Part shown: one piece after another, positions 1 through 64,000 of the stretch | How positions within the stretch are numbered: the first letter of the stretch is position 1 | Layout: each line of letters starts with the position of its first letter | Origin: a virus | Taxonomy: Duplodnaviria; Caudoviricetes | Direction: 5' to 3' (one strand) | DNA: 64,000 nucleotides | IMG/VR virus record: IMGVR_UViG_2675903060_000003 | Span: 33,178 to 97,177 of that record | Position numbers and translations under genes: made by a program | Notes under the pieces: generated by a model | What the model was told of the DNA's origin: nothing | Seen by the model: the letters and a program-made list of their open reading frames with translations, nothing else | Database searches by the model: none

Positions 1-514
1 GTACGGCCATTAGCCCGCAGAAGGCGCACGGGTCGGCATCGGTGACCCTCGCCCAGCCGATCGCCTCGGGATCCTCATCCAGCGCCTCGATGATGGTGTC
101 CCGTCCAACGTCCGCCACGAGCTTCTGGGCTGCACCTTGCGCCTTCTTCTCGGCGGCGCCCAGCCGCTGCTCGATCGGTGGCGGGTTCTCGTCCTCGGGG
201 ATCCACAGGTCCTTCGTGGCCCACCGCAGCGATACTTCCGCCTTCCCGCCTGGGATCCCGGCCGGCGCGGGCACGAACACCCCGCGGGAGCGGGCAATGT
301 CCCGCTCCTCGGAGTAGTAGTCGGCGGCGAGCGTCCCCGACATGCGGGCAAACGCCTCCAGCAGTTCCTTCACCGCCTCGATCCACAGTGGGATCGTGGT
401 CGCGAACGCGCCGAGACGGATCAGATCCCACAGCGGGCCGAGTTGCTCGGCCAGACGGGCAGACAGGGCGCGCTGGGCGGCCTGATGCTCAGCGGCCCTC
501 GACTGCTGCGTCAT
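1..514 (-). CDS. Head maturation / MuF-like minor capsid protein (5' part; runs off the window)
   Basis: Manually translated MTQQSRAAEHQAAQRAL...TLAADYY...GWARVTDADPCAFCGLMAVR; GGAGG RBS; directly after portal; the WARV...CxFC motif is typical of this actinophage protein. Confidence 0.8.
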   Translation of the reverse strand, partial: MTQQSRAAEHQAAQRALSARLAEQLGPLWDLIRLGAFATTIPLWIEAVKELLEAFARMSGTLAADYYSEERDIARSRGVFVPAPAGIPGGKAEVSLRWATKDLWIPEDENPPPIEQRLGAAEKKAQGAAQKLVADVGRDTIIEALDEDPEAIGWARVTDADPCAFCGLMAV

Positions 515-1928
515 CCGCGGCCTCCGGCTCAGCCTCGCGTCCATGTGCCGCACGGCGGGCGGCGAGCTCGTTGCCGAGGTCAGTCAGCGCCTGCCGGCCC
601 TGTGCGCGCCGTCGGTCTGCGTGGACCCGGCGCCGCTGCCCCTCGGTCAGGCCGACCATCTCCAGCGTGACGTCCGAGTCCGCGGGAAGGATGCCCGCCG
701 CGACCAGCTTTGTCGCAGCGTCGGTCTGGCTGGCCATCGTCGGCGTGGCCGGGTTGCGCCACACCGTTTCGATGCGGCGGGACCGGTCAGGGAGGTCCCC
801 TGTCTGGATCAGGATCGCGAGGCGGAACACCTGGCTCCATGGCGTGTTGAACAGCGTCTGCTTGCGCTCGGCGCGCTTCACCAGTTGAGCTTCGGTCGAG
901 CGGATCGCGTCCGCCGACGCCGGATTGTCCGTGGTGTAGCCCAGGTAGTGCGGCGGCAGGCCAAGCTGGGTGGCCATGATCCGCGCGTACATGTCGATCA
1001 TCCGCGTGTACACGGACGGGTCGTAGGCGGCGAACTGGCCCACGGTCGGGACCTCGCCGTCCTCGTCCCGCTCCAGCGCCAGCACGCGGCCCAAATAAGC
1101 TTCCCAGGCGCTCTTGGCGTTGCCTTCGGCGTCCTGGAACGCCGACTCGGACGCGCCGAGGATGTACCGCTGGGGGGCGCCGTAGAACTCGCGGGCGACC
1201 TCCATCCCCATCAGGGTTCGGCAGGCAGCGTCCGTGATGGACATGACCGCGTTCGTGATCTCGGATCGTCCGATCCGGTCCGCCGTCCGCTGACGGTTCG
1301 AGATCCGCACCACCGGCGGCAGCCCGAGTCCGTGGTCGTCGCGGTCGATGACCTCCCAGCCGGAGTTCGTCGCCACCACGTGGATGGACGAGTTCGGCAG
1401 GTACAGCACCGCCGCATCCTGGTCTTCGATCTTGTACAGGCGCAGCCCGCTCGTGACGGCGCGGGCTCGGGCGTCGTAGAAGACCGTCATGTCCAGCGGC
1501 GACTCGATCGAGATCAGCGGCGGCATGTCGGCGTCCTCACTCGACCCGACCGCCGCATACGACCGGCCGTAGATCAGCGAATCGAGGTGCGCGAGCTGCG
1601 ACTCGGCGACCAGCTCATTCGCCTCCGCGATCTCTTCCAGCTCGGTGGAATCGTCTGGCGCGTCCTTGTACCGCCACGCTTCGACGTCGAGCCGCTGCTC
1701 CAGCGCGTCCACACCGATCTGAGGCCACCCAATGACGGTGTGCAAGCCCTTGAGCTGCGGCGGGATCGAAATCCCCAGGTCGCGGATGAGCTGCTCGCCG
1801 TTGTAGTAGCAATCCCGCAGCTCCAGGTCGAAACGGCGCGATATCAGTTCGCTCCGCAGCACGCCGAGCAGCGCCGCCTCGTCGTCCGTCAAGGTCAGCA
1901 GCCCCAGCTCGGGAATCGTGACGGTCAC
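489..1928 (-). CDS. Portal protein (SPP1 Gp6-like)
   Basis: YYNGEQ, VIGWPQIGVDALEQRL, GRSEIT, EFYGAPQRYILG, NPASADAIR, WRNPATPT motifs; GTG start overlaps the terminase stop. Confidence 0.95.
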   Translation of the reverse strand: MTVTIPELGLLTLTDDEAALLGVLRSELISRRFDLELRDCYYNGEQLIRDLGISIPPQLKGLHTVIGWPQIGVDALEQRLDVEAWRYKDAPDDSTELEEIAEANELVAESQLAHLDSLIYGRSYAAVGSSEDADMPPLISIESPLDMTVFYDARARAVTSGLRLYKIEDQDAAVLYLPNSSIHVVATNSGWEVIDRDDHGLGLPPVVRISNRQRTADRIGRSEITNAVMSITDAACRTLMGMEVAREFYGAPQRYILGASESAFQDAEGNAKSAWEAYLGRVLALERDEDGEVPTVGQFAAYDPSVYTRMIDMYARIMATQLGLPPHYLGYTTDNPASADAIRSTEAQLVKRAERKQTLFNTPWSQVFRLAILIQTGDLPDRSRRIETVWRNPATPTMASQTDAATKLVAAGILPADSDVTLEMVGLTEGQRRRVHADRRRAQGRQALTDLGNELAARRAAHGREAEPEAADDAAVEGR

Positions 1929-3583
1929 CGCAGCACCACCGCCCGCCCTTGTCCTCTGCGACCCAGACCCTTGGAGATGGCGTCGAGACGTGCCTGCCAC
2001 GCCAGCATGGCCGCGATGGCGGCGTCGATCTTCCGCCGTGATGTCGGATGCTCTTTTGCGATCGTCAGCCCCGACCTCGACGGCCGGCGGCGAGCGTTCA
2101 GCATGTGGCGGGTCAGCGCGAACGACCCGTCATGAGAGAGCTCGCCGTTCACGATCGCCGCGTGCAGCTGCTCCAACGCTCTGACGACCATGTTGGTGCG
2201 GTTCATCCACCACTCGATCGGGTGATTCTGCGACGACCGCACCCGCAGCCGCCGCCCGTACGTGTACTCCCAATCCGCGACGTACGACCGCCAGTCCGCG
2301 GCCGGGTCTGCGTAGAAGCCCACCACCCGGTAGCGCTGGAAAGCGGACCGGACTGCGGCCTCGACTTCCGGGATCGGCACCCACCAGTCGCGGCCTGCAG
2401 CGCCGTCCGGCTGCTCCCACACCGCGACCTCGAACAGGTGCCCGTCGCTGACGCGGCAGCCGATCAACGCCGTGGCGTCCGTCACCCCACGCTCGCGGTG
2501 CCGGGAACCGTCGAACCCGAGCGTGATCCGCTCCCCGTCCGCGACCACCTTGGAGGCGTCCACGCACGCTGCCCACTCCGGCTGAGACAGCCACGAGTCC
2601 GATGCGTGCGTGACCTGGTTGCCGTAGTACTGGCGCGACGATTCGGGCGTCGTGGCCGGGTCGTGAATCTCGGCGACGATCCGGTCCAGGTCCACCCAGC
2701 CGCGACGCTCGCACGGCGGCTCGTGGATGCGACACCCACCCGGCAGGTTCGCCGAGTCGCCGTAGGCGTAGGCCAGCCCGTTGTACAGCGACCCCGGATC
2801 CGACATGTCGGTCTCCGGCGGCCACTCCCGGTGGTCGTACAGCAGACCCTCATCCTTGGCTCTACCCTCCAGGATCTGCTGCAGGTACTGGGCGGACGCC
2901 TCGGCAACCGACTCCTCACCGGGCACGTAGGCGTTCGGAGCTTCGATCGATGAGCCGCCGGTCTTGCCCAGGTTCCGGCGCAGCGTCGCCGCGAGCCGCA
3001 CCCCGCCGTTGACCGGCATCCACGACTCGGTCTGGTCGAGACACACATGCACGGGCCGGTTGCCCTCACGGCTAGTCGCCGCGGCGGTCACGAACTCGAT
3101 CCGGCCCTTCGGCAAGGCGACGAACGTGTCCATCGGGTCGAGTCCCGGATAGGCGTCCATCACCGGGCCCTCGCGGAGCATCTCCAGCAGCGGCGCCCAC
3201 GCGTTCTTCGTCTGGTCCTCGCTGGTGGCCGCGATCTGCACCCACGGGGTGCGGATGTCCGACCATGGCCGGCCCACGGGCTGCCCGTCGGCGTCCCAGC
3301 CGTCCGGGACGACGGGCCCCATCCCCTCGGCGGCGCAGATGGCGCTCAGCAGCGGAGACTTTCCCGCGCCCTTCGGCCGGCTGTAGACGGCACGCCGGTA
3401 GCGCCGCTTACCCGTAACCGGGTTGATCTCGTAGAAGGCCAGGACGAACGCCGCCTGCTCCTTCGTCAGGATCAGCGGCTCGTACTCGCTCCGGTCAGGT
3501 GCCGCGAGATGGTCCTCAATCCACGCCAGGACCTCCCAGCCCAGCGTTGGCCGCTCTCCGGGGTACGACGGACGCCACGGCAA
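1925..3583 (-). CDS. Terminase large subunit
   Basis: Walker A RPKGAGKS, QIAATSEDQ, LGFDGS nuclease motif, C-terminal KIDAAIAA; TTG start after GGAGG. Confidence 0.95.
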   Translation of the reverse strand: MPWRPSYPGERPTLGWEVLAWIEDHLAAPDRSEYEPLILTKEQAAFVLAFYEINPVTGKRRYRRAVYSRPKGAGKSPLLSAICAAEGMGPVVPDGWDADGQPVGRPWSDIRTPWVQIAATSEDQTKNAWAPLLEMLREGPVMDAYPGLDPMDTFVALPKGRIEFVTAAATSREGNRPVHVCLDQTESWMPVNGGVRLAATLRRNLGKTGGSSIEAPNAYVPGEESVAEASAQYLQQILEGRAKDEGLLYDHREWPPETDMSDPGSLYNGLAYAYGDSANLPGGCRIHEPPCERRGWVDLDRIVAEIHDPATTPESSRQYYGNQVTHASDSWLSQPEWAACVDASKVVADGERITLGFDGSRHRERGVTDATALIGCRVSDGHLFEVAVWEQPDGAAGRDWWVPIPEVEAAVRSAFQRYRVVGFYADPAADWRSYVADWEYTYGRRLRVRSSQNHPIEWWMNRTNMVVRALEQLHAAIVNGELSHDGSFALTRHMLNARRRPSRSGLTIAKEHPTSRRKIDAAIAAMLAWQARLDAISKGLGRRGQGRAVVLR

Positions 3584-3596
3584 GGGAGAACCTCCC

Positions 3597-4061
3597 TCAC
3601 GCGTTCTCTGCGGCTCCATCGGGGCGGTTCACACCGGGCAGAACCCGCAGATCCCCGTAACGCTGGCGGGCCGTCTCCTGCACGGGTGGCCGCTTGGAGT
3701 CCTTCTCGTCGGCGTCGGCGAAGACGAGCCGGAGCCTTGCGCGATCTTCAGGGGTGGCGCCGAACTTGGCCACCCGTAGCCGAACCTCGGCCGCGAGCGT
3801 CCACTGCCCCTTGGACCACATGGCGTCGTGCATGAGCGCGGTGTCGAGCAGGAAGTACCAATCCGACTCGATCATCACTTCGGCTTGAGGCGACCGCTTC
3901 CACATCTCCCACCATGCGCGAGTGCGTGGATGCCAGTCGATCTCCTCAGGGAGATCAGGCGGCTCCGCCTTCTCGAAGCGCAGCACCGTCTGCGGAACAG
4001 GATCAGCATTCGTACGAGCCCGCCGATGCGCCGGCTTGGGTGCAGGGCCACGACCAGCCAC
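3597..4061 (-). CDS. Terminase small subunit
   Basis: MAGRGPAPKP...WHPRTRAWW...AEVRLRVAKFGATPEDRARLR; immediately upstream of TerL. Confidence 0.9.
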   Translation of the reverse strand: MAGRGPAPKPAHRRARTNADPVPQTVLRFEKAEPPDLPEEIDWHPRTRAWWEMWKRSPQAEVMIESDWYFLLDTALMHDAMWSKGQWTLAAEVRLRVAKFGATPEDRARLRLVFADADEKDSKRPPVQETARQRYGDLRVLPGVNRPDGAAENA

Positions 4062-4263
4062 GGAGGATCACCTCCTGAGCGAAAGGGGGTAACAGAAAGT
4101 CAAGATCGCGAGGCCCCAGACCTGTAGCCAACCACGGCGCGTACACCTGCCGATGCCGGGCGATCCCCCCATACCGGGCATCCCCCCACCTCAGGCGGAA
4201 ACCGGACACTTGGTTGTCGCCCTGGGTGATGAGCGTGGCTGTGAGCGATGGGCATGCGCGTCA
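4062..4263. other. Non-coding region upstream of terS; candidate packaging (cos/pac) site
   Basis: 200-bp gap with G/C runs between the last small ORF and terS; positional inference only. Confidence 0.3.
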
Positions 4264-4449
4264 CTACTCGCGCCCATCAAGAGCGTGATGCACGAGCACC
4301 CAGCCCATCGACCCGTCCTCGCGAGGCACAGGCACCACCCTTGGTCCGCACACGCACTCGGGCTCGGAGGTGGACGTGTCGTGCGCTACGAGATCACCCA
4401 CAGGATGGACGTGCAGCACGTCAGCATGCTCGACGTCAGTCATCGTCAT
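4264..4449 (-). CDS. Hypothetical protein (His/Cys-rich, 61 aa)
   Basis: ORF overlapping the upstream gene; HxxxxxxxCxCGP...HH. Confidence 0.7.
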   Translation of the reverse strand: MTMTDVEHADVLHVHPVGDLVAHDTSTSEPECVCGPRVVPVPREDGSMGWVLVHHALDGRE

Positions 4450-4675
4450 CCCCTACGACGAGGAACTGCTGCGCCTCGATGATGCGCTCTGCTGCCTTGA
4501 TGAGCCCGTACTGGGTGATCCAGTCGAGTGCATCGCTGTCAGCTATGGCGAGCCCTGACTGTCCATCAGGGTTGACCACCTTGGCGATGAGGATGACATC
4601 GGAGACGAGAGAACCCTCATCGAGGTCGAGGGTGACGCCCAAGCCATCGACTATGGGGCCGGCAGGCTGTTCCAT
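4436..4675 (-). CDS. Hypothetical protein (79 aa)
   Basis: Protein-like composition, GAGAGG RBS, operon context. Confidence 0.75.
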   Translation of the reverse strand: MEQPAGPIVDGLGVTLDLDEGSLVSDVILIAKVVNPDGQSGLAIADSDALDWITQYGLIKAAERIIEAQQFLVVGDDDD

Positions 4676-4690
4676 CGCGGCCCCTCTCTG

Positions 4691-4903
4691 TCAGCGGTTT
4701 CGTCGGTCTCCCGTGTAGTAGCCGACGTTACGCATGTGGAGACGCTGGCAGAAGCCTGCTGCCCTCGGGCCCAGGTACTTCTTGAGCATGCGGTTGCAGC
4801 GGGTCCAGTCGCCCTTGGTACCCCATTTGATCTTGGCCCCGCCTTGGCCACCCGTGCTCCAGTAGCGGCGGAGGGCTTCAGCGTTGCCGCTCTTGCGTGC
4901 CAT
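4691..4903 (-). CDS. Small basic phage protein (70 aa)
   Basis: GNAEALRRYW..GGAKIKWGTKGDWTRC...CQRLH; GAGG RBS. Confidence 0.8.
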   Translation of the reverse strand: MARKSGNAEALRRYWSTGGQGGAKIKWGTKGDWTRCNRMLKKYLGPRAAGFCQRLHMRNVGYYTGDRRNR

Positions 4904-4952
4904 GGTCGATCACCTCGGCGTTTCCTGTTCCCGCGATCGCTTGTGGTAGTCG

Positions 4953-5231
4953 CTAGTCTCGGTCTCCGAGGAGCCGGTCCAGCTTCGCTTCGATGCGCTC
5001 TAGGTCGCGCGCGTCTGCCTGGAACAGCAGGTGTTTCGCGCCGAGCAGCAGCGTGGCCTGGATGATGAGCTGCAGGTATTCCGACTGCCAGTTTTCGAAC
5101 GTGGCCGCCCAGAACTCGGTCCAGCCCTTCTCTGCTATCTCGGGCTGCATCGCGACCGCCTGCCCGATCCATGAGCCGGCGAACAGGACGGCGAGGATGT
5201 AGACGGCGCCCCAGCGGCGGAAGTGCTTCAT
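4953..5231 (-). CDS. Small membrane protein (DUF6766-like)
   Basis: N-terminal TM helix and FWAATFENWQSEYLQ motif; GAGGAGG RBS. Confidence 0.7.
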   Translation of the reverse strand: MKHFRRWGAVYILAVLFAGSWIGQAVAMQPEIAEKGWTEFWAATFENWQSEYLQLIIQATLLLGAKHLLFQADARDLERIEAKLDRLLGDRD

Positions 5232-5256
5232 GGTGCGCCTCCTCTGAGGGTGTTTG

Positions 5257-6225
5257 TCAGTTGTCGATCCATGCCTCTTCGGCGCGGTCGATGGCGTCAT
5301 AGAAGGCGCTCTGGTTCGGGCCGTCCACGACGACGCCCCAAGCGTCGCCGGTGGCCGGGGTGACGCGCAGGACGTTGCCGGATCCGGTGCCGCCCCATTC
5401 GCCATCGAGTTCGATGCGGACCTTGCCGGCGTTGGTGGAGACCTCCCGCCGGCGTACCCCCGTGTCCGGGCCGTCCGGGCTGTCTTCGTCGAAGCCTTCG
5501 ATGACGACGTCGATGGCGCGGCGGATGCGGGCGATGGATGCGGCGTTGAACGCGGTCTCCACGGGGGTGCCGTCGTCGCCGAGGTGCCGAAAGGCGATCT
5601 TGCCGTCGTCGGTGGGGTAGACGTCGATGTCGCCGTAGTCGGTGGGGACGCGGCTGGAGGAGTCGAGCCGGAACAGCGCTTCGTCGAGTTTGTCGATGTC
5701 GTTGCGGCTGAGGTTGACGGCGGGGGTGTTCGTGAGCGCTTCGATGCTGTCGGCGTCGCCGGCGACCCGCAGCGAATAGGAGTCGTCTCCGTCCTTCTGG
5801 ATGTGCGCGACGAGGTGTGAGACCGGCTGCTTGTCGGGGCCGGTCGTGTAGTAGCGGACGATCTGCGATGTGCCGACGTCCACGTCTTCGCCGGCCATGT
5901 CGCCGAGGCTGCGGTTCAGTTCCTCTGTGGCCCGCTTGTCGAGGGTGATGGAGGTGCCGTTCGCGGTGAGGGTGGTGGTGCCGTCGCTGTGGCGGTCGAG
6001 GGCGATCTCTTTGCCGTCGCGGGTGCGGATGTCTGCGCCGTTGATGATGCTGGGCATGCCTTGGCCGGTGGAGTGCCGGCTGGGTGAGTCTTTGACGGCG
6101 TCGGGGCGGGCGGTGTCGCGGAGGGCGGTGGAGATGGCGGACGGGTTGCCGCCGGAGGCTTTGCTGGCGAACTTGCCTTCGCGGTCGCGGGCGATGGCCG
6201 ACTCTCGGAAGGTGTGGGATCGCAT
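5257..6225 (-). CDS. Hypothetical protein (~322 aa) with an N-terminal RDxxGKF motif
   Basis: Long ORF with strong codon bias; AGGAGG RBS. Confidence 0.8.
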   Translation of the reverse strand: MRSHTFRESAIARDREGKFASKASGGNPSAISTALRDTARPDAVKDSPSRHSTGQGMPSIINGADIRTRDGKEIALDRHSDGTTTLTANGTSITLDKRATEELNRSLGDMAGEDVDVGTSQIVRYYTTGPDKQPVSHLVAHIQKDGDDSYSLRVAGDADSIEALTNTPAVNLSRNDIDKLDEALFRLDSSSRVPTDYGDIDVYPTDDGKIAFRHLGDDGTPVETAFNAASIARIRRAIDVVIEGFDEDSPDGPDTGVRRREVSTNAGKVRIELDGEWGGTGSGNVLRVTPATGDAWGVVVDGPNQSAFYDAIDRAEEAWIDN

Positions 6226-6384
6226 CGGGGCGTCCTCCTTCCGCACAGGCGGCGGTGACGCAGTGTCACATGCGCCGGTTCGTGGAGGCGTCTGGCGAGG
6301 TATCCGGCGGGTGGAGACCGGAGACTTTCCGCAGGATGTGCGGGGTGCACGCTGAGTGATGGGCCTACGGGCGGATGGTGGTCT

Positions 6385-6624
6385 TCACGGCTCCCGGTGG
6401 GTGGACTGCAAGTGCTTGGCCGCCTCTCCGATCAAGGCGGCGACGCTGGTCACGGTCACGACCTTCACATCCGCGTGCGCGGCCAGCGCGGACAGGTAGG
6501 CGAGTGGCCGGCCGTCGTCGAAGTGGTCGCGGCAGTGCAGGCCGACGCCTCCGTCTTCGTCTCCGCACAGGTAGAGGCGTGGATGGAGGAGCGCGGCGAT
6601 GAGGTCGTCCTTGGCCACCTTCAC
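6385..6624 (-). CDS. Hypothetical protein
   Basis: GTGA-coupled to the upstream gene. Confidence 0.65.
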   Translation of the reverse strand: MKVAKDDLIAALLHPRLYLCGDEDGGVGLHCRDHFDDGRPLAYLSALAAHADVKVVTVTSVAALIGEAAKHLQSTHREP

Positions 6625-6779
6625 GAGCCGGGTCCTCGGACGCTGGCGGAGAGGATCTGGCCGACCAGGTAGAGGGCCTGGTTCTCGTTGAAGCCCGCGC
6701 CGACGTAGGCCATGTACGCCTCGTGGAGTTGCACGGCGGCGGCAGCGAGCAGAGTGATCGGGTCCTCGGGATCAGGCAT
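6621..6779 (-). CDS. Small helical phage protein
   Basis: MPDPEDPITLLAAAAVQLHEAYMAYVGAGFNENQAL; GAGG RBS. Confidence 0.75.
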   Translation of the reverse strand: MPDPEDPITLLAAAAVQLHEAYMAYVGAGFNENQALYLVGQILSASVRGPGS

Positions 6780-7092
6780 CGGCGTCCTCTCGGCGTGAGG
6801 GTTGGAAGCCTTCGCGGAATCGATCAAGGGGAATCTCTTCGCCGGAGGGCATCTCCACGAGGTCATCGCCAAAGAGAAGGCGGACTACCGGCACGCCGAA
6901 CACTGTCGCGAGCAAGACGATCTCCATGAGTGACACAGGGCGTCGAAGGGTCTCCAGCTGTGTGACCCTGTTCGGTGTCCAGCGCGCACCTTGGGCGCAC
7001 ATCTGGCGCGCGAGGTCGGCCTGCGTCCACCCCTGCTGTTCCCTCAGCTCCGCCATATTGCGGGCAATGACGTGCTCCAATCGCACGGCCAC
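6772..7092 (-). CDS. XRE-family HTH regulator
   Basis: NMAELREQQGWTQADLARQM...VTQLETLRRPVSLMEIVLLATVFGV. Confidence 0.9.
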   Translation of the reverse strand: MAVRLEHVIARNMAELREQQGWTQADLARQMCAQGARWTPNRVTQLETLRRPVSLMEIVLLATVFGVPVVRLLFGDDLVEMPSGEEIPLDRFREGFQPSRREDADA

Positions 7093-7219
7093 GTTGCGTC
7101 TTCTCCTCGTGATGGGCGAGAGCCCGGCGCACGAGGACGCCGGGCTCTCTACCTCCAGGAGCTACCTGGAGGGTTCTAATGGGGGCAGTGCAGGCGTGCG
7201 TCTGCGGGATGATGAAGCC

Positions 7220-7504
7220 ATGGGCATGCAGATCATCAAGCAGCCGTCCGGCCAGTTCGCCATCTTCGACTCCGTCACGGACACGGTCATCGTCTGGGAC
7301 GCAACCGAAGAGGAGGTCGTCGAGTACTTCGCCGAACGGGCCGCTGACCGCGCTCGCGAAGATGCCCGCCGCCAGGTCAGCCACGTCGCCGCAGGGAACC
7401 CGCGCAAGGCGTACTTCCAGTTCGCCATGACGTGGGATGAGGCGCTCACCAAGGATCGGAAGCATGGCGGCACAGCGTGGAAGGAGTGCCAGCAGCGTGG
7501 ATGA
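7220..7504 (+). CDS. Hypothetical protein (94 aa), opposite strand, probably leaderless
   Basis: MGMQIIKQPSGQFAIFDSVTDTVIVWDATEEEV; GATGAT -10-like box 6 nt before the ATG. Confidence 0.75.
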   Translation: MGMQIIKQPSGQFAIFDSVTDTVIVWDATEEEVVEYFAERAADRAREDARRQVSHVAAGNPRKAYFQFAMTWDEALTKDRKHGGTAWKECQQRG

Positions 7505-7521
7505 TCTCGCGAAGCGCCCGG

Positions 7522-7830
7522 CTATCTGATCCCGGGGTGCCGTTCCGGCGGCCTCCGCATCCGTCCTTGCTTGTCCGCCTTTGCCTTGCCGCCCTCGGAC
7601 GACGACTTGTAGACGTGGCACCGCTGGGCGGTCCGGAGCCCGTGGATGGGCCTCAGCACCTCTATGCGGTGGTCGGTGCGGTCGCCGAGGTGGTCCACGT
7701 CCGTCGCCCCCGGCTCCCCGCACACGTGGCAGGTGTCGCCGTACACGCGGAAGCACTCGGCGCGGATTTCTGGCCAGTCGGTCGGCAAGTCTGCCGAGCG
7801 GTCGTGGCCTGCCCACTGTGCGTTTGCCAT
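7522..7830 (-). CDS. HNH endonuclease (packaging-associated type)
   Basis: WPEIRAECF...CHVCGEPGATDVDH...CHVYKSSSEG. Confidence 0.85.
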   Translation of the reverse strand: MANAQWAGHDRSADLPTDWPEIRAECFRVYGDTCHVCGEPGATDVDHLGDRTDHRIEVLRPIHGLRTAQRCHVYKSSSEGGKAKADKQGRMRRPPERHPGIR

Positions 7831-8528
7831 CAGCCCACGCCCAAGCTTGCGGCGCGCTCCGAGATCAGTGCCCGGATCGCTGCCCCGTCCCCGGCTGCGT
7901 CCATGTACCGCTGGTAGAGGGCGACGGCCTGCTCGTACGCCGGTCCTGTCTTCGCCGCGGACTGGTGGTGCAGGGCGTACACGCGGCCTTCGTGGCGCAC
8001 GGGCTCTGCGCCGAGGAGCGTGCGGTGGCTGATCAGCCACGCCACGTCCTCCGGAGCCCAGCCGAGGAAGCGCTCGTCCTGCCCGCCGCACGCCCACCAC
8101 GTCTCCAGCGAGGTTACGTACACGCCCGAGGTGGCTGCGGGCACCACCAGATGGTTGCAGCGGTCAAGCGGCGCCCCGCGCCGGTATTGGGCTGTGCCGT
8201 CCGCTCTTAGCGACCGGTACTCGGTGTACGGCAGATGCACCCGCCCGCTGACGGCTGCGCCTTCGACCGCCGCCAGCAGCGGCTCCCTCTCGGGCAGCGT
8301 GTCCGCGTCGCCGAGCACCACCACGTCCGCGCCGGACTCCTCCGCCAGCCGGACGCCCCGGTTGCGGCAGGCGGCCAGACAGAACGGCTCATGCCCGGTG
8401 TCCACATCCACGATCTCGACGCCCGGCAGCAGCTCCCGGTAGCGGGCCACCGTCAACCGGTGGGCGAGCACACGGGACGGCTGAGGTCTCCACGGGATCA
8501 CGACCAGCACCCGAAGGTCAGTAGTCAT
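7830..8528 (-). CDS. Glycosyltransferase (GT-A fold, galactosyltransferase-like C-terminus)
   Basis: VVIPWR, AACRNRG, DAD motif, GGQDERFLGWAPED. Confidence 0.9.
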   Translation of the reverse strand: MTTDLRVLVVIPWRPQPSRVLAHRLTVARYRELLPGVEIVDVDTGHEPFCLAACRNRGVRLAEESGADVVVLGDADTLPEREPLLAAVEGAAVSGRVHLPYTEYRSLRADGTAQYRRGAPLDRCNHLVVPAATSGVYVTSLETWWACGGQDERFLGWAPEDVAWLISHRTLLGAEPVRHEGRVYALHHQSAAKTGPAYEQAVALYQRYMDAAGDGAAIRALISERAASLGVG

Positions 8529-9183
8529 GCCCTGCCCTTTCGTGCCCGATGTGCGTCACCAACGGCGTATCGTCACGGCGGCCCCAGTACGCGCCGCGCG
8601 CCTTCGGGTCGGTGAACAGTTCCCGGCCGAACCTCGACTCCGACCAGTCGCCCTCAGGCCACGGCCGGCGCAGCGTCGAAGCGGGGATGAGGGACGGGTT
8701 GCCGGTGAAGCAGGCCCGGTGCTCAATCCACGAGTAGGTGTCCTCCGTGCGCTGCTGGAAGAGGTTGCCCTGCGCCTCCAGCGCCTCGATCAACCCGCCG
8801 CGCTCGCGCTCGTTGTGGAACCACGGCTGGCGCACCAGGGCAACCTGTGTCAGGTACGGGTGGCCATCCAGCACTGTGGCGAGGTCGGCGGCGTCAAGCG
8901 GCTGGTTGAGGACGAAGTCCTCCTCCCAGAAGAACACCCAGCGGCAGCCTGCGGCGGCCTGCCAGACACGGCGCATCGCCCGCCAGTACCCGGCCCGGTC
9001 TTCGGCGACGGGGACGACCTCGGCCGTGAACTCGGCTTGCAGCCAGTCCCGGTAAGCAGCGTCTCCGGAGTCGTCCACAATCAGCGGCGACCCCACACCG
9101 GACAGGTTGGCGCGGATAGACGCGAGCGCCTGCGTGATGCAGTCCTTACGCCCGTTGCCGAGGACGATCAGTGGAACCGACAC
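8518..9183 (-). CDS. Glycosyltransferase (GT-A fold)
   Basis: IVDDSG, FFWEEDF (DxD-like), FTGNPSL, VTHIG. Confidence 0.85.
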   Translation of the reverse strand: MSVPLIVLGNGRKDCITQALASIRANLSGVGSPLIVDDSGDAAYRDWLQAEFTAEVVPVAEDRAGYWRAMRRVWQAAAGCRWVFFWEEDFVLNQPLDAADLATVLDGHPYLTQVALVRQPWFHNERERGGLIEALEAQGNLFQQRTEDTYSWIEHRACFTGNPSLIPASTLRRPWPEGDWSESRFGRELFTDPKARGAYWGRRDDTPLVTHIGHERAGHDY

Positions 9184-9222
9184 AGGCGACCGCCTCTCTC
9201 GCCATGCGAGGCGGCCGTCGCT

Positions 9223-9495
9223 CTATTCGTGCTGGTAGAACTCGTAGATGTGAGCGCCGTCGTCAGTGACCGAGCCTGTAGGCCGATAGTCCGCGACGGG
9301 CATGTGTGAATCCCAAGGGTCCGCATACTCGAATGTCGTCAGCGGCCTAGCCTCGGGCTGTCTCCACATGGGCGGAAGCTCGTGCCAGCGAAACCTCGTC
9401 CCGTCGTCGCCATTCGGTCCACGCAACTCGATCAGGAATGGCTTGTCTGCCCAATCCTCGCGATTGAACTTCGACAGGGCATTCACATCGTCCAT
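9223..9495 (-). CDS. Hypothetical protein inserted in the glycosylation cassette
   Basis: 90-aa ORF with lower GC than its neighbours; CATAAT box just upstream. Confidence 0.65.
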   Translation of the reverse strand: MDDVNALSKFNREDWADKPFLIELRGPNGDDGTRFRWHELPPMWRQPEARPLTTFEYADPWDSHMPVADYRPTGSVTDDGAHIYEFYQHE

Positions 9496-9502
9496 CGTCC
9501 CA

Positions 9503-10372
9503 TTATGCCGTGAGGGTGCGCCTCACGCCCTCCTCGATCGACACCTGCGGCTCGTAGAAGCCGAGCATGCGGGACGGGTCGCACACCCGGTAGGCGACGC
9601 CTGCGGGGGCGTCGGGACGGTAGGTGAAGGAAGGGCTGTACCCGGCCTCCGCGGTGAACAGCTTCGCCAGGTCCGTCATCGACGTCGCCAGGCCAGTGCC
9701 GAGGTTGACCGGCCCGTCCACGCCGTACTCCCACGCGGCCAAGACGGCGCCCACGATGTCGGACACGTGGATCCAGTCGCGCGTCTGGGTGCCGTCGCCC
9801 CAGATCGTGAACGGGTCTTCCCGGCGGTTGGCGCGACCTTGGAAGGCTCCGAACGGGAACCGCTCGCCCTGGTCCTCGCCGTAGCCGGAGAACGGGCGTA
9901 GCACCGTCACCGTGCCGCCCTGCTGCCGGTAGCTGGCCGCCAGGTGCTCGCCCGTGAGTTTCAGCCAGCCGTAGATGGCGTCCGGCTGCTCCGGCGCGTC
10001 CAAGCTGATGTGGTCCTCGCGGAGGCGGACCGACAGGCCAGGCTGCTGCAGCGACATCGGATAGGCGGCCGACGACGAGAAGTACACCACCCTGCCGGGC
10101 TTGGCCCGCAGCGCCCATTGGAACATGGCGGCATCGAGCTCAAGACAGCCGGCGCCCACGGTCAGCGGTGAGGCGTCGATCGCGGAACGGTGAGGCTCGA
10201 CCGCGGCGCAGTGCGCCACCAGGTCGAAGCGGGCGCCACCATGCCGGAACAGGTTGAGCGCGTCCCGCCCGTCCGTGATGTCGACGCCGGTCACGTCATG
10301 GCCGAGGTCTGACAGGGCGGCCGTGAGGTGGCGGCCGATGAATCCGGCCGAGCCGGTGACGAGCGCTCTCAC
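9503..10372 (-). CDS. NAD-dependent nucleotide-sugar epimerase/dehydratase
   Basis: VTGSAGFIG Rossmann motif, SSSAAY, YGWLK (YxxxK), GDGTQTRDWIHV. Confidence 0.95.
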   Translation of the reverse strand: MRALVTGSAGFIGRHLTAALSDLGHDVTGVDITDGRDALNLFRHGGARFDLVAHCAAVEPHRSAIDASPLTVGAGCLELDAAMFQWALRAKPGRVVYFSSSAAYPMSLQQPGLSVRLREDHISLDAPEQPDAIYGWLKLTGEHLAASYRQQGGTVTVLRPFSGYGEDQGERFPFGAFQGRANRREDPFTIWGDGTQTRDWIHVSDIVGAVLAAWEYGVDGPVNLGTGLATSMTDLAKLFTAEAGYSPSFTYRPDAPAGVAYRVCDPSRMLGFYEPQVSIEEGVRRTLTA

Positions 10373-10375
10373 GGA

Positions 10376-11050
10376 TCACACCCTTAAAGCGTCTGCGGGG
10401 ATACGGAGGGTGCCGTCGCCGTTGAAGCCCTGGCCGACGAACCGGCCTGGCGTGCGCGGTGTCGGGAAGTCGCGTTTGTCGTCGAACCCGTCCGGCTCGA
10501 ACTGGGGGCTCTCGGCGCTGGTGTGGACCATCAGCGACTGTCTCGCCAGCGGGTACACCTGGTGGGCCAGCCAAAGCTGGTCGGCCTGCCACCGTTCCAC
10601 GCCGGCGTGCTTCTCCGGCAGGAGCCGGGCCGCTGCCGCGGCGCCGTCCCGTCTGGCACCCCACATCCCAGCCAGGATCGGCATGCCGTGCTCCGGGTGG
10701 TCCCGCATGGCGTGGAACTGCCTGCCGGACGCCAGCCATTCCTTAACGGCGGCGCGCTCACGCTCGCACGGGCGGGAGTCCGCGTCGCGGAACAGCGTCA
10801 CCTCGTTGCCGTCCCGCAAGGCGTGGAACCGCCAGAACGTCGACCACCAGTCCTCCGAGGCCCCAACCATGCGGACGATCCCGGCGCCCTGCTGGGCGAG
10901 CTCGCCGACGACGTGGGACGGGATGGAGTCACCGACATAGAAGCGGCACACGAAGTCGGGGTAGAGCTCGGCGCACAGGCGGACGTTCTCCACCGCGCCC
11001 ACCCGGTACAGCTCGTCCGGGCCGAACAGGCTGAACGAGATGACCTTCAC
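10376..11050 (-). CDS. Putative glycosyltransferase / glycan-modifying protein
   Basis: MKVISFSLFG...FWRF...RDADSR...MRDHPEH...ILAGMWG...DQLWL; DxD motif. Confidence 0.75.
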   Translation of the reverse strand: MKVISFSLFGPDELYRVGAVENVRLCAELYPDFVCRFYVGDSIPSHVVGELAQQGAGIVRMVGASEDWWSTFWRFHALRDGNEVTLFRDADSRPCERERAAVKEWLASGRQFHAMRDHPEHGMPILAGMWGARRDGAAAAARLLPEKHAGVERWQADQLWLAHQVYPLARQSLMVHTSAESPQFEPDGFDDKRDFPTPRTPGRFVGQGFNGDGTLRIPADALRV

Positions 11051-11730
11051 CCGAGCAGTGCTTTCAGCTTGTCGACGTCGCCGGGCATGCGGTGCTCCAG
11101 CCAGGCGGCGTAGGCGAGCCGGTCAGCCTCGGCGGCGTCCGCGTTGTTGACCTCGCGGTAGCGGTCGTCCTCGGCGGCCTTGCCGTTGAGGTAGTGCTGG
11201 TGCTCCACCACCACCCGCGGCAGGTACCGGATCCGGTCGATCGCCCGGCCGAGGTCGAGCCACACGTTGTCGGCCCACAGGTGCAGGATCCCGTCCGGCA
11301 CCATCCAGCCGAGCGCCATCACGATGTCGGACGTGACCGCGACCTGAGTGGGCAGGCGTTCGCCGGCCAGCAGGTCGTTGCCGTAGACGAAGCCCGTCCC
11401 GAGGTCGCGCAGGGCCGCCAGGTAGTGCTCGTCCCAGCCGCGGGTGCGGGGCCGGTGGTCGTCGCCGAGGAACCCGATCGCGAAGTGGTGGGGGGCGTGC
11501 TCGACGGCGACCTTGTTCAAGGTCGGGCACATGCGCAGCCGCGGACCCACGGTCAGGGCGATGCCGCGGTCGGCGCACACCTGCCGGTAGTCATCGAGAG
11601 TGGGGTCGTCGTCGTCGACAGCAACAAGCAGACCGGTGGGGCCGGTGGTGGCCGCAGTCCAGGCGTCATGCAGGTCGGCGATGTTGTGCGGGCGCCCACG
11701 CGAGGGGACGATCACCAGCAGGTCAGGCAC
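11047..11730 (-). CDS. Glycosyltransferase family 2
   Basis: VIVPSRGRP, VDDDD, FLGDDH, HLWADN, VEHQH. Confidence 0.9.
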   Translation of the reverse strand: MPDLLVIVPSRGRPHNIADLHDAWTAATTGPTGLLVAVDDDDPTLDDYRQVCADRGIALTVGPRLRMCPTLNKVAVEHAPHHFAIGFLGDDHRPRTRGWDEHYLAALRDLGTGFVYGNDLLAGERLPTQVAVTSDIVMALGWMVPDGILHLWADNVWLDLGRAIDRIRYLPRVVVEHQHYLNGKAAEDDRYREVNNADAAEADRLAYAAWLEHRMPGDVDKLKALLG

Positions 11731-11740
11731 GGCACCCCTC

Positions 11741-12043
11741 TCACGTGATGTTGATAGGGCCGCTGCGGATCAACGGCTCTTCCTGGGCGGTGACCGGTTT
11801 GACCCAGATCACGTACTTGCCTTCGTTGAGGGTCCCGATCCCGGTGTCGCCGCCGTACATGGCGCGCACAGTGCCGGTGGCGGTGTGCCATTCGGCCTCA
11901 TGCCATACGTCGCCGTCCCTCTCGGGCTCCACGTCATACGGCATGACCGCCATGTAGACCGGCGTCGTGGGCGTGTACGTGCCCGTCACCACGCCAGAGT
12001 GCATCCACTCCTTAGTGCCAGACGGGTAGCAGGGGATGCTCAC
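11741..12043 (-). CDS. Small beta-rich virion protein (putative)
   Basis: EWMHSGVV...WHEAEW...GKYVIWVKPV...EEPLIRSGPINIT; follows the fibre gene. Confidence 0.7.
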   Translation of the reverse strand: MSIPCYPSGTKEWMHSGVVTGTYTPTTPVYMAVMPYDVEPERDGDVWHEAEWHTATGTVRAMYGGDTGIGTLNEGKYVIWVKPVTAQEEPLIRSGPINIT

Positions 12044-12059
12044 GAGGACCACCCCCTGC

Positions 12060-15000
12060 TCAGCGTCGTATCGGCGCGGTCGCGGACCACCTGCGGGGGA
12101 CTGGATCGCTCGTGCGCCAACCTCTGGCTGGCGCGGTAGCGGACCATTGCCGGTGCGTCGGCGGGCCGATCGTGATGTCGATCTCCTGCGGGAGGTCTCC
12201 CGTCGACACGGACGGCGTCGGAATCGACGCGACCGCGGCCACCGCGGGCGGTCTTGCTGTGGTGGACAGCAGCGCCGCGGGGATCGTGGCGTACGCCTGG
12301 ACCGCTGCCGGAGTAGCAGCGACCAGGATCGTGGTGGTGGGTGTAGGTACCGCGGCAGTAGCCAGGACGATCGCGGGTTGAGCGGTGATGCTCGTCCCGG
12401 TGGACGGTCCCGGGATAGCCGCGGCGGCGTTGACCGTCTGAGGGGTGGCGGTGGCATTGCCGCCGGCCTCGACAGTCGGCGCCGGGATGTTCGCGTCCGC
12501 CTGGACGGTGTCCGGGGTGGCGGTCGCTCCGGTCGCTGCGGTCGGGCCGGGGATCGCCGTGGACGCCCCTACGACCTCCGGAGAGGCCGTAGAAGAGGCG
12601 GACACCTCAGGAACGCCTACGGACGCCTCAGAGGCGACTACAGGCGCGCTCGCGGTGGTCCCAGCCGAGACGTCCGGCTCCGGGATGGAGGCGGACGCCG
12701 CGACAGCGCCGGGTGTCGCGGTCGCCCCCGCCGAGGCGGTGGGTGCCGGGATCGTGGCGGTAGCGGGGACTGTCGTGGGCGAGGCTGTGGCGTCCGAGAC
12801 CAGAAGGCCGCCGACGTTGTCCCAGACGACGGTGGTGTCCGCGCCGACCGCCTGCCAGGCCCCGGCCTGGAGGATCAGCCGCGTCGAGGTGACCGTGATC
12901 GGGGTCGCCTCGGAGTGCAGCTCCGCCCAGGAGGAGCCGTCCGGGGACGCCTCCCAGTAGGTGGTGCCCGCGTCCTCCCGGATGCGGAGCCAGCGGTGAT
13001 CTGCCGGGCTGTAGGAGTGGAAGGCGAGGCTGGACTGGCTGCCGGAGACGACCTTGTAGATGCCGACGAATCCGCCCGCGATGACGAAGAACAGCCGGTT
13101 GATGGCGTCGGCCTCGACGATCGCGTAGACCTCAAGGCCGGTGGCCTGCGAACCGGCGTCGACCAGCTCGACCGCGAAGGCGCTGCCGGTCAGGTCGTAG
13201 GTGCCGGCGCTGGCGATCTGGCTGAACGCGACCGCCGAGCCGCTGATCTCGAACTGGTAGACGTCGTTCTGGCTGCCGGTGACGCCCGCGTTGTTGGTCG
13301 CTGTCCACAGGGCCGTGTCCAGCGTCGTCCCAGTGAAGGTGTCGCGGAGCTCGGATGCCGGAACGATACCGCCCGACACGTCAGGGGCCGGGACCGACGC
13401 GGACGCCTGGACGGTGTCCGGTGATGCCGTGGCGCCCGCCGATGTGGCAGGCTCCGGGATGTCGGCCGTCGATTCCACGGCCGCTGGGGCAGCCGACGAG
13501 CCGGCGCCTGCTTGCGGTGTCGGGATGGTGGTGGTCGCCGAGACCACGCCAGGGCTCGCAGTCGCCCCGGCGGTCGAAGTAGGCGCTGGAACGCTGGCAG
13601 TGGCCTCGACGACGTCTGTGGTGGCCGTGGAGCTCGCGGAGACGTCGGGCGTGTCCACGGAGCTGGTGGCCGTGACCGGTGCAGGAGTAGCCGCTGTGAC
13701 GGCGCCGACCGCCGGGGCGGGCACCGACGACGTCGCCTGTACGACGGACGGGGCCGCGGTGGCGCCGGCACCCGCAGTCGGGGCCGGGACGGTCGTGGAG
13801 GCGGTGACGATGCTCGGGGAGGCGACGACCTCGGCCAGCACCGAAGCCTCAGGGACGGACGCGGTCGCCTGCACCACGGAGGGTGAGGCGGTGACGCCCG
13901 CCGTGACAGACGGGGCCGGCACCGACGACTGTGCCTGGACGACCGCGGGCGAGACGGTAGAGCTGGTGCTCGCGGACGGCGCCGGCACTGCGGCCGAGGC
14001 CGGAACGATCGCAGGTGAGGCGGTGGAGCCGGTCGTGACCGTGACCGACGGCACCGAGACCGACGCGGTGGCCACCGTCGGCGAGGCGGTGGAGCCCGCT
14101 GACGTGGTGGGTGCCGGGACGGTCGCTGTTGCGGGGGCGACGCCCGGCGTGAGAGTCGACCCGGTGGAGATCGTCGCCGACGGCACCGACGTGGTGGCTG
14201 CGACGACGCCAGGAGCAGCCGTAGCACCCGCCCCGGCCGTAGGAGCGGGGACGCTGGCTGATGCCGACACCACGCCCGGAGAGACGGTCGAGCCCGCGCC
14301 GGTACTGGGAGCGGGAACCGATGCCGTGCCCGCCACCACTGACGGGGTGGCGGTGGCGTCCTGGCTAGACGGGGTGGCACCCGCGATGCCGATCGTGTGA
14401 CCGGCAGCGAAGACGAGCGACGCCGAGGGGGTGAAGTTCGCGGTGCTCGTCGGCGTCGAGCTGGACAGGGTGCGGGTGGCGAGCGTGGAGGTGACGTAGG
14501 TGGTGGACTGCAGGTCCGCCTGCTCGCTGAGCCCGCCGGGGGCGGTCCAGGAGACAGAACCGGGAGCAGTCGGGACACCCGTCGCGAACCGCAACTCCAC
14601 GCTGTTGGCGGCGGGAGGGGTGATGCCGGGCGTACCGATCGACGTGCCCGAGCCGGACGTCTCCTGCACCGTCGGCGTGGAAGTGGACGCGCCCGAGTAG
14701 GCGGCGATGATCACCGTGCCGTCAGCCGAGGCGTCCTGGGAGAAGTCCCACGACGTGGGCTCGCTGCCTCCTGCGATCTTCCAGTAGATGACGACCTGTA
14801 GGGCGTTCTCGCCCGCCGTGTACGTACGCAAGACCTGCCAGGTGGCACCGCCTGTGGGGGTGCCCATGTCGTCGAGGGTGCCGACGTCAGCCGAGTGGTG
14901 GGCGACCAGCAGGTCGCCGGAGACGACACCCGTCGGCTTGGTGGCGGTGAGCGGCGTCGTCCTCCCCGCGACGGACGTCACAGTGCCGCGCAGGACAGGC

Positions 15001-15785
15001 GGTGAGGCCGGAGCGGAGCCGTCCGACACGCTCGGAGCCGGAATCGACGCCGACCCGGTGACGACGCTCGGGGTGGCCGTGGCCGACGCCGGAGCCGACA
15101 CCGACGGGGCAGGAACCGACGACGTCGCGGCCACCACCGAAGGGGTGGCGGTCGCGTCCGTGCCGCCCCCGGACGGCAGGAAGACCGTGAACCCCAACCT
15201 GGACACGATCGCGCCGGACGCCAGATGGTTCTGGGCGCCCGTCGCTGCATTCGAACTAAGGATCTTGTACGCGGCCTCGGCATGCGTGAGCCACCCATGG
15301 TTCAGGTCCGCGCCAGCAGGCTCGGTGTACGTCGAAGGCGGGGCGAATGTCCGCGCGTTACCGTCGCCGTCCGCGCCAGCGAACCTGATCTCGATACCGC
15401 TGCTGCTGGATGGGGTGACGGTGGGCGTCTGGACGTTGTTGCCCGTCCCGGCGCTCACGCTCCCGTACACGCCGGGAAGGGCAGCCCCGGACACACAGAT
15501 CAGGATCGCAACCGACGACGCCCCGGCATGCGCGACCGAGTACGTGGTCGGCTCCGACCCAGTCGCGGTTTTCACGAACGTCCGGCCACGCGTGTACGTC
15601 TGGCCGCTGTTCATGCTGGACGCGAGCGTCCACCCTGACGGGGTTGTGATGTCGGTGGCGTTGCCGCTGTCAGTGAAAACCGCCAGAACCAGCACATCGC
15701 CCGAGACCACGTCCGAGGGGCGGGCGATCGTGTAGCCGCCGTTCGCGTTGCTCGCCGTGCTGTGGGAGCGGTACGCAGCAACCAC
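12060..15785 (-). CDS. 1241-aa fibre / adhesin-like virion protein with mucin-like ~25-aa Ala/Ser/Thr/Pro/Val repeats
   Basis: Two related N-terminal beta domains (PSDVVSGDVLVLAV / PTGVVSGDLLVAHH), >20 repeats like ATPSVVxATxSVPAPxxxAGxT, one lectin-like beta domain (LRDTF...WLRIRE...WEASPDG). Confidence 0.85.
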   Translation of the reverse strand: MVAAYRSHSTASNANGGYTIARPSDVVSGDVLVLAVFTDSGNATDITTPSGWTLASSMNSGQTYTRGRTFVKTATGSEPTTYSVAHAGASSVAILICVSGAALPGVYGSVSAGTGNNVQTPTVTPSSSSGIEIRFAGADGDGNARTFAPPSTYTEPAGADLNHGWLTHAEAAYKILSSNAATGAQNHLASGAIVSRLGFTVFLPSGGGTDATATPSVVAATSSVPAPSVSAPASATATPSVVTGSASIPAPSVSDGSAPASPPVLRGTVTSVAGRTTPLTATKPTGVVSGDLLVAHHSADVGTLDDMGTPTGGATWQVLRTYTAGENALQVVIYWKIAGGSEPTSWDFSQDASADGTVIIAAYSGASTSTPTVQETSGSGTSIGTPGITPPAANSVELRFATGVPTAPGSVSWTAPGGLSEQADLQSTTYVTSTLATRTLSSSTPTSTANFTPSASLVFAAGHTIGIAGATPSSQDATATPSVVAGTASVPAPSTGAGSTVSPGVVSASASVPAPTAGAGATAAPGVVAATTSVPSATISTGSTLTPGVAPATATVPAPTTSAGSTASPTVATASVSVPSVTVTTGSTASPAIVPASAAVPAPSASTSSTVSPAVVQAQSSVPAPSVTAGVTASPSVVQATASVPEASVLAEVVASPSIVTASTTVPAPTAGAGATAAPSVVQATSSVPAPAVGAVTAATPAPVTATSSVDTPDVSASSTATTDVVEATASVPAPTSTAGATASPGVVSATTTIPTPQAGAGSSAAPAAVESTADIPEPATSAGATASPDTVQASASVPAPDVSGGIVPASELRDTFTGTTLDTALWTATNNAGVTGSQNDVYQFEISGSAVAFSQIASAGTYDLTGSAFAVELVDAGSQATGLEVYAIVEADAINRLFFVIAGGFVGIYKVVSGSQSSLAFHSYSPADHRWLRIREDAGTTYWEASPDGSSWAELHSEATPITVTSTRLILQAGAWQAVGADTTVVWDNVGGLLVSDATASPTTVPATATIPAPTASAGATATPGAVAASASIPEPDVSAGTTASAPVVASEASVGVPEVSASSTASPEVVGASTAIPGPTAATGATATPDTVQADANIPAPTVEAGGNATATPQTVNAAAAIPGPSTGTSITAQPAIVLATAAVPTPTTTILVAATPAAVQAYATIPAALLSTTARPPAVAAVASIPTPSVSTGDLPQEIDITIGPPTHRQWSATAPARGWRTSDPVPRRWSATAPIRR

Positions 15786-15847
15786 ACCGACCCCCGGACA
15801 TGCGAAAGCCGCCCGGAGGCGGCGACGTCAGGCGGCGTTTGCGCTGG

Positions 15848-16300
15848 TCAGGCGGCCAAGGTCAGGGCGAAGATCCCGCTCGCGGACCAGGAAATTACGA
15901 GGCTCCCGTTGGACGTGGAGTAGTCGCTTCCCAGGTTGACCAACACTATGGCGTTGTTGCCCGCCAGAGCGTCCGCGTAGATGAGCGCGCCCTTCGCCCC
16001 CGTGATGGTCGAAGACGACCAGGTCACATCGGAGGCGTCGAACGTCGCCACGCCACCCGACCCGGTGAACGTCGTACCCGTCAGCAGCGCGCCGCCGGAC
16101 GTGTACCCGGTGCCGGACACCTCGTTGGCGTTGTACGGGGAGACGCCATAGGCGGTGTCCGTGGTGAAGTTCGGCGTGGTGAGACTGTTCGTGAAGAGGG
16201 CGACCTTGTGCGTTTCCAGGTCGAGGTCGAGGGCGAGTTGAGTGGTATCCAGCACGTCAACGAACGTGCTGACGTACAGGCCCGATGCGGAGATGGCCAC
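15848..16300 (-). CDS. Conserved phage structural protein (150 aa), probable partner or anchor of the fibre
   Basis: KVALFT...NEVSGTGYTSGG...FDASDVTW...ITGAKGALIY. Confidence 0.85.
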   Translation of the reverse strand: MAISASGLYVSTFVDVLDTTQLALDLDLETHKVALFTNSLTTPNFTTDTAYGVSPYNANEVSGTGYTSGGALLTGTTFTGSGGVATFDASDVTWSSSTITGAKGALIYADALAGNNAIVLVNLGSDYSTSNGSLVISWSASGIFALTLAA

Positions 16301-16302
16301 GG

Positions 16303-16596
16303 TTACGCCCCCTCAACCTTCGAAGTGACGTCCGCCTTCACGGTGTCGGACGGGGACGGGTCGGGGCTGCCGGGCTCCACGTAGGCGTCGCCGCCCACCG
16401 ACACGCCGTCGGAGCGGGTGTTCTGCCGGTGCTCGCGCAGCGCCTCAGCGGCGGCCTGCTTGCGGTCCTTCGCCTCGTCGGAGGAGTCGGCAGCGTAGGC
16501 GTCCTTCGCTGCCTGGAGTTCGTCGAGAAGCCGCTTCTCGACCTCGGTGGCTTCGATCTGGCTGCGGAGTGAGGCCAGCCGGTCGTCAACCGACAT
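16303..16596 (-). CDS. Hypothetical coiled-coil protein
   Basis: AGGAGG RBS; helical composition. Confidence 0.75.
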   Translation of the reverse strand: MSVDDRLASLRSQIEATEVEKRLLDELQAAKDAYAADSSDEAKDRKQAAAEALREHRQNTRSDGVSVGGDAYVEPGSPDPSPSDTVKADVTSKVEGA

Positions 16597-16876
16597 CGCC
16601 CACCTCCTTCTTCTGTGGTGAGCGTTGGATGACGGCGTGCACGGTTTCGGGGCTTTTGATGTGGACGGACTGCTGGTCGCGGCCGTGCTGGACGACCCGG
16701 TTGCCGAGTTGGTCGGTGACGTCCTTCACCCGGCGTCCGTCCTTGCCGACGTACTCGCGGGCCTGGTCGTGGGTGGCGTGCGTCCATCCGCCGGCGCGGA
16801 CCTGGAGACCCTTGGAGCGCAGCCACGCCCCGTAGGAGCCGTGGCGGTCGGGGTCGTACTCCTCCCGCATCACCAC
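16586..16876 (-). CDS. Hypothetical protein
   Basis: ORF overlapping the next gene. Confidence 0.7.
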   Translation of the reverse strand: MVMREEYDPDRHGSYGAWLRSKGLQVRAGGWTHATHDQAREYVGKDGRRVKDVTDQLGNRVVQHGRDQQSVHIKSPETVHAVIQRSPQKKEVGDVG

Positions 16877-16927
16877 CCCCTGACGTGCGAGAAGCCCGCA
16901 CGATGGCGGGCTCAGGTGGTCGGACGG

Positions 16928-17200
16928 TCAGGTGATGCGGTGGTCGAGCTGGAACCCGTCAGCGGCGAGCAGAGCCTTGACGTCAGCCATCGGCAGCGCG
17001 TCGAGCCGCGTCCAGCACGGGCACAGGCTGGCGGCGGAGCACATCTCACCGCAGTCTCCGCAGCGCCAAGGCGGGCAGTCGCCGCAGCGCCCGGACGGGA
17101 ACAGGTCTGTCGGGTCCCCGGTCGGTTCCGGCTTGGTCGCGCCACAGCCCTTACAGGCGAGGATCGGGGCCACGTCACCCCCCGCACGCGGGAAGCCCAC
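16928..17200 (-). CDS. Cys-rich (zinc-binding) hypothetical protein; true start probably near 17173
   Basis: Several CxxC pairs. Confidence 0.6.
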   Translation of the reverse strand: MGFPRAGGDVAPILACKGCGATKPEPTGDPTDLFPSGRCGDCPPWRCGDCGEMCSAASLCPCWTRLDALPMADVKALLAADGFQLDHRIT

Positions 17201-17233
17201 ACAAAGGCGGGCACAGGTCGGCGGGCGGGCGGG

Positions 17234-17416
17234 TCAGTGGCGGCGGAACGGGTCCAACACAGCCATCACGAGCAGGTAGGCGACGAGGACGACGGGCAGG
17301 AACGCCTTCCACCCGTACGCCGCACAGAAGGCGACCGCGAAGATGGGCGGGAACACGATCAACGCTGAGGTGATCCAGCTACGCATGCTCGTACCGCTGG
17401 TGGAGTCATCGGGCAT
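17234..17416 (-). CDS. Small two-TM membrane protein
   Basis: Two hydrophobic helices; overlaps the upstream stop. Confidence 0.7.
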   Translation of the reverse strand: MPDDSTSGTSMRSWITSALIVFPPIFAVAFCAAYGWKAFLPVVLVAYLLVMAVLDPFRRH

Positions 17417-17963
17417 CGGCTTCCTCCGGGGTGAGGAGCCGGGCGGGCTCGACCTTCTCCGCCTCGTCGGCCAGCTCGATCAATCGGGCGGCGATCCTGC
17501 GTGCTTTCGCCGGGGTGTAGTCCCACTCGTGGAGTCTGCCGCAGCAGCCGCACCTGCCCGGCATGAGGACCGCGCCCCGGTAGCGGTCGGGCCACTCCCC
17601 TTCGCGGAGGTGGGCGTCCCAGTCGTCGTCAAGGGTGAGCTCTTCGCCCTCGTCGCTTCGTGGCGTGACGGCTTGGTTCAGCAGCTTCTCCGCGTCGCCT
17701 GCCTGCGGCGGGCGGGAGACGAGCCTCGCGTAGGCGAACTCCGCGTCGCCGCCATAGGCAGAGCAGCGGTGGTGCCAGTCCACGACCTCGTAGACGACGT
17801 TGCCGAGCACCGTGATCCGGTCGCCCTCGACCTTCGCAACGTCCAGCCCGGCCGCGTTCAGCCAGTCGCGAGGGAAGGCCGTGTAGGGGGCGGCGTAGGT
17901 GACCGTGGGCAGCCCGTACTCAGGCCACTCGATCGTCACGCCGTCGTGGTTGCAGAACTCCAC
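17406..17963 (-). CDS. Hypothetical protein
   Basis: Protein-like C-terminal part of the 270-aa ORF; GGAG RBS before the GTG. Confidence 0.65.
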   Translation of the reverse strand: MEFCNHDGVTIEWPEYGLPTVTYAAPYTAFPRDWLNAAGLDVAKVEGDRITVLGNVVYEVVDWHHRCSAYGGDAEFAYARLVSRPPQAGDAEKLLNQAVTPRSDEGEELTLDDDWDAHLREGEWPDRYRGAVLMPGRCGCCGRLHEWDYTPAKARRIAARLIELADEAEKVEPARLLTPEEADAR

Positions 17964-18040
17964 GCGATCTCCAGTGGGGTTGAGGGGTTGGTGCGCGCGA
18001 GGCCCCGCACTATGAAGGGCCTGCAAGGTTGAGCGGGCAG

Positions 18041-18283
18041 CTACGAGCCGGAACGGATGCGTGGCACGCGGCGGTAGTCCTCGCCCTCGACGGGCTCCAC
18101 CTCGTGGGCCTGGAACCAGGACGTGTACGGCTTCTCTAGGTGGGCGCGGTAACCGCCAGGGACGTCCATGACGTACTGGACTTGCGCTTCCCAGGACCGG
18201 TCCGACTTCTGCCTCCACGCGATCAGATACCCCGCTTTCGCGGGATGACCTGGAAGTTTCACCACCGGAGGCTCGCCTTGCAT
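18041..18283 (-). CDS. Small protein (80 aa), leaderless, under a LexA-like box
   Basis: TAGGGT -10 box 6 nt before the ATG; SOS-like palindrome just upstream. Confidence 0.75.
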   Translation of the reverse strand: MQGEPPVVKLPGHPAKAGYLIAWRQKSDRSWEAQVQYVMDVPGGYRAHLEKPYTSWFQAHEVEPVEGEDYRRVPRIRSGS

Positions 18284-18304
18284 GAGGCGACCCTACCCGG
18301 CAGG

Positions 18305-18320
18305 TCGAACTCCTATTCGA
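18305..18320. promoter_or_regulatory. LexA (SOS)-like box TCGAACTCCTATTCGA
   Basis: One mismatch to the actinobacterial consensus TCGAAC-N4-GTTCGA; overlaps the -35 region of the 18283 promoter. Confidence 0.7.
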
Positions 18321-18425
18321 GCCAGATGATCCCGCCCGAGCAGGACACGACCACGTTGTCCGGGAGGTCCAGCCAGATCACGTTCGACGGCGAGACGACA
18401 GTCTCAGACAAGGCAACCTCCAAGG

Positions 18426-18716
18426 TCAGAAGTCATGGGCGCAGCACGGGCAGAACTCCACCTGCCGTACGTCCGTCACAGGCACGAGAGCAGGCGTCCC
18501 GTAGTCGGTACCGTCCGGCCCGTCCAATTCGGCTTCGGCCATTCGCCGGCGCTCGGAGTTGTAGGCGGCGAGGAGATCGGAGGGCGTCGCGAAAGCGTGG
18601 CCGCACTCCAGGCACACCTTGAACACGCCCTCGCGGGGCTCGTCAACGTCGTGCGCGCCGCAGTGCGTCTGCTCGCAGGAGGAGGACGGGGCGTGGACGG
18701 CGAGGTTCACGACCAC
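18426..18716 (-). CDS. Zinc-ribbon hypothetical protein
   Basis: CLECGH and CPCCAHDF; GGAGG RBS. Confidence 0.7.
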   Translation of the reverse strand: MVVNLAVHAPSSSCEQTHCGAHDVDEPREGVFKVCLECGHAFATPSDLLAAYNSERRRMAEAELDGPDGTDYGTPALVPVTDVRQVEFCPCCAHDF

Positions 18717-18777
18717 CTCCGAGCGAGAGTTGATCCGGGCGGGCGGCGGCGTGCAGACAGACCACCCGCCCGGAGGT

Positions 18778-27677: not shown

Positions 27678-27862
27678 CTGGCGTCTGGGGTCTCGTAGGG
27701 CTCTCCGAAGTGCAGTATCACCACAGGCTCGTCGCTGGGCGCGGCGAGGAAGCACTGCCGTTCCTCGTCCCACACGCTTACGGCGGGGTCTTCGAGGACG
27801 AGCAGGCTGTCGGCCCAGCCGTGCGTGGTCGAGTAGGTGCGGATCGGCGCTACGAAGGGCAT
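27671..27862 (-). CDS. Hypothetical protein
   Basis: GAGG RBS; overlaps its neighbours. Confidence 0.65.
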   Translation of the reverse strand: MPFVAPIRTYSTTHGWADSLLVLEDPAVSVWDEERQCFLAAPSDEPVVILHFGEPYETPDARW

Positions 27863-28296
27863 CGGTCGGTCCTCTCTGGAGCCCACTCGGGAAGGTATCC
27901 GGGACGGTGGCGGTAGCGGCTGGCGATACGGCGGACGGTAGGGCAGTCCCCGTCCAGGATCCACATGCAGTTGTCGTCCACGCCGGCGCATTCGTGGCTG
28001 CCCTCGTGGTCGTCGAGGATCGCCAGGTCCGCTTGGCAGTCGGTGATGATCTGCTGCGGGTCGTTGAACGCGATGTGCGCCAGGTCGTCCTCGTCCACTC
28101 CAGGGCTGGGCAGGGCGACGCCGAACAGCTCGGTCCCGTCCTCGGCGTCCACTACAGCTACGAGGTCATCAGCGCCGCCGTCTGGGCGTTCGGAGAGTCG
28201 TCCGCGGACCTCCCATGAGGCTCCGTGCGCCTCTTCAGCGAGCGACTTCCGGTGCTCGATCTGCTGGCGTGTCCAGGACAGCATGTCGGAGGTCAC
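27850..28296 (-). CDS. DUF6221-like phage protein
   Basis: HIAFNDPQQII...CPTVRRIASRYRHRPGYLPEWAP. Confidence 0.8.
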   Translation of the reverse strand: MTSDMLSWTRQQIEHRKSLAEEAHGASWEVRGRLSERPDGGADDLVAVVDAEDGTELFGVALPSPGVDEDDLAHIAFNDPQQIITDCQADLAILDDHEGSHECAGVDDNCMWILDGDCPTVRRIASRYRHRPGYLPEWAPERTDRCPS

Positions 28297-28820
28297 GAGG
28301 CCGCTCCCGTCTCTGCGGTCTGTTCTGTGTGCCGGTAGGTGCAGTGTCCGCAACGAGGGCAGTGGGGGTGATCGCCCTTGCCGCAGTCGGGGCCGGGGTT
28401 CCAGGTGCAGCGCTCGCACGAGTCGCAGGTGGCGTTGAGGGTCCGCAGGCGGGCGGGCACTAGGTCGTGCAGGTGGGCGCGCACGAACTCGCGCCACTCC
28501 GCCATGTCGACCCCTTCCGGGTCGGCAGGGCTGATCAGGTCGGCCAGCCACGCCTCGACATCCACCGGCGGGTTCACGATCTCGGCCATGTCGCACTCGT
28601 GGCCAGCCGCCCAGCATTCGTGGCAGTTCTGGTCCTGCTCGGCGTCGTGGCCGGCGCAGATGAGGAACAAGCCGAGGTGTTCGTGGACGCAGCCTGCGAC
28701 GAGCAGCCGTTTCGCTGGCATCTGGCAGGGGCGGCGGGACTCGGTGTGGATGCCGCTACAGGGGAGGGGGATGTGTTTGCCCTCGGCGACGAGCTGGTAG
28801 AGGGCGTCCAGCGCGGTCAT
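28293..28820 (-). CDS. Cys/His-rich hypothetical protein
   Basis: Multiple CxxC; coupled ORF. Confidence 0.7.
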   Translation of the reverse strand: MTALDALYQLVAEGKHIPLPCSGIHTESRRPCQMPAKRLLVAGCVHEHLGLFLICAGHDAEQDQNCHECWAAGHECDMAEIVNPPVDVEAWLADLISPADPEGVDMAEWREFVRAHLHDLVPARLRTLNATCDSCERCTWNPGPDCGKGDHPHCPRCGHCTYRHTEQTAETGAAS

Positions 28821-28977
28821 GGCGTCGCCTCGCCGTTGCTCTCAGGGCAGCAGTCACGGCAGTTGAGTTCATTGCAGGTGCGGCACAGGGTGAGGTGGTG
28901 TCCGTCCACCACGTCGCTGGCCAGTTCGTGGCCTTCGTGGGCTGCCATCCAGCGGTCGTGACGTGTGGTCGTCGTGG

Positions 28978-29154
28978 TCATGTCGCACCTTCCAGGAGGT
29001 CGGTCTGTCCGTCGCAGTCTCCCCCGTCGCGCTTCGAGAAGCGGGGCGACGAAGGGGTGGTGATCCCCAGCCGTTCGGCGCAGTCAGGCCCGTACCCGAG
29101 ACGGCGGGATTCCGGGTCCCACAACTTCTTGCCGCACCCTGCCCGGCACTTCAT
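28978..29154 (-). CDS. DUF6011-like zinc-finger protein
   Basis: CRAGCGKKLWDPESRRLGYGPDCAERLG. Confidence 0.8.
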   Translation of the reverse strand: MKCRAGCGKKLWDPESRRLGYGPDCAERLGITTPSSPRFSKRDGGDCDGQTDLLEGAT

Positions 29155-32100
29155 GACCGGGAGGGGTGGGGCGTCGAGGTCAAGCAGGTCCACTACCGCT
29201 CCCGGTGCCTGTCCAGCGCAGCCTCGGTCTCCTTCAGGAGCCTGTCCACTCTGCGCAAGGCACGCCAGCACACCGCCGCGAGCGGGATGCCGACCAGCGC
29301 CCATAAGGCGATCACGAGCAGGTCGAGGGCGAGAGCGAGTTCATCCACGGCGGCGGCTCCTCGCCGTTTCGGCGATCTGCTTGTTGATCTGGGCGACCTT
29401 GACCCAGTCCCGTTCGGCTGCCTTCCATGACTCCTCGGCGCGTTTCCAGTTCGCGATCGTCTCCCGTGCGGAGCGTCGCACCTGGCAGAGAGTGTGGAAG
29501 GAGAACACCAGTGCAGCGAAAGAGAATGCGAGCACTCCGTAGACGAGCCAAGCGGGCATGGTCACGTCTCCTCCTCGGCGGCTTCCTGTCGCTCCATGAG
29601 CCGCTGCCCGAGTAGAGGCAGAGCGTACGCCCACGCTTTCGCGAGGAGCTGTTCCTCGGGAGACTCCGGCGGGCGGTAGTCGTCCTCAAGCACGTCGCCT
29701 CCTCCTTCGGGTGCGCCGCTGGTACTGGCTCCGTCAGGGTTGGTCATGCCGTCCAGTCTCCTCCTCGTCCAGCAGGTCCGGCGGCGGGTCGAGTGCGTCC
29801 CGGAGTTCTCCGGCGACCAAATCGAACCAGTTCCTCGCGCTCGCGCGAGTCGCGGTTTCGGCGTTCAACTCGTACACGTCGGCCAACTGCCGAACGCGGG
29901 CGATGGTCGCCTCAGCCTCGCGGAGCCGCTCCATCTCCTCGTCTCGTACGGCGGCGACCACCTCGGCCAGTTCCGCACATGACGGCGTCCAGAACGAGCG
30001 GCACCCATCCCCTGCGGTGACCATGACGTACGGCGTCTGCCCGATCCGGTCGGCGGGCTCGGGCTTCTCCACCCGCTCGTTCTCGCCGTCCCGGTCGCAG
30101 CGGTAGACCGGCTCGGTGAACTTCGCGGCGAGCGCTTCGGCGTAGCGCTGGCGGAGGTCGTCACTCATCGTCGTCAGGCTCCTCGGTCTCTTCGGGTCCG
30201 TACAGCATGTCCAGCCAGGCCGTGCGACGCTCGGCGACCACCAGGGCGAGGCGATCTCGCAGATCTGCGAGACGCCGGTTCTGCGCCTGCTGGCGGCGCC
30301 GATAGGAGCGCAGCGCCGCCAGGGTGCTGTCTGTTGGGTGGCGGAGGTCGTGACTCACAGGACCAGCTCCCGGACCGCCAGGGACAGAGCATCAACCTCG
30401 GGCAGTGGACGCACGTCCGTCAGGTAGGTTCGCCTGCCCTCGGTGACCCGCACCCGCCCTAACGGCTCCCTGCCGCGCTGCTCGGGGTGGGTGTGCCAGC
30501 CGACAGGTCCGGAACCGCAGGCGGACCCGTCGCACTCGACCTCGAAGTACGAGAGGGGGATCAGGCCAGGGTCGAAGGGGTTCAAAGGGTGATCCTCTCG
30601 TTGAGGGAGACGCACGCCCACCCGGTTGGGGGCAGAGCGCACGTCGGCATGGTCGGCTCCTAGACGGACACCCGACCGCAGCCAGGGCAGGAGCGCTGAC
30701 GGTGGGTACGGGACATGGCTTCCGCCCACTCGTGCCACGCCAGGTAGCCGGAAGGGGCGGGAGTGTGAAGGGCGGCGCGAGGGCAGGGGCGGAGGTCGTC
30801 AACCATGCCGCACCTGCTCTTCGGTAATCCACAGTGCGCCCTCATCGCTGGGCTCTTCGTCGCGCTCGTGCACAGCCCACGTGCGTGCGCCGTTGGTGCC
30901 GAGTGCGCTCCCCTCCGTCATCTCCGTGGCCACAAGGTCGCCGCCGAAGATGTCGTGACTGCTGAGAGCGTTCAGGGCGGCGTCGAGACTGGCACCCACG
31001 GCGATGCGCTTGCGTCCGTCCACGGGATTCTCGCTGAACCAGATCACTTCGGCGATGTAGACGACGGCGGGGTCAGGCATGGTCGTTCCTCTCGGGTAGG
31101 GCGGCTTGGTAGGAGTCGGCGAGCTCGCGGAGCGCGTCGTCGGCCTGCTTCTGATGGATCTTGGCCAACCGTGACATCCCTTGATCCAGTGCCCAGGCGG
31201 CCTTGCCTTTGTGTCTGCGAGCCTCACTCTTCAGGATGCTCAAGTACAGATCGTTCCTGGCCATGTCAGCCCTCCTCGGGCAGAGCGGCGCGGAGACGGT
31301 TCATCGCCTCCACCTCTCGCTTCAGGTCGCTTCCTCGGTACAGGTAGGCGCGCAGATCTTCGGCGGAGACGACGACCAGCCCTGCGCCGGCCAATGCGTC
31401 GAGGGCGATTCTGGCCCCCTCTTCGGCCTCCCGGCCGGACAGCATGATCGGCTTGTCGAGCATGGCGTCGGTCAAGGCCCGCTTGCCGAGACGGAGTCTC
31501 AGGTGCTCCCGCAGCGCCTTCTCGATCAGCTCAGCGGGGGTCATGGGCCGCTCCCTCGATCTCGTCGGCGACCGCGAGCAGCACAGCCACGACGCTGTCC
31601 CCTGTGACCAGCCGCTTGTGGCGGGACTTGAACGCCCTCCAGGCGTCCATCGGGTACGGGCCGTCGTCGGCGACGATGGCGCGGATCTCCTCGGCTACCT
31701 TGCGGCGTGTGCGCGCTTCGATGTGCGACAGGGACTCGCCCACGTGCCAGCCCAGCGGTCCATCCCAGTACGGGCAGCATGCGCGCACATGCTCTACGCC
31801 CGGATGGTCGCCGTGGCAGACGCACGGGCAGGCTTGTACGGCCCCTTCGGGGATCTCAGGCATCGCTGCCTCCTTGTCGTTGAGGTCTCGGGGTTCGAGC
31901 GCCCTCTCTGCGCTCCGAACGCTGTCCCGGCCGGTACCGGGAGGGAGAGGGCTGGGGGTCAATCCTTCGCCGCGTAGTACTTCCTGACCTCCGCCTCGAC
32001 GTCCACGACGCGCAGGCCGAGAAGCCGGTACCACCAGCGGAAGGCGCGGGCGGTCGGGATGCAGAAGTCCTGCACGATGTCGTCGTTGGCGTCGAGGATG

Positions 32101-33960
32101 TCGAGCACGGCGTAGCAGTCGCACGGGCCGTCCTCGTGGGTGGTGGGGCGGACGAAGCCGATCGCCCACGCCCTCCGCAGGGAGCGGCGGATGACCCGCT
32201 TGGGGTCGGAGGAGTCGACGGGCTCGCTGACGGTGTACTGGCGTCCGTCGCCGTCCGGCAGCGCTCGGAACGCGGACACGGCGACGGCGTTCTCGTGGAG
32301 TTCGGGCAGTTCCGGCTTGGTGGCAATGGTCGCGCTCATCGGGGACGCTCCGTTCAAGATCGGGTTGGGTGGCCCGGTGAGAACCGGGCCGGTATCGGCG
32401 GCGGTGCCGTCAAACAGTTCGGGCGCGGACCTCTTTCAGCCATGCCGCCACTACGGCCGGATCTTCGCCTGCGGACAGCCGGTCGCACGCCTGCCTGATC
32501 GCCGTGTCCAGAGTGGAGATGCGGGCCGCGTCCGCTCGGCGGGCTTCCGCAGTCAGGCGAGCATTGACGGCCAGGCTCCGCTCCTCGTGCTGCTCCTGGG
32601 CGGCGTCCCGCAGCAGGCCGGCGCGTGACAGGAGCAGGATCACGCCGAGGCTGTAGTCGTCGGCGTGCCACAGCACCCACCGGCGCTCGTTGAGGGCGTC
32701 GACAGCGGCCTGCTCGGCGGGGTTGAGCGGCTGGTCTTCGCGGAGGATCGCTCGGGCTTGGGCGGCGTCGGCGGTGGCGGCCATCGGGGTCTCCTCTGGG
32801 TCGGGCAGGAAGCAGATGCGGTCAGGCGGCCGGGAACAGCCCGGCCAGCGGGTTGCCGCAGTCCCGGCACCGCAGCGCGTCCGGGGCGGCAGGACGGCCC
32901 TGCGGAGGCTCCCCGCAAGAGCCGCAGCGAACGGACGGGCGGGGTCGGCGGAACAGAGACCGCAGACCCTCGACGAACAGGTCCACGAACTGGCGGGGCG
33001 AGCGGGGGACGTAGGCGAGCATCGGGGTTCCGTTCAGCATTGAGGGGGCAGCTCGTGGCAGGTGTAGCCGTGCTCGGCCAGCCACCTGCGGGTCTTCGCC
33101 AGCGACATCGGGCCGGTCTCAGGAGTGCCGGTCGCGCTCCACACGGCCTGAAGCTTGAAGTCGGCGTAGTGAAGTACCAGCCCGTAGTGGACGCCGTTCT
33201 CCAGCACGGGCATCGTTCGGGGAAGGCGAAGATCCTTCGGCATGTCGATCTCCAAGTCGGGACGGGAGGCTCCGGGCAGAGCCCGGAGCCCAGAAGACGG
33301 TCAGGCGTCGGCGGGCCAGAAGCGAGCAACCTGCCGCTCCGCCCAAGCGCGTTCACGGGGCGACTCTGAGACGTTGTAGTCGCGCACCAGGCCGGCGTCA
33401 GCGCTGAGGAGGCGTCTGACGATGGTCAGCGCCTCACGCGGCGGCAGGTCGTCCAGCTCGGCATCCCGCACCCCGACTGCGAAGCCAGCCAGCGCAGTCA
33501 CCATGTCGTCGCGTGACATCCGGAACTCGACCCGGAGCGTGATCCGCTCGACGCCGTCGCGCGACATCGTGACGTTGACGTGCTCTGGGTTCGTCATCTC
33601 CGGCTCCTTGGTCGTCGGGGGGTTGGGGTCGGTGTCCGGTCCCGGTACGGGACACCGGGACCGGGAGGGGGCGGGTCAGGCGGCGATCGTGCGCTGGTAC
33701 TCGTCGTCGCGCAGCGCCTCCGCCAGGTCGTCGAGGGCGCCGACGGCGGGCTGCAGCAGCGTGTCCATGACCTCGCGCGCCTGCTCGGCGGTGTCGCCGG
33801 CGTCTTCGGGCAGGGCCGCGCCGAGGGCGAGCAGGACACCGTGGACGATGCCCTTCAGCTTCTCGACCACCTCGGGGCTGTCGGAGGGCTGGTCGTTGAG
33901 GCGGGTGGTGAGGGCGTCCATGGCCTTCTCGGCGGCGGCGGCGAGCTCGATGGTGGTCAT
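29151..33960 (-). other. Run of ~17 small, translationally coupled hypothetical phage genes (e.g. 29341-29559, 29562-29747, 29734-30168, 30161-30358, 30799-31080, 31073-31264, 31266-31544, 31531-31863, 31959-32339, 32410-32784, 33034-33243, 33301-33597, 33676-33960)
   Basis: GGAG/GAGG RBSs, stop/start overlaps and intergenic hairpins; no recognisable domains. Confidence 0.7.
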
Positions 33961-33993
33961 GTCGGTCTCCTTGATCGAAGGGGCGGGTCTTTG

Positions 33994-34035
33994 CGCCTGT
34001 CTCGGGAGTCGAACCCGAGCGGACCGGTACAGGCA
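33994..34035 (-). other. tRNA-like mini-element (acceptor-like stem plus T-arm)
   Basis: TGCCTGT-ACCGGTCCG-CTCGGG TTCGACT CCCGAG-ACAGGCG. Confidence 0.55.
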
Positions 34036-34068
34036 GAGGGGCGGGCCCCCGGAGGGGCCCTGAGGCTG

Positions 34069-34233
34069 CTACCAGCCGGGGTAGAGGGTGGGGGCCTGCT
34101 CGCGGGCTCCGGCCCAGAACGCGTCCTCGGCCTTGGGGTCCAGCGCCAGGCTGTCGGCCGCGGCCTGCAGGTCCTGGAGGGTCATGGCGGGGTTGTCGAT
34201 CAGGAGGATCTTGGCGGCGAGGCTGGCGTTCAT
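34069..34233 (-). CDS. Small protein (54 aa), first gene after the promoter
   Basis: MNASLAAKILLIDNPAMTLQDLQAAADSLALDPKAEDAFWAGAREQAPTLYPGW; GGGAG RBS. Confidence 0.7.
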   Translation of the reverse strand: MNASLAAKILLIDNPAMTLQDLQAAADSLALDPKAEDAFWAGAREQAPTLYPGW

Positions 34234-34272
34234 CTCGGTCTCCCTGGTGTGGCGTCCCTTGCTGATGACTCG

Positions 34273-34300
34273 AAACTACCAGATCTGGCTTAGTCGTCAA
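34273..34300 (-). promoter_or_regulatory. Sigma70-type promoter TTGACG-N16-TAGTTT with the palindrome CCAGATCTGG in the spacer
   Basis: Direct sequence inspection; heads the leftward operon. Confidence 0.7.
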
Positions 34301-34357
34301 GCCTTCTGTGGCCTACTCGCTTCACCGTCACCATGTTGTGACCGAGCCAAGAACGGC

Positions 34358-34385
34358 TTGACCGCCACGCCGCCGTCGGTACGCT
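34358..34385 (+). promoter_or_regulatory. Divergent promoter TTGACC-N16-TACGCT (leaderless)
   Basis: 6 nt upstream of the GTG at 34392. Confidence 0.7.
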
Positions 34386-34391
34386 GATCGC

Positions 34392-34682
34392 GTGAGCCAC
34401 AACCATGACGTCGTTGGATACGCCGAGATCATCGACCGCGCGCGCGACGAGTTCGAGGCGGAGTTCCCCATGAGCACCGTCCGCAACTGGGAGAAGTACC
34501 GGCGCGCCTGGGTGGCCAAGGGCTCCCCCGCGCGCTCCGGCCTCCGCCCCCGCGAAACGCCCATGCCCGAACCGGTCGCCACCGTCAACGGCACCCCCGC
34601 CTGGTGCTGGCAGAAGGTCCGCGAGTGGCTGCTCCACAGCCAGCGGGTCGAACAGCCTTCCACTGACGGCTCCCCCGAGTAG
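34392..34682 (+). CDS. AlpA/MerR-like HTH regulator
   Basis: VVGYAEII...STVRNW...MPEPVATVNGTPAWCWQKVREW. Confidence 0.8.
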   Translation: MSHNHDVVGYAEIIDRARDEFEAEFPMSTVRNWEKYRRAWVAKGSPARSGLRPRETPMPEPVATVNGTPAWCWQKVREWLLHSQRVEQPSTDGSPE

Positions 34683-34683
34683 G

Positions 34684-34956
34684 TCACCGGGACTCCCCTG
34701 TCCTGCTGGCGGGCCCGTCATGCCCCGTCACGAGCTGGACGGCGGCAACGTGGGGGCAGTCGGCCTCGCCCGTCTCGCACGAGCACAGCCATCGCCCGTC
34801 GTAGTTGCGTCGCACGAAGTAGCGGCCGGACTGTCCCTGCATATGCGCACGTACAGCCAGCGGGCGGTCGTTGTCGTCTCGGCCGGTGGCCGCGAACACT
34901 GTGACCTTGCCTGCTCGCAGGTATGAGCAGGCTTGGGAGCGGACATCGACGGCCAT
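34684..34956 (-). CDS. SWIM zinc-finger protein
   Basis: WLCSCE...CPHVAAV. Confidence 0.8.
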   Translation of the reverse strand: MAVDVRSQACSYLRAGKVTVFAATGRDDNDRPLAVRAHMQGQSGRYFVRRNYDGRWLCSCETGEADCPHVAAVQLVTGHDGPASRTGESR

Positions 34957-35162
34957 CAGGACGCCTCCCCTGCCCGGTCTGCGTTCTCGGCGGCATGCTC
35001 CCGCCCGTGCAGGTACCGGGCGTCCACCAGGAGCACGTCGTGGCGGCGCAGGTAGCTCTCGATCTCCGCCGCCACCTTCTGCCGGTCCGAGAGGGGCAGC
35101 CACGCTCCGACGGACCGGAGTGCGGGATGGACGGCGTTGAACAGGTGGTCGGAGACGGTCAC
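34956..35162 (-). CDS. Hypothetical protein
   Basis: Coupled ORF. Confidence 0.65.
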   Translation of the reverse strand: MTVSDHLFNAVHPALRSVGAWLPLSDRQKVAAEIESYLRRHDVLLVDARYLHGREHAAENADRAGEAS

Positions 35163-35545
35163 GACGCCTCCCCGGACTGGTGGGAGGCGGGAGCGGTCAG
35201 GCAGTCACAGTCGCCGCCAGGGCTGCACGCGACACACCGGTAGGTTCCATCCGGGTGCTTGGTCCACTCCGCCTCGGTGACCGTGGACGCGTCAGCCGCG
35301 TTGTCGAAGTGGACGATGTAGCCCTCGCCGGACTCGTCGAACATCTCGGTGCAGTCCGGGCAGCCGCATTCCACGAACAGGCATGACTGCTCGCGCTGGC
35401 GCGGGACCCAGCCCGGCTCAGTTTCCTTGGCTGCGTCATCACTGGACCTGAAGTGCGGCTGAAGGTCCCCGTTGTCCCACAGGGCACCGGTCTCGGCGTT
35501 GACGAGAATCCAGCAGTTGTCTGCCATGTTGTTCGATTCCTCCAT
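35159..35545 (-). CDS. Cys-rich hypothetical protein
   Basis: CGCPDC and CVAC; probable start at MADNCW. Confidence 0.7.
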   Translation of the reverse strand: MEESNNMADNCWILVNAETGALWDNGDLQPHFRSSDDAAKETEPGWVPRQREQSCLFVECGCPDCTEMFDESGEGYIVHFDNAADASTVTEAEWTKHPDGTYRCVACSPGGDCDCLTAPASHQSGEAS

Positions 35546-35649
35546 CGAATAGCGATCTTGAGAGTCAAGATCCGTGATCTTTCTCGGACTGGTGAGCGGA
35601 CAGCGGAGCGCCAGAAGCCACGCTGAATCGCCTAGCGCTCCGCTGTCCG

Positions 35650-35940
35650 CTACCGGGAGACCGGAGCGGCCTCAAACTCGGCGAGAGACGGCCTCTGGGG
35701 CCCGCTACGGGCATCCCCGCCCGAGCCGTCCCCCGCCGTTCGCGCCGCGAGGGCGGTCAGGTCGAACTCTCCGGCGCGGACCCCCGCCAGGAACGCCGCC
35801 CACTCATCGCCGTCGAATCGCAGCGAGGGCCCGTCCGGATCCTTGCCGTCCCGCACCAACACGCCGCCCCCGTCCGCGAGCGGCGCCACCTCGACGCAGG
35901 ACCCGGCGTTGCAGGCGCTCGCCGTACGCCAGGCGGTCAC
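35650..35940 (-). CDS. DUF397 protein
   Basis: WRTASACNAGSCVEVA...VLVRDGKDPDGPSLRF...WAAFLAGVRAGEF. Confidence 0.92.
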   Translation of the reverse strand: MTAWRTASACNAGSCVEVAPLADGGGVLVRDGKDPDGPSLRFDGDEWAAFLAGVRAGEFDLTALAARTAGDGSGGDARSGPQRPSLAEFEAAPVSR

Positions 35941-36338
35941 GACGCGGACCCGTTCAGGACACGAGCCACAGCCAGGGCCTCACGGAAGCAGTAGCAGTCC
36001 TCGCCGATCGCGCCGTCGCAGGTGTCGTGCAGACGTCCTCGAACCTCGTCGTCGAACTTCTTGGCCGTCTTCTCCAGCCAGGAGGCCAGAGGCTCAGCCA
36101 GGAGCGGGTTCACCAGAGCCATCCACTCTGCGGTCTCCTTCTCCAGCGGCTCGTCGAGGACGTACTCGAAGTCGTCGTCGAAGTCCGTACCGGGAACGTT
36201 CCGCCACGCCACGAGGCGGTCGCCGTTGTCGAGCGACTCCCACGGGCCTGCTAGCGCGTTGCCGCCGCTCTCGCGCAGCCGCGCTGCCGCCTCTCGGAGT
36301 TCGCCGGCGAGGGTCTTCTCAGTCGTGATCTCAGCCAT
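35937..36338 (-). CDS. Hypothetical phage protein
   Basis: ELREAAARLRE...GPW...EALAVARVL. Confidence 0.75.
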   Translation of the reverse strand: MAEITTEKTLAGELREAAARLRESGGNALAGPWESLDNGDRLVAWRNVPGTDFDDDFEYVLDEPLEKETAEWMALVNPLLAEPLASWLEKTAKKFDDEVRGRLHDTCDGAIGEDCYCFREALAVARVLNGSAS

Positions 36339-36576
36339 GGTCGGGGGTCTCCTCTTCGGCGGCTTTGGACGGGATGAGGGCGGGGTAGGTGTGCTCGTGG
36401 CCGCTGGCAGCGCGACGGAGCTCGCCGATCGTGGCGTGCCAGTCCGTAGCCACGCGCTGCCGTGTCCTGCACGAAAGGTCAGGGCAGGCGACGATCAGCG
36501 AGTCGCCCTCGGCGACCACCTCAAAGCGGTCCACGTCGGCGACCGGGGCGAGAGTCTTCTCGGAGGTGTCAGCCAC
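36331..36576 (-). CDS. Hypothetical protein
   Basis: Overlapping operon ORF with GGAGG RBS. Confidence 0.65.
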   Translation of the reverse strand: MADTSEKTLAPVADVDRFEVVAEGDSLIVACPDLSCRTRQRVATDWHATIGELRRAASGHEHTYPALIPSKAAEEETPDHG

Positions 36577-36964
36577 GGACAGCCACCTCCTGCGGCCTCG
36601 TGTCGGCGAACATCCGCGCGGGCCGCTCGAACTCGTCTCGGGGGAACAGCCCCTCCTGGCCGGGAGGGTCCGGGATCGGAGTCGGCTCGCCCGGCCCGCC
36701 GTCGTCCTCGTCGCGGAAGTACAGGCACGTGTACTGGTCGCCCAGCCGGAACTCGTCCTTGCGTAGCCACTCCGCCGGCGTCTTGCCCGTGTAGGCGACG
36801 AGGATGATCGGGCAGGCGTTCTCGTAGTCGTCGTTGCGGGCGGGCTTGTCGTGCACGCAGCGGTGGCAGTTGTTCGCCATCCAGGCGTAGCCCTCGGTGC
36901 CGTTCGAGAACGGCGACCCCTCGGCGGCCTTCGCGAACACCTCGTCGGCGGTTGGCAGGCTCAT
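36569..36964 (-). CDS. Conserved phage protein
   Basis: FSNGTEG..W...C.RC.HD motif. Confidence 0.8.
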   Translation of the reverse strand: MSLPTADEVFAKAAEGSPFSNGTEGYAWMANNCHRCVHDKPARNDDYENACPIILVAYTGKTPAEWLRKDEFRLGDQYTCLYFRDEDDGGPGEPTPIPDPPGQEGLFPRDEFERPARMFADTRPQEVAVRG

Positions 36965-37203
36965 CGGGCGGACACCTCGCCCCCGTGCTCGGCGTCGGAC
37001 AGTTCGCCGGACTCCAGCAGGCTCGCGGCCAAGCCCATCGCTGTGGCCTGGATAACCACGGCGATGCCGCCACTCTTGCCCGCCGAGACATCGGCGACGG
37101 CGTCATTCAGCCGAGGTTCGGCGTAGGCGCGCAGTTCGGCGACGCAGCGGGCGCGCTCGTCGGCGCGGATCTCCGCTTCCGTCGCGGTCTTGGTGTCGCT
37201 CAT
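36961..37203 (-). CDS. Hypothetical protein
   Basis: ATGA-coupled ORF. Confidence 0.65.
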   Translation of the reverse strand: MSDTKTATEAEIRADERARCVAELRAYAEPRLNDAVADVSAGKSGGIAVVIQATAMGLAASLLESGELSDAEHGGEVSAR

Positions 37204-37970
37204 TGGTGGTCCTTCCTGGACTGTCGGGTAAGAGCGGGAGGGGTGTCGAGCACGGGGGCACTGATCAGGTGCAGGGGGGCGGGAACGGCGTCGTCCGCCT
37301 CTTCCAGGCTGGGTGTGGGCAGTTCCAGGCCGCCGAGCACAACGGACAGGACGGGCGGGACTGGGCGTGCGGCCTCCACGCGGGCCAGGACCGGCCAGTC
37401 GTCGGCGCGGATCCCGACCTTTGGCGGCGCCCACGACCCGTCCGCCTTGCGGTAGTTCTTCTCCCAGTCCCACGGCAGGTAGCACGGCAGCAGACCGCCC
37501 CGGTTCGGCAACGGCACCGGAAGGCCGGCGTCACGGCGCCGCTTCTCGGCCGCATTCGCGGCGTCCGCCTCCTGCCGGTGACGGGAGCAGAAGCGGGCCA
37601 TCTGCCAGGTGCCATCCACAGGGTTCGTCACCTGGAAACCGACCATCGGGCTACGCCCGCACAGGCGCTTCGCCCGCGGCAGCTCGGCCACGCACCCGGC
37701 GTCGTACGGTTCCGGGTCCGGCTCGTACCGGGGCAAGTCAGAGCGGATCAACTCCCAAAACCGGAAGTTGTCCAGCCCCATCACCTCGCACGTCCGCTTG
37801 ATCCGCGCGCCTCGGGGAGCACGCTCCACCCCGAGAACCCAGATCGCGGTCACGACGAACATGCGCAGGTCGCCGCCCCACCGGTTCGGGTTCGGGAACC
37901 GGGTGTCGTTCATCGCCCTGGAGATGTCCTCGCGGACTTTCAGCAGGTAGCGAAGATCTTCGCCGTTCAC
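37200..37970 (-). CDS. Hypothetical protein, paralogue of 18778..19551
   Basis: ELIRSDLPRYE, FCSRH, PVPLPNRGGLLPCY. Confidence 0.8.
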   Translation of the reverse strand: MNGEDLRYLLKVREDISRAMNDTRFPNPNRWGGDLRMFVVTAIWVLGVERAPRGARIKRTCEVMGLDNFRFWELIRSDLPRYEPDPEPYDAGCVAELPRAKRLCGRSPMVGFQVTNPVDGTWQMARFCSRHRQEADAANAAEKRRRDAGLPVPLPNRGGLLPCYLPWDWEKNYRKADGSWAPPKVGIRADDWPVLARVEAARPVPPVLSVVLGGLELPTPSLEEADDAVPAPLHLISAPVLDTPPALTRQSRKDHQ

Positions 37971-38159
37971 GGGACCTCCTTCGGGTCAGGAACAGGAAGC
38001 GCCGGCGAAGGCGCCGGGTCAGGAGGGGGCGGATCCGAGAGCACCTCGTCCAGGAGGCGGATCAGCTCCCGTAACGGCGGGCCCCAGTTCGAGCCGCAGC
38101 GGCACACCAGCGAGGCAGGACCTTCGCCCGGCAGGCAGCCGCCGCAGCTCGGGCACGGG

Positions 38160-38564
38160 TTAGAAGGGAGGCGCATCAGGCGCGCCGCCGTTCGCCCACG
38201 GGTCGTCACCGCCGCCGGTCGACCGCTCGGCAGCCTTCGCCGGCCAGCGCAGGTTCGGGCCGGCCGCCTCGACCCGCACCTCGATGCGGGACTGCTTGAC
38301 ACCGTCCTTCTCCCAGTTCGACTGGAACGCCTGCCCGGACACCACCACCGCGGCGCCCTTGCGAAGGTTCTCGGTGATGTGCTCGGCGAGCTGCTCCCAC
38401 GCCGTGCACGTCCAGAACGTGGTGTCAGCGTCTTCCCACTGGTCGCCGTTCTTGCGGCGGCGGGACGTGACGACGGTGAAGCGGGCAATCGCCTTGCCCT
38501 GCTGGGTGAACTTCAGCTCGGGATCGCCGGCCATGCGGCCGGTGAGGGTGATGGGTGCGGACAT
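38160..38564 (-). CDS. ssb: Single-stranded DNA-binding protein
   Basis: ITLTGRMAGDPELKFT...CTAWEQLAE...C-terminal DDPW...PPF. Confidence 0.95.
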   Translation of the reverse strand: MSAPITLTGRMAGDPELKFTQQGKAIARFTVVTSRRRKNGDQWEDADTTFWTCTAWEQLAEHITENLRKGAAVVVSGQAFQSNWEKDGVKQSRIEVRVEAAGPNLRWPAKAAERSTGGGDDPWANGGAPDAPPF

Positions 38565-38566
38565 GT

Positions 38567-40174
38567 CTAGGCGCTCCTTCGCGCGTTGGACTCCCAGCCA
38601 GGTGCCGGGATGAAGTCGGGGGCGATCTGCCAGGGCCAGCTACCTTCGCCGCCGTAGGTGAGGCGGGTGGGCCAGTCGCGGTCGTCTCGGGCGCCGCGCC
38701 ATGCCTTCACGGCGACGGTGCGGCAGCGCTCGCCATCGCGCATGTCGGGATCGTCGGGTGCGATGCCGAACCCGAACTCCGGCCAGCGCAGCAGCAGGCT
38801 GGAGCCGACGGGGCGTACGGAGCGGTTCTTGCCTTGCTCGCCCTGCCCCCCGTGGCCGGCATGTGCCTCGATGACCATGGCGCAGTCGCCCAGGACTCGG
38901 GCCTGGTCGAGGACGGCCACGGTCTTGCGGGCGGCGTCTTCGTCGTTGATGTTGCCTGCGTGCAGACGGTAGAAGGGGCCGATGAACAGCAGGTCGGGCT
39001 TGTGGGCGGTAACCCGCTCAAGCAGCCAGGCGGCGTCGTCGGCTCGAAGAACGTCGATGCCTGCTGGCCGATGGATGAGCCGCAGGGCGCCATCCGGAAC
39101 GCGGTGGCCGAATTTGATGGAGCAGGCGGCGAGTGGGCGAAACTTACGGCGGGACTGCTGCTCGGAGTTCTCGCAGTCGATCAGCAGAACCCGCATAGGC
39201 GGGATGTCGGTCCACTTGAACGGGTGCAGGCCCGCAGCGACCATGACCGCCATCTGGCGAATCGCCATGGACTTGCCCAGGCCCTCGAACCCGGTCCACA
39301 CCAGCCGATCGCCACGCTCAAGCAGGTTGGGAACGACCCAGTCGTAGTCGGTGTCGTCGACTGAGATGAACTCCCACAGGTCCGGCGCAAGGTCGGGCTT
39401 GGACTCTTCCTCGCTCGTCCAGATCGGCACCAGATCTGGAAGCTTCTTGCCAGCAGCGAAGTGGTCAGTGGCGTCCTTGCCTACCGCGGGCTCCACGAGG
39501 CGGATTGACGAGGCGACACCAAGGAGCGCATCACGGACCTGACGGGCGTGCGCTTCGCCGGCATCGTCACGGTCGCAGATGATCGTGACATCAGCCTCGC
39601 GGAAGACCTCGGTGTACTCCGGTCGCCACTTGCCGGCGCCGCCGGGGTTGCAGGTGGCCACGAGACCCTGTTTCTCCAGCGTGTGGACATCTTTCTCGCC
39701 CTCGGTGATGAAGATGACGTGGCCATCGCGGATGCCCTCGATGACCTTCGGCAGCCGGTAGAGCGGGCGCCGGGTGTCGCCGAGTCTCCAACTCCATCCC
39801 TTGGGGCGTGACGGGTCCGGCACGCGGCACGGGAACTGCTTGTCGGCGGTGCGCATCACCTGGAACAGCAGCTTGCCGTCCTCGTCGACGTAGTCGTAGA
39901 CGGCGACCGCCGGTCCGCGCGGAGTCCACTCGGCGTGCTGGTCGCGTTGCTCTCGCGGCTTGCACAGGTCGGGCCACGACAGGCCGAGCGCGGCGAGGAT
40001 GTCCTCCGTCTCGCACATCGCGTGGCAGTGGAAGACCACAGGCTGCTCTTTGCCGCGGGTGACGGACAGGCTCTGCTTGTTGTCCGGGTGGGCGGGACAC
40101 AGCGCCATGTAGCCCCCAGGCTGGGCGCGGACGCCTTCGAGCCGAGGGAGAACGAGGTCGTTGAGGATGTCCAT
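38567..40174 (-). CDS. DNA primase-helicase (Zn finger, TOPRIM and RecA-like AAA domains)
   Basis: CPAHPD...CHAMC, ITEGEKD, DRDDAG, GKDATD, Walker A GFEGLGKS, LLIDCEN. Confidence 0.92.
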   Translation of the reverse strand: MDILNDLVLPRLEGVRAQPGGYMALCPAHPDNKQSLSVTRGKEQPVVFHCHAMCETEDILAALGLSWPDLCKPREQRDQHAEWTPRGPAVAVYDYVDEDGKLLFQVMRTADKQFPCRVPDPSRPKGWSWRLGDTRRPLYRLPKVIEGIRDGHVIFITEGEKDVHTLEKQGLVATCNPGGAGKWRPEYTEVFREADVTIICDRDDAGEAHARQVRDALLGVASSIRLVEPAVGKDATDHFAAGKKLPDLVPIWTSEEESKPDLAPDLWEFISVDDTDYDWVVPNLLERGDRLVWTGFEGLGKSMAIRQMAVMVAAGLHPFKWTDIPPMRVLLIDCENSEQQSRRKFRPLAACSIKFGHRVPDGALRLIHRPAGIDVLRADDAAWLLERVTAHKPDLLFIGPFYRLHAGNINDEDAARKTVAVLDQARVLGDCAMVIEAHAGHGGQGEQGKNRSVRPVGSSLLLRWPEFGFGIAPDDPDMRDGERCRTVAVKAWRGARDDRDWPTRLTYGGEGSWPWQIAPDFIPAPGWESNARRSA

Positions 40175-41196
40175 TAGTTGTTCCAGAATTCGTTGGCGAC
40201 GGGTCTGCGGGTGGGTCGTTGCTCCTTGTAGCGCCGGCCATTGAGCCAGCCCTGAGCCCATTTGGTGCGGTCTGGGTTGCGGCGGGGGTCGTCGCGGAAC
40301 CATGCCGCGGCTTGGATGATCAGTTCGGGGTTGTCACCGCGGGCTACGGCTGCCTGCCATGCCTTGAAGGCGTCGAACTTGCCGCCTTTCTCGGGGTAGA
40401 TTTCCCAGAAGCGGACGAAGTCAGGGTCGGATTCGTAGTCCTCGGCATTCGAGCGCCGCTTGCGGCGCTTTCCCCCTGGGGGGGTAGGGGGGGTCTTTTC
40501 TTTTGTCTCTGTCTCTGTCTCTGTCTCTGGCGATCGCTCCCGACTCGCTCCAGCGATCGGTGTGCGACGTGCATTGTGGTCGTGCAGGTCAGAGTCCATT
40601 CCGGGGATCGGCTCGAAGTGGGAGCCGTTGACTGATGGCGCGCCCTCTTCCGCCTCAACCGCCCCTTCCCCGGTCCTTCGGGCCCCGTTTGAGGAGGGAG
40701 ACGATTCGGTGTGCGACTCGCCCACCCGATCGGTAACCGAGTCGGAGGTGCGATCGGTGGAGCGATCCATGCCGGACCGGCAGTGGATGCATGCCTCGTT
40801 GAACTGCCCCTTCTTCTGGTGCCACCGGATGTGGTTCCCCAAGGTCCCGCCAGCGGCCTTGTCCTCGGCAAGCCGAAGCACCTCAGCTCTCGTGCGGTTC
40901 CGCTTCCCGTAGGCGCACACCAGAAAGCCGCCTTCGACCCGTTCCAGCAGACGGGCCTGCACCAGCCGCTCAGCGTCGCGCAGCCCGTTGTCCCACGTGT
41001 CGGGGTAGACGAGGATGCCGACCTCTTCCTCCGGCACGAAACCGTCCGACAGGTTGCGCTTGCAGTACAGAGCCATCTGCACGTACAGATCCCGCAGGCC
41101 GCGTACGTCGGGGCCGTATCGAAGCAGGCTGCGCACCTTCGGGTCCTCGGCGAAGTTGACGACCAGTTCGATGTAAATCTCCGCCGCGGCAGCCAT
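40174..41196 (-). CDS. Phage replication initiator-like protein
   Basis: N-terminal helical domain, low-complexity linker (PETETETETKEK), C-terminal FVRFWEIYPEK...KAW...WLNGRRY. Confidence 0.8.
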   Translation of the reverse strand: MAAAAEIYIELVVNFAEDPKVRSLLRYGPDVRGLRDLYVQMALYCKRNLSDGFVPEEEVGILVYPDTWDNGLRDAERLVQARLLERVEGGFLVCAYGKRNRTRAEVLRLAEDKAAGGTLGNHIRWHQKKGQFNEACIHCRSGMDRSTDRTSDSVTDRVGESHTESSPSSNGARRTGEGAVEAEEGAPSVNGSHFEPIPGMDSDLHDHNARRTPIAGASRERSPETETETETKEKTPPTPPGGKRRKRRSNAEDYESDPDFVRFWEIYPEKGGKFDAFKAWQAAVARGDNPELIIQAAAWFRDDPRRNPDRTKWAQGWLNGRRYKEQRPTRRPVANEFWNN

Positions 41197-41813
41197 CAGG
41201 CAGACCTCCTACGGGCCGCAGGCCGCGGGGCTCTGGCGAACGACAGGCGGCCGAACTCGCCGAATTGCTCCTTGACGTAATCCCGGCCGGCGTTCCCCGT
41301 CTTGCGCGTCATGTTGCGCTGATGGGCGACAGCAGCAACCGCGGAGATGTACTGCCGATTGTGGATCAGACCGTCCTCGGTCCCGCAATGCCGACAGAAC
41401 CGCCCGTCGAGGCGGGTCTGCGTGAAGCACCACTCTTCACAGACCTCGCACTGGCCGATCGCGATGCGATAGTCGCCGGCCACCGCATGCCAGTTGGCAG
41501 ATCGACCCGGCTCGCCTGCGGCCCTGAGGATGACGACAAGCTCGCCGCCAGGCTCGTCGGGTGCCGCGACAGCCTTATGGAACTGGCGCGTCTTGTGCAG
41601 TCGCTGATTGTGGCCCCCCTTCACCTCGCACCAGACGTTCTGGCCGGGAAGCCGAAAGTCTGCGAGGTAGCGGACGCCACCGCCGAGGTCGACGGCCCAT
41701 GGCTCGTACTCGTAGTACCAGCCGAGCGTGTCGAACGTGGCTGCCCAATCCGCTTCGAGTGTTGAGCGGTAGGTGGTCCCGTTGTAGGTCAACGGGACAG
41801 CGCGGATGTTCAA
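41196..41813 (-). CDS. PD-(D/E)XK nuclease-family protein
   Basis: YRSTLEADWA..FD.LGW..EYEP...YLADF...EVKG. Confidence 0.85.
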   Translation of the reverse strand: MNIRAVPLTYNGTTYRSTLEADWAATFDTLGWYYEYEPWAVDLGGGVRYLADFRLPGQNVWCEVKGGHNQRLHKTRQFHKAVAAPDEPGGELVVILRAAGEPGRSANWHAVAGDYRIAIGQCEVCEEWCFTQTRLDGRFCRHCGTEDGLIHNRQYISAVAAVAHQRNMTRKTGNAGRDYVKEQFGEFGRLSFARAPRPAARRRSA

Positions 41814-41859
41814 GGTGCGGGAGGACCTTCCGTGCTGGTGGTGCCAGTGGGACAGGTGG

Positions 41860-41975
41860 ACCTATGTCTCATAATACGCACTCAGTACGTGTTAAGAGAG
41901 CCAGTTATGAGGACACGCAAAAGATGCGTGTTTTATCATCAGGTTGTGGTAACGCGCACATGAGACGCTGAAGGA
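41860..41975. promoter_or_regulatory. AT-richer divergent control region
   Basis: Between divergent genes; repeated CTCATAA/TTATGAG/CATGAG and ACGCA/TGCGT elements. Confidence 0.55.
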
Positions 41976-42212
41976 GTGGAGCCCGAGATGACCGCTGAAC
42001 TGGTAGAAGCCGCGACCGCCTACAACGAAGCGCCGAAGCGGCTGCGCGACGCGATCGTGAAGGCTGCCGAGACCAGCGACGCGACCGCCACGGAGATCGC
42101 CCAGGCGATCAACTTCACGTACTCCGTGGACTACGTGGCGAAGATCGTGCGCGAGGCCGGCGTTGCCCGCCCCCGCGGCCGGCGTCCTCGCGCGCCGCGC
42201 TCCGACTCCTGA
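41976..42212 (+). CDS. Small HTH regulator
   Basis: LRDAIVKAA...TATEIAQAINFTYSVDYVAKIVREAG; GGAG RBS, probable start at MTAEL. Confidence 0.8.
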   Translation: MEPEMTAELVEAATAYNEAPKRLRDAIVKAAETSDATATEIAQAINFTYSVDYVAKIVREAGVARPRGRRPRAPRSDS

Positions 42213-42313
42213 TCTGGTTTGGCGGGTACCGGAAGAGGTCATGACGCCTCCCCCGGCCTGCGTGGTCGCCATTCCTGGTGCCATCTGTGCCCGCCTCCTT
42301 TCGCGTGTTCCGA

Positions 42314-42346
42314 GGGCCGCCCGCCCTGTAGCGGGCGGCCCGTTTT
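42314..42346 (+). terminator. Intrinsic terminator-like hairpin
   Basis: GGGCCGCCCGC-cctgta-GCGGGCGGCCC followed by GTTTT. Confidence 0.7.
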
Positions 42347-42399
42347 CGTGTGGTGACCAGCTCAGGTGTCAGCTGAAGGCATGGTCATGAAGCTGGTCC

Positions 42400-42840
42400 G
42401 TCGCCAGTGGCGCGGAGAGCCCTGTGGCACGGCTCGGCATGTCGGCCGGTTCGGGTCGGGCCCGGATTGTCGGGTCGGCCTGGCGAGAACGTGTCGTGTC
42501 CGGGGCTGTCGGCCAGGAGCGGGTGGGCGTGGCATGTCGTCGAGGACTGTCGCCGGGTAGGCGAGGTGTGTCGGCGCGGAGCGGCTGGGCCGGCGTGGAC
42601 AAGTCGGCCGGGGGTAGCGCATGGGCCGGCGTGGGTAGTCGCGTTGCCGTGGGAAGGCTCGGCTCGTCGGCGTGGCGAGGGATGGAAGGGTCTGGCATGT
42701 CGGTGTGATTTGGCGGGAACGAGACGGGGCTGGGCTTGTCGGCGCGGCGGGAGTGTGAGCAAGGCGTGGAGTGTCGGCCTGGACGGGGCGGTGCTGGTTT
42801 GTCGCGCAGGGGTGGCTAGCCGTATCGGTCACGGCGTCGC
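42400..42840. repeat. Non-CRISPR array: 13 GTCG-delimited units of 28-41 bp, each built from (GGN-NN) pentamers; candidate guide-RNA array
   Basis: GTCG at 42400, 42441, 42469, 42508, 42536, 42570, 42603, 42638, 42666, 42699, 42738, 42773, 42801 and 42836; e.g. GTC GGC-GT GGC-GA GGG-AT GGA-AG GGT-CT GGC-AT GTC. Confidence 0.88.
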
Positions 42841-42855
42841 AGAAGAGGGCGTCCA

Positions 42856-43593
42856 TCAGATCCGCTCCCAGGCCAGCAGCTCGAACTTGCCGTCCGACCG
42901 GCCGCGGTCGGCGCCGACGCCGATGTCCTCGCCGCGCTCCCAGATGCGCCCCCAGGCTTGCGGGGTGAGGAAGTCGTCGTGGACCTTCAGCTCGAACTCC
43001 AGGACCGGCGACTGGACGTACTCGACGCGGTTGATCGACGAGCGGGGCCCCTGCGGGGTCATGACGTGCTTGATGCGCTCCTCAACGCCGGTGGGCTCCT
43101 TCACACCGAGCCCGATGTACACGTCGGGGACGAACACCCGCTCCGACAGGGTCGCCATCAGCCCCTTCCGGAAGCCCTTCGGCAGCGGCCGGCCCACGTC
43201 GCTTCCGGTGGCGGTCTTGCCGTCCCAGTCGACGCCGGGGTAGGCCGAGTTCGCCCACTCCTTCAGCGCCGCCTTCATGCACCGGCCCTCGTAGGCGAGC
43301 TCGCCCGTGTCGGGGACGCGTTTGAACCCGTTGATCGACGGGGCGGCGTCGGACTCCATGAGCGCGTCGGCGAGCTCGTCCGCGGACGGCTGACGGTCCG
43401 GGAACCGCTCCGTGAGGGTCTTCTGCACGAGCTCTTGCAGGTGCCGGTCGCCGATGTCCATGCGGGTCTTCAGCCAGCCCTTGATGACGGACGGCGACGA
43501 CGGAACCCCTCCCACGATCTTGTCGAGGATCTGCAGCCGGACCCGGTAGCAGGCCACGCTGGAGGAGGTGCCGAAGATGTCGACGGCGCCCAT
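42856..43593 (-). CDS. Stand-alone Cas7/RAMP-superfamily-like protein (245 aa)
   Basis: N-terminal strand YRVRLQILDKIVGG, AYEGRCMKAALKE helix, beta-hairpin EERIKHV...RSSINRVEYV, LEFELKV strand and C-terminal Gly-rich loop GVGADRGRSDGKFEL. Confidence 0.8.
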   Translation of the reverse strand: MGAVDIFGTSSSVACYRVRLQILDKIVGGVPSSPSVIKGWLKTRMDIGDRHLQELVQKTLTERFPDRQPSADELADALMESDAAPSINGFKRVPDTGELAYEGRCMKAALKEWANSAYPGVDWDGKTATGSDVGRPLPKGFRKGLMATLSERVFVPDVYIGLGVKEPTGVEERIKHVMTPQGPRSSINRVEYVQSPVLEFELKVHDDFLTPQAWGRIWERGEDIGVGADRGRSDGKFELLAWERI

Positions 43594-44003
43594 CAGCCGG
43601 CCGCCTTCCGGTCCGCGGGGACAGCGGTCAGGCTCGGGCGTGCGGTGGCCCGTTCCAGCGCCGCCTCGGCGTTCTTGCGCTTGTGCTTCTCCTCGTCGAC
43701 CTTCGCTTGGAGGCTGGCCACGTAGTCGGCGACGGACGGCGGCAGCTCGATCGGCTCGGCCAGTTCGGCGCGGGTCTGCCGCAGCGCCCGCTTGGCCTGC
43801 CCGTAGCGGACCACGACCGACTGGACCTGCGTCGCCCCTTCGAGGGCGCGGAACAGGTCGAACAGCTCGCGCGGCGTCTTGCCGTCGAGGGTTTGCCCGG
43901 TGATCGCCTCGATGTCTGCGCGGACGCCGGGGTCGTGCTGGATCAGCGCCACGACGGCGTCGAACTCGTCCGGGCTGTAGTCCTGGGGGTTGCGTGCTCT
44001 CAT
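43593..44003 (-). CDS. Helical / coiled-coil protein (136 aa), TGATG-coupled to the RAMP-like gene
   Basis: GAGG RBS; stop overlaps the RAMP start. Confidence 0.8.
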   Translation of the reverse strand: MRARNPQDYSPDEFDAVVALIQHDPGVRADIEAITGQTLDGKTPRELFDLFRALEGATQVQSVVVRYGQAKRALRQTRAELAEPIELPPSVADYVASLQAKVDEEKHKRKNAEAALERATARPSLTAVPADRKAAG

Positions 44004-44030
44004 CGTTGAAGTCCTCGGGGTGCGTGGTGG

Positions 44031-44306
44031 TCAGGTTGCGGAAGCAGCGGCGCGGCTTGCGGCACGCTGGCGGCGGCGTTTGATGGCGTCGCGCTCGGCG
44101 TCGGTGGTTCCGCCCCACACACCGACCACGCCATTCGCCAGCGCCCACTCCTTGCAAGAACTGATGACGCGGCAGCCGCCGCAGACCTTCTTGGCCTTCT
44201 CGATCTGCAGAAGGGCGGCACCGGTGTTGCCGATCGGGAAGAACATCTCGGGGTCGATGGAGCGGCAGGCGGCGCGGCGGCGCCAGCCCGATCCAGGGCT
44301 AGTCAT
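44031..44306 (-). CDS. WhiB-family Fe-S transcription factor (WhiB1/WblE-like)
   Basis: WRRRAAC...DPEMFFPIGNTGAALLQIEKAKKVCGGC...C...GVWGG. Confidence 0.95.
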   Translation of the reverse strand: MTSPGSGWRRRAACRSIDPEMFFPIGNTGAALLQIEKAKKVCGGCRVISSCKEWALANGVVGVWGGTTDAERDAIKRRRQRAASRAAASAT

Positions 44307-44637
44307 GGGATGTCGTCTCCGTTTCGTCGTTTCGGGTGGGGTCTCCAAGGGAGAGCGCTGCCGCTACCGCCTTGTAGGCGACCGCGGCCACCAGGCTCGG
44401 GTGGTCGTGGACGACGCCGCCCCTCGTGTGGCAGCGCTGGGCGAGTGCGTACGCGAGCGGATCGGACAGCGTCGGGTTCGCGCGGAGTTCGCCGGCGCGA
44501 GCCTCGAAGTAGGCCGCGGCGTCCACGCAGGCGCGGTCACGGGCATGCTGCTCGTGGAGCTTGAACTCGCCGCGTACGATCGCCTCGATGTCCACCACAG
44601 GGACCGGCAGCGTGACCGACGTCGGTTCAGGACGCAT
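44299..44637 (-). CDS. Hypothetical protein
   Basis: GGAGG RBS; overlaps its neighbours. Confidence 0.65.
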   Translation of the reverse strand: MRPEPTSVTLPVPVVDIEAIVRGEFKLHEQHARDRACVDAAAYFEARAGELRANPTLSDPLAYALAQRCHTRGGVVHDHPSLVAAVAYKAVAAALSLGDPTRNDETETTSHD

Positions 44638-45457
44638 CGGCCGCCTCCTCGTCGAACAGGGACGGGGTGACGTTCGGGAACGGGCGGTTCGACCACAGGA
44701 CCTCGGTGCGGGCCGACCACTTCTGCGCCTGCCCGGTTGCCGTCGGGATCTCCACCCGGTGCCAGCTGCCATACAGGTCGTCGTACAGCGGTGAGTCGTA
44801 GCCAGACAGCACCACCGCGGCGTCGCAGTCGAGCAGCGCTTTGGCGAGTTCAACGTGCTGGTCCTCGCGCGGCATCTCGTGCAGGTAGTTGACGCTCGTC
44901 CTCGTCGATGCGAGGTAAGGCGGATCGACGTACAGGCAGACCTCGCGGTGCTTGCCGTAGGAGGCGATCACGTCCAGGGCGGGGCGGCACTCCAGCGAGA
45001 CCGCGGCCAGCCGCTGAGCCGCGGCCGCGATCCGGGTCACGTACGCGGCGAGGTAGTCGGGCATCCCGGTGGAACCGACCGGTCGGACATAGTGCCGCCA
45101 GCCCGTGTTGCGCAGGGTGCCGCCGCGGCCCTGGGTGAGCCTCACCCACACGCGGCGGGCCTGCTCCAGCTCGTCGGCGGCGGGCTCGTACGCGGCCGTG
45201 TGCTCGGCGCGGGAGTGTGGCGTCAGCGCGCACACCCGCTCTAGGTCCGCGGGCCGGTCTCGGAGAATCCTCCAGAACGCCATCAAGTCCTGGTCCAGGT
45301 CATTGACCGTCTCCATCCGGGACGGCGTCTTGGCCAGCAGCACCGCGAGTGACCCGGCGAACGGCTCCACGTAGTGCTCGTGGGTGGGCAGCAGGCGCAC
45401 GATCTTCTCGGCGAGAGTCGTCTTACCGCCGTAGTACGTGAGTGGGGGCTTAGGCAT
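44627..45457 (-). CDS. DNA adenine methyltransferase (Dam/D12 class)
   Basis: YYGGK, EPFAGS, VNDLD, YVDPPY, VLSGY, EVLWSN. Confidence 0.95.
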   Translation of the reverse strand: MPKPPLTYYGGKTTLAEKIVRLLPTHEHYVEPFAGSLAVLLAKTPSRMETVNDLDQDLMAFWRILRDRPADLERVCALTPHSRAEHTAAYEPAADELEQARRVWVRLTQGRGGTLRNTGWRHYVRPVGSTGMPDYLAAYVTRIAAAAQRLAAVSLECRPALDVIASYGKHREVCLYVDPPYLASTRTSVNYLHEMPREDQHVELAKALLDCDAAVVLSGYDSPLYDDLYGSWHRVEIPTATGQAQKWSARTEVLWSNRPFPNVTPSLFDEEAADAS

Positions 45458-45619
45458 CGGCCGCCCCCTTAGGGGTGACCGGCGCGGCGGTCTTGGGGTC
45501 GGGCAGGTCGAACAGGACCTCGTCTTGCGGGTCCTCGGCTCGGGCGTCGCACACCCGGTAGTGGTCGGCAGGGGTGGAGCCGTCGAGGGCGGCCTGCTGG
45601 CAGCACGGGAGGAGGCTGG

Positions 45620-45934
45620 TCATGCCGTCACCCGCTCGCGCAGGACTCGCTCGTAGCGCCCCGCCGTCCGCCAGGTGACGCCGATCCGGGCGGCAGCCTG
45701 GTCGCGAGGCTCACCCCAGGACCGCAACTCCCTGTAGTCCTCGCGTCTGGCCGCAGCGTTGGCGCGGACAGACGCGATGGCGAGTTGCCGGGCGTCCTCG
45801 CGAGACATCGGCGGAGGAGGCCCCTCCGCGGGGCGCCCGGCCCGCTTCCACCGCTGGTAGCAGGCAGAGCACCAGCCACGCACCGCCTTGCCGTCATTGA
45901 TCGCCTGCTGGCAGCAGGTCCGGAGGTCATTCAC
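45620..45934 (-). CDS. Zn-finger plus HTH protein
   Basis: RGWCSACYQRW and QAAARIGVTWRTAGRY. Confidence 0.75.
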   Translation of the reverse strand: MNDLRTCCQQAINDGKAVRGWCSACYQRWKRAGRPAEGPPPPMSREDARQLAIASVRANAAARREDYRELRSWGEPRDQAAARIGVTWRTAGRYERVLRERVTA

Positions 45935-46057
45935 CGTCGCCCTCCTCGACGTCGTGAAGGTCCACGGGCAGCAGGGCGTCCACGCGGGCGCAGGCTCGGG
46001 CGGTCTTCTCGGCCACCCAGGCGAGCCCGTACACGTACAGGCGGGCAGCGAAGGAGA

Positions 46058-46366
46058 TCACCGGTCACGCCCCCATTGCCGGTCCCATTCGGCGGTCAGC
46101 CGGTCGGCTTCGTCGCCGAGGGCGTCGCGGACGACGTGCTCCACCCGGAGCGGCGGGGCGAGTTCGCGGGTGTCGGCTGCCGGGTCGAGCACGTCGAGGC
46201 CGGCGTTCGGACGGCGGGCGGGCAGGCGGTTGAGGCGGTCCCTCAGCCACACCACTCCTACGGCGGCGAGGACCAGAGCCAGCAGCGCGATGACGAGCAG
46301 CAGGGTGCCGTTGGCGGCGTCGTTGAAGAACACCGCCAACGTCTCCAGCTTGTCGAGGGCGCCCAT
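46058..46366 (-). CDS. Single-TM membrane protein
   Basis: TLLLVIALLALVLAAVGVVWL. Confidence 0.7.
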   Translation of the reverse strand: MGALDKLETLAVFFNDAANGTLLLVIALLALVLAAVGVVWLRDRLNRLPARRPNAGLDVLDPAADTRELAPPLRVEHVVRDALGDEADRLTAEWDRQWGRDR

Positions 46367-46902
46367 CACGCGCCCCCGCCCGGCTTCCACTCGATGCCGA
46401 GCAGGGAGCGGATCTCGGCGGCGGCGTAGTCCTGGCGTGCCGCCCCCGCCCGGTTGCCGATCTCGCGGTAGGCGTCCTCGGCGTTGGCGAGTTCGCGGAG
46501 CCGGGTCTCGGCCTTGGCGCGGAGTGCGGAATCGTGCCCCGCCTCCACCTGCGGGGCGTCTCCCGCGAGGGCCAGGAACGCCTCCAGCTCGTGGACGGGA
46601 GTGCCGACGGCCTGTGCTGCCGCTATCTCCGCCCGGCAGCCTTTGGACTGCTCCCAGCCGGGAAGGACCACGACCGCGTCAGCGGACTGCACGATCCATG
46701 ACAGGACGTTGGCGAGAGCCGGGCGCAGGTCGTGCGGGTCGAAACCTGCGTCGGGGTTAGGCTCGGCCGGGCAGCGCACCTCGTAGCCGAGAGCACGCAG
46801 CCGTTCGGCAGCGGCAAGGAACGCCGGGAACCCCATGTCGAGGCGGCCTCGCATCGGGCCGGCGATGTAGACCGCACTGCCGGGGGTCATCGGCTCAGGC
46901 AT
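46366..46902 (-). CDS. DUF4406 / nucleoside deoxyribosyltransferase-like protein
   Basis: VYIAGPMRG...FPAF...DAVVVLPGWEQSKGCRAE. Confidence 0.88.
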   Translation of the reverse strand: MPEPMTPGSAVYIAGPMRGRLDMGFPAFLAAAERLRALGYEVRCPAEPNPDAGFDPHDLRPALANVLSWIVQSADAVVVLPGWEQSKGCRAEIAAAQAVGTPVHELEAFLALAGDAPQVEAGHDSALRAKAETRLRELANAEDAYREIGNRAGAARQDYAAAEIRSLLGIEWKPGGGA

Positions 46903-47254
46903 CGTCGTCTCCGTCCTGCTCGTCGGCGAGTACCGCCATCTGGTCGGGCGAGAGCGCGAGCAGGGCTTCCTGAGCCTCGTGCGTGAGAGTGGCGGCCTGG
47001 TCGGCGGGAAGGCTCCCGCCGGCGACGTGGGAGCGGTACAGGGCCCGCATGGCGTCCAGCAGCGCCGGGGAGAGGGTCACGAACGGGTCGGCGTCAGCCG
47101 GGACCACGATCGCCCGGAAGTCGGGGTCGTCGTCGGTCGGGCTGACGCCGATCGAGACGACGTTGCCGTCCCGCGACACAGCCCAGCCGTAGATGCCGAT
47201 GGCGTCGGCCACCATCTCGGCGATGAGGTCCGGGGTGGGAGTGGGGATGATCAC
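46895..47254 (-). CDS. Hypothetical protein, related to 47448..47942
   Basis: PTPDLIAEMV...NVVSIGVSP...FRAIVV. Confidence 0.7.
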   Translation of the reverse strand: MIIPTPTPDLIAEMVADAIGIYGWAVSRDGNVVSIGVSPTDDDPDFRAIVVPADADPFVTLSPALLDAMRALYRSHVAGGSLPADQAATLTHEAQEALLALSPDQMAVLADEQDGDDDA

Positions 47255-47451
47255 TTGCCACCACCCCGTCCGACCAGCGCCAGCGTGATCGTCAGGAACG
47301 CCGAAGCCAGCAGCGCCGTGTCGTAGCCCATCGTCGGGATGACCGGCCACCACTCGTGGTGGAGGATGCCGACGAACATCATCAGCGCCCACGCGGAGGC
47401 CACCCAGCCGCCGACGACGATCGCGATGAAGAGAAGGACGGCACCCATCAC
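47251..47451 (-). CDS. Small membrane protein
   Basis: Two hydrophobic segments. Confidence 0.75.
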   Translation of the reverse strand: MMGAVLLFIAIVVGGWVASAWALMMFVGILHHEWWPVIPTMGYDTALLASAFLTITLALVGRGGGK

Positions 47452-47942
47452 GCACCCCCGCCCTGCTCCGCCTGAGCGGCCTCAGCCCGACGACGAGCGA
47501 TCTCCTCGTCGGCGAGCTTCTGCGCCTCATCGGCCAGTGCGGCCAGACGAGCGGCCAAGCGCCGCGCCTCGACGGGAGTCAGGAAGCCCACGTTGGTGGC
47601 CTTCATCGTGTTGACGACCACGAACAGGTCTGGGCTCACCCACGAGCGGACCTCGTCGGCGGGTCCCCACTCCACCTCCAGCGTGGCGGGACGCTCCAGC
47701 ACGATCGGGGTCTGCTCGCCCTCGACGACGACCGCCCGGAAGTGGACCTCGGGCAGCTTGGTTCCCTCGTCGTCGTCGGCGTAGGGCGTGATCCCGATGT
47801 GGACGACGTTTCCGGCAGCGCCGATCGACGGGTGCCAGTAGTTGCCGTCGTGGTAGTCGTTGTCGCCCATCGTCAGCATCTCGGCGACGTTCTCCGGAGT
47901 CGGAGGGGTAGCGGCGACCTTCTCGGGGGTGATGTCGCTCAT
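47448..47942 (-). CDS. Hypothetical protein
   Basis: PTPENVAEML...NVVHIGITP...FRAVVV. Confidence 0.75.
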   Translation of the reverse strand: MSDITPEKVAATPPTPENVAEMLTMGDNDYHDGNYWHPSIGAAGNVVHIGITPYADDDEGTKLPEVHFRAVVVEGEQTPIVLERPATLEVEWGPADEVRSWVSPDLFVVVNTMKATNVGFLTPVEARRLAARLAALADEAQKLADEEIARRRAEAAQAEQGGGA

Positions 47943-48559
47943 GCGGCACCGTCCTGAGCGGTCAGCGAGTCAATGAGCGCCTGGGCGGCGGCGATCTCGG
48001 ATCGCAGCTCAGCGGCCCGCTCGCGCCCGTACTCGTCGTCGCGGTCGTCGTACATGCCCAGGTACTTGGCGCACTGTGCGATCTGGCCTACAGCGGCTGC
48101 GTGGACGGCCTTACGGGTCGCCCACACCTCGTCGAGGACCGGCGTCCGCTTCTCGCTGATGCACTCGCCGATGTAGCCGTAGACGGTGTTGACGTTGAGG
48201 AACGCGTCCCGGTCGTAGAACGCCGCCTTGTAGAAGACGCTGACGCGCCGGCGTCCCAGCTCGTCAACCAGGTACGACCACATGGCGTGGTCGGAGCCCT
48301 CGCGCTTCCAGCCGGTCGGGAGTTCGGCGTGCCGGAACAGCGGATCGCCGGCGACCTTGTCGCCCAGCTTGAAGCCGAGCGCGGTCAGCTCGTCCTCGGT
48401 GCCGTAGTTGAGGCGGGACGGCAGGACGGTGGAGTTGACGATCTCGCGCTGGCCCTGCGCCTCCATCCGCTCGATAGAGGCGGACGGGCCGCCAGGACCC
48501 ATCGCGTCGGCCAGGAGCAGGAGAGGGTCGGTCTTGCTGGTGTTGCGCGGGCTGCTCAT
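47939..48559 (-). CDS. Conserved phage protein
   Basis: IERMEAQGQ...DPLF...LPTGW...HAMWSYLVDE.GR.RV..FYKAAFYDRDA. Confidence 0.85.
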   Translation of the reverse strand: MSSPRNTSKTDPLLLLADAMGPGGPSASIERMEAQGQREIVNSTVLPSRLNYGTEDELTALGFKLGDKVAGDPLFRHAELPTGWKREGSDHAMWSYLVDELGRRRVSVFYKAAFYDRDAFLNVNTVYGYIGECISEKRTPVLDEVWATRKAVHAAAVGQIAQCAKYLGMYDDRDDEYGRERAAELRSEIAAAQALIDSLTAQDGAA

Positions 48560-48785
48560 GCTGCTGTGCCTTCCGGGGAGTCGTAGGGGTGCCGGTAGCC
48601 GGCGAACGGGGCCTCCATCGGGAAGATCCCGAGAGGCGTCGTGCGGGGCTGGGAGAAGTCGTCCACGGGGAAGAGCTGCGACAGGCTGGACCAGCCCGTC
48701 CACGAGCCGCGCGAGCGGGCCGGGCGGGGGCGGGGAGGGCGGTAGCCGCGACGACGGTGGCGGCCCTTACCGGACAGCAGGGCGG

Positions 48786-49196
48786 TCACGAGTGCCCCCC
48801 AGCGCGCTCCAGGTCGGCGTGGGCGGCGTCGAAACGCTCCAGGGCGCCGTCCGGGGCGTGCGACAACTCCCCGCCGAACGGAGGGATGTGGACACCGGCG
48901 GCGGCCAGCATGTCGGCGTAGCCTTTGGCGACATCCTGCGCGGCCCGAGCCTCGGCCTCGGCCTGCCGCTTCTCGCCGTCCTTCTGGATCACCCACGCCT
49001 GCTTCTCGGCGATCTCCTTCTCCAGTTGGGCGATCTCCTCGCCCTTCTGGATGGCCGTCCCGCCCATCGAGGTGGCGTGCCGGGCAGCCTCCTGGTACTT
49101 GGCGGTCAGCTCGGCCACGATCCGCTGAGCGGCGTGCTCGGTGACGAACACCACAGCCGGCGACGGGGCGGGGAACTGGTCGGTCTTGCGAGACAT
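48786..49196 (-). CDS. Coiled-coil hypothetical protein
   Basis: AGGAG RBS; heptad pattern. Confidence 0.75.
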   Translation of the reverse strand: MSRKTDQFPAPSPAVVFVTEHAAQRIVAELTAKYQEAARHATSMGGTAIQKGEEIAQLEKEIAEKQAWVIQKDGEKRQAEAEARAAQDVAKGYADMLAAAGVHIPPFGGELSHAPDGALERFDAAHADLERAGGHS

Positions 49197-49271
49197 TCAC
49201 GTTCTCCTGGTGCGAGATAGGTCGGTTTGGTGCTCGCCCCCTCTCTCGGAGGGGGCGGGGAAGAGAGCGGG

Positions 49272-49511
49272 CTACGGGGTGGGCGACGGCTTCTCAGCCC
49301 GGCGGGTCACCTCGGCGAGGTTGAAGATGTCGTCCTCGCTCGGCGGGGTGAACGAGCCACCGCACCAGCCGTCGAGGCAGGACTCGAACTCGGCGCGCAC
49401 GTGGTCAGCGCGACCGTCCGCCACGTAGCCACTCAGGGCGTAGCTGAGGATGCGGGACAGCGCCTCACGCTGCTGGGTCGAGAGGACAGGCGGGAGGGCA
49501 GAGCCAGCCAT
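49272..49511 (-). CDS. Hypothetical protein
   Basis: TGATG-coupled ORF. Confidence 0.6.
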   Translation of the reverse strand: MAGSALPPVLSTQQREALSRILSYALSGYVADGRADHVRAEFESCLDGWCGGSFTPPSEDDIFNLAEVTRRAEKPSPTP

Positions 49512-50020
49512 CACGCACCCCCGGAGAGCGAGGTCTGACCGGGGTGAACCTCGGTCTCGGCGGGCTTGGCGTCCTGGATGGTCTGCTGAAGTTCCTGAGT
49601 AGCCGTAAGGGTCTGCCAGCGCTTGAGTGCCGCGTCCTGGACCGCCTTCGGGTCGATGCCGAACGACTCCAGCGCCGTCCACGTCAGAGCGACGAGAGGC
49701 GGGTCCTCCCAGTCGTCCCACATCTGGGCGGCGATCTCGTCCGCCTTCTCCGGCAGGTGCTCGATCAGGGCGCGCAGCAGGAACGACACCGAATGCTCGG
49801 CGGTCATAAGCGCCTGATTCTGGAGGTAGCGGGACGCGGCGTCGGCGAAGTTCTCGCCCGACTTCTCCGCCTCCATCTGCGCCTTGAAGAAGGTCTGGTT
49901 CAGTGACGCCGACCAGTGCGCCTCTACCGCCATGTACTCGGCGAGCCGGCGCGCGGTCGCCTCCTCGGGCGTGTTCGGGTAGGAGGCGAAGTCGTCCACC
50001 GTGGGCAGGTTGTCGGTCAT
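49511..50020 (-). CDS. Hypothetical protein
   Basis: 169-aa coupled ORF. Confidence 0.75.
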   Translation of the reverse strand: MTDNLPTVDDFASYPNTPEEATARRLAEYMAVEAHWSASLNQTFFKAQMEAEKSGENFADAASRYLQNQALMTAEHSVSFLLRALIEHLPEKADEIAAQMWDDWEDPPLVALTWTALESFGIDPKAVQDAALKRWQTLTATQELQQTIQDAKPAETEVHPGQTSLSGGA

Positions 50021-50862
50021 CAGGCGTCGCTCCCTGCGAAGAGTTCGGCTTGCTCGTCGCGGGCGTACTCGCCGGCGTAGTACATGTCCCAGACCTCTTC
50101 GAAGAGAGGCAGGTCCCTGCGGGTCCAGGCGTAGGTTTCGCGAACCGCGCCGCTGACGGTGTCCTCGGCCCGCTTGGCAGGCATCGGACGCTGTTCGGCG
50201 AGCGCGACCTTGACCACGCGACGCCCGAACCAGGACTGCGCAGACCTGATCTGCGCCTGCGTGAGCCCCTTCGACTTCAGGAAGTCAGGAACGTACAGCG
50301 GCAGGTCCTCGTCGGGAATCTCCGGCTCCTCGCCGAGACCGATCGACGTGTGGATCTGGATCCTTAAGCGCTGCCACTTCGGGTCGAGATAGCCATCGCC
50401 CGCGATGAGCAGTTCGACCCTCGCCTTGGCGAGGTGGACGCGCTCGATCGCCTCTGAGCGCTGCTCGTGGGTGGCGACCTCTTCGACGTTCAGGAGGTAG
50501 GCGCGGACATCCTTGGCGACGGCCGACTCGGTGAGCATCTGGCCGACGTTGAGGATGGCGCGGCGGTTGAAGATGTTGAGCGACCGGCGGTTGGGCGAGG
50601 GGGTCAGGTTGACCCTCTCGAACTCGCGCAGGTCTTCGCCCTCAAGGCGCTTCAGGCCGTTGCGCTCAAGCTCCTGCCGGTTGCGCCGGACGACGCTCTT
50701 GATGGTCTCGACTTCCACCTCGTAGTAGTCGGCGACCAGTTCGGTGGTCATGTGTACGCCGTCAGACAGGAGGCTGAGCGCCTTCACCTTGTCGAGGACG
50801 TCCACCCGCTCCACGTACTGAGCGCGGAGGGTAGGGCTCTCGATCATCGCCAGCTCGTTCAC
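50020..50862 (-). CDS. Antirepressor-like DNA-binding protein
   Basis: VDVLDKVKALSLL...TELVADYYEV...NRQELERNG...RRAILNVGQMLTESAVAKDVRAYLL. Confidence 0.8.
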   Translation of the reverse strand: MNELAMIESPTLRAQYVERVDVLDKVKALSLLSDGVHMTTELVADYYEVEVETIKSVVRRNRQELERNGLKRLEGEDLREFERVNLTPSPNRRSLNIFNRRAILNVGQMLTESAVAKDVRAYLLNVEEVATHEQRSEAIERVHLAKARVELLIAGDGYLDPKWQRLRIQIHTSIGLGEEPEIPDEDLPLYVPDFLKSKGLTQAQIRSAQSWFGRRVVKVALAEQRPMPAKRAEDTVSGAVRETYAWTRRDLPLFEEVWDMYYAGEYARDEQAELFAGSDA

Positions 50863-51053
50863 GCCGCCGCTCCCGTGCGGCACATGCGCTGCCGCGCCTC
50901 GTACGCCTCGATGGAGGTGATGAGCACCTTGACGGGCGAGTTGCGGGCGTCGCCCAGCTTGATCGCCTCGATCTCGCCGGCGCGGATGTGCTTGAGCAGC
51001 GTCGGAGGGCTGATGTTGAGCCGACCGCAGGCTTGCGTTCTGGACAGGTACAT
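50859..51053 (-). CDS. Excisionase-like (HTH_17 / MerR-type) DNA-binding protein
   Basis: YLSRTQACGRLNISPPTLLKHIRAGEIEAIKLG. Confidence 0.85.
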   Translation of the reverse strand: MYLSRTQACGRLNISPPTLLKHIRAGEIEAIKLGDARNSPVKVLITSIEAYEARQRMCRTGAAA

Positions 51054-51167
51054 GTGACTCACTCCTTCCCTTCGCTTTCCATCTCTTGCCAATCTTAGCC
51101 AACTCTAGCCGCTAAATGAATGCCCAAGCGACAGGGAATCTCTGGTCATCTCTGTACACATGGAAGG

Positions 51168-51530
51168 GTGAGCGACAACGCCCCCGCCAAGCCGTTCCTC
51201 GACCTGGTCGAAGCCACCCTCGCCGAGATGGGCCGCACCAAGACCTGGCTCTCCCAGCGCAGCAACGTCAGCCGCGCCACGATCAACAACTGGGCACACC
51301 AGCCACGGACACCGCAATCCGCGAGCGTCATCGCCGTCGCCGAAGCGCTCGGCATTGACCAGAGGAGAGCACTCCGTCTGGCCGGCCTCCCGTCCACCGG
51401 CAGCACCCCAGAGACCGTCCCGCCGGACCTGTCGTCGATGCCGCTGCCCGCCCTCGCCGAGCGGCTGCACCACCTGAGCGAAGAACTCGACCGCGTCGCC
51501 GCCGAACTCGCACGCCGCCCTTCGGCCTGA
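51168..51530 (+). CDS. XRE-family HTH repressor
   Basis: GRTKTWLSQRSNVSRATINNWAHQPRTPQSASVIAVAEALGI. Confidence 0.88.
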   Translation: MSDNAPAKPFLDLVEATLAEMGRTKTWLSQRSNVSRATINNWAHQPRTPQSASVIAVAEALGIDQRRALRLAGLPSTGSTPETVPPDLSSMPLPALAERLHHLSEELDRVAAELARRPSA

Positions 51531-51623
51531 CATCTGCTCTTCTCTCCTACGGTCGGTCTGCTGCTGTAAGGGGGTGTCCGCTACCGACCCCGACCCCCGA
51601 TGGACGGGGTCGGCAGCGGGAGA

Positions 51624-52529
51624 TCAGAAGTCGCCGTCAGCGACCTGGAGCACGGTCAGGCCCATCGCCCGCCACATCTCGACCACTTGCCGCCGGTCGT
51701 CCAGCACGCAGGACACGTCGTAGACGTCGCGAACATGGGCGTCGAACAGCTCGGCCTTGACGATGGAGTCCTTGCGGTGGTCGCCGGCCTCCCGCATGTG
51801 CAGGGCGTCGTAGGCGAGGCCGACATGCGCCGTCAGCCACTCCTCCGTCGCCGCCCGGCATGCGTCCGACCGGCCCGACATGAACACGACCCGGTTACCT
51901 GCCGCGTGAAGCGCGCGGATGACGGCGATGACCGGGAGGTTCGGCCGGTCATCGCCGACGCGCGTCTCATCGAACGGCGACCTGTCGCCCATCAGGGCGG
52001 CGGTCCCGTCGATGTCCACCAGCACGGCCTTCGGGGTGCCCGGCTTGGCCTTGTATGGCTTCACCGCGTTGTCGTCACCAGGCTCCTCCGGCAGCGGCAG
52101 GGGGTAGGGGCGGCCCTTCAGGTAGCGGGTGTGCATGCCACGGATGACGTCCCCGCCAACCGGTCGCTCGCGGGCAGCGTCGCGGGCGATGCACTCGTCC
52201 ACGGAACGGTGGGTCAGATCCCACACCTCGAAGTCGGCGCCGGCGCGGCGAGCGACCCTGGCCAGGTCCCGGACCGTGCGGTTCGGCAGGTTGGTGTCGT
52301 CGCACACCACGTCCACGCCCTTGCGCAGCAGCGCCGAAATGGCGGCGTCCCGCGCGGTGAGGATGCGCGGCTCTGTGACGCCCGCGATGTACACGCTGTC
52401 GTGGACCATGGCGCGCAGGTCGTCACGGTTGATGCGGGCCCGCTTCTCCGGGTCCTCGGCCACCCACGCCGACGCCATGCACGTCTTGCCGCACCCTGGT
52501 AGGCCACGAGTGATGTAGAGGGTGCTCAC
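51624..52529 (-). CDS. Polynucleotide kinase / 3'-phosphatase (T4 PseT-like)
   Basis: GLPGCGKT P-loop, RINRDDLR, DDTN; HAD domain DIDGT, SGR, DDR. Confidence 0.95.
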   Translation of the reverse strand: MSTLYITRGLPGCGKTCMASAWVAEDPEKRARINRDDLRAMVHDSVYIAGVTEPRILTARDAAISALLRKGVDVVCDDTNLPNRTVRDLARVARRAGADFEVWDLTHRSVDECIARDAARERPVGGDVIRGMHTRYLKGRPYPLPLPEEPGDDNAVKPYKAKPGTPKAVLVDIDGTAALMGDRSPFDETRVGDDRPNLPVIAVIRALHAAGNRVVFMSGRSDACRAATEEWLTAHVGLAYDALHMREAGDHRKDSIVKAELFDAHVRDVYDVSCVLDDRRQVVEMWRAMGLTVLQVADGDF

Positions 52530-53602
52530 GCGGCGTCCTCCGAGAACGTGACGGGCCGCATGTCGCCGGACGGGCGCAGCGTCCTCCAAATGGCCGGCCG
52601 CGGATCCTTGCCGTCGAGCAGGTTGAACAGCCATGGACGCAGCGTCGACTTGGCCGCTTCCAGGGCGTAGTCCTTGCGCGTCCACCCCTCCGGCAGTCGG
52701 CCGAGGATCTTGTCGTGGAACTGCTCGGTGTCGTACAGCAGGTCGTCGGCCTCCTGCGTCAGCCGTCCGGCGAGGTCCTTCACCCACTGGTGGAACTCGT
52801 CCGGAAGCGGCTCGCAGATGTCCGCGACGCTCTTGCCTGCGCCGAGCAGCTCCCACACGCCGCGCGCGTTCAGGCCGGTGATGACCTTGTGTAGTGCCAC
52901 GTAGTCGGCCTGCTTCAGCTTCACCATGTGGCCCGAGTCGAGCATCCGGACCACCAGCCCTTCCGCTCCAGGCCGGGGCGGCATCGCTAACGCCTCGCCC
53001 AGCGTGCGGACGCTGAACACCGTTGCCTGCGGCCCGTCCCAGCCCGAAACCCAGTCAGGCCCGACCACTGCGCCGGTCGCGATGTCCACCGCGCCGAGGA
53101 GGAACAGGTCGTCCGCGCCGCCGTAGTCGCACACGATCCGGTTCTCCGGATACACGACCTCGAACAGCACCGTCATGCCGGGCGGCGGCTCGAAGTCGCC
53201 GTACCGGGCCCTGAAGACAGCCGTGGCGTGCGCCGCCTGCATCGAAGTGAACGAACCGCGCGTCGCCACCGCATACCCGGCAGACGTGGGGTGGAGGATC
53301 CCCAACGAGCCGTCCATCTTGTCGATGACCTCGGCCGGCGCCGACAGGTCGAGGTCGCCCGCGAGCGGGTCGCCGTAGTTGAAGAACTTCGCGAACGGCC
53401 TCGCCACAATGGCGCCCTGCTCGTCCACGATCAAGCCACGACACGTCCTGGTCACCACGTCCCAGACGCCCTCGTACTGCGTCTTCTCGGTGTAGTTATA
53501 GATCTCCAGAGGCTCGGTGGGGTGCTCCTGGACGCGGACGTAACCGGCCTCGATGCACTTCTCCAGATACTCCAGGTCGAACAGGTCCCAGATGTGCGTC
53601 AC
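52526..53602 (-). CDS. RNA ligase (T4 Rnl1 family)
   Basis: CRGLI, RPFAKFFN, motif I KMDGSLG, ATRGSF, LFE, EGLVV, KLK. Confidence 0.93.
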   Translation of the reverse strand: MTHIWDLFDLEYLEKCIEAGYVRVQEHPTEPLEIYNYTEKTQYEGVWDVVTRTCRGLIVDEQGAIVARPFAKFFNYGDPLAGDLDLSAPAEVIDKMDGSLGILHPTSAGYAVATRGSFTSMQAAHATAVFRARYGDFEPPPGMTVLFEVVYPENRIVCDYGGADDLFLLGAVDIATGAVVGPDWVSGWDGPQATVFSVRTLGEALAMPPRPGAEGLVVRMLDSGHMVKLKQADYVALHKVITGLNARGVWELLGAGKSVADICEPLPDEFHQWVKDLAGRLTQEADDLLYDTEQFHDKILGRLPEGWTRKDYALEAAKSTLRPWLFNLLDGKDPRPAIWRTLRPSGDMRPVTFSEDAA

Positions 53603-53758
53603 GGGTGGCTCCTAGATGCCGATGCGGACGTAGGCCATGAGGACGATCCCGACGAGGAGCGCGACCGCGCCGCCGGCGAGGACGGCTATGACGGCGGACA
53701 GGCAGCCGGAGCCCTCGTCTTCGGGGTCAGGGCGGGCGGGGGTAGGCAGGATCACGGG

Positions 53759-54280
53759 TCAGCCCACCTTCGCCACGAGCGAGACGGGCGTCCGCACGTC
53801 CTGCGGCCGGTCCGACTGGAGGTAGTCGCCCGTCCAGGTGATGAGCGTCCCGTCCGTCGTGAAGAAGAAGACGCCCTCCTCGTTGCCGCCGTACGTGCCG
53901 TCATCGCCAGCCGAATCGACGACGTACTTCTCGGTGCAGGACCCGCACGTGGAGTCGGCGAGGTCGTCCTGCGGCAGGAGCTGCGAAGAGACCGACGTCA
54001 CCTTGCCCTTGATCGTGTAGTAGGCGATGACCTTCGCGTCCTTGCTGAGCAGGTACACGTAGGAGACCCGGTTCGGGTCGTTCGAGCGCTTCAGGTACTC
54101 GGCGACGTTCTTGCGGTCCAGCGGATACGACAGGTCCCCCGCGGGGAACGGGACGGCCTTCTCGTACTTCTTCTGCTGGTCGTTGCTCGCCTTCTGTGCG
54201 GCCTCCCGCTCGGGGTTGCCGGTGCAGGCGGTCAGCAGCAGCATCGCGGCGGCGGACGCGGCGACAAGCTTGCGGTTCAT
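53759..54280 (-). CDS. Lipoprotein
   Basis: Signal peptide with lipobox LLTAC; GKVTS...DDGTYG...FFFTTDG. Confidence 0.85.
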   Translation of the reverse strand: MNRKLVAASAAAMLLLTACTGNPEREAAQKASNDQQKKYEKAVPFPAGDLSYPLDRKNVAEYLKRSNDPNRVSYVYLLSKDAKVIAYYTIKGKVTSVSSQLLPQDDLADSTCGSCTEKYVVDSAGDDGTYGGNEEGVFFFTTDGTLITWTGDYLQSDRPQDVRTPVSLVAKVG

Positions 54281-54296
54281 GACGTGTCTCCGGGGG

Positions 54297-54731
54297 TTAG
54301 TTGCAGTCGGGGGTGTCGTCGCCGATCTCGGCGGGCAGGTCGCGGTCCTTGAACAGCGACCGGTTGGCCTTGGCGGAGTCGGCGTTGTACTTCGCGGCCT
54401 GGTCGGCGCGGAACTGCTGCAGGCCGGTCAGCTCGGTGTCGAGCCGGTCCCGCTTCGGGGCGGCCTGGAACCGGTCGGAAGGGTCGCCGTCCGGGTGGCG
54501 CTTGTCGTACGCGGCGATCTCGCCCTGCTTCGCGGCGATCTTGACGTCGGTGGCGGCGACGGAAGCGCACAGGTCGTGGAAGTGCTCGTACTGGTAGAGC
54601 ACGTTGTCCGGGTCTCCGACCCGCTCCCGCACACCGTTCGCGGTACGGACGGGCTGCGTCAGCCAGCCGATCAGGACGACGACCAGCCAGGTCGCCAGCG
54701 CGGCGCCGATGACGCCGAGGAACCACTTCAT
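54297..54731 (-). CDS. Membrane-anchored helical protein, partner of the lipoprotein
   Basis: N-terminal TM; YEHFHD...YNADS..ANRSLFK..LP..I. Confidence 0.8.
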   Translation of the reverse strand: MKWFLGVIGAALATWLVVVLIGWLTQPVRTANGVRERVGDPDNVLYQYEHFHDLCASVAATDVKIAAKQGEIAAYDKRHPDGDPSDRFQAAPKRDRLDTELTGLQQFRADQAAKYNADSAKANRSLFKDRDLPAEIGDDTPDCN

Positions 54732-54954
54732 GGGAGCCCCTTTCAGGGGTTGTAGAGGTCGTTCGGGGTGCCGTGCTCGATCAGGTCGGCACGGCGGGCG
54801 AGGTCTGCGGTCATGGCCGCGATACAGGCGGGGCAGCCTCCGCACGGGGTGTCGTCCGGTGGGCGGTTGGTGCAGCCGACCGCGCCGGCAGGGCACACGT
54901 GATCGGCGGGCAGGGTGGATCGGCACCAGGGGCAGAACCGCATGTCGATGACGC

Positions 54955-55725
54955 TCACGACGCCACCACCTGTACGACGAACGGCGACGACCCGCACCCG
55001 CACGTGAACAGCCCCTCGACGGGGGCGGACCAGCCGGGGCACTGCAGGTGCCCGTACCGGTCCATCGCCTCCGCGAACGCGCCGTCCTGCTGGATCAGCT
55101 CCCGCTCCGTGCACGCCACGACAGGGGTCGGCCGGCGCCCTTCCGCGTACGAGCCCGCGGGGGCGGGACGGTGCCCGCCCTTGTCGTCGAGCAGCACCCA
55201 GCCGAAGCGGGCGTGCTTGACGGGGATCTCCCACGGGCGGGCCACACCGGAGCGGACCTTCAACCCCAGGCGTTCGGCGGCACTGACCTCCACCCCATCG
55301 ATGAGGCGATGATCGCGGCGGCATGCTGCGAGCAGCGTGGCGGGCGAGTTCGACCACTCCGCCCTCGTACCGCCGGCCTTCTTCCCCTCACGGTGCGCCG
55401 GGTCGTGCGCCTCGCTGGCCCCCCCGCAGGAGAGACCGACCTCGCACACGCCGCCAGACCTACGCACGAGGATGCGCTTCACCGCAGCGGGCACACCCTT
55501 CGGCCGGGCCGTCTTCTTCGGCTTGGTCCGCTTCAACGGCTTGCGCGGCTTCTCCTCCTTCTCGGAGGGCGGGAACACCAGGTGCCAGCCGCGCATGCAC
55601 TGCTCCACATCCGTGGGCAGCACCCGGGACACGCCCAGGTTCTTGATGCGCTCCCAGTAGCGGCGGGCTTCCTCCTCGCTGGCGAAGGTGGCCTTGTTGC
55701 AGCAGGTGGGCGTCTTCGTCTTCAC
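54955..55725 (-). CDS. HNH-like endonuclease-domain protein
   Basis: RRSGGVCEVG..C...HDPAHR...LLAACRRDHRLID...WVLLDDKG. Confidence 0.75.
   Translation of the reverse strand: MKTKTPTCCNKATFASEEEARRYWERIKNLGVSRVLPTDVEQCMRGWHLVFPPSEKEEKPRKPLKRTKPKKTARPKGVPAAVKRILVRRSGGVCEVGLSCGGASEAHDPAHREGKKAGGTRAEWSNSPATLLAACRRDHRLIDGVEVSAAERLGLKVRSGVARPWEIPVKHARFGWVLLDDKGGHRPAPAGSYAEGRRPTPVVACTERELIQQDGAFAEAMDRYGHLQCPGWSAPVEGLFTCGCGSSPFVVQVVAS

Positions 55726-64000: not shown

Follow-up and report, generated by a model that had tools for sequence, protein, structure and literature searches.

A probable VIPR locus in an actinomycete prophage: a Cas7-like RAMP gene next to an array of GTC-headed pentamer units

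Gene organization and prophage setting of the locus

The locus lies in a 64-kb stretch of DNA (hereafter the window) from the genome of an actinomycete (10 Mb, 100% complete). It is placed within a prophage because the window carries a set of phage genes, including those for a terminase, two Ant-type anti-repressors, a primase/helicase, a methyltransferase, WhiB and an HNH protein. On the minus strand, an ORF of 136 amino acids (aa) is followed by an ORF of 245 aa, and an array of short repeats on the plus strand is convergent to both, being situated between the replication genes and a regulatory cluster. The features of the locus are as follows.

42314..42351, plus strand: intrinsic terminator of the upstream plus-strand gene, with an 11-bp all-GC stem and then a T-run; distal boundary of the locus
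42352..42440, plus strand: leader, from the terminator to the first clean unit; candidate promoter or 5′ leader of an array transcript
42441..42800, plus strand (the G-rich strand, opposite vipr): guide array of 11 GTC-headed units of 5-8 G-G/r-N-N-N pentamers (candidate vrRNA segments), recognized by parse, statistics, rarity and conservation
42801..42844, plus strand: terminal unit with the conserved tail (palindrome, stem, loop and GTCGC)
42856..43593, minus strand: vipr, encoding a 245-aa Cas7-like RAMP, recognized by AF2 model, fold matches in PDB and BFVD, and hhalign
43593..44003, minus strand: candidate vipr-accessory gene for a 136-aa, all-helical protein, recognized by the overlap of its stop with the vipr start (UGAUG), synteny and AF2 model

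The gene names follow the VIPR (Viral Interference Programmable Repeat) systems, which are described in three preprints as phage systems of RNA-guided DNA silencing (bioRxiv 10.64898/2026.04.26.720920,.720927, 2026.10.15.759431). The translation of 42856-43593 is stop-free over its 245 aa, and vipr is present as a single copy in the genome. As originally predicted, a search of the 64-kb window detected no CRISPR-like direct repeats, and in addition no Cas1 was found in the whole genome. Neither the 245-aa nor the 136-aa protein gave any match in Pfam, PHROGs, NCBIfam or PADLOC.

The 136-aa gene is located directly upstream of vipr in 11 of the 12 Streptosporangiaceae loci. Its product was modelled by AF2 as a helical protein (pLDDT 76), for which we found no informative fold match in PDB, no recognizable DNA-binding fold, no atlas lead above noise, and no sequence similarity to Vap1 of Escherichia phage SUSP1. 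This helical protein, being translationally coupled to Vipr, may act as an accessory (Vap-like) factor; the accessory genes of VIPR types II, VI and VII are predicted to encode DNA-binding proteins (bioRxiv 10.64898/2026.04.26.720920).

At the distal end, the terminator hairpin is conserved at the same place in the homologous loci L002 and L036. Next to it, L002 has a nearly identical copy of a leader block of some 45 nt (about 42362-42406), whereas the L002 array itself differs; the whole leader, 42352-42440, could represent the promoter or the 5′ leader of the array transcript. The consensus of sigma-70-type promoters was not found in the window locus, and in the related locus L033 the sole clear promoter of this type is directed away from the array. 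No Rfam family, and in particular no hammerhead, was detected in 42200-44100.

Anatomy of the array and its conservation beside vipr homologues

The array was parsed by dynamic programming with three kinds of token: GTC, a pentamer with a bonus for G at its first two positions, and a one-base slip carrying a penalty. For 42441-42835 on the plus strand, the parse yielded 12 GTC-headed units, composed of 70 pentamers and 9 single-base slips. With 5-8 pentamers per unit and no two units the same, this agrees in essence with the original prediction of a ~440-bp array with 13 units of 5-7 pentamers. Within the parse, 68 of the 70 pentamers start with G and 49 start with GG. The parse score was 149, against 52.7 +/- 9.6 for dinucleotide-preserving shuffles (n=300, maximum 77; z about 10), and the best equal-sized stretch elsewhere in the window, both strands included, scored 35. 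Units of the strict form GTC-(GGNNN)n-GTCG occur 18 times in the 10-Mb genome (both strands), six of them in this array and the other 12 as singletons.

Over the window pentamers, G occupies position 1 in 95% and position 2 in 67%, position 3 is occupied by C in 50%, G in 24%, A in 16% and T in 10%, and positions 4-5 are near uniform, so that each unit carries 10-16 coded bases if the last two positions are taken as the code. Three runs of 4-6 GGNNN pentamers are present in the array, and tandem runs of at least 4 copies of the canonical GGYNN (YNNGG) are absent from 42441-42835. The published VIPR repeats include NNNGG, YNNNG and NNNNG, in varied array layouts (bioRxiv 10.64898/2026.04.26.720920), and the present array carries relaxed repeats of the NNNGG and NNNNG classes with variable coding positions. 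Several pentamers within the 395 nt of the array are off-consensus. The autocorrelation of GG is highest of all lags at lag 5 (0.28); the period of 5 was weak in a Fourier test of the whole array, and the array was not detected by Tandem Repeats Finder, because the phase is reset at each GTC and at each slip.

The array ends with a conserved tail, present once per array and not once per unit, at the gene-proximal end. It contains an 8-base palindrome, GGCTAGCC (42814-42821), invariant among 18 loci, and a 5-bp stem (42819-42823 with 42831-42835) enclosing a loop of 7 nt, followed by an invariant GTCGC (42836-42840). The stem is paired in all 18 loci, its closing pair being U-A in 13 and C-G in 5 and never mismatched, and the loop is variable. 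The last conserved element thus ends at 42840, 15 nt from the vipr stop codon (42856-42858), as had been noted for the end of the RAMP ORF (about 15 bp from the array).

All homologues whose flanking DNA was long enough carried an array of the same build immediately beyond the gene on the other strand, so that the proposed check, i.e., the presence of periodic arrays next to homologues, gave a positive answer at every homologue examined. The array-bearing loci are from 12 Streptosporangiaceae genomes, a Dormibacteria MAG, Microcystis phage Mae-JY09 and 9 IMG/VR contigs, among which two repeat loci of the genomes; the further distinct loci number about 22. The identity is 34% for the Dormibacteria MAG and also 34% for Microcystis phage Mae-JY09. 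For the 15 arrays counted, the distance from GTCG to GTCG gives 3 modulo 5 in 81 of 202 units, against 20% expected; among the in-phase units, G fills position 1 in 97% and position 2 in 71%, and the composition at positions 4-5 is uniform. Units of 6 and 7 pentamers are the most frequent, and the array lengths range from about 340 to more than 1,000 nt.

Even loci whose proteins are 86% identical contain different units, most units being unique to one locus. A few units are recognizably homologous between loci, and among these one slip of the window array is retained at the same position in two other loci. The array accompanies the RAMP gene in three phyla and also in a cyanophage, with changing neighbour genes, and a GC-rich hairpin lies between the vipr stop and the array in several loci (L002, L006 and L007). 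A protein-coding reading of the array (ORF 42362-42856, minus strand) was rejected, since both length and content of the array vary between close relatives.

Fold and homology of the 245-aa protein

The AF2 model of the 245-aa protein, for which an alignment of 22 homologues was used as input, had a pLDDT of 87.5. It consists of beta1 (residues 13-22), a helical bundle (34-80), helix-1 (103-117), a thumb hairpin (169-194) and a glycine-rich loop (224-235), and this order of domains is the order described for Vipr. The bundle is made of three helices (34-47, 50-63 and 71-80) between beta1 and the remaining core. Upon comparison of the model with PDB by VIA-align, Cas7-family subunits represented 20 of the 22 best matches (Z 7.8-11.1), with ranks 6 and 13 being longer chains of Csm complexes and not counted among the 20. 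The highest Z was 11.1 for Csm3 (9g9a_D; 155 residues aligned, rmsd 4.3), followed by 10.4 for Cas7-11, 10.3 for Cmr, 10.3 for type VII Cas7 and 9.2 for type IV Csf2, and Cmr4 was also among the matches. Foldseek of the model likewise gave Cas7-family matches with E down to 2e-7, and the best matches in BFVD, a library of viral structures, were phage RAMP-like proteins. The RAMP hallmarks originally ascribed to this ORF are therefore substantiated by the AF2 model, VIA-align and Foldseek, including the comparison with Cas7, Csm3 and Cmr4 that had been suggested as a check.

At the level of sequence, a profile search of PDB with the 245-aa protein found no Cas7 and no Vipr, and a few family members reach Cas6_C or RAMPs in Pfam, below threshold. 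The family of the window's Vipr comprises 880 clusters (50% identity, E <0.001), and the window protein is 86-87% identical to several relatives, with many invariant residues. For comparison with a characterized system, the VIPR locus of SUSP1 was located through its GGYNN runs at 27.6-29.2 kb of NC_028808.2, and its Vipr (195 aa) was recognized by the residues given in the cryo-EM paper, H17, K33, E71, M72, R138, D177, W178 and R179. Using hhalign, the profile of the window family (44 diverse members) was aligned to that of the SUSP1 clade (28 members) over 135 columns (probability 91.7%, E 7.9e-7), and the aligned span runs from helix-1 through the thumb to the G-loop and covers the C-terminal 55% of the 245-aa protein only, leaving the three helices outside. 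The single SUSP1 Vipr sequence gave no match in hhalign, and the family profile A1 gave none against the SUSP1 genome. The naming of VIPR in the original prediction thus turned out to be sound: the systems are real and published (bioRxiv 10.64898/2026.04.26.720920,.720927), and the window family is profile-homologous to SUSP1 Vipr.

In the profile alignment, the family-invariant residues R230 and G225 correspond to R179 and G174 of SUSP1 Vipr. D177 of SUSP1, which reads the first G, aligns to alanine in the window's family, and the base readout may differ from that of SUSP1 because of this replacement. In place of the SUSP1 pocket residues E71 and M72, which keep purines out of scaffold position 3, the window protein has R104 and C105 in the alignment; this replacement would fit the relaxed third scaffold base of the array.

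Proposed mode of action, alternatives and relation to known systems

Based on the fold of the 245-aa protein, its homology to Vipr, the build and conservation of the array, the two-gene synteny and the prophage setting, the locus is very probably a prophage VIPR system, in which Vipr would polymerize pentamer by pentamer on a guide RNA from the G-rich strand and silence DNA through a gapped dinucleotide readout. The G-rich strand is the likely transcribed strand, because the scaffold is G-based, a distal terminator and a conserved leader precede the array, and hairpins separate gene and array in some relatives. Transcription would then start distally and run toward the 3′ terminus of vipr. By homology to the known systems, we infer that each pentamer binds one subunit, that the NN dinucleotides form a code and that the target is silenced and not cleaved: Vipr protomers would assemble with the array RNA into a ribonucleoprotein, each holding the G-G-(N) scaffold of one pentamer and exposing its last two bases, and the exposed dinucleotides would read a gapped sequence in the double-stranded DNA of a competing phage, prophage or satellite, with one target base skipped per step. 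The expected outcome of such binding is repression of transcription and not cutting, because no nuclease is encoded alongside. The single 3′ hairpin is the likely counterpart of the tail of type II vrRNA, at which assembly of the filament may start. The GUC marks, mostly preceded by A or U, would delimit a dozen short guide segments, and could be either processing sites or register breaks on one long RNA. Several observations speak against this interpretation: tandem runs of at least four canonical GGY-NN are lacking, alanine replaces D177 of SUSP1, the coded bases per unit are fewer than in the 9-16-repeat guides of type II, the hhalign match is confined to the C-terminal 55% of the protein, and the partner protein does not resemble SUSP1 Vap1.

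Target sequences were searched for with the NN code in host and phage sequences, as proposed originally, and this search yielded chance-level matches only. With five window units and skips of 0-3, the matches in the own genome were at chance level, and adjacent window units joined across gaps of -1 to 11 gave nothing above controls in the same genome; the window units are unspecific in a 10-Mb genome because they carry only 10-16 coded bases. When 70 units of all loci were compared with 262 kb of sequence from phages and prophages, the sole conspicuous match was the trivial one of the units to the arrays themselves at skip 3. A unit of 10 pentamers from locus L010, searched under the 1-nt-skip rule, had no match with up to one mismatch in 401 family genomes and no exact match in IMG/VR, and two 10-pentamer units, with up to 3 mismatches allowed, gave counts in five host genomes like those of the reversed-pattern control.

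The same VIPR-type protein might instead use the C-rich strand, the functional RNA being a 3′ extension of the vap-vipr mRNA with (NNNCC)n units punctuated by GAC. This is compatible with the location of the array, which on the coding strand immediately follows vipr at every locus, with the absence of a T-rich terminator between gene and array in the window, with the SUSP1 vrRNAs, which run in the direction of vipr, and with the lack of conservation of the G-reading aspartate of SUSP1 in the present family. All VIPR repeats characterized or surveyed are G-based on the RNA strand, however, and a GC-rich hairpin separates vipr stop and array in L002, L006 and L007. The strong upstream terminator and the conserved leader before the array fit an independent transcript of the G-rich strand. 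On this balance we regard transcription of the C-rich strand as improbable.

Even smaller is the chance that the locus is a decayed or idle VIPR remnant without functional guides. Such decay would account for the nine slips and several poor pentamers within 395 nt, and the target searches at chance level are also in line with it. Against decay, the protein is intact, 86-87% identical to several relatives and rich in invariant residues, one slip recurs at an identical place in the homologous units of two further loci, and the published pipeline likewise notes frequent internal degeneracy of vrRNA.

Least probable, to a degree that it hardly competes, is an array acting as DNA, with the RAMP gene merely adjacent: its TGTCGG motifs, at 28-38-bp spacing, would be iterons or operator sites bound by a DNA-binding protein of the phage, such as at an origin of replication next to the primase module. 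The position between replication genes and regulatory cluster, together with the invariant 8-base palindrome of the tail as a possible dimer-binding site, would suit this assignment, but iterons leave unexplained the strand-asymmetric 5-nt phase of G, the unit lengths of 3+5n and the hypervariable content, and the array stays with the RAMP gene in three phyla as well as in a cyanophage despite changing neighbours. The anti-CRISPR decoy activity once considered for the locus found no support.

Within the VIPR assignment, it is possible, albeit doubtful, that the array of this clade represents a distinct, uncharacterized VIPR architecture, consisting of one antisense transcript with a single 3′ nucleation hairpin and a dozen short guides (10-16 coded bases), separated by GUC register breaks preceded by A/U. 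In such an architecture, specificity could arise through the cooperation of several short filaments at clustered sites, or through GUC processing, and not from one long guide as in type II, and the relaxed third scaffold base may add to the code. The locus raises the question of how 10-16 coded bases give useful specificity in 10-Mb genomes of 70% G+C; should the layout function as a transcript with multiple guides, the range of designs known for VIPR systems would become wider. Together with its relatives, the locus indicates that VIPR is common in prophages of filamentous actinomycetes and is also present in a cyanophage. The VIPR systems, first reported in 2026, have been suggested to be the viral source from which CRISPR backbone proteins descend, and to offer a compact programmable tool for DNA silencing; as an individual finding, the present locus adds a member and not a principle.

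In comparison with class 1 CRISPR systems, the 245-aa protein shares the RRM core, the thumb hairpin and the glycine-rich loop with Cas7 (Csm3, Cmr4, Csf2 and the domains of Cas7-11). Each Cas7 subunit binds a fixed stretch of guide RNA; the footprint is 6 nt for class 1 Cas7 and would be 5 nt here. Unlike class 1 CRISPR-Cas, CRISPR repeats are absent from the window and Cas1 from the genome, and the proteins have no PADLOC match and no above-threshold RAMP match in Pfam.

The closest characterized relatives are the type II VIPR systems, as in Escherichia phage SUSP1 and a Pseudomonas fulva prophage. In common with these, the locus encodes a minimal Cas7-like RAMP that possesses the helical bundle, the thumb and the G-loop, is phage-borne, with two genes (the second a candidate accessory gene) in a window free of CRISPR repeats and a genome free of Cas1, and has an adjacent non-coding array whose 5-nt repeats combine a G-G scaffold with variability in the last two bases. 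The two differ in several respects. Vipr is 195 aa in SUSP1 and 245 aa here, and scaffold position 3 is a pyrimidine (GGY) in type II and relaxed here, with the base frequencies given above (C 50, G 24, A 16 and T 10%). Each vrRNA of type II contains 9-16 repeats and a structured 3′ tail, whereas the units of the present array contain 5-8 pentamers, abut at GTC and share one hairpin per array. The type II array lies on the strand of vipr and the present one on the opposite, convergent strand, and the accessory gene is downstream of vipr in type II, whereas the candidate accessory gene is upstream here, encoding a 136-aa protein unrelated in sequence to Vap1. The layout was originally suspected to be a variant for its GTC punctuation, relaxed GGN and strand arrangement, and against type II this suspicion is justified.

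The other published VIPR types (I and III-VII) and non-canonical arrays were compared by their text descriptions. Besides relaxed repeats, these include 'staggered' arrays, where each vrRNA begins with the end of the preceding one (bioRxiv 10.64898/2026.04.26.720920), and a survey reporting 99 clusters of five-nt period beside Vipr-like folds (bioRxiv 10.64898/2026.10.21.760802). The locus shows the VIPR family-level features that can be assessed by computation and lacks what is particular to type II, namely the canonical GGY, vrRNAs of 9-16 repeats that each carry a tail, and an array on the vipr strand; it is a further example of the known VIPR systems and not a new kind.

Boundaries and phase of the array units

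Over the candidate guide array of the window (42441-42840, plus strand) together with the homologous loci of its relatives (L001-L043), the dinucleotide 5' of each GTC is biased to A/T, with TT, AT and AA commonest, and T makes up 46% and A 24% of the bases just before GTC. GG follows GTC directly in about half of the cases. Given this A/T bias on one side and GG on the other, the unit boundary motif is nearer WW-GTC-GG, and it could serve as a processing site.

The window unit at 42699-42737 carries an extra A between pentamers four and five, giving a one-base slip within the unit. The same slip is found at the same position in the homologous units of the L036 and L025 arrays, and because its position is kept in these relatives, such slips may be features of the arrays rather than decay.

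Block between terminator and array

42362-42406, block of roughly 45 nt located between terminator and array, near-identical in the related locus L002

This block was not found in loci other than L002, and may be a promoter or leader particular to this sub-clade.

Other features of the window

12060-15785, minus strand, 1241-aa ORF in the structural region
19548-20678, minus strand, first anti-repressor (Ant-like) gene
50020-51102, minus strand, second anti-repressor (Ant-like) gene
61956-62021, tandem pair of 33-nt copies with 85% identity

The 1241-aa ORF gave no PHROGs match at E 1e-5, and its size could fit a tape-measure or tail protein. The two Ant-like genes are separate, with about 30 kb between them, so more than one phage-derived element may be present in the window.

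Arrays of the relatives

PP395641.1, 37174-38976, locus L014 of the sequenced cyanophage Microcystis phage Mae-JY09
JBEKXW010000030.1, locus L013 of a Dormibacteria MAG, a distant relative

In the array of L004, a unit around 886-960 in the oriented stretch contains ten identical consecutive GGCTT pentamers followed by five varied ones, a run that looks like a local expansion within the guide array. The cleanest array is that of L013, with units of 3-5 pentamers, nearly all GG-started, and 12 of the 16 unit lengths in phase. In Mae-JY09, where vipr, a 179-aa gene and the array are all annotated as hypothetical, the 179-aa gene lies upstream of vipr and overlaps it, the GTC-punctuated array is placed at the extreme end of the linear record, and vipr is 34% identical to that of the window.

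What the first reader, a model, noticed from the sequence alone, without database searches (positions are those of the whole stretch)
42400..42840. Two-level periodic array: 5-nt GG period nested in 28-41-bp GTCG-delimited units
Seen on the + strand: GTCG markers spaced 41, 28, 39, 28, 34, 33, 35, 28, 33, 39, 35, 28 and 35 bp apart. The 28-bp units are exactly GTC plus 5 pentamers (GGC-CG GTT-CG GGT-CG GGC-CC GGA-TT; GGC-CA GGA-GC GGG-TG GGC-GT GGC-AT; GCG-TT GCC-GT GGG-AA GGC-TC GGC-TC; GGC-CT GGA-CG GGG-CG GTG-CT GGT-TT). The 33-bp units are GTC plus 6 pentamers, and the others carry 1-3 extra nt, often after the third pentamer. A 5-nt period is incompatible with codon structure. Conserved scaffold positions combined with free dinucleotides are unlike slippage-made tandem repeats. 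Inference: an information-bearing array in which GTC(G) may mark processing or unit boundaries.
Basis: seen in the sequence. Interest (0 to 1): 0.9.

Follow-up and report, generated by a model that had tools for sequence, protein, structure and literature searches.

The report
Prophage VIPR guide-RNA array
The odd five-base-periodic, G-rich stretch is real and is best read as the guide-RNA array of a prophage VIPR system, a CRISPR-related RNA-guided DNA silencer first described in 2026, sitting right behind the gene for its Cas7-like protein; it is a further example of a very new but already known kind.

Summary
Bases 42400-42840 are non-coding and are the window's strongest outlier for G-over-C skew and for lag-5 G/GG autocorrelation. 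They are built of GGC/T-NN pentamers interrupted about every 28-41 bp by GTC.

The trio of a 131-149-aa partner gene, the Cas7-like gene and a G-rich pentamer array recurs in most of nine prophage loci of Nonomuraea, Actinomadura and related genera. The partner gene was not found in one of them. Array sequences are unrelated between loci, but the grammar is the same: G 96%, G 68%, C/T 65%, then two positions at about 2 bits of entropy.

This fits VIPR systems (bioRxiv 10.64898/2026.04.26.720920 and .720927). Earlier follow-ups in this scan reached the same reading on other genomes.

Three things stay open:
- The GGY strand is antisense to the protein gene in all nine loci.
- Units here are very short (5-7 pentamers).
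- I found no targets and no RNA data.

Verdict: a new member of a known kind.

The parts
43593..44003 (-). 136-aa partner gene (P0125); candidate vipr-accessory protein (vap)
   Evidence: High GC3 in this frame. Its stop overlaps the start of the Cas7-like gene. A homolog lies directly upstream of the Cas7-like gene in L005, L006, L007 and L009. A 131-149-aa gene lies directly upstream with a 4-nt overlap in L011-L014, and adjacent locus tags in two named genomes identify it as a homolog there. It has no Pfam, PHROG or PADLOC family. The model is helical with a long coiled coil and has no PDB fold match. No similarity to SUSP1 Vap1.
42856..43593 (-). vipr: 245-aa Cas7-like RAMP protein (P0005)
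42808..42842 (+). conserved terminal anchor: GGCTAGCC palindrome plus a 5-bp hairpin (GCCGU / ACGGC) and GCGUCGC
   Evidence: Present at the vipr-proximal end of the array in 9 of 9 loci. The loop varies from 7 to 10 nt. One compensatory pair change (U-A to C-G) occurs in L006. On the G-rich strand it lies 3' of the last unit, like a vrRNA tail.
42441..42807 (+). array body: about 12 units of GTC + (GG-C/T-NN)n, n mostly 5-7, some with 1-2 nt slips
   Evidence: Units start at 42441, 42469, 42508, 42536, 42570, 42603, 42638, 42666, 42699, 42738, 42773 and 42801. The region is not coding. As RNA it is no more structured than shuffles (z -0.37).
42346..42440 (+). leader-like stretch with a hairpin (GACCAGCU...AGCUGGUC) and the first degenerate pentamers
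   Evidence: Conserved with the Nonomuraea purpurea locus L005, together with the first two units, while the middle units are unrelated. No promoter consensus was found in it.
42314..42341 (+). GC hairpin with a T tract: terminator of the small + strand gene; marks the distal edge of the array
   Evidence: 11 GC pairs followed by GTTTTCGTGT. A hairpin at this end of the array is also seen in L005, L006 and L012.

Best explanation
The tract is the guide-RNA (vrRNA) array of a prophage VIPR system. The adjacent 245-aa gene encodes Vipr, a small Cas7-like RAMP protein.

In the published mechanism, Vipr protomers polymerise along the RNA, one per pentamer. Each holds the GG-pyrimidine scaffold and presents the two free bases. 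These read double-stranded DNA two bases at a time, skipping every third target base, which silences transcription of rival phages or satellites.

Here each unit is GTC plus 5-7 pentamers. The units abut without individual tails, and a single conserved hairpin closes the array next to vipr. A translationally coupled 136-aa gene upstream is the likely accessory gene.

Shown here: the non-coding 5-nt grammar with a fixed scaffold and free dinucleotides, the Cas7-like fold, and conserved linkage of gene and array in nine prophage loci.

Inferred from the literature: RNA expression, filament assembly, the skip-one code and silencing.

Unknown: which strand is transcribed, where units are cut, and what they target.
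For: - Non-coding status, G skew and lag-5 signal without lag-3.
- Scaffold and free-position composition: G 96%, G 68%, C/T 65%, then about 2 bits at positions 4-5, in a 68% GC window.
- Unit length of 3+5n: P 5e-9.
- It carries a RAMP-type glycine loop that aligns colinearly with the thumb RP and G-loop of SUSP1-type Vipr.
- No tandem or CRISPR-type repeats. No cas, defence or other family on the protein or its partner.
- The same gene followed by a G-rich pentamer array, at the same place and polarity, in L004, L005, L006, L007, L009, L012, L013 and L014. Lengths run from about 200 to about 970 bp and sequences are unrelated apart from the anchor.
- Prophage setting: serine integrase, primase-helicase, replication initiator.
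- Published description of VIPR. Non-canonical and 5-nt arrays found independently.
- The SUSP1 locus, read here, shows the same pentamer grammar.
Against: - Profile-profile comparison with SUSP1-type Vipr is not significant (E 0.14; single sequence E 0.3). Membership therefore rests on fold and context.
- The GGY strand is antisense to vipr in all nine loci, unlike SUSP1. In L011-L014 the flanking genes all run in the vipr direction. No promoter was recognised for the G-rich strand.
- Units in this window are shorter (5-7 pentamers) than the 9-16 reported. The scaffold is looser: position 3 is a purine in about a third of pentamers.
- No per-unit tail is present.
Confidence: 0.85

Rival explanations
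1. It is a VIPR array, but the functional RNA is the C-rich strand. It would be co-transcribed with vipr as (NN-RCC)n units closed by GAC, making this a non-canonical scaffold variant rather than GGY.
For: - The array lies directly 3' of vipr on the same strand in 9 of 9 loci.
- In L004 and L011-L014 the genes on both sides run in the vipr direction, so that strand is the one most likely to be transcribed through.
- No G-strand promoter was found.
- Non-canonical scaffolds such as GAC/NN are reported.
Against: - All seven published types use GG-based scaffolds.
- Read on the G strand, the conserved hairpin is a 3' tail, as in published vrRNAs. On the C strand it would be a 5' element.
- In L004, L005 and L006 a strong GC hairpin separates the vipr stop from the array, as expected between two convergent transcripts.
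Confidence: 0.2
2. It is a replication origin or other protein-binding site array: TGTCGG iterons bound by the nearby replication initiator or a partition protein.
For: - A (A/T)TGTCGG boundary motif recurs about every 28-41 bp.
- In this window the replication initiator and primase-helicase genes lie 1.2-4 kb away.
Against: - In the relatives the array follows the Cas7-like gene, not the replication genes. Neighbours on the other side differ: WYL, Trans_reg_C, HTH_17 or none.
- Spacing is quantised as 3+5n rather than by helical turns.
- The spacers themselves carry a 5-nt scaffold with G at 96%.
- There is no AT-rich unwinding element.
Confidence: 0.03
3. Its main role is as a Rho-loading (rut) region or long 3' UTR of the vipr operon: a C-rich, G-poor transcript on the minus strand.
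For: The minus-strand transcript would be 48% C and 24% G over 440 nt. It would be weakly structured; only the + strand was folded.
Against: C richness alone needs no 5-nt register, no near-invariant scaffold base, no 3+5n unit lengths and no maximal-entropy dinucleotides. It also does not explain strict linkage to a RAMP protein. It could be a side effect rather than the function.
Confidence: 0.04
4. It is a protein-coding, low-complexity proline- and threonine-rich gene: ORF 42362-42856, whose ATG overlaps the vipr stop.
For: A 164-aa ORF is open, and its start overlaps the vipr stop (ATG/TGA).
Against: - All three minus-strand frames are open.
- There is no GC3 phase and no lag-3 signal.
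- Unit lengths are not multiples of 3.
- The conserved anchor carries 2- and 3-nt length changes between loci.
- No family matches the ORF.
Confidence: 0.01

Closest known systems
VIPR systems (Vipr + vrRNA + vap), bioRxiv 10.64898/2026.04.26.720920 and 10.64898/2026.04.26.720927; type II exemplar Escherichia phage SUSP1 (NC_028808, vipr 28474-29061)
   Same: - A small stand-alone RAMP/Cas7-like protein with a C-terminal glycine loop.
- A two-gene operon in a (pro)phage with no CRISPR array.
- An adjacent intergenic array of pentamers with a fixed GG-pyrimidine scaffold and hypervariable NN.
- Arrays that differ completely between related phages.
- A conserved structured element 3' of the repeats when read on the G strand.
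   Different: - No significant sequence similarity to SUSP1-type Vipr or Vap1.
- The protein is longer (245 aa against 195 aa).
- The GGY strand is antisense to vipr (sense in SUSP1).
- Units are 5-7 pentamers here and up to about 13 in relatives, against 9-16 reported.
- Units abut, separated only by GTC, and lack the roughly 40-nt pseudoknot tail.
- Scaffold position 3 is looser.
- The partner gene lies upstream of vipr, not downstream.
'Staggered' vrRNA arrays mentioned in the same preprint (text and legend of fig. S18)
   Same: Guide units follow one another directly, with the end of one marking the start of the next and no spacer or tail between them.
   Different: Only the legend could be read. 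I could not check whether those arrays use a GTC boundary, occur in Actinomycetota, or lie antisense to vipr.
Class 1 CRISPR Cas7 backbone filaments (Csm3, Cmr4, type VII Cas7)
   Different: - No CRISPR repeats or spacers, and no Cas5, Cas6, Cas10 or adaptation genes nearby.
- The period is 5 nt, not 6.
- The scaffold bases are written into the guide itself.

Membership tests
VIPR system | Sequence relationship to published Vipr proteins | tested here: inconclusive
   hhalign of 30 family members against 20 SUSP1-type Viprs gives E 0.14. The alignment is colinear over 90 C-terminal residues, pairing the thumb RP and the G-loop. The single sequence gives E 0.3. The discovery query X1U2U4 was not available here.
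VIPR system | Adjacent non-coding array of at least four tandem GGY/NN pentamers, with a conserved scaffold and hypervariable NN | tested here: met
   G 96%, G 68%, C/T 65%, with 2.00 and 1.96 bits at NN. Lag-5 z is 5.2-5.6.
VIPR system | No CRISPR array or further cas genes at the locus; minimal two-gene operon with an accessory gene (vap) | tested here: met
   No tandem repeats. No cas or defence family on the neighbours examined. A coupled 131-149-aa partner gene is seen in eight of the nine loci. Its fold and function are unknown.
VIPR system | Conserved structured 3' tail after the repeat tract of each vrRNA | tested here: inconclusive
   There is one conserved hairpin per array, not per unit, in 9 of 9 loci, with one compensatory change. 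Units are separated only by GTC.
VIPR system | vrRNAs are expressed and bound by Vipr | not testable with these tools
   No RNA run was listed for this sequence.
VIPR system | NN dinucleotides match targets in rival mobile elements under the 1-nt-skip rule | tested here: inconclusive
   Units of 10-14 specified bases hit the 10-Mb host genome at chance level, singly, in adjacent pairs and in clusters. There were no matches in related loci. A 12-pentamer unit from L006 had no match with up to 3 mismatches in 401 family genomes.
VIPR system | Viral or proviral location | tested here: met
   Serine integrase, primase-helicase, replication initiator, Dam methylase and other phage families in the window. 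Relatives occur in IMG/VR contigs.
CRISPR array | Near-identical direct repeats of about 23-50 nt alternating with unique spacers | tested here: not met
   Tandem Repeats Finder finds nothing in 42.2-42.9 kb. The only recurring element is GTC(G) with a short flanking bias.
Iteron-type replication origin | Several copies of a 17-22-bp initiator-binding repeat, an AT-rich unwinding element, and linkage to the initiator gene | tested here: not met
   The recurring motif is about 7 nt. There is no AT-rich element. Across relatives the array is linked to the Cas7-like gene, not to replication genes.

The most novel reading that the evidence does not exclude
This Streptosporangiaceae clade may be a distinct VIPR design. 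It would be a dense, tail-less array in which GTC (a scaffold triplet without its NN) separates one-turn guides of only 5-7 pentamers. The array would be transcribed convergently to vipr, or, more radically, from the vipr strand as an NN-RCC scaffold. If one-turn guides are functional, the minimal unit of VIPR recognition is far shorter than published. Alternatively, several short guides may act together on one filament.
Probability: 0.2. Interest if true: 0.6.

Novelty: new member of a known kind. Interest (0 to 1): 0.4.

Why it matters
VIPR is a months-old discovery, proposed as the viral ancestor of CRISPR backbones. It uses a gapped recognition code. Actinobacterial prophage members with antisense, GTC-punctuated, very short guide units extend the known range of array designs. 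They pose two concrete, testable questions: which strand is the guide, and how short can a working guide be. For this window itself, the result is mainly an annotation. The 630-bp gap between the small + strand gene and vipr is a guide array, not an origin, a gene or junk.

Tried and rejected
- **Array DNA against phage records.** BLAST in distant mode found no match. The array is single-copy in its own genome.
- **Rfam.** Only a sub-threshold sRNA hit on the terminator hairpin.
- **RNA evidence.** No RNA holder was listed for this stretch.
- **Targets, single units.** Exact and 1-mismatch hits in the own genome under skip 0-3 were no more frequent than for order-shuffled units.
- **Targets, adjacent pairs.** Colinear hits for adjacent units with gaps of -1 to 14 matched expectation. 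The one exact 18-of-18 hit, at C13:321901, lies in an ordinary chromosomal gene and is read as chance.
- **Targets, clusters.** Clustering of hits from different units was close to the shuffled controls.
- **Targets, other sequences.** All runs of six or more pentamers from six arrays gave nothing above chance against the window and five related loci. One 12-pentamer unit gave no match against 401 family genomes.
- **One failed call.** A heavier version of the pair scan returned no answer and was redone by seeding.
- **NN base composition as a strand indicator.** The result depended on how pentamers were chosen, so it was dropped.
- **Promoter scans.** No consistent promoter was found for either strand at four loci.
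- **Partner protein.** No family and no fold match.
- **Ideas held before the VIPR lead.** R-loop or class-switch-like origin, Chi- or KOPS-like polar motifs, and an RNA sponge. I did not pursue them once the Cas7-like gene and its linkage to the array were seen.
- **Complex prediction.** Not used, because no protein-protein binding claim is made.

Full report
**The observation**

The 28-bp units read as GTC plus five pentamers beginning with GG. The periodic signal, however, is strong.

- Against 500 dinucleotide-preserving shuffles, lag-5 autocorrelation has z=5.2 for G and 5.6 for GG. Lag 3 is negative.
- Global Fourier power at period 5 is not significant, because each GTC shifts the phase by 3. 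The period is local and nested, as described.
- Of 1156 sliding windows of 440 bp, this region ranks first for GC skew (+0.36) and first for lag-5 autocorrelation of G and of GG.
- The GC3 frame plot shows strong codon phase on both sides and none between about 42220 and 42850.
- All three minus-strand frames are open there, which is expected for C-rich sequence and is not evidence of a gene.

**Surroundings**

The window is a prophage in a 10-Mb actinobacterial genome. Its closest relatives, found by protein search, are Nonomuraea and Actinomadura.

- A large serine integrase lies at 62540-64000.
- A primase-helicase (38567-40303), a replication initiator (40174-41196), a small nuclease (41196-41813), a Dam methylase (44627-45457) and a WhiB-like gene (44031-44348) lie on the minus strand.
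- The array sits between two convergent 3' ends. On the left are a small + strand gene (41976-42212) and its terminator hairpin (42314-42341).
- On the right is the stop codon (42856) of a minus-strand gene.
- That ORF is open for 433 codons, but database relatives are 238-270 aa. The real gene is 245 aa, 42856-43593.
- Its start overlaps the stop of a 136-aa gene, 43593-44003.

**Related loci**

The 245-aa protein family is widespread in Streptosporangiaceae. It is annotated only as hypothetical and has no Pfam domain. I read eight further loci:

- L004, from a genome of the same genus
- L005, Nonomuraea purpurea
- L006, Actinomadura sp.
- L007, Nonomuraea basaltis
- L009 (same as L011), Sphaerisporangium siamense
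- L012, Microtetraspora
- L013, Spongiactinospora rosea
- L014, Spongiactinospora sp.

In every one, the gene is followed by a non-coding stretch of about 200 to 970 bp. That stretch is G-rich on the strand opposite the gene and is made of the same GTC-plus-pentamer units.

The arrays cannot be aligned to each other, with two exceptions. The first is a 35-nt anchor next to the gene: GGCTAGCC followed by a 5-bp hairpin and GCGTCGC. It is present in 9 of 9 loci, with variable loop length and one compensatory pair change. The second is a leader plus the first two units, shared by the window and its closest relative L005.

Pooled over 337 pentamers:

| Pentamer position | Composition |
|---|---|
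| 1 | G 96% |
| 2 | G 68% |
| 3 | C 53%, T 12% |
| 4 | 2.00 bits |
| 5 | 1.96 bits |

This is in windows of about 70% GC. GTCG spacings are 3 mod 5 in 50 of 113 cases (P 5e-9) and show no preference mod 3. The array is therefore a conserved grammar with free content, always attached to this gene.

**The protein**

- An AlphaFold model built on 30 homologs has pLDDT 82.
- Foldseek against the PDB gives type VII Cas7, Csm3 and Cmr4 as top hits (E 7e-7, probability 1.0).
- The invariant C-terminal GIGADRGRSDGxF is a RAMP-type glycine loop.
- There are no tandem or CRISPR-type repeats. No cas, PADLOC, Pfam or PHROG family matches this protein or its partner.

**Identification**

Notes from earlier follow-ups in this scan pointed to VIPR systems. 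I read the two preprints and two later ones.

VIPR loci consist of Vipr, a vap accessory gene and vrRNAs. Vipr is a minimal RAMP protein found by structural similarity to Cas5/6/7. The vrRNAs are built of GGY/NN pentamers. Vipr polymerises one protomer per pentamer, holds GGY and presents NN. NN pairs with double-stranded DNA while skipping every third target base, which gives transcriptional silencing of rival phages and satellites. Seven types are described, some with 'staggered' tail-less arrays, and non-canonical scaffolds have since been reported.

I located the SUSP1 locus in its GenBank record. The residue numbers quoted in the structure paper fit the 195-aa gene at 28474-29061, and its flanking regions show the published pentamers on the gene's strand.

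The window's locus meets the structural, contextual and array criteria. Sequence comparison with SUSP1-type Viprs is not significant (E 0.14). Even so, the alignment is colinear and pairs the thumb Arg-Pro and the glycine loop, including an arginine invariant in both families.

**What differs or stays open**

1. *Strand.* The GGY strand is antisense to vipr in all nine loci, whereas it is sense in SUSP1.
   - In L004 and L011-L014 the genes on both sides run in the vipr direction.
   - No promoter for the G-rich strand was recognised.
   - In favour of the G-rich strand: every published type has a GG-based scaffold. The conserved hairpin then lies 3' of the repeats, like a vrRNA tail. Three loci have a strong hairpin between the vipr stop and the array, as between convergent transcripts.
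   - I put 80:20 on the G-rich strand.
2. *Unit length.* Units in this window have only 5-7 pentamers (10-14 specified bases). Relatives reach about 13, against 9-16 published. Whether such one-turn units act alone is unknown.
3. *The partner gene.* The 136-aa partner is conserved and coupled in eight of the nine loci. It has no recognisable DNA-binding fold and no similarity to Vap1.
4. *Targets.* With such short units, hits in the host genome are at chance level singly, in adjacent pairs and in clusters. Nothing was found in related loci. A long unit from L006 found nothing in 401 family genomes.
5. *RNA data.* No RNA run was listed.

**Rivals**

- An iteron origin is unlikely. Across relatives the array is linked to the Cas7-like gene rather than to replication genes, spacing is quantised as 3+5n, and there is no AT-rich element.
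- A Rho-loading region explains the C richness of the minus-strand transcript. It does not explain the register, the near-invariant scaffold base or the protein linkage.
- Coding is excluded by the frame plot, the absence of period 3, and 2-3-nt length changes in the conserved anchor.

**Verdict**

The thing is a VIPR guide array with its Vipr gene. That makes it a new member of a kind first described in 2026, and one already recognised several times by this scan in other genomes.

Noticed in passing
window 5700-6400: This region has the second-highest GC skew in the window (+0.26 to +0.32) and many GTCG. It shows no lag-5 signal and overlaps the upstream end of a high-GC3 minus-strand ORF (5257-6246).
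   Followed up: no
window 41976-42212 (+): A small 78-aa gene with its own promoter-like site (41910-41939) and terminator converges on the array. It is 96% identical in the N. purpurea locus L005, more conserved than vipr (86%), but is not found next to the array in the other loci. It matches no family.
   Followed up: partly
window 42854-42856 and 42362-42856 (-): A 164-aa ORF through the array starts with an ATG that overlaps the vipr stop codon. It looks like a coupled gene but has no codon phase. The same stretch carries 2-3-nt indels in relatives, so a gene caller could mis-annotate it.
   Followed up: yes
window 42856-44157 (-): The vipr frame stays open for 188 codons upstream of its real start, giving a spurious 433-aa ORF. 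tblastn even aligns this wrong-frame extension in L005, because the DNA, which encodes the 136-aa partner in another frame, is conserved.
   Followed up: yes
window 42638-42665 versus L005: One internal unit (GTC GCGTT GCCGT GGGAA GGCTC GGCTC) is shared with the N. purpurea array. Its three differences all fall in scaffold positions 2-3, and all five NN dinucleotides are identical. This is a single case and is not significant.
   Followed up: partly
window 44031-44348 (-): A WhiB-family transcription factor gene (Pfam E 3e-21) lies just upstream of the partner-vipr pair in the prophage early region.
   Followed up: no
window 62540-64000 (-) and 24786-24860 (-): A large serine recombinase-type integrase runs off the right end of the window. 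A tRNA-Ala(TGC) gene lies at 24.8 kb. Prophage ends were not mapped.
   Followed up: no
L011 4144-4659; L012 3930-4376; L014 4332-4556: In relatives, the gene just beyond the array, in the vipr direction, is often a predicted DNA-binding regulator (WYL, Trans_reg_C, HTH_17). It is a different one in each locus.
   Followed up: no

What the first reader, a model, noticed from the sequence alone, without database searches (positions are those of the whole stretch)
42856..43593. Orphan Cas7/RAMP-like protein in a phage early operon
Seen: the motif order is a beta-1 strand ending in GG (YRVRLQILDKIVGG), a helix matching the RAMP 'IPGSSLKGALR' position (YEGRCMKAALKE), a thumb-like hairpin (EERIKHVMTPQGPRSSINRVEYV), a strand (LEFELKV) and a terminal Gly-rich loop (GEDIGVGADRGRSDGKFELL). 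Established: this layout characterises Cas7-group RAMPs. It sits between whiB/dam and the replication genes, so it would be expressed early in infection or induction. An alternative reading is a Cas7-mimic anti-CRISPR.
Basis: partly seen in the sequence, partly recalled or inferred. Interest (0 to 1): 0.8.

Follow-up and report, generated by a model that had tools for sequence, protein, structure and literature searches.

The report
Divergent phage VIPR guide-RNA system
The "orphan Cas7-like" gene is real, but it is the protein half of a VIPR system, a phage RNA-guided DNA-silencing system first described in 2026. Its own five-base-repeat guide array lies directly downstream, written on the opposite strand from the characterised examples.

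Summary
The 245-aa ORF at 42856-43593 (-) is a real gene. It folds with high confidence (pLDDT 90) into a single-RRM RAMP. The best solved-structure matches are Csm3, Cmr4 and Cas7-11 (Z 11-13).

It is not an orphan. The non-coding stretch after its stop codon (about 42415-42813) is an array of GAC-started units of 28-39 nt, built from NN+SCC five-base steps. The same kind of C-rich array abuts the homologous gene in 39 of 53 distinct viral contigs, in three related prophages and in phage Mae-JY09.

This architecture matches VIPR systems (Vipr RAMP + vrRNA pentamer guides + accessory gene; bioRxiv 10.64898/2026.04.26.720920 and .720927). A profile-profile comparison links the window's family to the phage SUSP1 Vipr family (92% probability, E 5e-7). 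The same comparison with Csm3 gives 1.8%.

Three things differ from the characterised type II:
- The G-rich (GGS/NN) reading lies on the strand opposite the gene.
- The residues that read the two guanines in SUSP1 are not conserved.
- The accessory gene is unrelated to vap1 and lies upstream.

The anti-CRISPR reading is not supported. Other agents of this scan found the same clade in other phage DNA. Verdict: an unannotated, divergent member of a newly known kind. Which strand carries the guides is unresolved.

The parts
42856..43593 (-). vipr-like gene: a 245-aa single-RRM RAMP protein (P0001)
   Evidence: ORF with GC3 0.96. AF2 pLDDT 90.4. Foldseek top hits are Csm3, type VII Cas7 and Cmr4, E 1.5e-7. 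VIA Z 12.8, 11.7 and 11.4. hhalign to the SUSP1 Vipr family: probability 92.4%, E 5.2e-7, 137 columns.
43593..44003 (-). Upstream accessory gene (136 aa, all-helical), translationally coupled to vipr by a one-base overlap. A candidate vap-like partner.
   Evidence: Adjacent locus tags in relatives, 52 clusters. AF2 pLDDT 74.7, four helices. No fold match. Not related to SUSP1 vap1, nor to the 170-190-aa partner that precedes distant family members.
42814..42842 (-). Conserved junction element between the vipr stop codon and the array. It contains a 5-bp hairpin (GCCGT / ACGGC, 42819-42835) followed by an invariant GCTAGCC.
   Evidence: Conserved in the window and in three related prophages. 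Predicted as a hairpin in the RNA fold. There is no covariation to test, because the stem is invariant.
42415..42813 (-). Pentamer-repeat array, the candidate vrRNA array. It holds about 13 units of 28-39 nt. On the gene strand each reads GAC-NN-(SCC-NN)k-SCC. On the + strand the same units read (GGS-NN)k ... GTC.
   Evidence: Non-coding: GC3 is flat at 0.73/0.68/0.71 and period-3 power is 0.1, against 27.5 in the gene. C 0.43, G 0.28. There are 19 CGAC sites against 5.6 expected. Seven CGACNNSCC matches and 10 four-pentamer matches fall here, against about 0.3 expected from the window-wide rate.
42314..42341 (.). An 11-bp GC hairpin that closes the far end of the array. On the + strand it is followed by a T-run, so it reads as the terminator of the convergent 78-aa gene.

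Best explanation
This is a VIPR (Viral Interference Programmable Repeat) system of a prophage. It has three parts: a Vipr-type RAMP protein (42856-43593), an accessory gene upstream (43593-44003), and a guide array downstream (about 42415-42813).

By analogy with the characterised SUSP1 system, one protein protomer binds each five-base repeat of the array RNA. It sequesters the fixed triplet and exposes the two variable bases. The filament then recognises double-stranded DNA through a gapped code (two bases read, one skipped) and represses transcription, most likely in competing phages or satellites.

Shown here:
- the RAMP fold
- profile-level homology to the Vipr family
- the pentamer array and its linkage to the gene across many phages

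Inferred only: RNP formation, DNA targeting and the biological targets.

My preferred sub-reading (about 60%) is that the guides in this clade are transcribed from the gene strand. They would then be C-anchored (SCC/NN, each unit opened by GAC), not G-anchored as in all characterised VIPR systems.
For: Fold. All top PDB matches are Cas7-group RAMPs. A BFVD hit is a viral 'RAMP superfamily protein'.

Homology. hhalign of the 64-sequence family alignment against a 28-sequence SUSP1-type Vipr alignment gives probability 92.4%, E 5.2e-7, over 137 columns from helix-1 to beta4. Against Csm3 it gives 1.8%.

Array grammar. The array is local, strongly enriched and non-coding. CGAC-to-CGAC spacings taken are congruent to 3 mod 5 in 48 of 106 cases, against 21 expected (my hand tally).

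Linkage. In 39 of 53 distinct IMG/VR loci the strongest C-over-G skew window of the whole roughly 12-kb locus lies within 800 nt of the gene. Matches to a marker-plus-pentamer pattern cluster next to the gene, mostly on its strand, and none occur in 12 Csm3 control loci.

Literature. VIPR is defined as vipr + vap + flanking pentamer vrRNAs, is mostly proviral or viral, binds one protomer per repeat and follows a 1-nt skip rule. Non-canonical repeats have been reported.

For the sense, C-type reading:
- In many loci the array fills the gap between the partner gene and vipr right up to the ribosome-binding site.
- In L022 strong sigma-70-like promoters lie on the gene strand before the cassette and after the array, and none lies on the other strand.
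- SUSP1 residues D177, W178 and R138, which read the guanines, align to Ala, a variable residue and a non-conserved residue here. R179 aligns to the invariant R230.
Against: - No expression, binding or targeting data exist for this clade.
- A direct HMM search of the SUSP1 genome with the family profile found nothing. The profile did not reach the SUSP1 Vipr chain in the PDB sequence copy at E up to 10. The link rests on a single profile-profile comparison.
- Units carry only 5-7 variable dinucleotides (10-14 bases of specificity), fewer than the 9-16 repeats of type II.
- Two guide patterns tried in this genome gave 0 hits, and 3 hits against 1 in the control. That is chance level.
- The gene-strand reading is the exact reverse complement of a relaxed GGY/NN, with GCC the commonest triplet. 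This fits canonical G-type guides encoded antisense.
- In SUSP1 and in a Streptomyces relative the G-rich repeats lie on the gene strand.
Confidence: 0.8

Rival explanations
1. It is the same VIPR system, but the guides are canonical G-anchored vrRNAs (GGS/NN, each unit closed by GTC). They would be transcribed from the + strand, antisense to and converging on the vipr gene. The conserved junction hairpin would then act as a 3' tail.
For: All repeat types in the discovery paper are G-anchored: YNNGG, NNNGG, YNNNG and NNNNG. On the + strand the semi-fixed base sits third, as in GGY, and is C or T in 18 of 29 clean triplets (read). Canonical vrRNAs carry a conserved structured 3' tail, and the conserved hairpin lies at the 3' end in this orientation. 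GGY-type pattern matches in the window's locus fall on the + strand.
Against: A strong + strand terminator stands just before the array, and no + strand promoter-like site lies between it and the array. In at least 17 loci the array abuts the vipr ribosome-binding site, so an antisense promoter would have to sit inside the coding sequence. L022 shows no antisense promoter-like site. In relatives such as L027 the triplet is mostly CCC, which gives a purine at the position that the SUSP1 pocket restricts to pyrimidines. The guanine-reading residues are not conserved.
Confidence: 0.35
2. It is an anti-CRISPR. A Cas7 look-alike enters the host's type I or type III effector complex as a faulty subunit, as the viral Cas5 and Cas8b homologues AcrIB3 and AcrIB4 do.
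For: Viral orphan cas homologues can act as anti-CRISPRs (10.1101/2023.06.24.545427). Three related lysogens carry type I-E Cas7, two carry Cas1 and one carries type III RAMPs.
Against: There is no sequence similarity to any Cas7 beyond the Gly-rich loop. This host has no detectable Cas1, RAMP or I-E Cas7 in a 100%-complete assembly. The family is old and large and is tied to its own array, which a decoy subunit would not need. Its nearest profile relative is Vipr.
Confidence: 0.04
3. The C-rich tract is not a guide array. It would be a cis element, such as a Rho-loading or antitermination region, or replication iterons next to the replication module. The RAMP would merely bind it as a regulator.
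For: The tract is C-rich, G-poor and unstructured (z -0.22), like a rut site. It lies between the early operon and the replication genes. In L027 it follows the repressor/cro-like pair.
Against: Neither role explains the five-base phasing, the GAC punctuation or the hypervariable dinucleotides. The homology to Vipr and the identical architecture of characterised systems give a simpler account.
Confidence: 0.05

Closest known systems
Type II VIPR of Escherichia phage SUSP1 (Vipr + vap1 + GGY/NN vrRNAs; bioRxiv 10.64898/2026.04.26.720920, .720927, 10.64898/2026.10.15.759431)
   Same: A phage-borne minimal locus. A lone single-RRM RAMP with a G-loop. One small accessory gene. Long flanking non-coding arrays with a five-base repeat made of a fixed triplet and two variable bases. 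Profile-level homology of the proteins. The invariant G-loop arginine (R179 in SUSP1, R230 here).
   Different: The G-rich reading is on the opposite strand from the gene here, but on the gene strand in SUSP1. Units are short (5-7 repeats), directly abutting and marked by GAC/GTC, rather than roughly 100-nt vrRNAs of 9-16 repeats each with a structured tail. The guanine-reading residues D177, W178 and R138 are not conserved. The protein is 50 aa longer, with a helical insert between beta1 and helix-1. The accessory gene lies upstream and is unrelated to vap1.
Non-canonical VIPR arrays (NNNGG, YNNNG, NNNNG; staggered arrays; GAC/NN, CAC/NN, WGT/NN, TGH/NN)
   Same: Five-base period, other fixed triplets and abutting units. 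The discovery paper says types differ in array architecture and in vap genes.
   Different: I found no text describing an SCC/NN (C-anchored) repeat or arrays antisense to vipr. The figures and tables that would show whether this clade is one of the seven types are not available to me.
Type III CRISPR backbone subunits Csm3 / Cmr4 (Cas7 group)
   Same: Best solved-structure matches: Z 11-13, with 148-155 aligned residues. RRM core plus a Gly-rich loop of the form G-x-G-x-x-R-S-x-G-x-G-x-F.
   Different: No profile similarity outside the loop (probability 1.8%). No conserved catalytic Asp. No cas neighbours and no CRISPR array. The repeat period is five bases, not six.
Type IV-B Csf complex and haloarchaeal HRAMP (CRISPR-derived RAMP modules without arrays)
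   Same: A Cas7-like filament working outside a standard CRISPR locus (7jhy Z 10.3; PMC7937560; PMC8730458).
   Different: Those modules keep Cas5 and Cas11 or nucleases, and they bind heterogeneous RNA. Here the RNA is encoded in cis with a defined repeat code.

Membership tests
VIPR system | Stand-alone RAMP homologue (single RRM, G-loop, thumb) outside any CRISPR-Cas locus | tested here: met
   RAMP fold. No cas genes in the genome. The G-loop is conserved. The thumb was not verified in 3D.
VIPR system | Protein belongs to the Vipr lineage and not to Cas5/6/7 | tested here: met
   hhalign against the SUSP1-type Vipr alignment: probability 92.4%, E 5.2e-7, 137 columns. Against Csm3: 1.8%. 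Caveat: plain HMM searches did not connect the families, and no phylogeny was made.
VIPR system | Flanking non-coding tandem repeats of five bases, each a fixed triplet plus a hypervariable dinucleotide | tested here: met
   for the window. for relatives. The 5n+3 spacing was tallied by hand.
VIPR system | Repeat consensus GGY/NN (or another G-anchored variant) on the strand of the vipr gene | tested here: not met
   The gene strand reads NN-SCC, and GGS-NN is on the opposite strand. In SUSP1 and a Streptomyces relative the G-rich repeats are on the gene strand. This separates the clade from type II, but not from VIPR as a whole, which admits 'related consensus' repeats.
VIPR system | Small accessory (vap) gene in the same operon | tested here: inconclusive
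   A coupled 136-aa helical gene is present. It has no similarity to vap1 and no identifiable DNA-binding fold.
VIPR system | Mainly viral or proviral location | tested here: met
   Terminase, portal, SSB, primase-helicase and anti-repressor genes in the window. 61 IMG/VR loci. Atlas clusters are 88-100% viral. Sporadic in host genomes: 4 of 150 in the same family.
VIPR system | vrRNA expressed and bound by the protein; DNA recognised by the 1-nt skip code | not testable with these tools
   Two guide patterns tried in the own genome were at chance level. With 12 specified bases there is no statistical power.
Cas7 (Csm3/Cmr4) of type III CRISPR-Cas | Sequence or profile membership (Pfam RAMPs PF03787, TIGR02582) | tested here: not met
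   No Pfam hit for the protein. Only 1 of 64 relatives gives a weak PF03787 hit. hhalign to Csm3 aligns 20 columns of the G-loop only.
Cas7 (Csm3/Cmr4) of type III CRISPR-Cas | Catalytic Asp in the loop after beta1 | tested here: not met
   The family consensus is GG-x-P-x-D-P, but the window protein and its close relatives have Ser at that place. The position is not among the invariant or near-invariant columns.
Cas7 (Csm3/Cmr4) of type III CRISPR-Cas | Encoded with cas10, cas5 and cas11 and a CRISPR array | tested here: not met
   None in the window or the genome.
Viral cas-homologue anti-CRISPR (AcrIB3 type) | Recognisable sequence identity to the cognate host Cas subunit | tested here: not met
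   AcrIB3 shares 38% identity with Cas5.

The most novel reading that the evidence does not exclude
This large, mostly actinobacterial-phage clade of Vipr proteins reads a different fixed triplet: pyrimidine-anchored SCC, with GAC opening each unit, on the sense strand. Its guides would be many short, abutting units of 5-7 repeats. That would show that the VIPR code is not tied to guanine recognition. It would also supply a second, orthogonal protein-RNA pair for programmable gapped DNA recognition.
Probability: 0.45. Interest if true: 0.7.

Novelty: new variant of a known kind. Interest (0 to 1): 0.5.

Why it matters
VIPR systems were reported only in 2026. They were presented as an RNA-guided DNA-recognition mechanism older than CRISPR, and only the G-anchored type II has been characterised.

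The window's clade is large: 678 clusters at 50% identity. It is unannotated everywhere ('hypothetical protein', with no Pfam or PHROG family). Its repeat polarity is inverted and its base-reading residues are altered.

If the guides are the C-rich sense RNAs, the clade widens the known code and gives a second orthogonal scaffold. If they are antisense G-rich RNAs, it shows a new locus logic, with guide arrays converging on their own effector gene.

Either way, these loci can now be annotated in Streptosporangiaceae prophages. Their guides could also be mined for targets, to map conflicts between phages.

Tried and rejected
- Pfam, PHROGs and PDB sequence searches of the protein gave nothing.
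- Rfam on the region found no family.
- A global Fourier test found no phase-coherent 5-nt period. The explanation is that each unit shifts the phase by three bases, so I tested spacing and local patterns instead.
- The 164-aa Pro-rich ORF over the array (42362-42856) was rejected as coding. GC3 is flat, there is no period-3 signal, and the equivalent tract in L027 is open in all three frames.
- The partner protein as a Cas11-like small subunit: no fold match.
- A common origin of the window's partner with the partner of distant loci, or with vap1: not detected.
- Before finding the VIPR papers I considered a Rho-loading site, a replication origin, a packaging site, a type III toxin-antitoxin-like array and a decoy for ribonuclease toxins. 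None explains the pentamer code.
- Several literature searches on Cas7-like phage proteins missed VIPR. The lead came from the scan's own notes, and I then checked it in the papers and on the SUSP1 record.
- The search for related loci with the full alignment failed because no stretch was conserved enough.
- The script machine was lost, so later counts were made by hand from tool output.

Full report
**1. The gene**

On the minus strand, 42856-43593 encodes a 245-aa protein (P0001). Its ATG shares one base with the stop codon of an upstream 136-aa ORF at 43593-44003. Third-position GC is 0.96 and the period-3 signal is strong, so the gene is real.

Pfam, PHROGs and PDB sequence searches give nothing. 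The family is nonetheless large:
- 379 clusters at 90% identity, and 678 at 50%.
- All are named 'hypothetical' where named at all.
- Members occur in Nonomuraea, Streptosporangium, Microbispora and many metagenomes, plus one cultured phage, Mae-JY09, at 34% identity.
- Atlas clusters are 88-100% viral.
- The gene occurs once in this 10-Mb genome, and in 4 of 150 other genomes of the same family.

**2. The fold**

I built a 64-sequence alignment (A1). With it, AlphaFold2 gives pLDDT 90.4 and pTM 0.85.

The structural matches are all RAMPs:
- Foldseek's best PDB matches are Csm3, type VII Cas7, Cmr4 and Cas7-11 (E 1.5e-7; 155 hits below 1e-3).
- The independent VIA scan gives Csm3 at Z 12.8, Cas7-11 at 11.7, Cmr4 at 11.7 and Csm3 6ae2 at Z 11.4 (rmsd 3.0 over 148 residues). 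RAMPs fill the list down to Cas6 at Z about 6.

At sequence level only the Gly-rich loop resembles Cas proteins. A profile comparison with two genuine actinobacterial Csm3 proteins aligns 20 columns at 1.8% probability. The Asp that follows GG in most relatives is Ser in the window protein, so a Csm3-type active site is not conserved.

**3. The setting**

The window is a prophage or phage region transcribed leftwards:
- portal and large terminase at 489-3619
- anti-repressors
- an RNA ligase
- Dam, WhiB, the 136-aa gene and the RAMP gene
- a replication block of resolvase-like nuclease, initiator, primase-helicase and SSB

**4. The array**

The roughly 500 nt after the stop codon are non-coding. 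GC3 is flat and period-3 power is 0.1, against 27.5 in the gene. The tract is C-rich on the gene strand (C 0.43, G 0.28). It ends at an 11-bp GC hairpin at 42314-42341.

CGAC occurs 19 times against 5.6 expected, mostly 28-39 nt apart. Read on the gene strand, each unit is GAC-NN-(SCC-NN)k-SCC. That is five-base steps of a fixed triplet and two free bases, plus one closing triplet.

Among clean triplets I counted GCC 14, CCC 7, TCC 4 and ACC 4 (read).

Local enrichment is strong. Seven CGACNNSCC matches and ten four-pentamer matches fall inside the tract. The window-wide rate predicts about 0.3.

Over seven loci, CGAC spacings are congruent to 3 mod 5 in 48 of 106 cases and to 4 mod 5 in 30. 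About 21 are expected per class (hand tally).

As RNA the tract has no more structure than shuffles (z -0.22). No Rfam family matches.

**5. Linkage of gene and array**

The same kind of tract follows the homologue in three related prophages and in Mae-JY09. In a metagenome contig it precedes the homologue.

A 12-sequence sub-alignment recovered 61 IMG/VR loci. In 39 of 53 distinct loci, the strongest C-over-G skew window of the whole locus lies within 800 nt of the gene. The islands are discrete, 0.4-2 kb long, and directly upstream or downstream.

A marker-plus-pentamer pattern clusters beside the gene. It falls on the gene strand in all but a few loci (L042 upstream, L068, L035), and is absent from 12 Csm3 control loci.

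In many loci the order is partner gene, array, RAMP gene, with the array running up to the ribosome-binding site.

**6. What it is**

My own literature searches missed the relevant work. The scan's earlier notes pointed to VIPR systems, and I then checked the papers.

The discovery preprint describes the following:
- a stand-alone ancestral RAMP (Vipr) and a small accessory gene (vap)
- flanking arrays of YNNGG repeats (vrRNAs)
- a mostly proviral or viral distribution
- a gapped code in which only the NN bases pair with DNA and every third target base is skipped
- repression of competing phages
- seven types with varied arrays (staggered, or ribozyme-separated) and repeat variants (NNNGG, YNNNG, NNNNG)

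The structural preprint shows one protomer per repeat. It names the residues that read G1 (H17, D177), G2 (R138, W178) and Y3 (E71, M72, R179, C173, T175). A later preprint adds non-canonical triplets such as GAC/NN and CAC/NN.

I then tested the link directly. In the SUSP1 record, the GGY/NN repeats and the two genes lie together at 27.6-29.2 kb, all on one strand.

The family profile does not find SUSP1 Vipr by a plain HMM search. Against the single SUSP1 sequence, hhalign aligns 58 C-terminal columns (E 0.002). Against a 28-sequence alignment of SUSP1-type Vipr homologues, it gives 92.4% probability, E 5.2e-7 and 137 columns from helix-1 to beta4.

The window's protein is therefore a distant Vipr, not a Cas7 proper.

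**7. How this clade differs**

(a) Polarity. The G-rich reading (GGS/NN) is on the strand opposite the gene. In SUSP1 and in a Streptomyces Vipr locus it is on the gene strand.

(b) Base-reading residues. SUSP1's D177, W178 and R138 align to Ala, a variable residue and a non-conserved residue here. R179 aligns to the invariant R230.

(c) Unit structure. Units are short and abut one another, marked by GAC/GTC. A single conserved hairpin element lies between the gene and the array.

(d) Accessory gene. It lies upstream and is unrelated to vap1. It is also unrelated to the 170-190-aa partner of distant family members. Its model is helical and has no fold match.

**8. Which strand carries the guides**

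For the gene strand (C-type):
- Arrays sit inside the partner-to-vipr transcription unit in many loci.
- A + strand terminator stands just before the window's array, with no promoter-like site after it.
- L022 has strong promoters only on the gene strand.
- The guanine-reading residues have changed.
- Relatives such as L027 have CCC triplets, which would place a purine in the pyrimidine pocket if read from the other strand.

For the opposite strand (G-type):
- The tract is the exact mirror of a relaxed GGY/NN.
- Every repeat type in the discovery paper is G-anchored.
- The conserved hairpin would then be a 3' tail.

I put this at about 60:40 for the gene strand. Only strand-specific RNA data can settle it.

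**9. Rivals**

The anti-CRISPR reading lacks support. There is no similarity to a host Cas7, and this genome has no detectable cas1, type III RAMP or I-E cas7. Three related lysogens do carry type I-E.

A purely cis-acting role (Rho loading or iterons) does not explain the code.

Two guide patterns searched in this genome were at chance level. With 12 specified bases that test has no power.

**10. Verdict**

The object is an unannotated, divergent VIPR system.

The kind has been known since 2026, and other agents of this scan noted the same clade on other phage DNA. The inverted repeat polarity and the possible C-anchored code are what is worth following up.

Noticed in passing
window 41910-42341 (+): A 78-aa + strand ORF (41976-42212) has a promoter-like site (41910-41939) and a strong terminator (42314-42341). 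It converges on the array and is the only + strand gene in this stretch. It has no Pfam or PHROG family. Read-through of its terminator would give G-rich array RNA.
   Followed up: partly
L001 (Microcystis phage Mae-JY09, PP395641.1) 7462-9264: A cultured 'Microcystis' phage carries an unannotated member of this system: a 179-aa partner gene, a 248-aa gene and a roughly 400-nt array, at the very end of the linear record. The region is about 70% GC, which is odd for a Microcystis phage.
   Followed up: partly
L042 2029-2481 (-) and 3946-4340 (+); L054 and L065: Some viral loci carry arrays on both sides of the gene. In L042 the two arrays are in opposite orientation, so C-rich transcripts would diverge from the gene and G-rich transcripts would converge on it.
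   Followed up: no
L010 about 10530-10590: Inside the array of a related prophage, one pentamer (GCCAA) is repeated about ten times in a row. This suggests slippage as a way in which such arrays grow.
   Followed up: no
whole genome G000, compared with G009, G090 and G143: This lysogen shows no Cas1, type III RAMP or I-E Cas7. All three related lysogens that carry the same prophage module have I-E Cas7.
   Followed up: partly
window 52526-53602 (-) and 46366-46902 (-): The prophage also encodes a T4 Rnl1-like RNA ligase (phrog_562, E 7e-71) and a DUF4406 / nucleoside deoxyribosyltransferase-like protein. Both may relate to RNA repair and nucleotide modification.
   Followed up: no
L022 3214-3251: In a 49%-GC viral contig, a perfect 13-bp hairpin lies between the vipr stop codon and the array. 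This is the same position as the conserved 5-bp hairpin of the window's clade.
   Followed up: no
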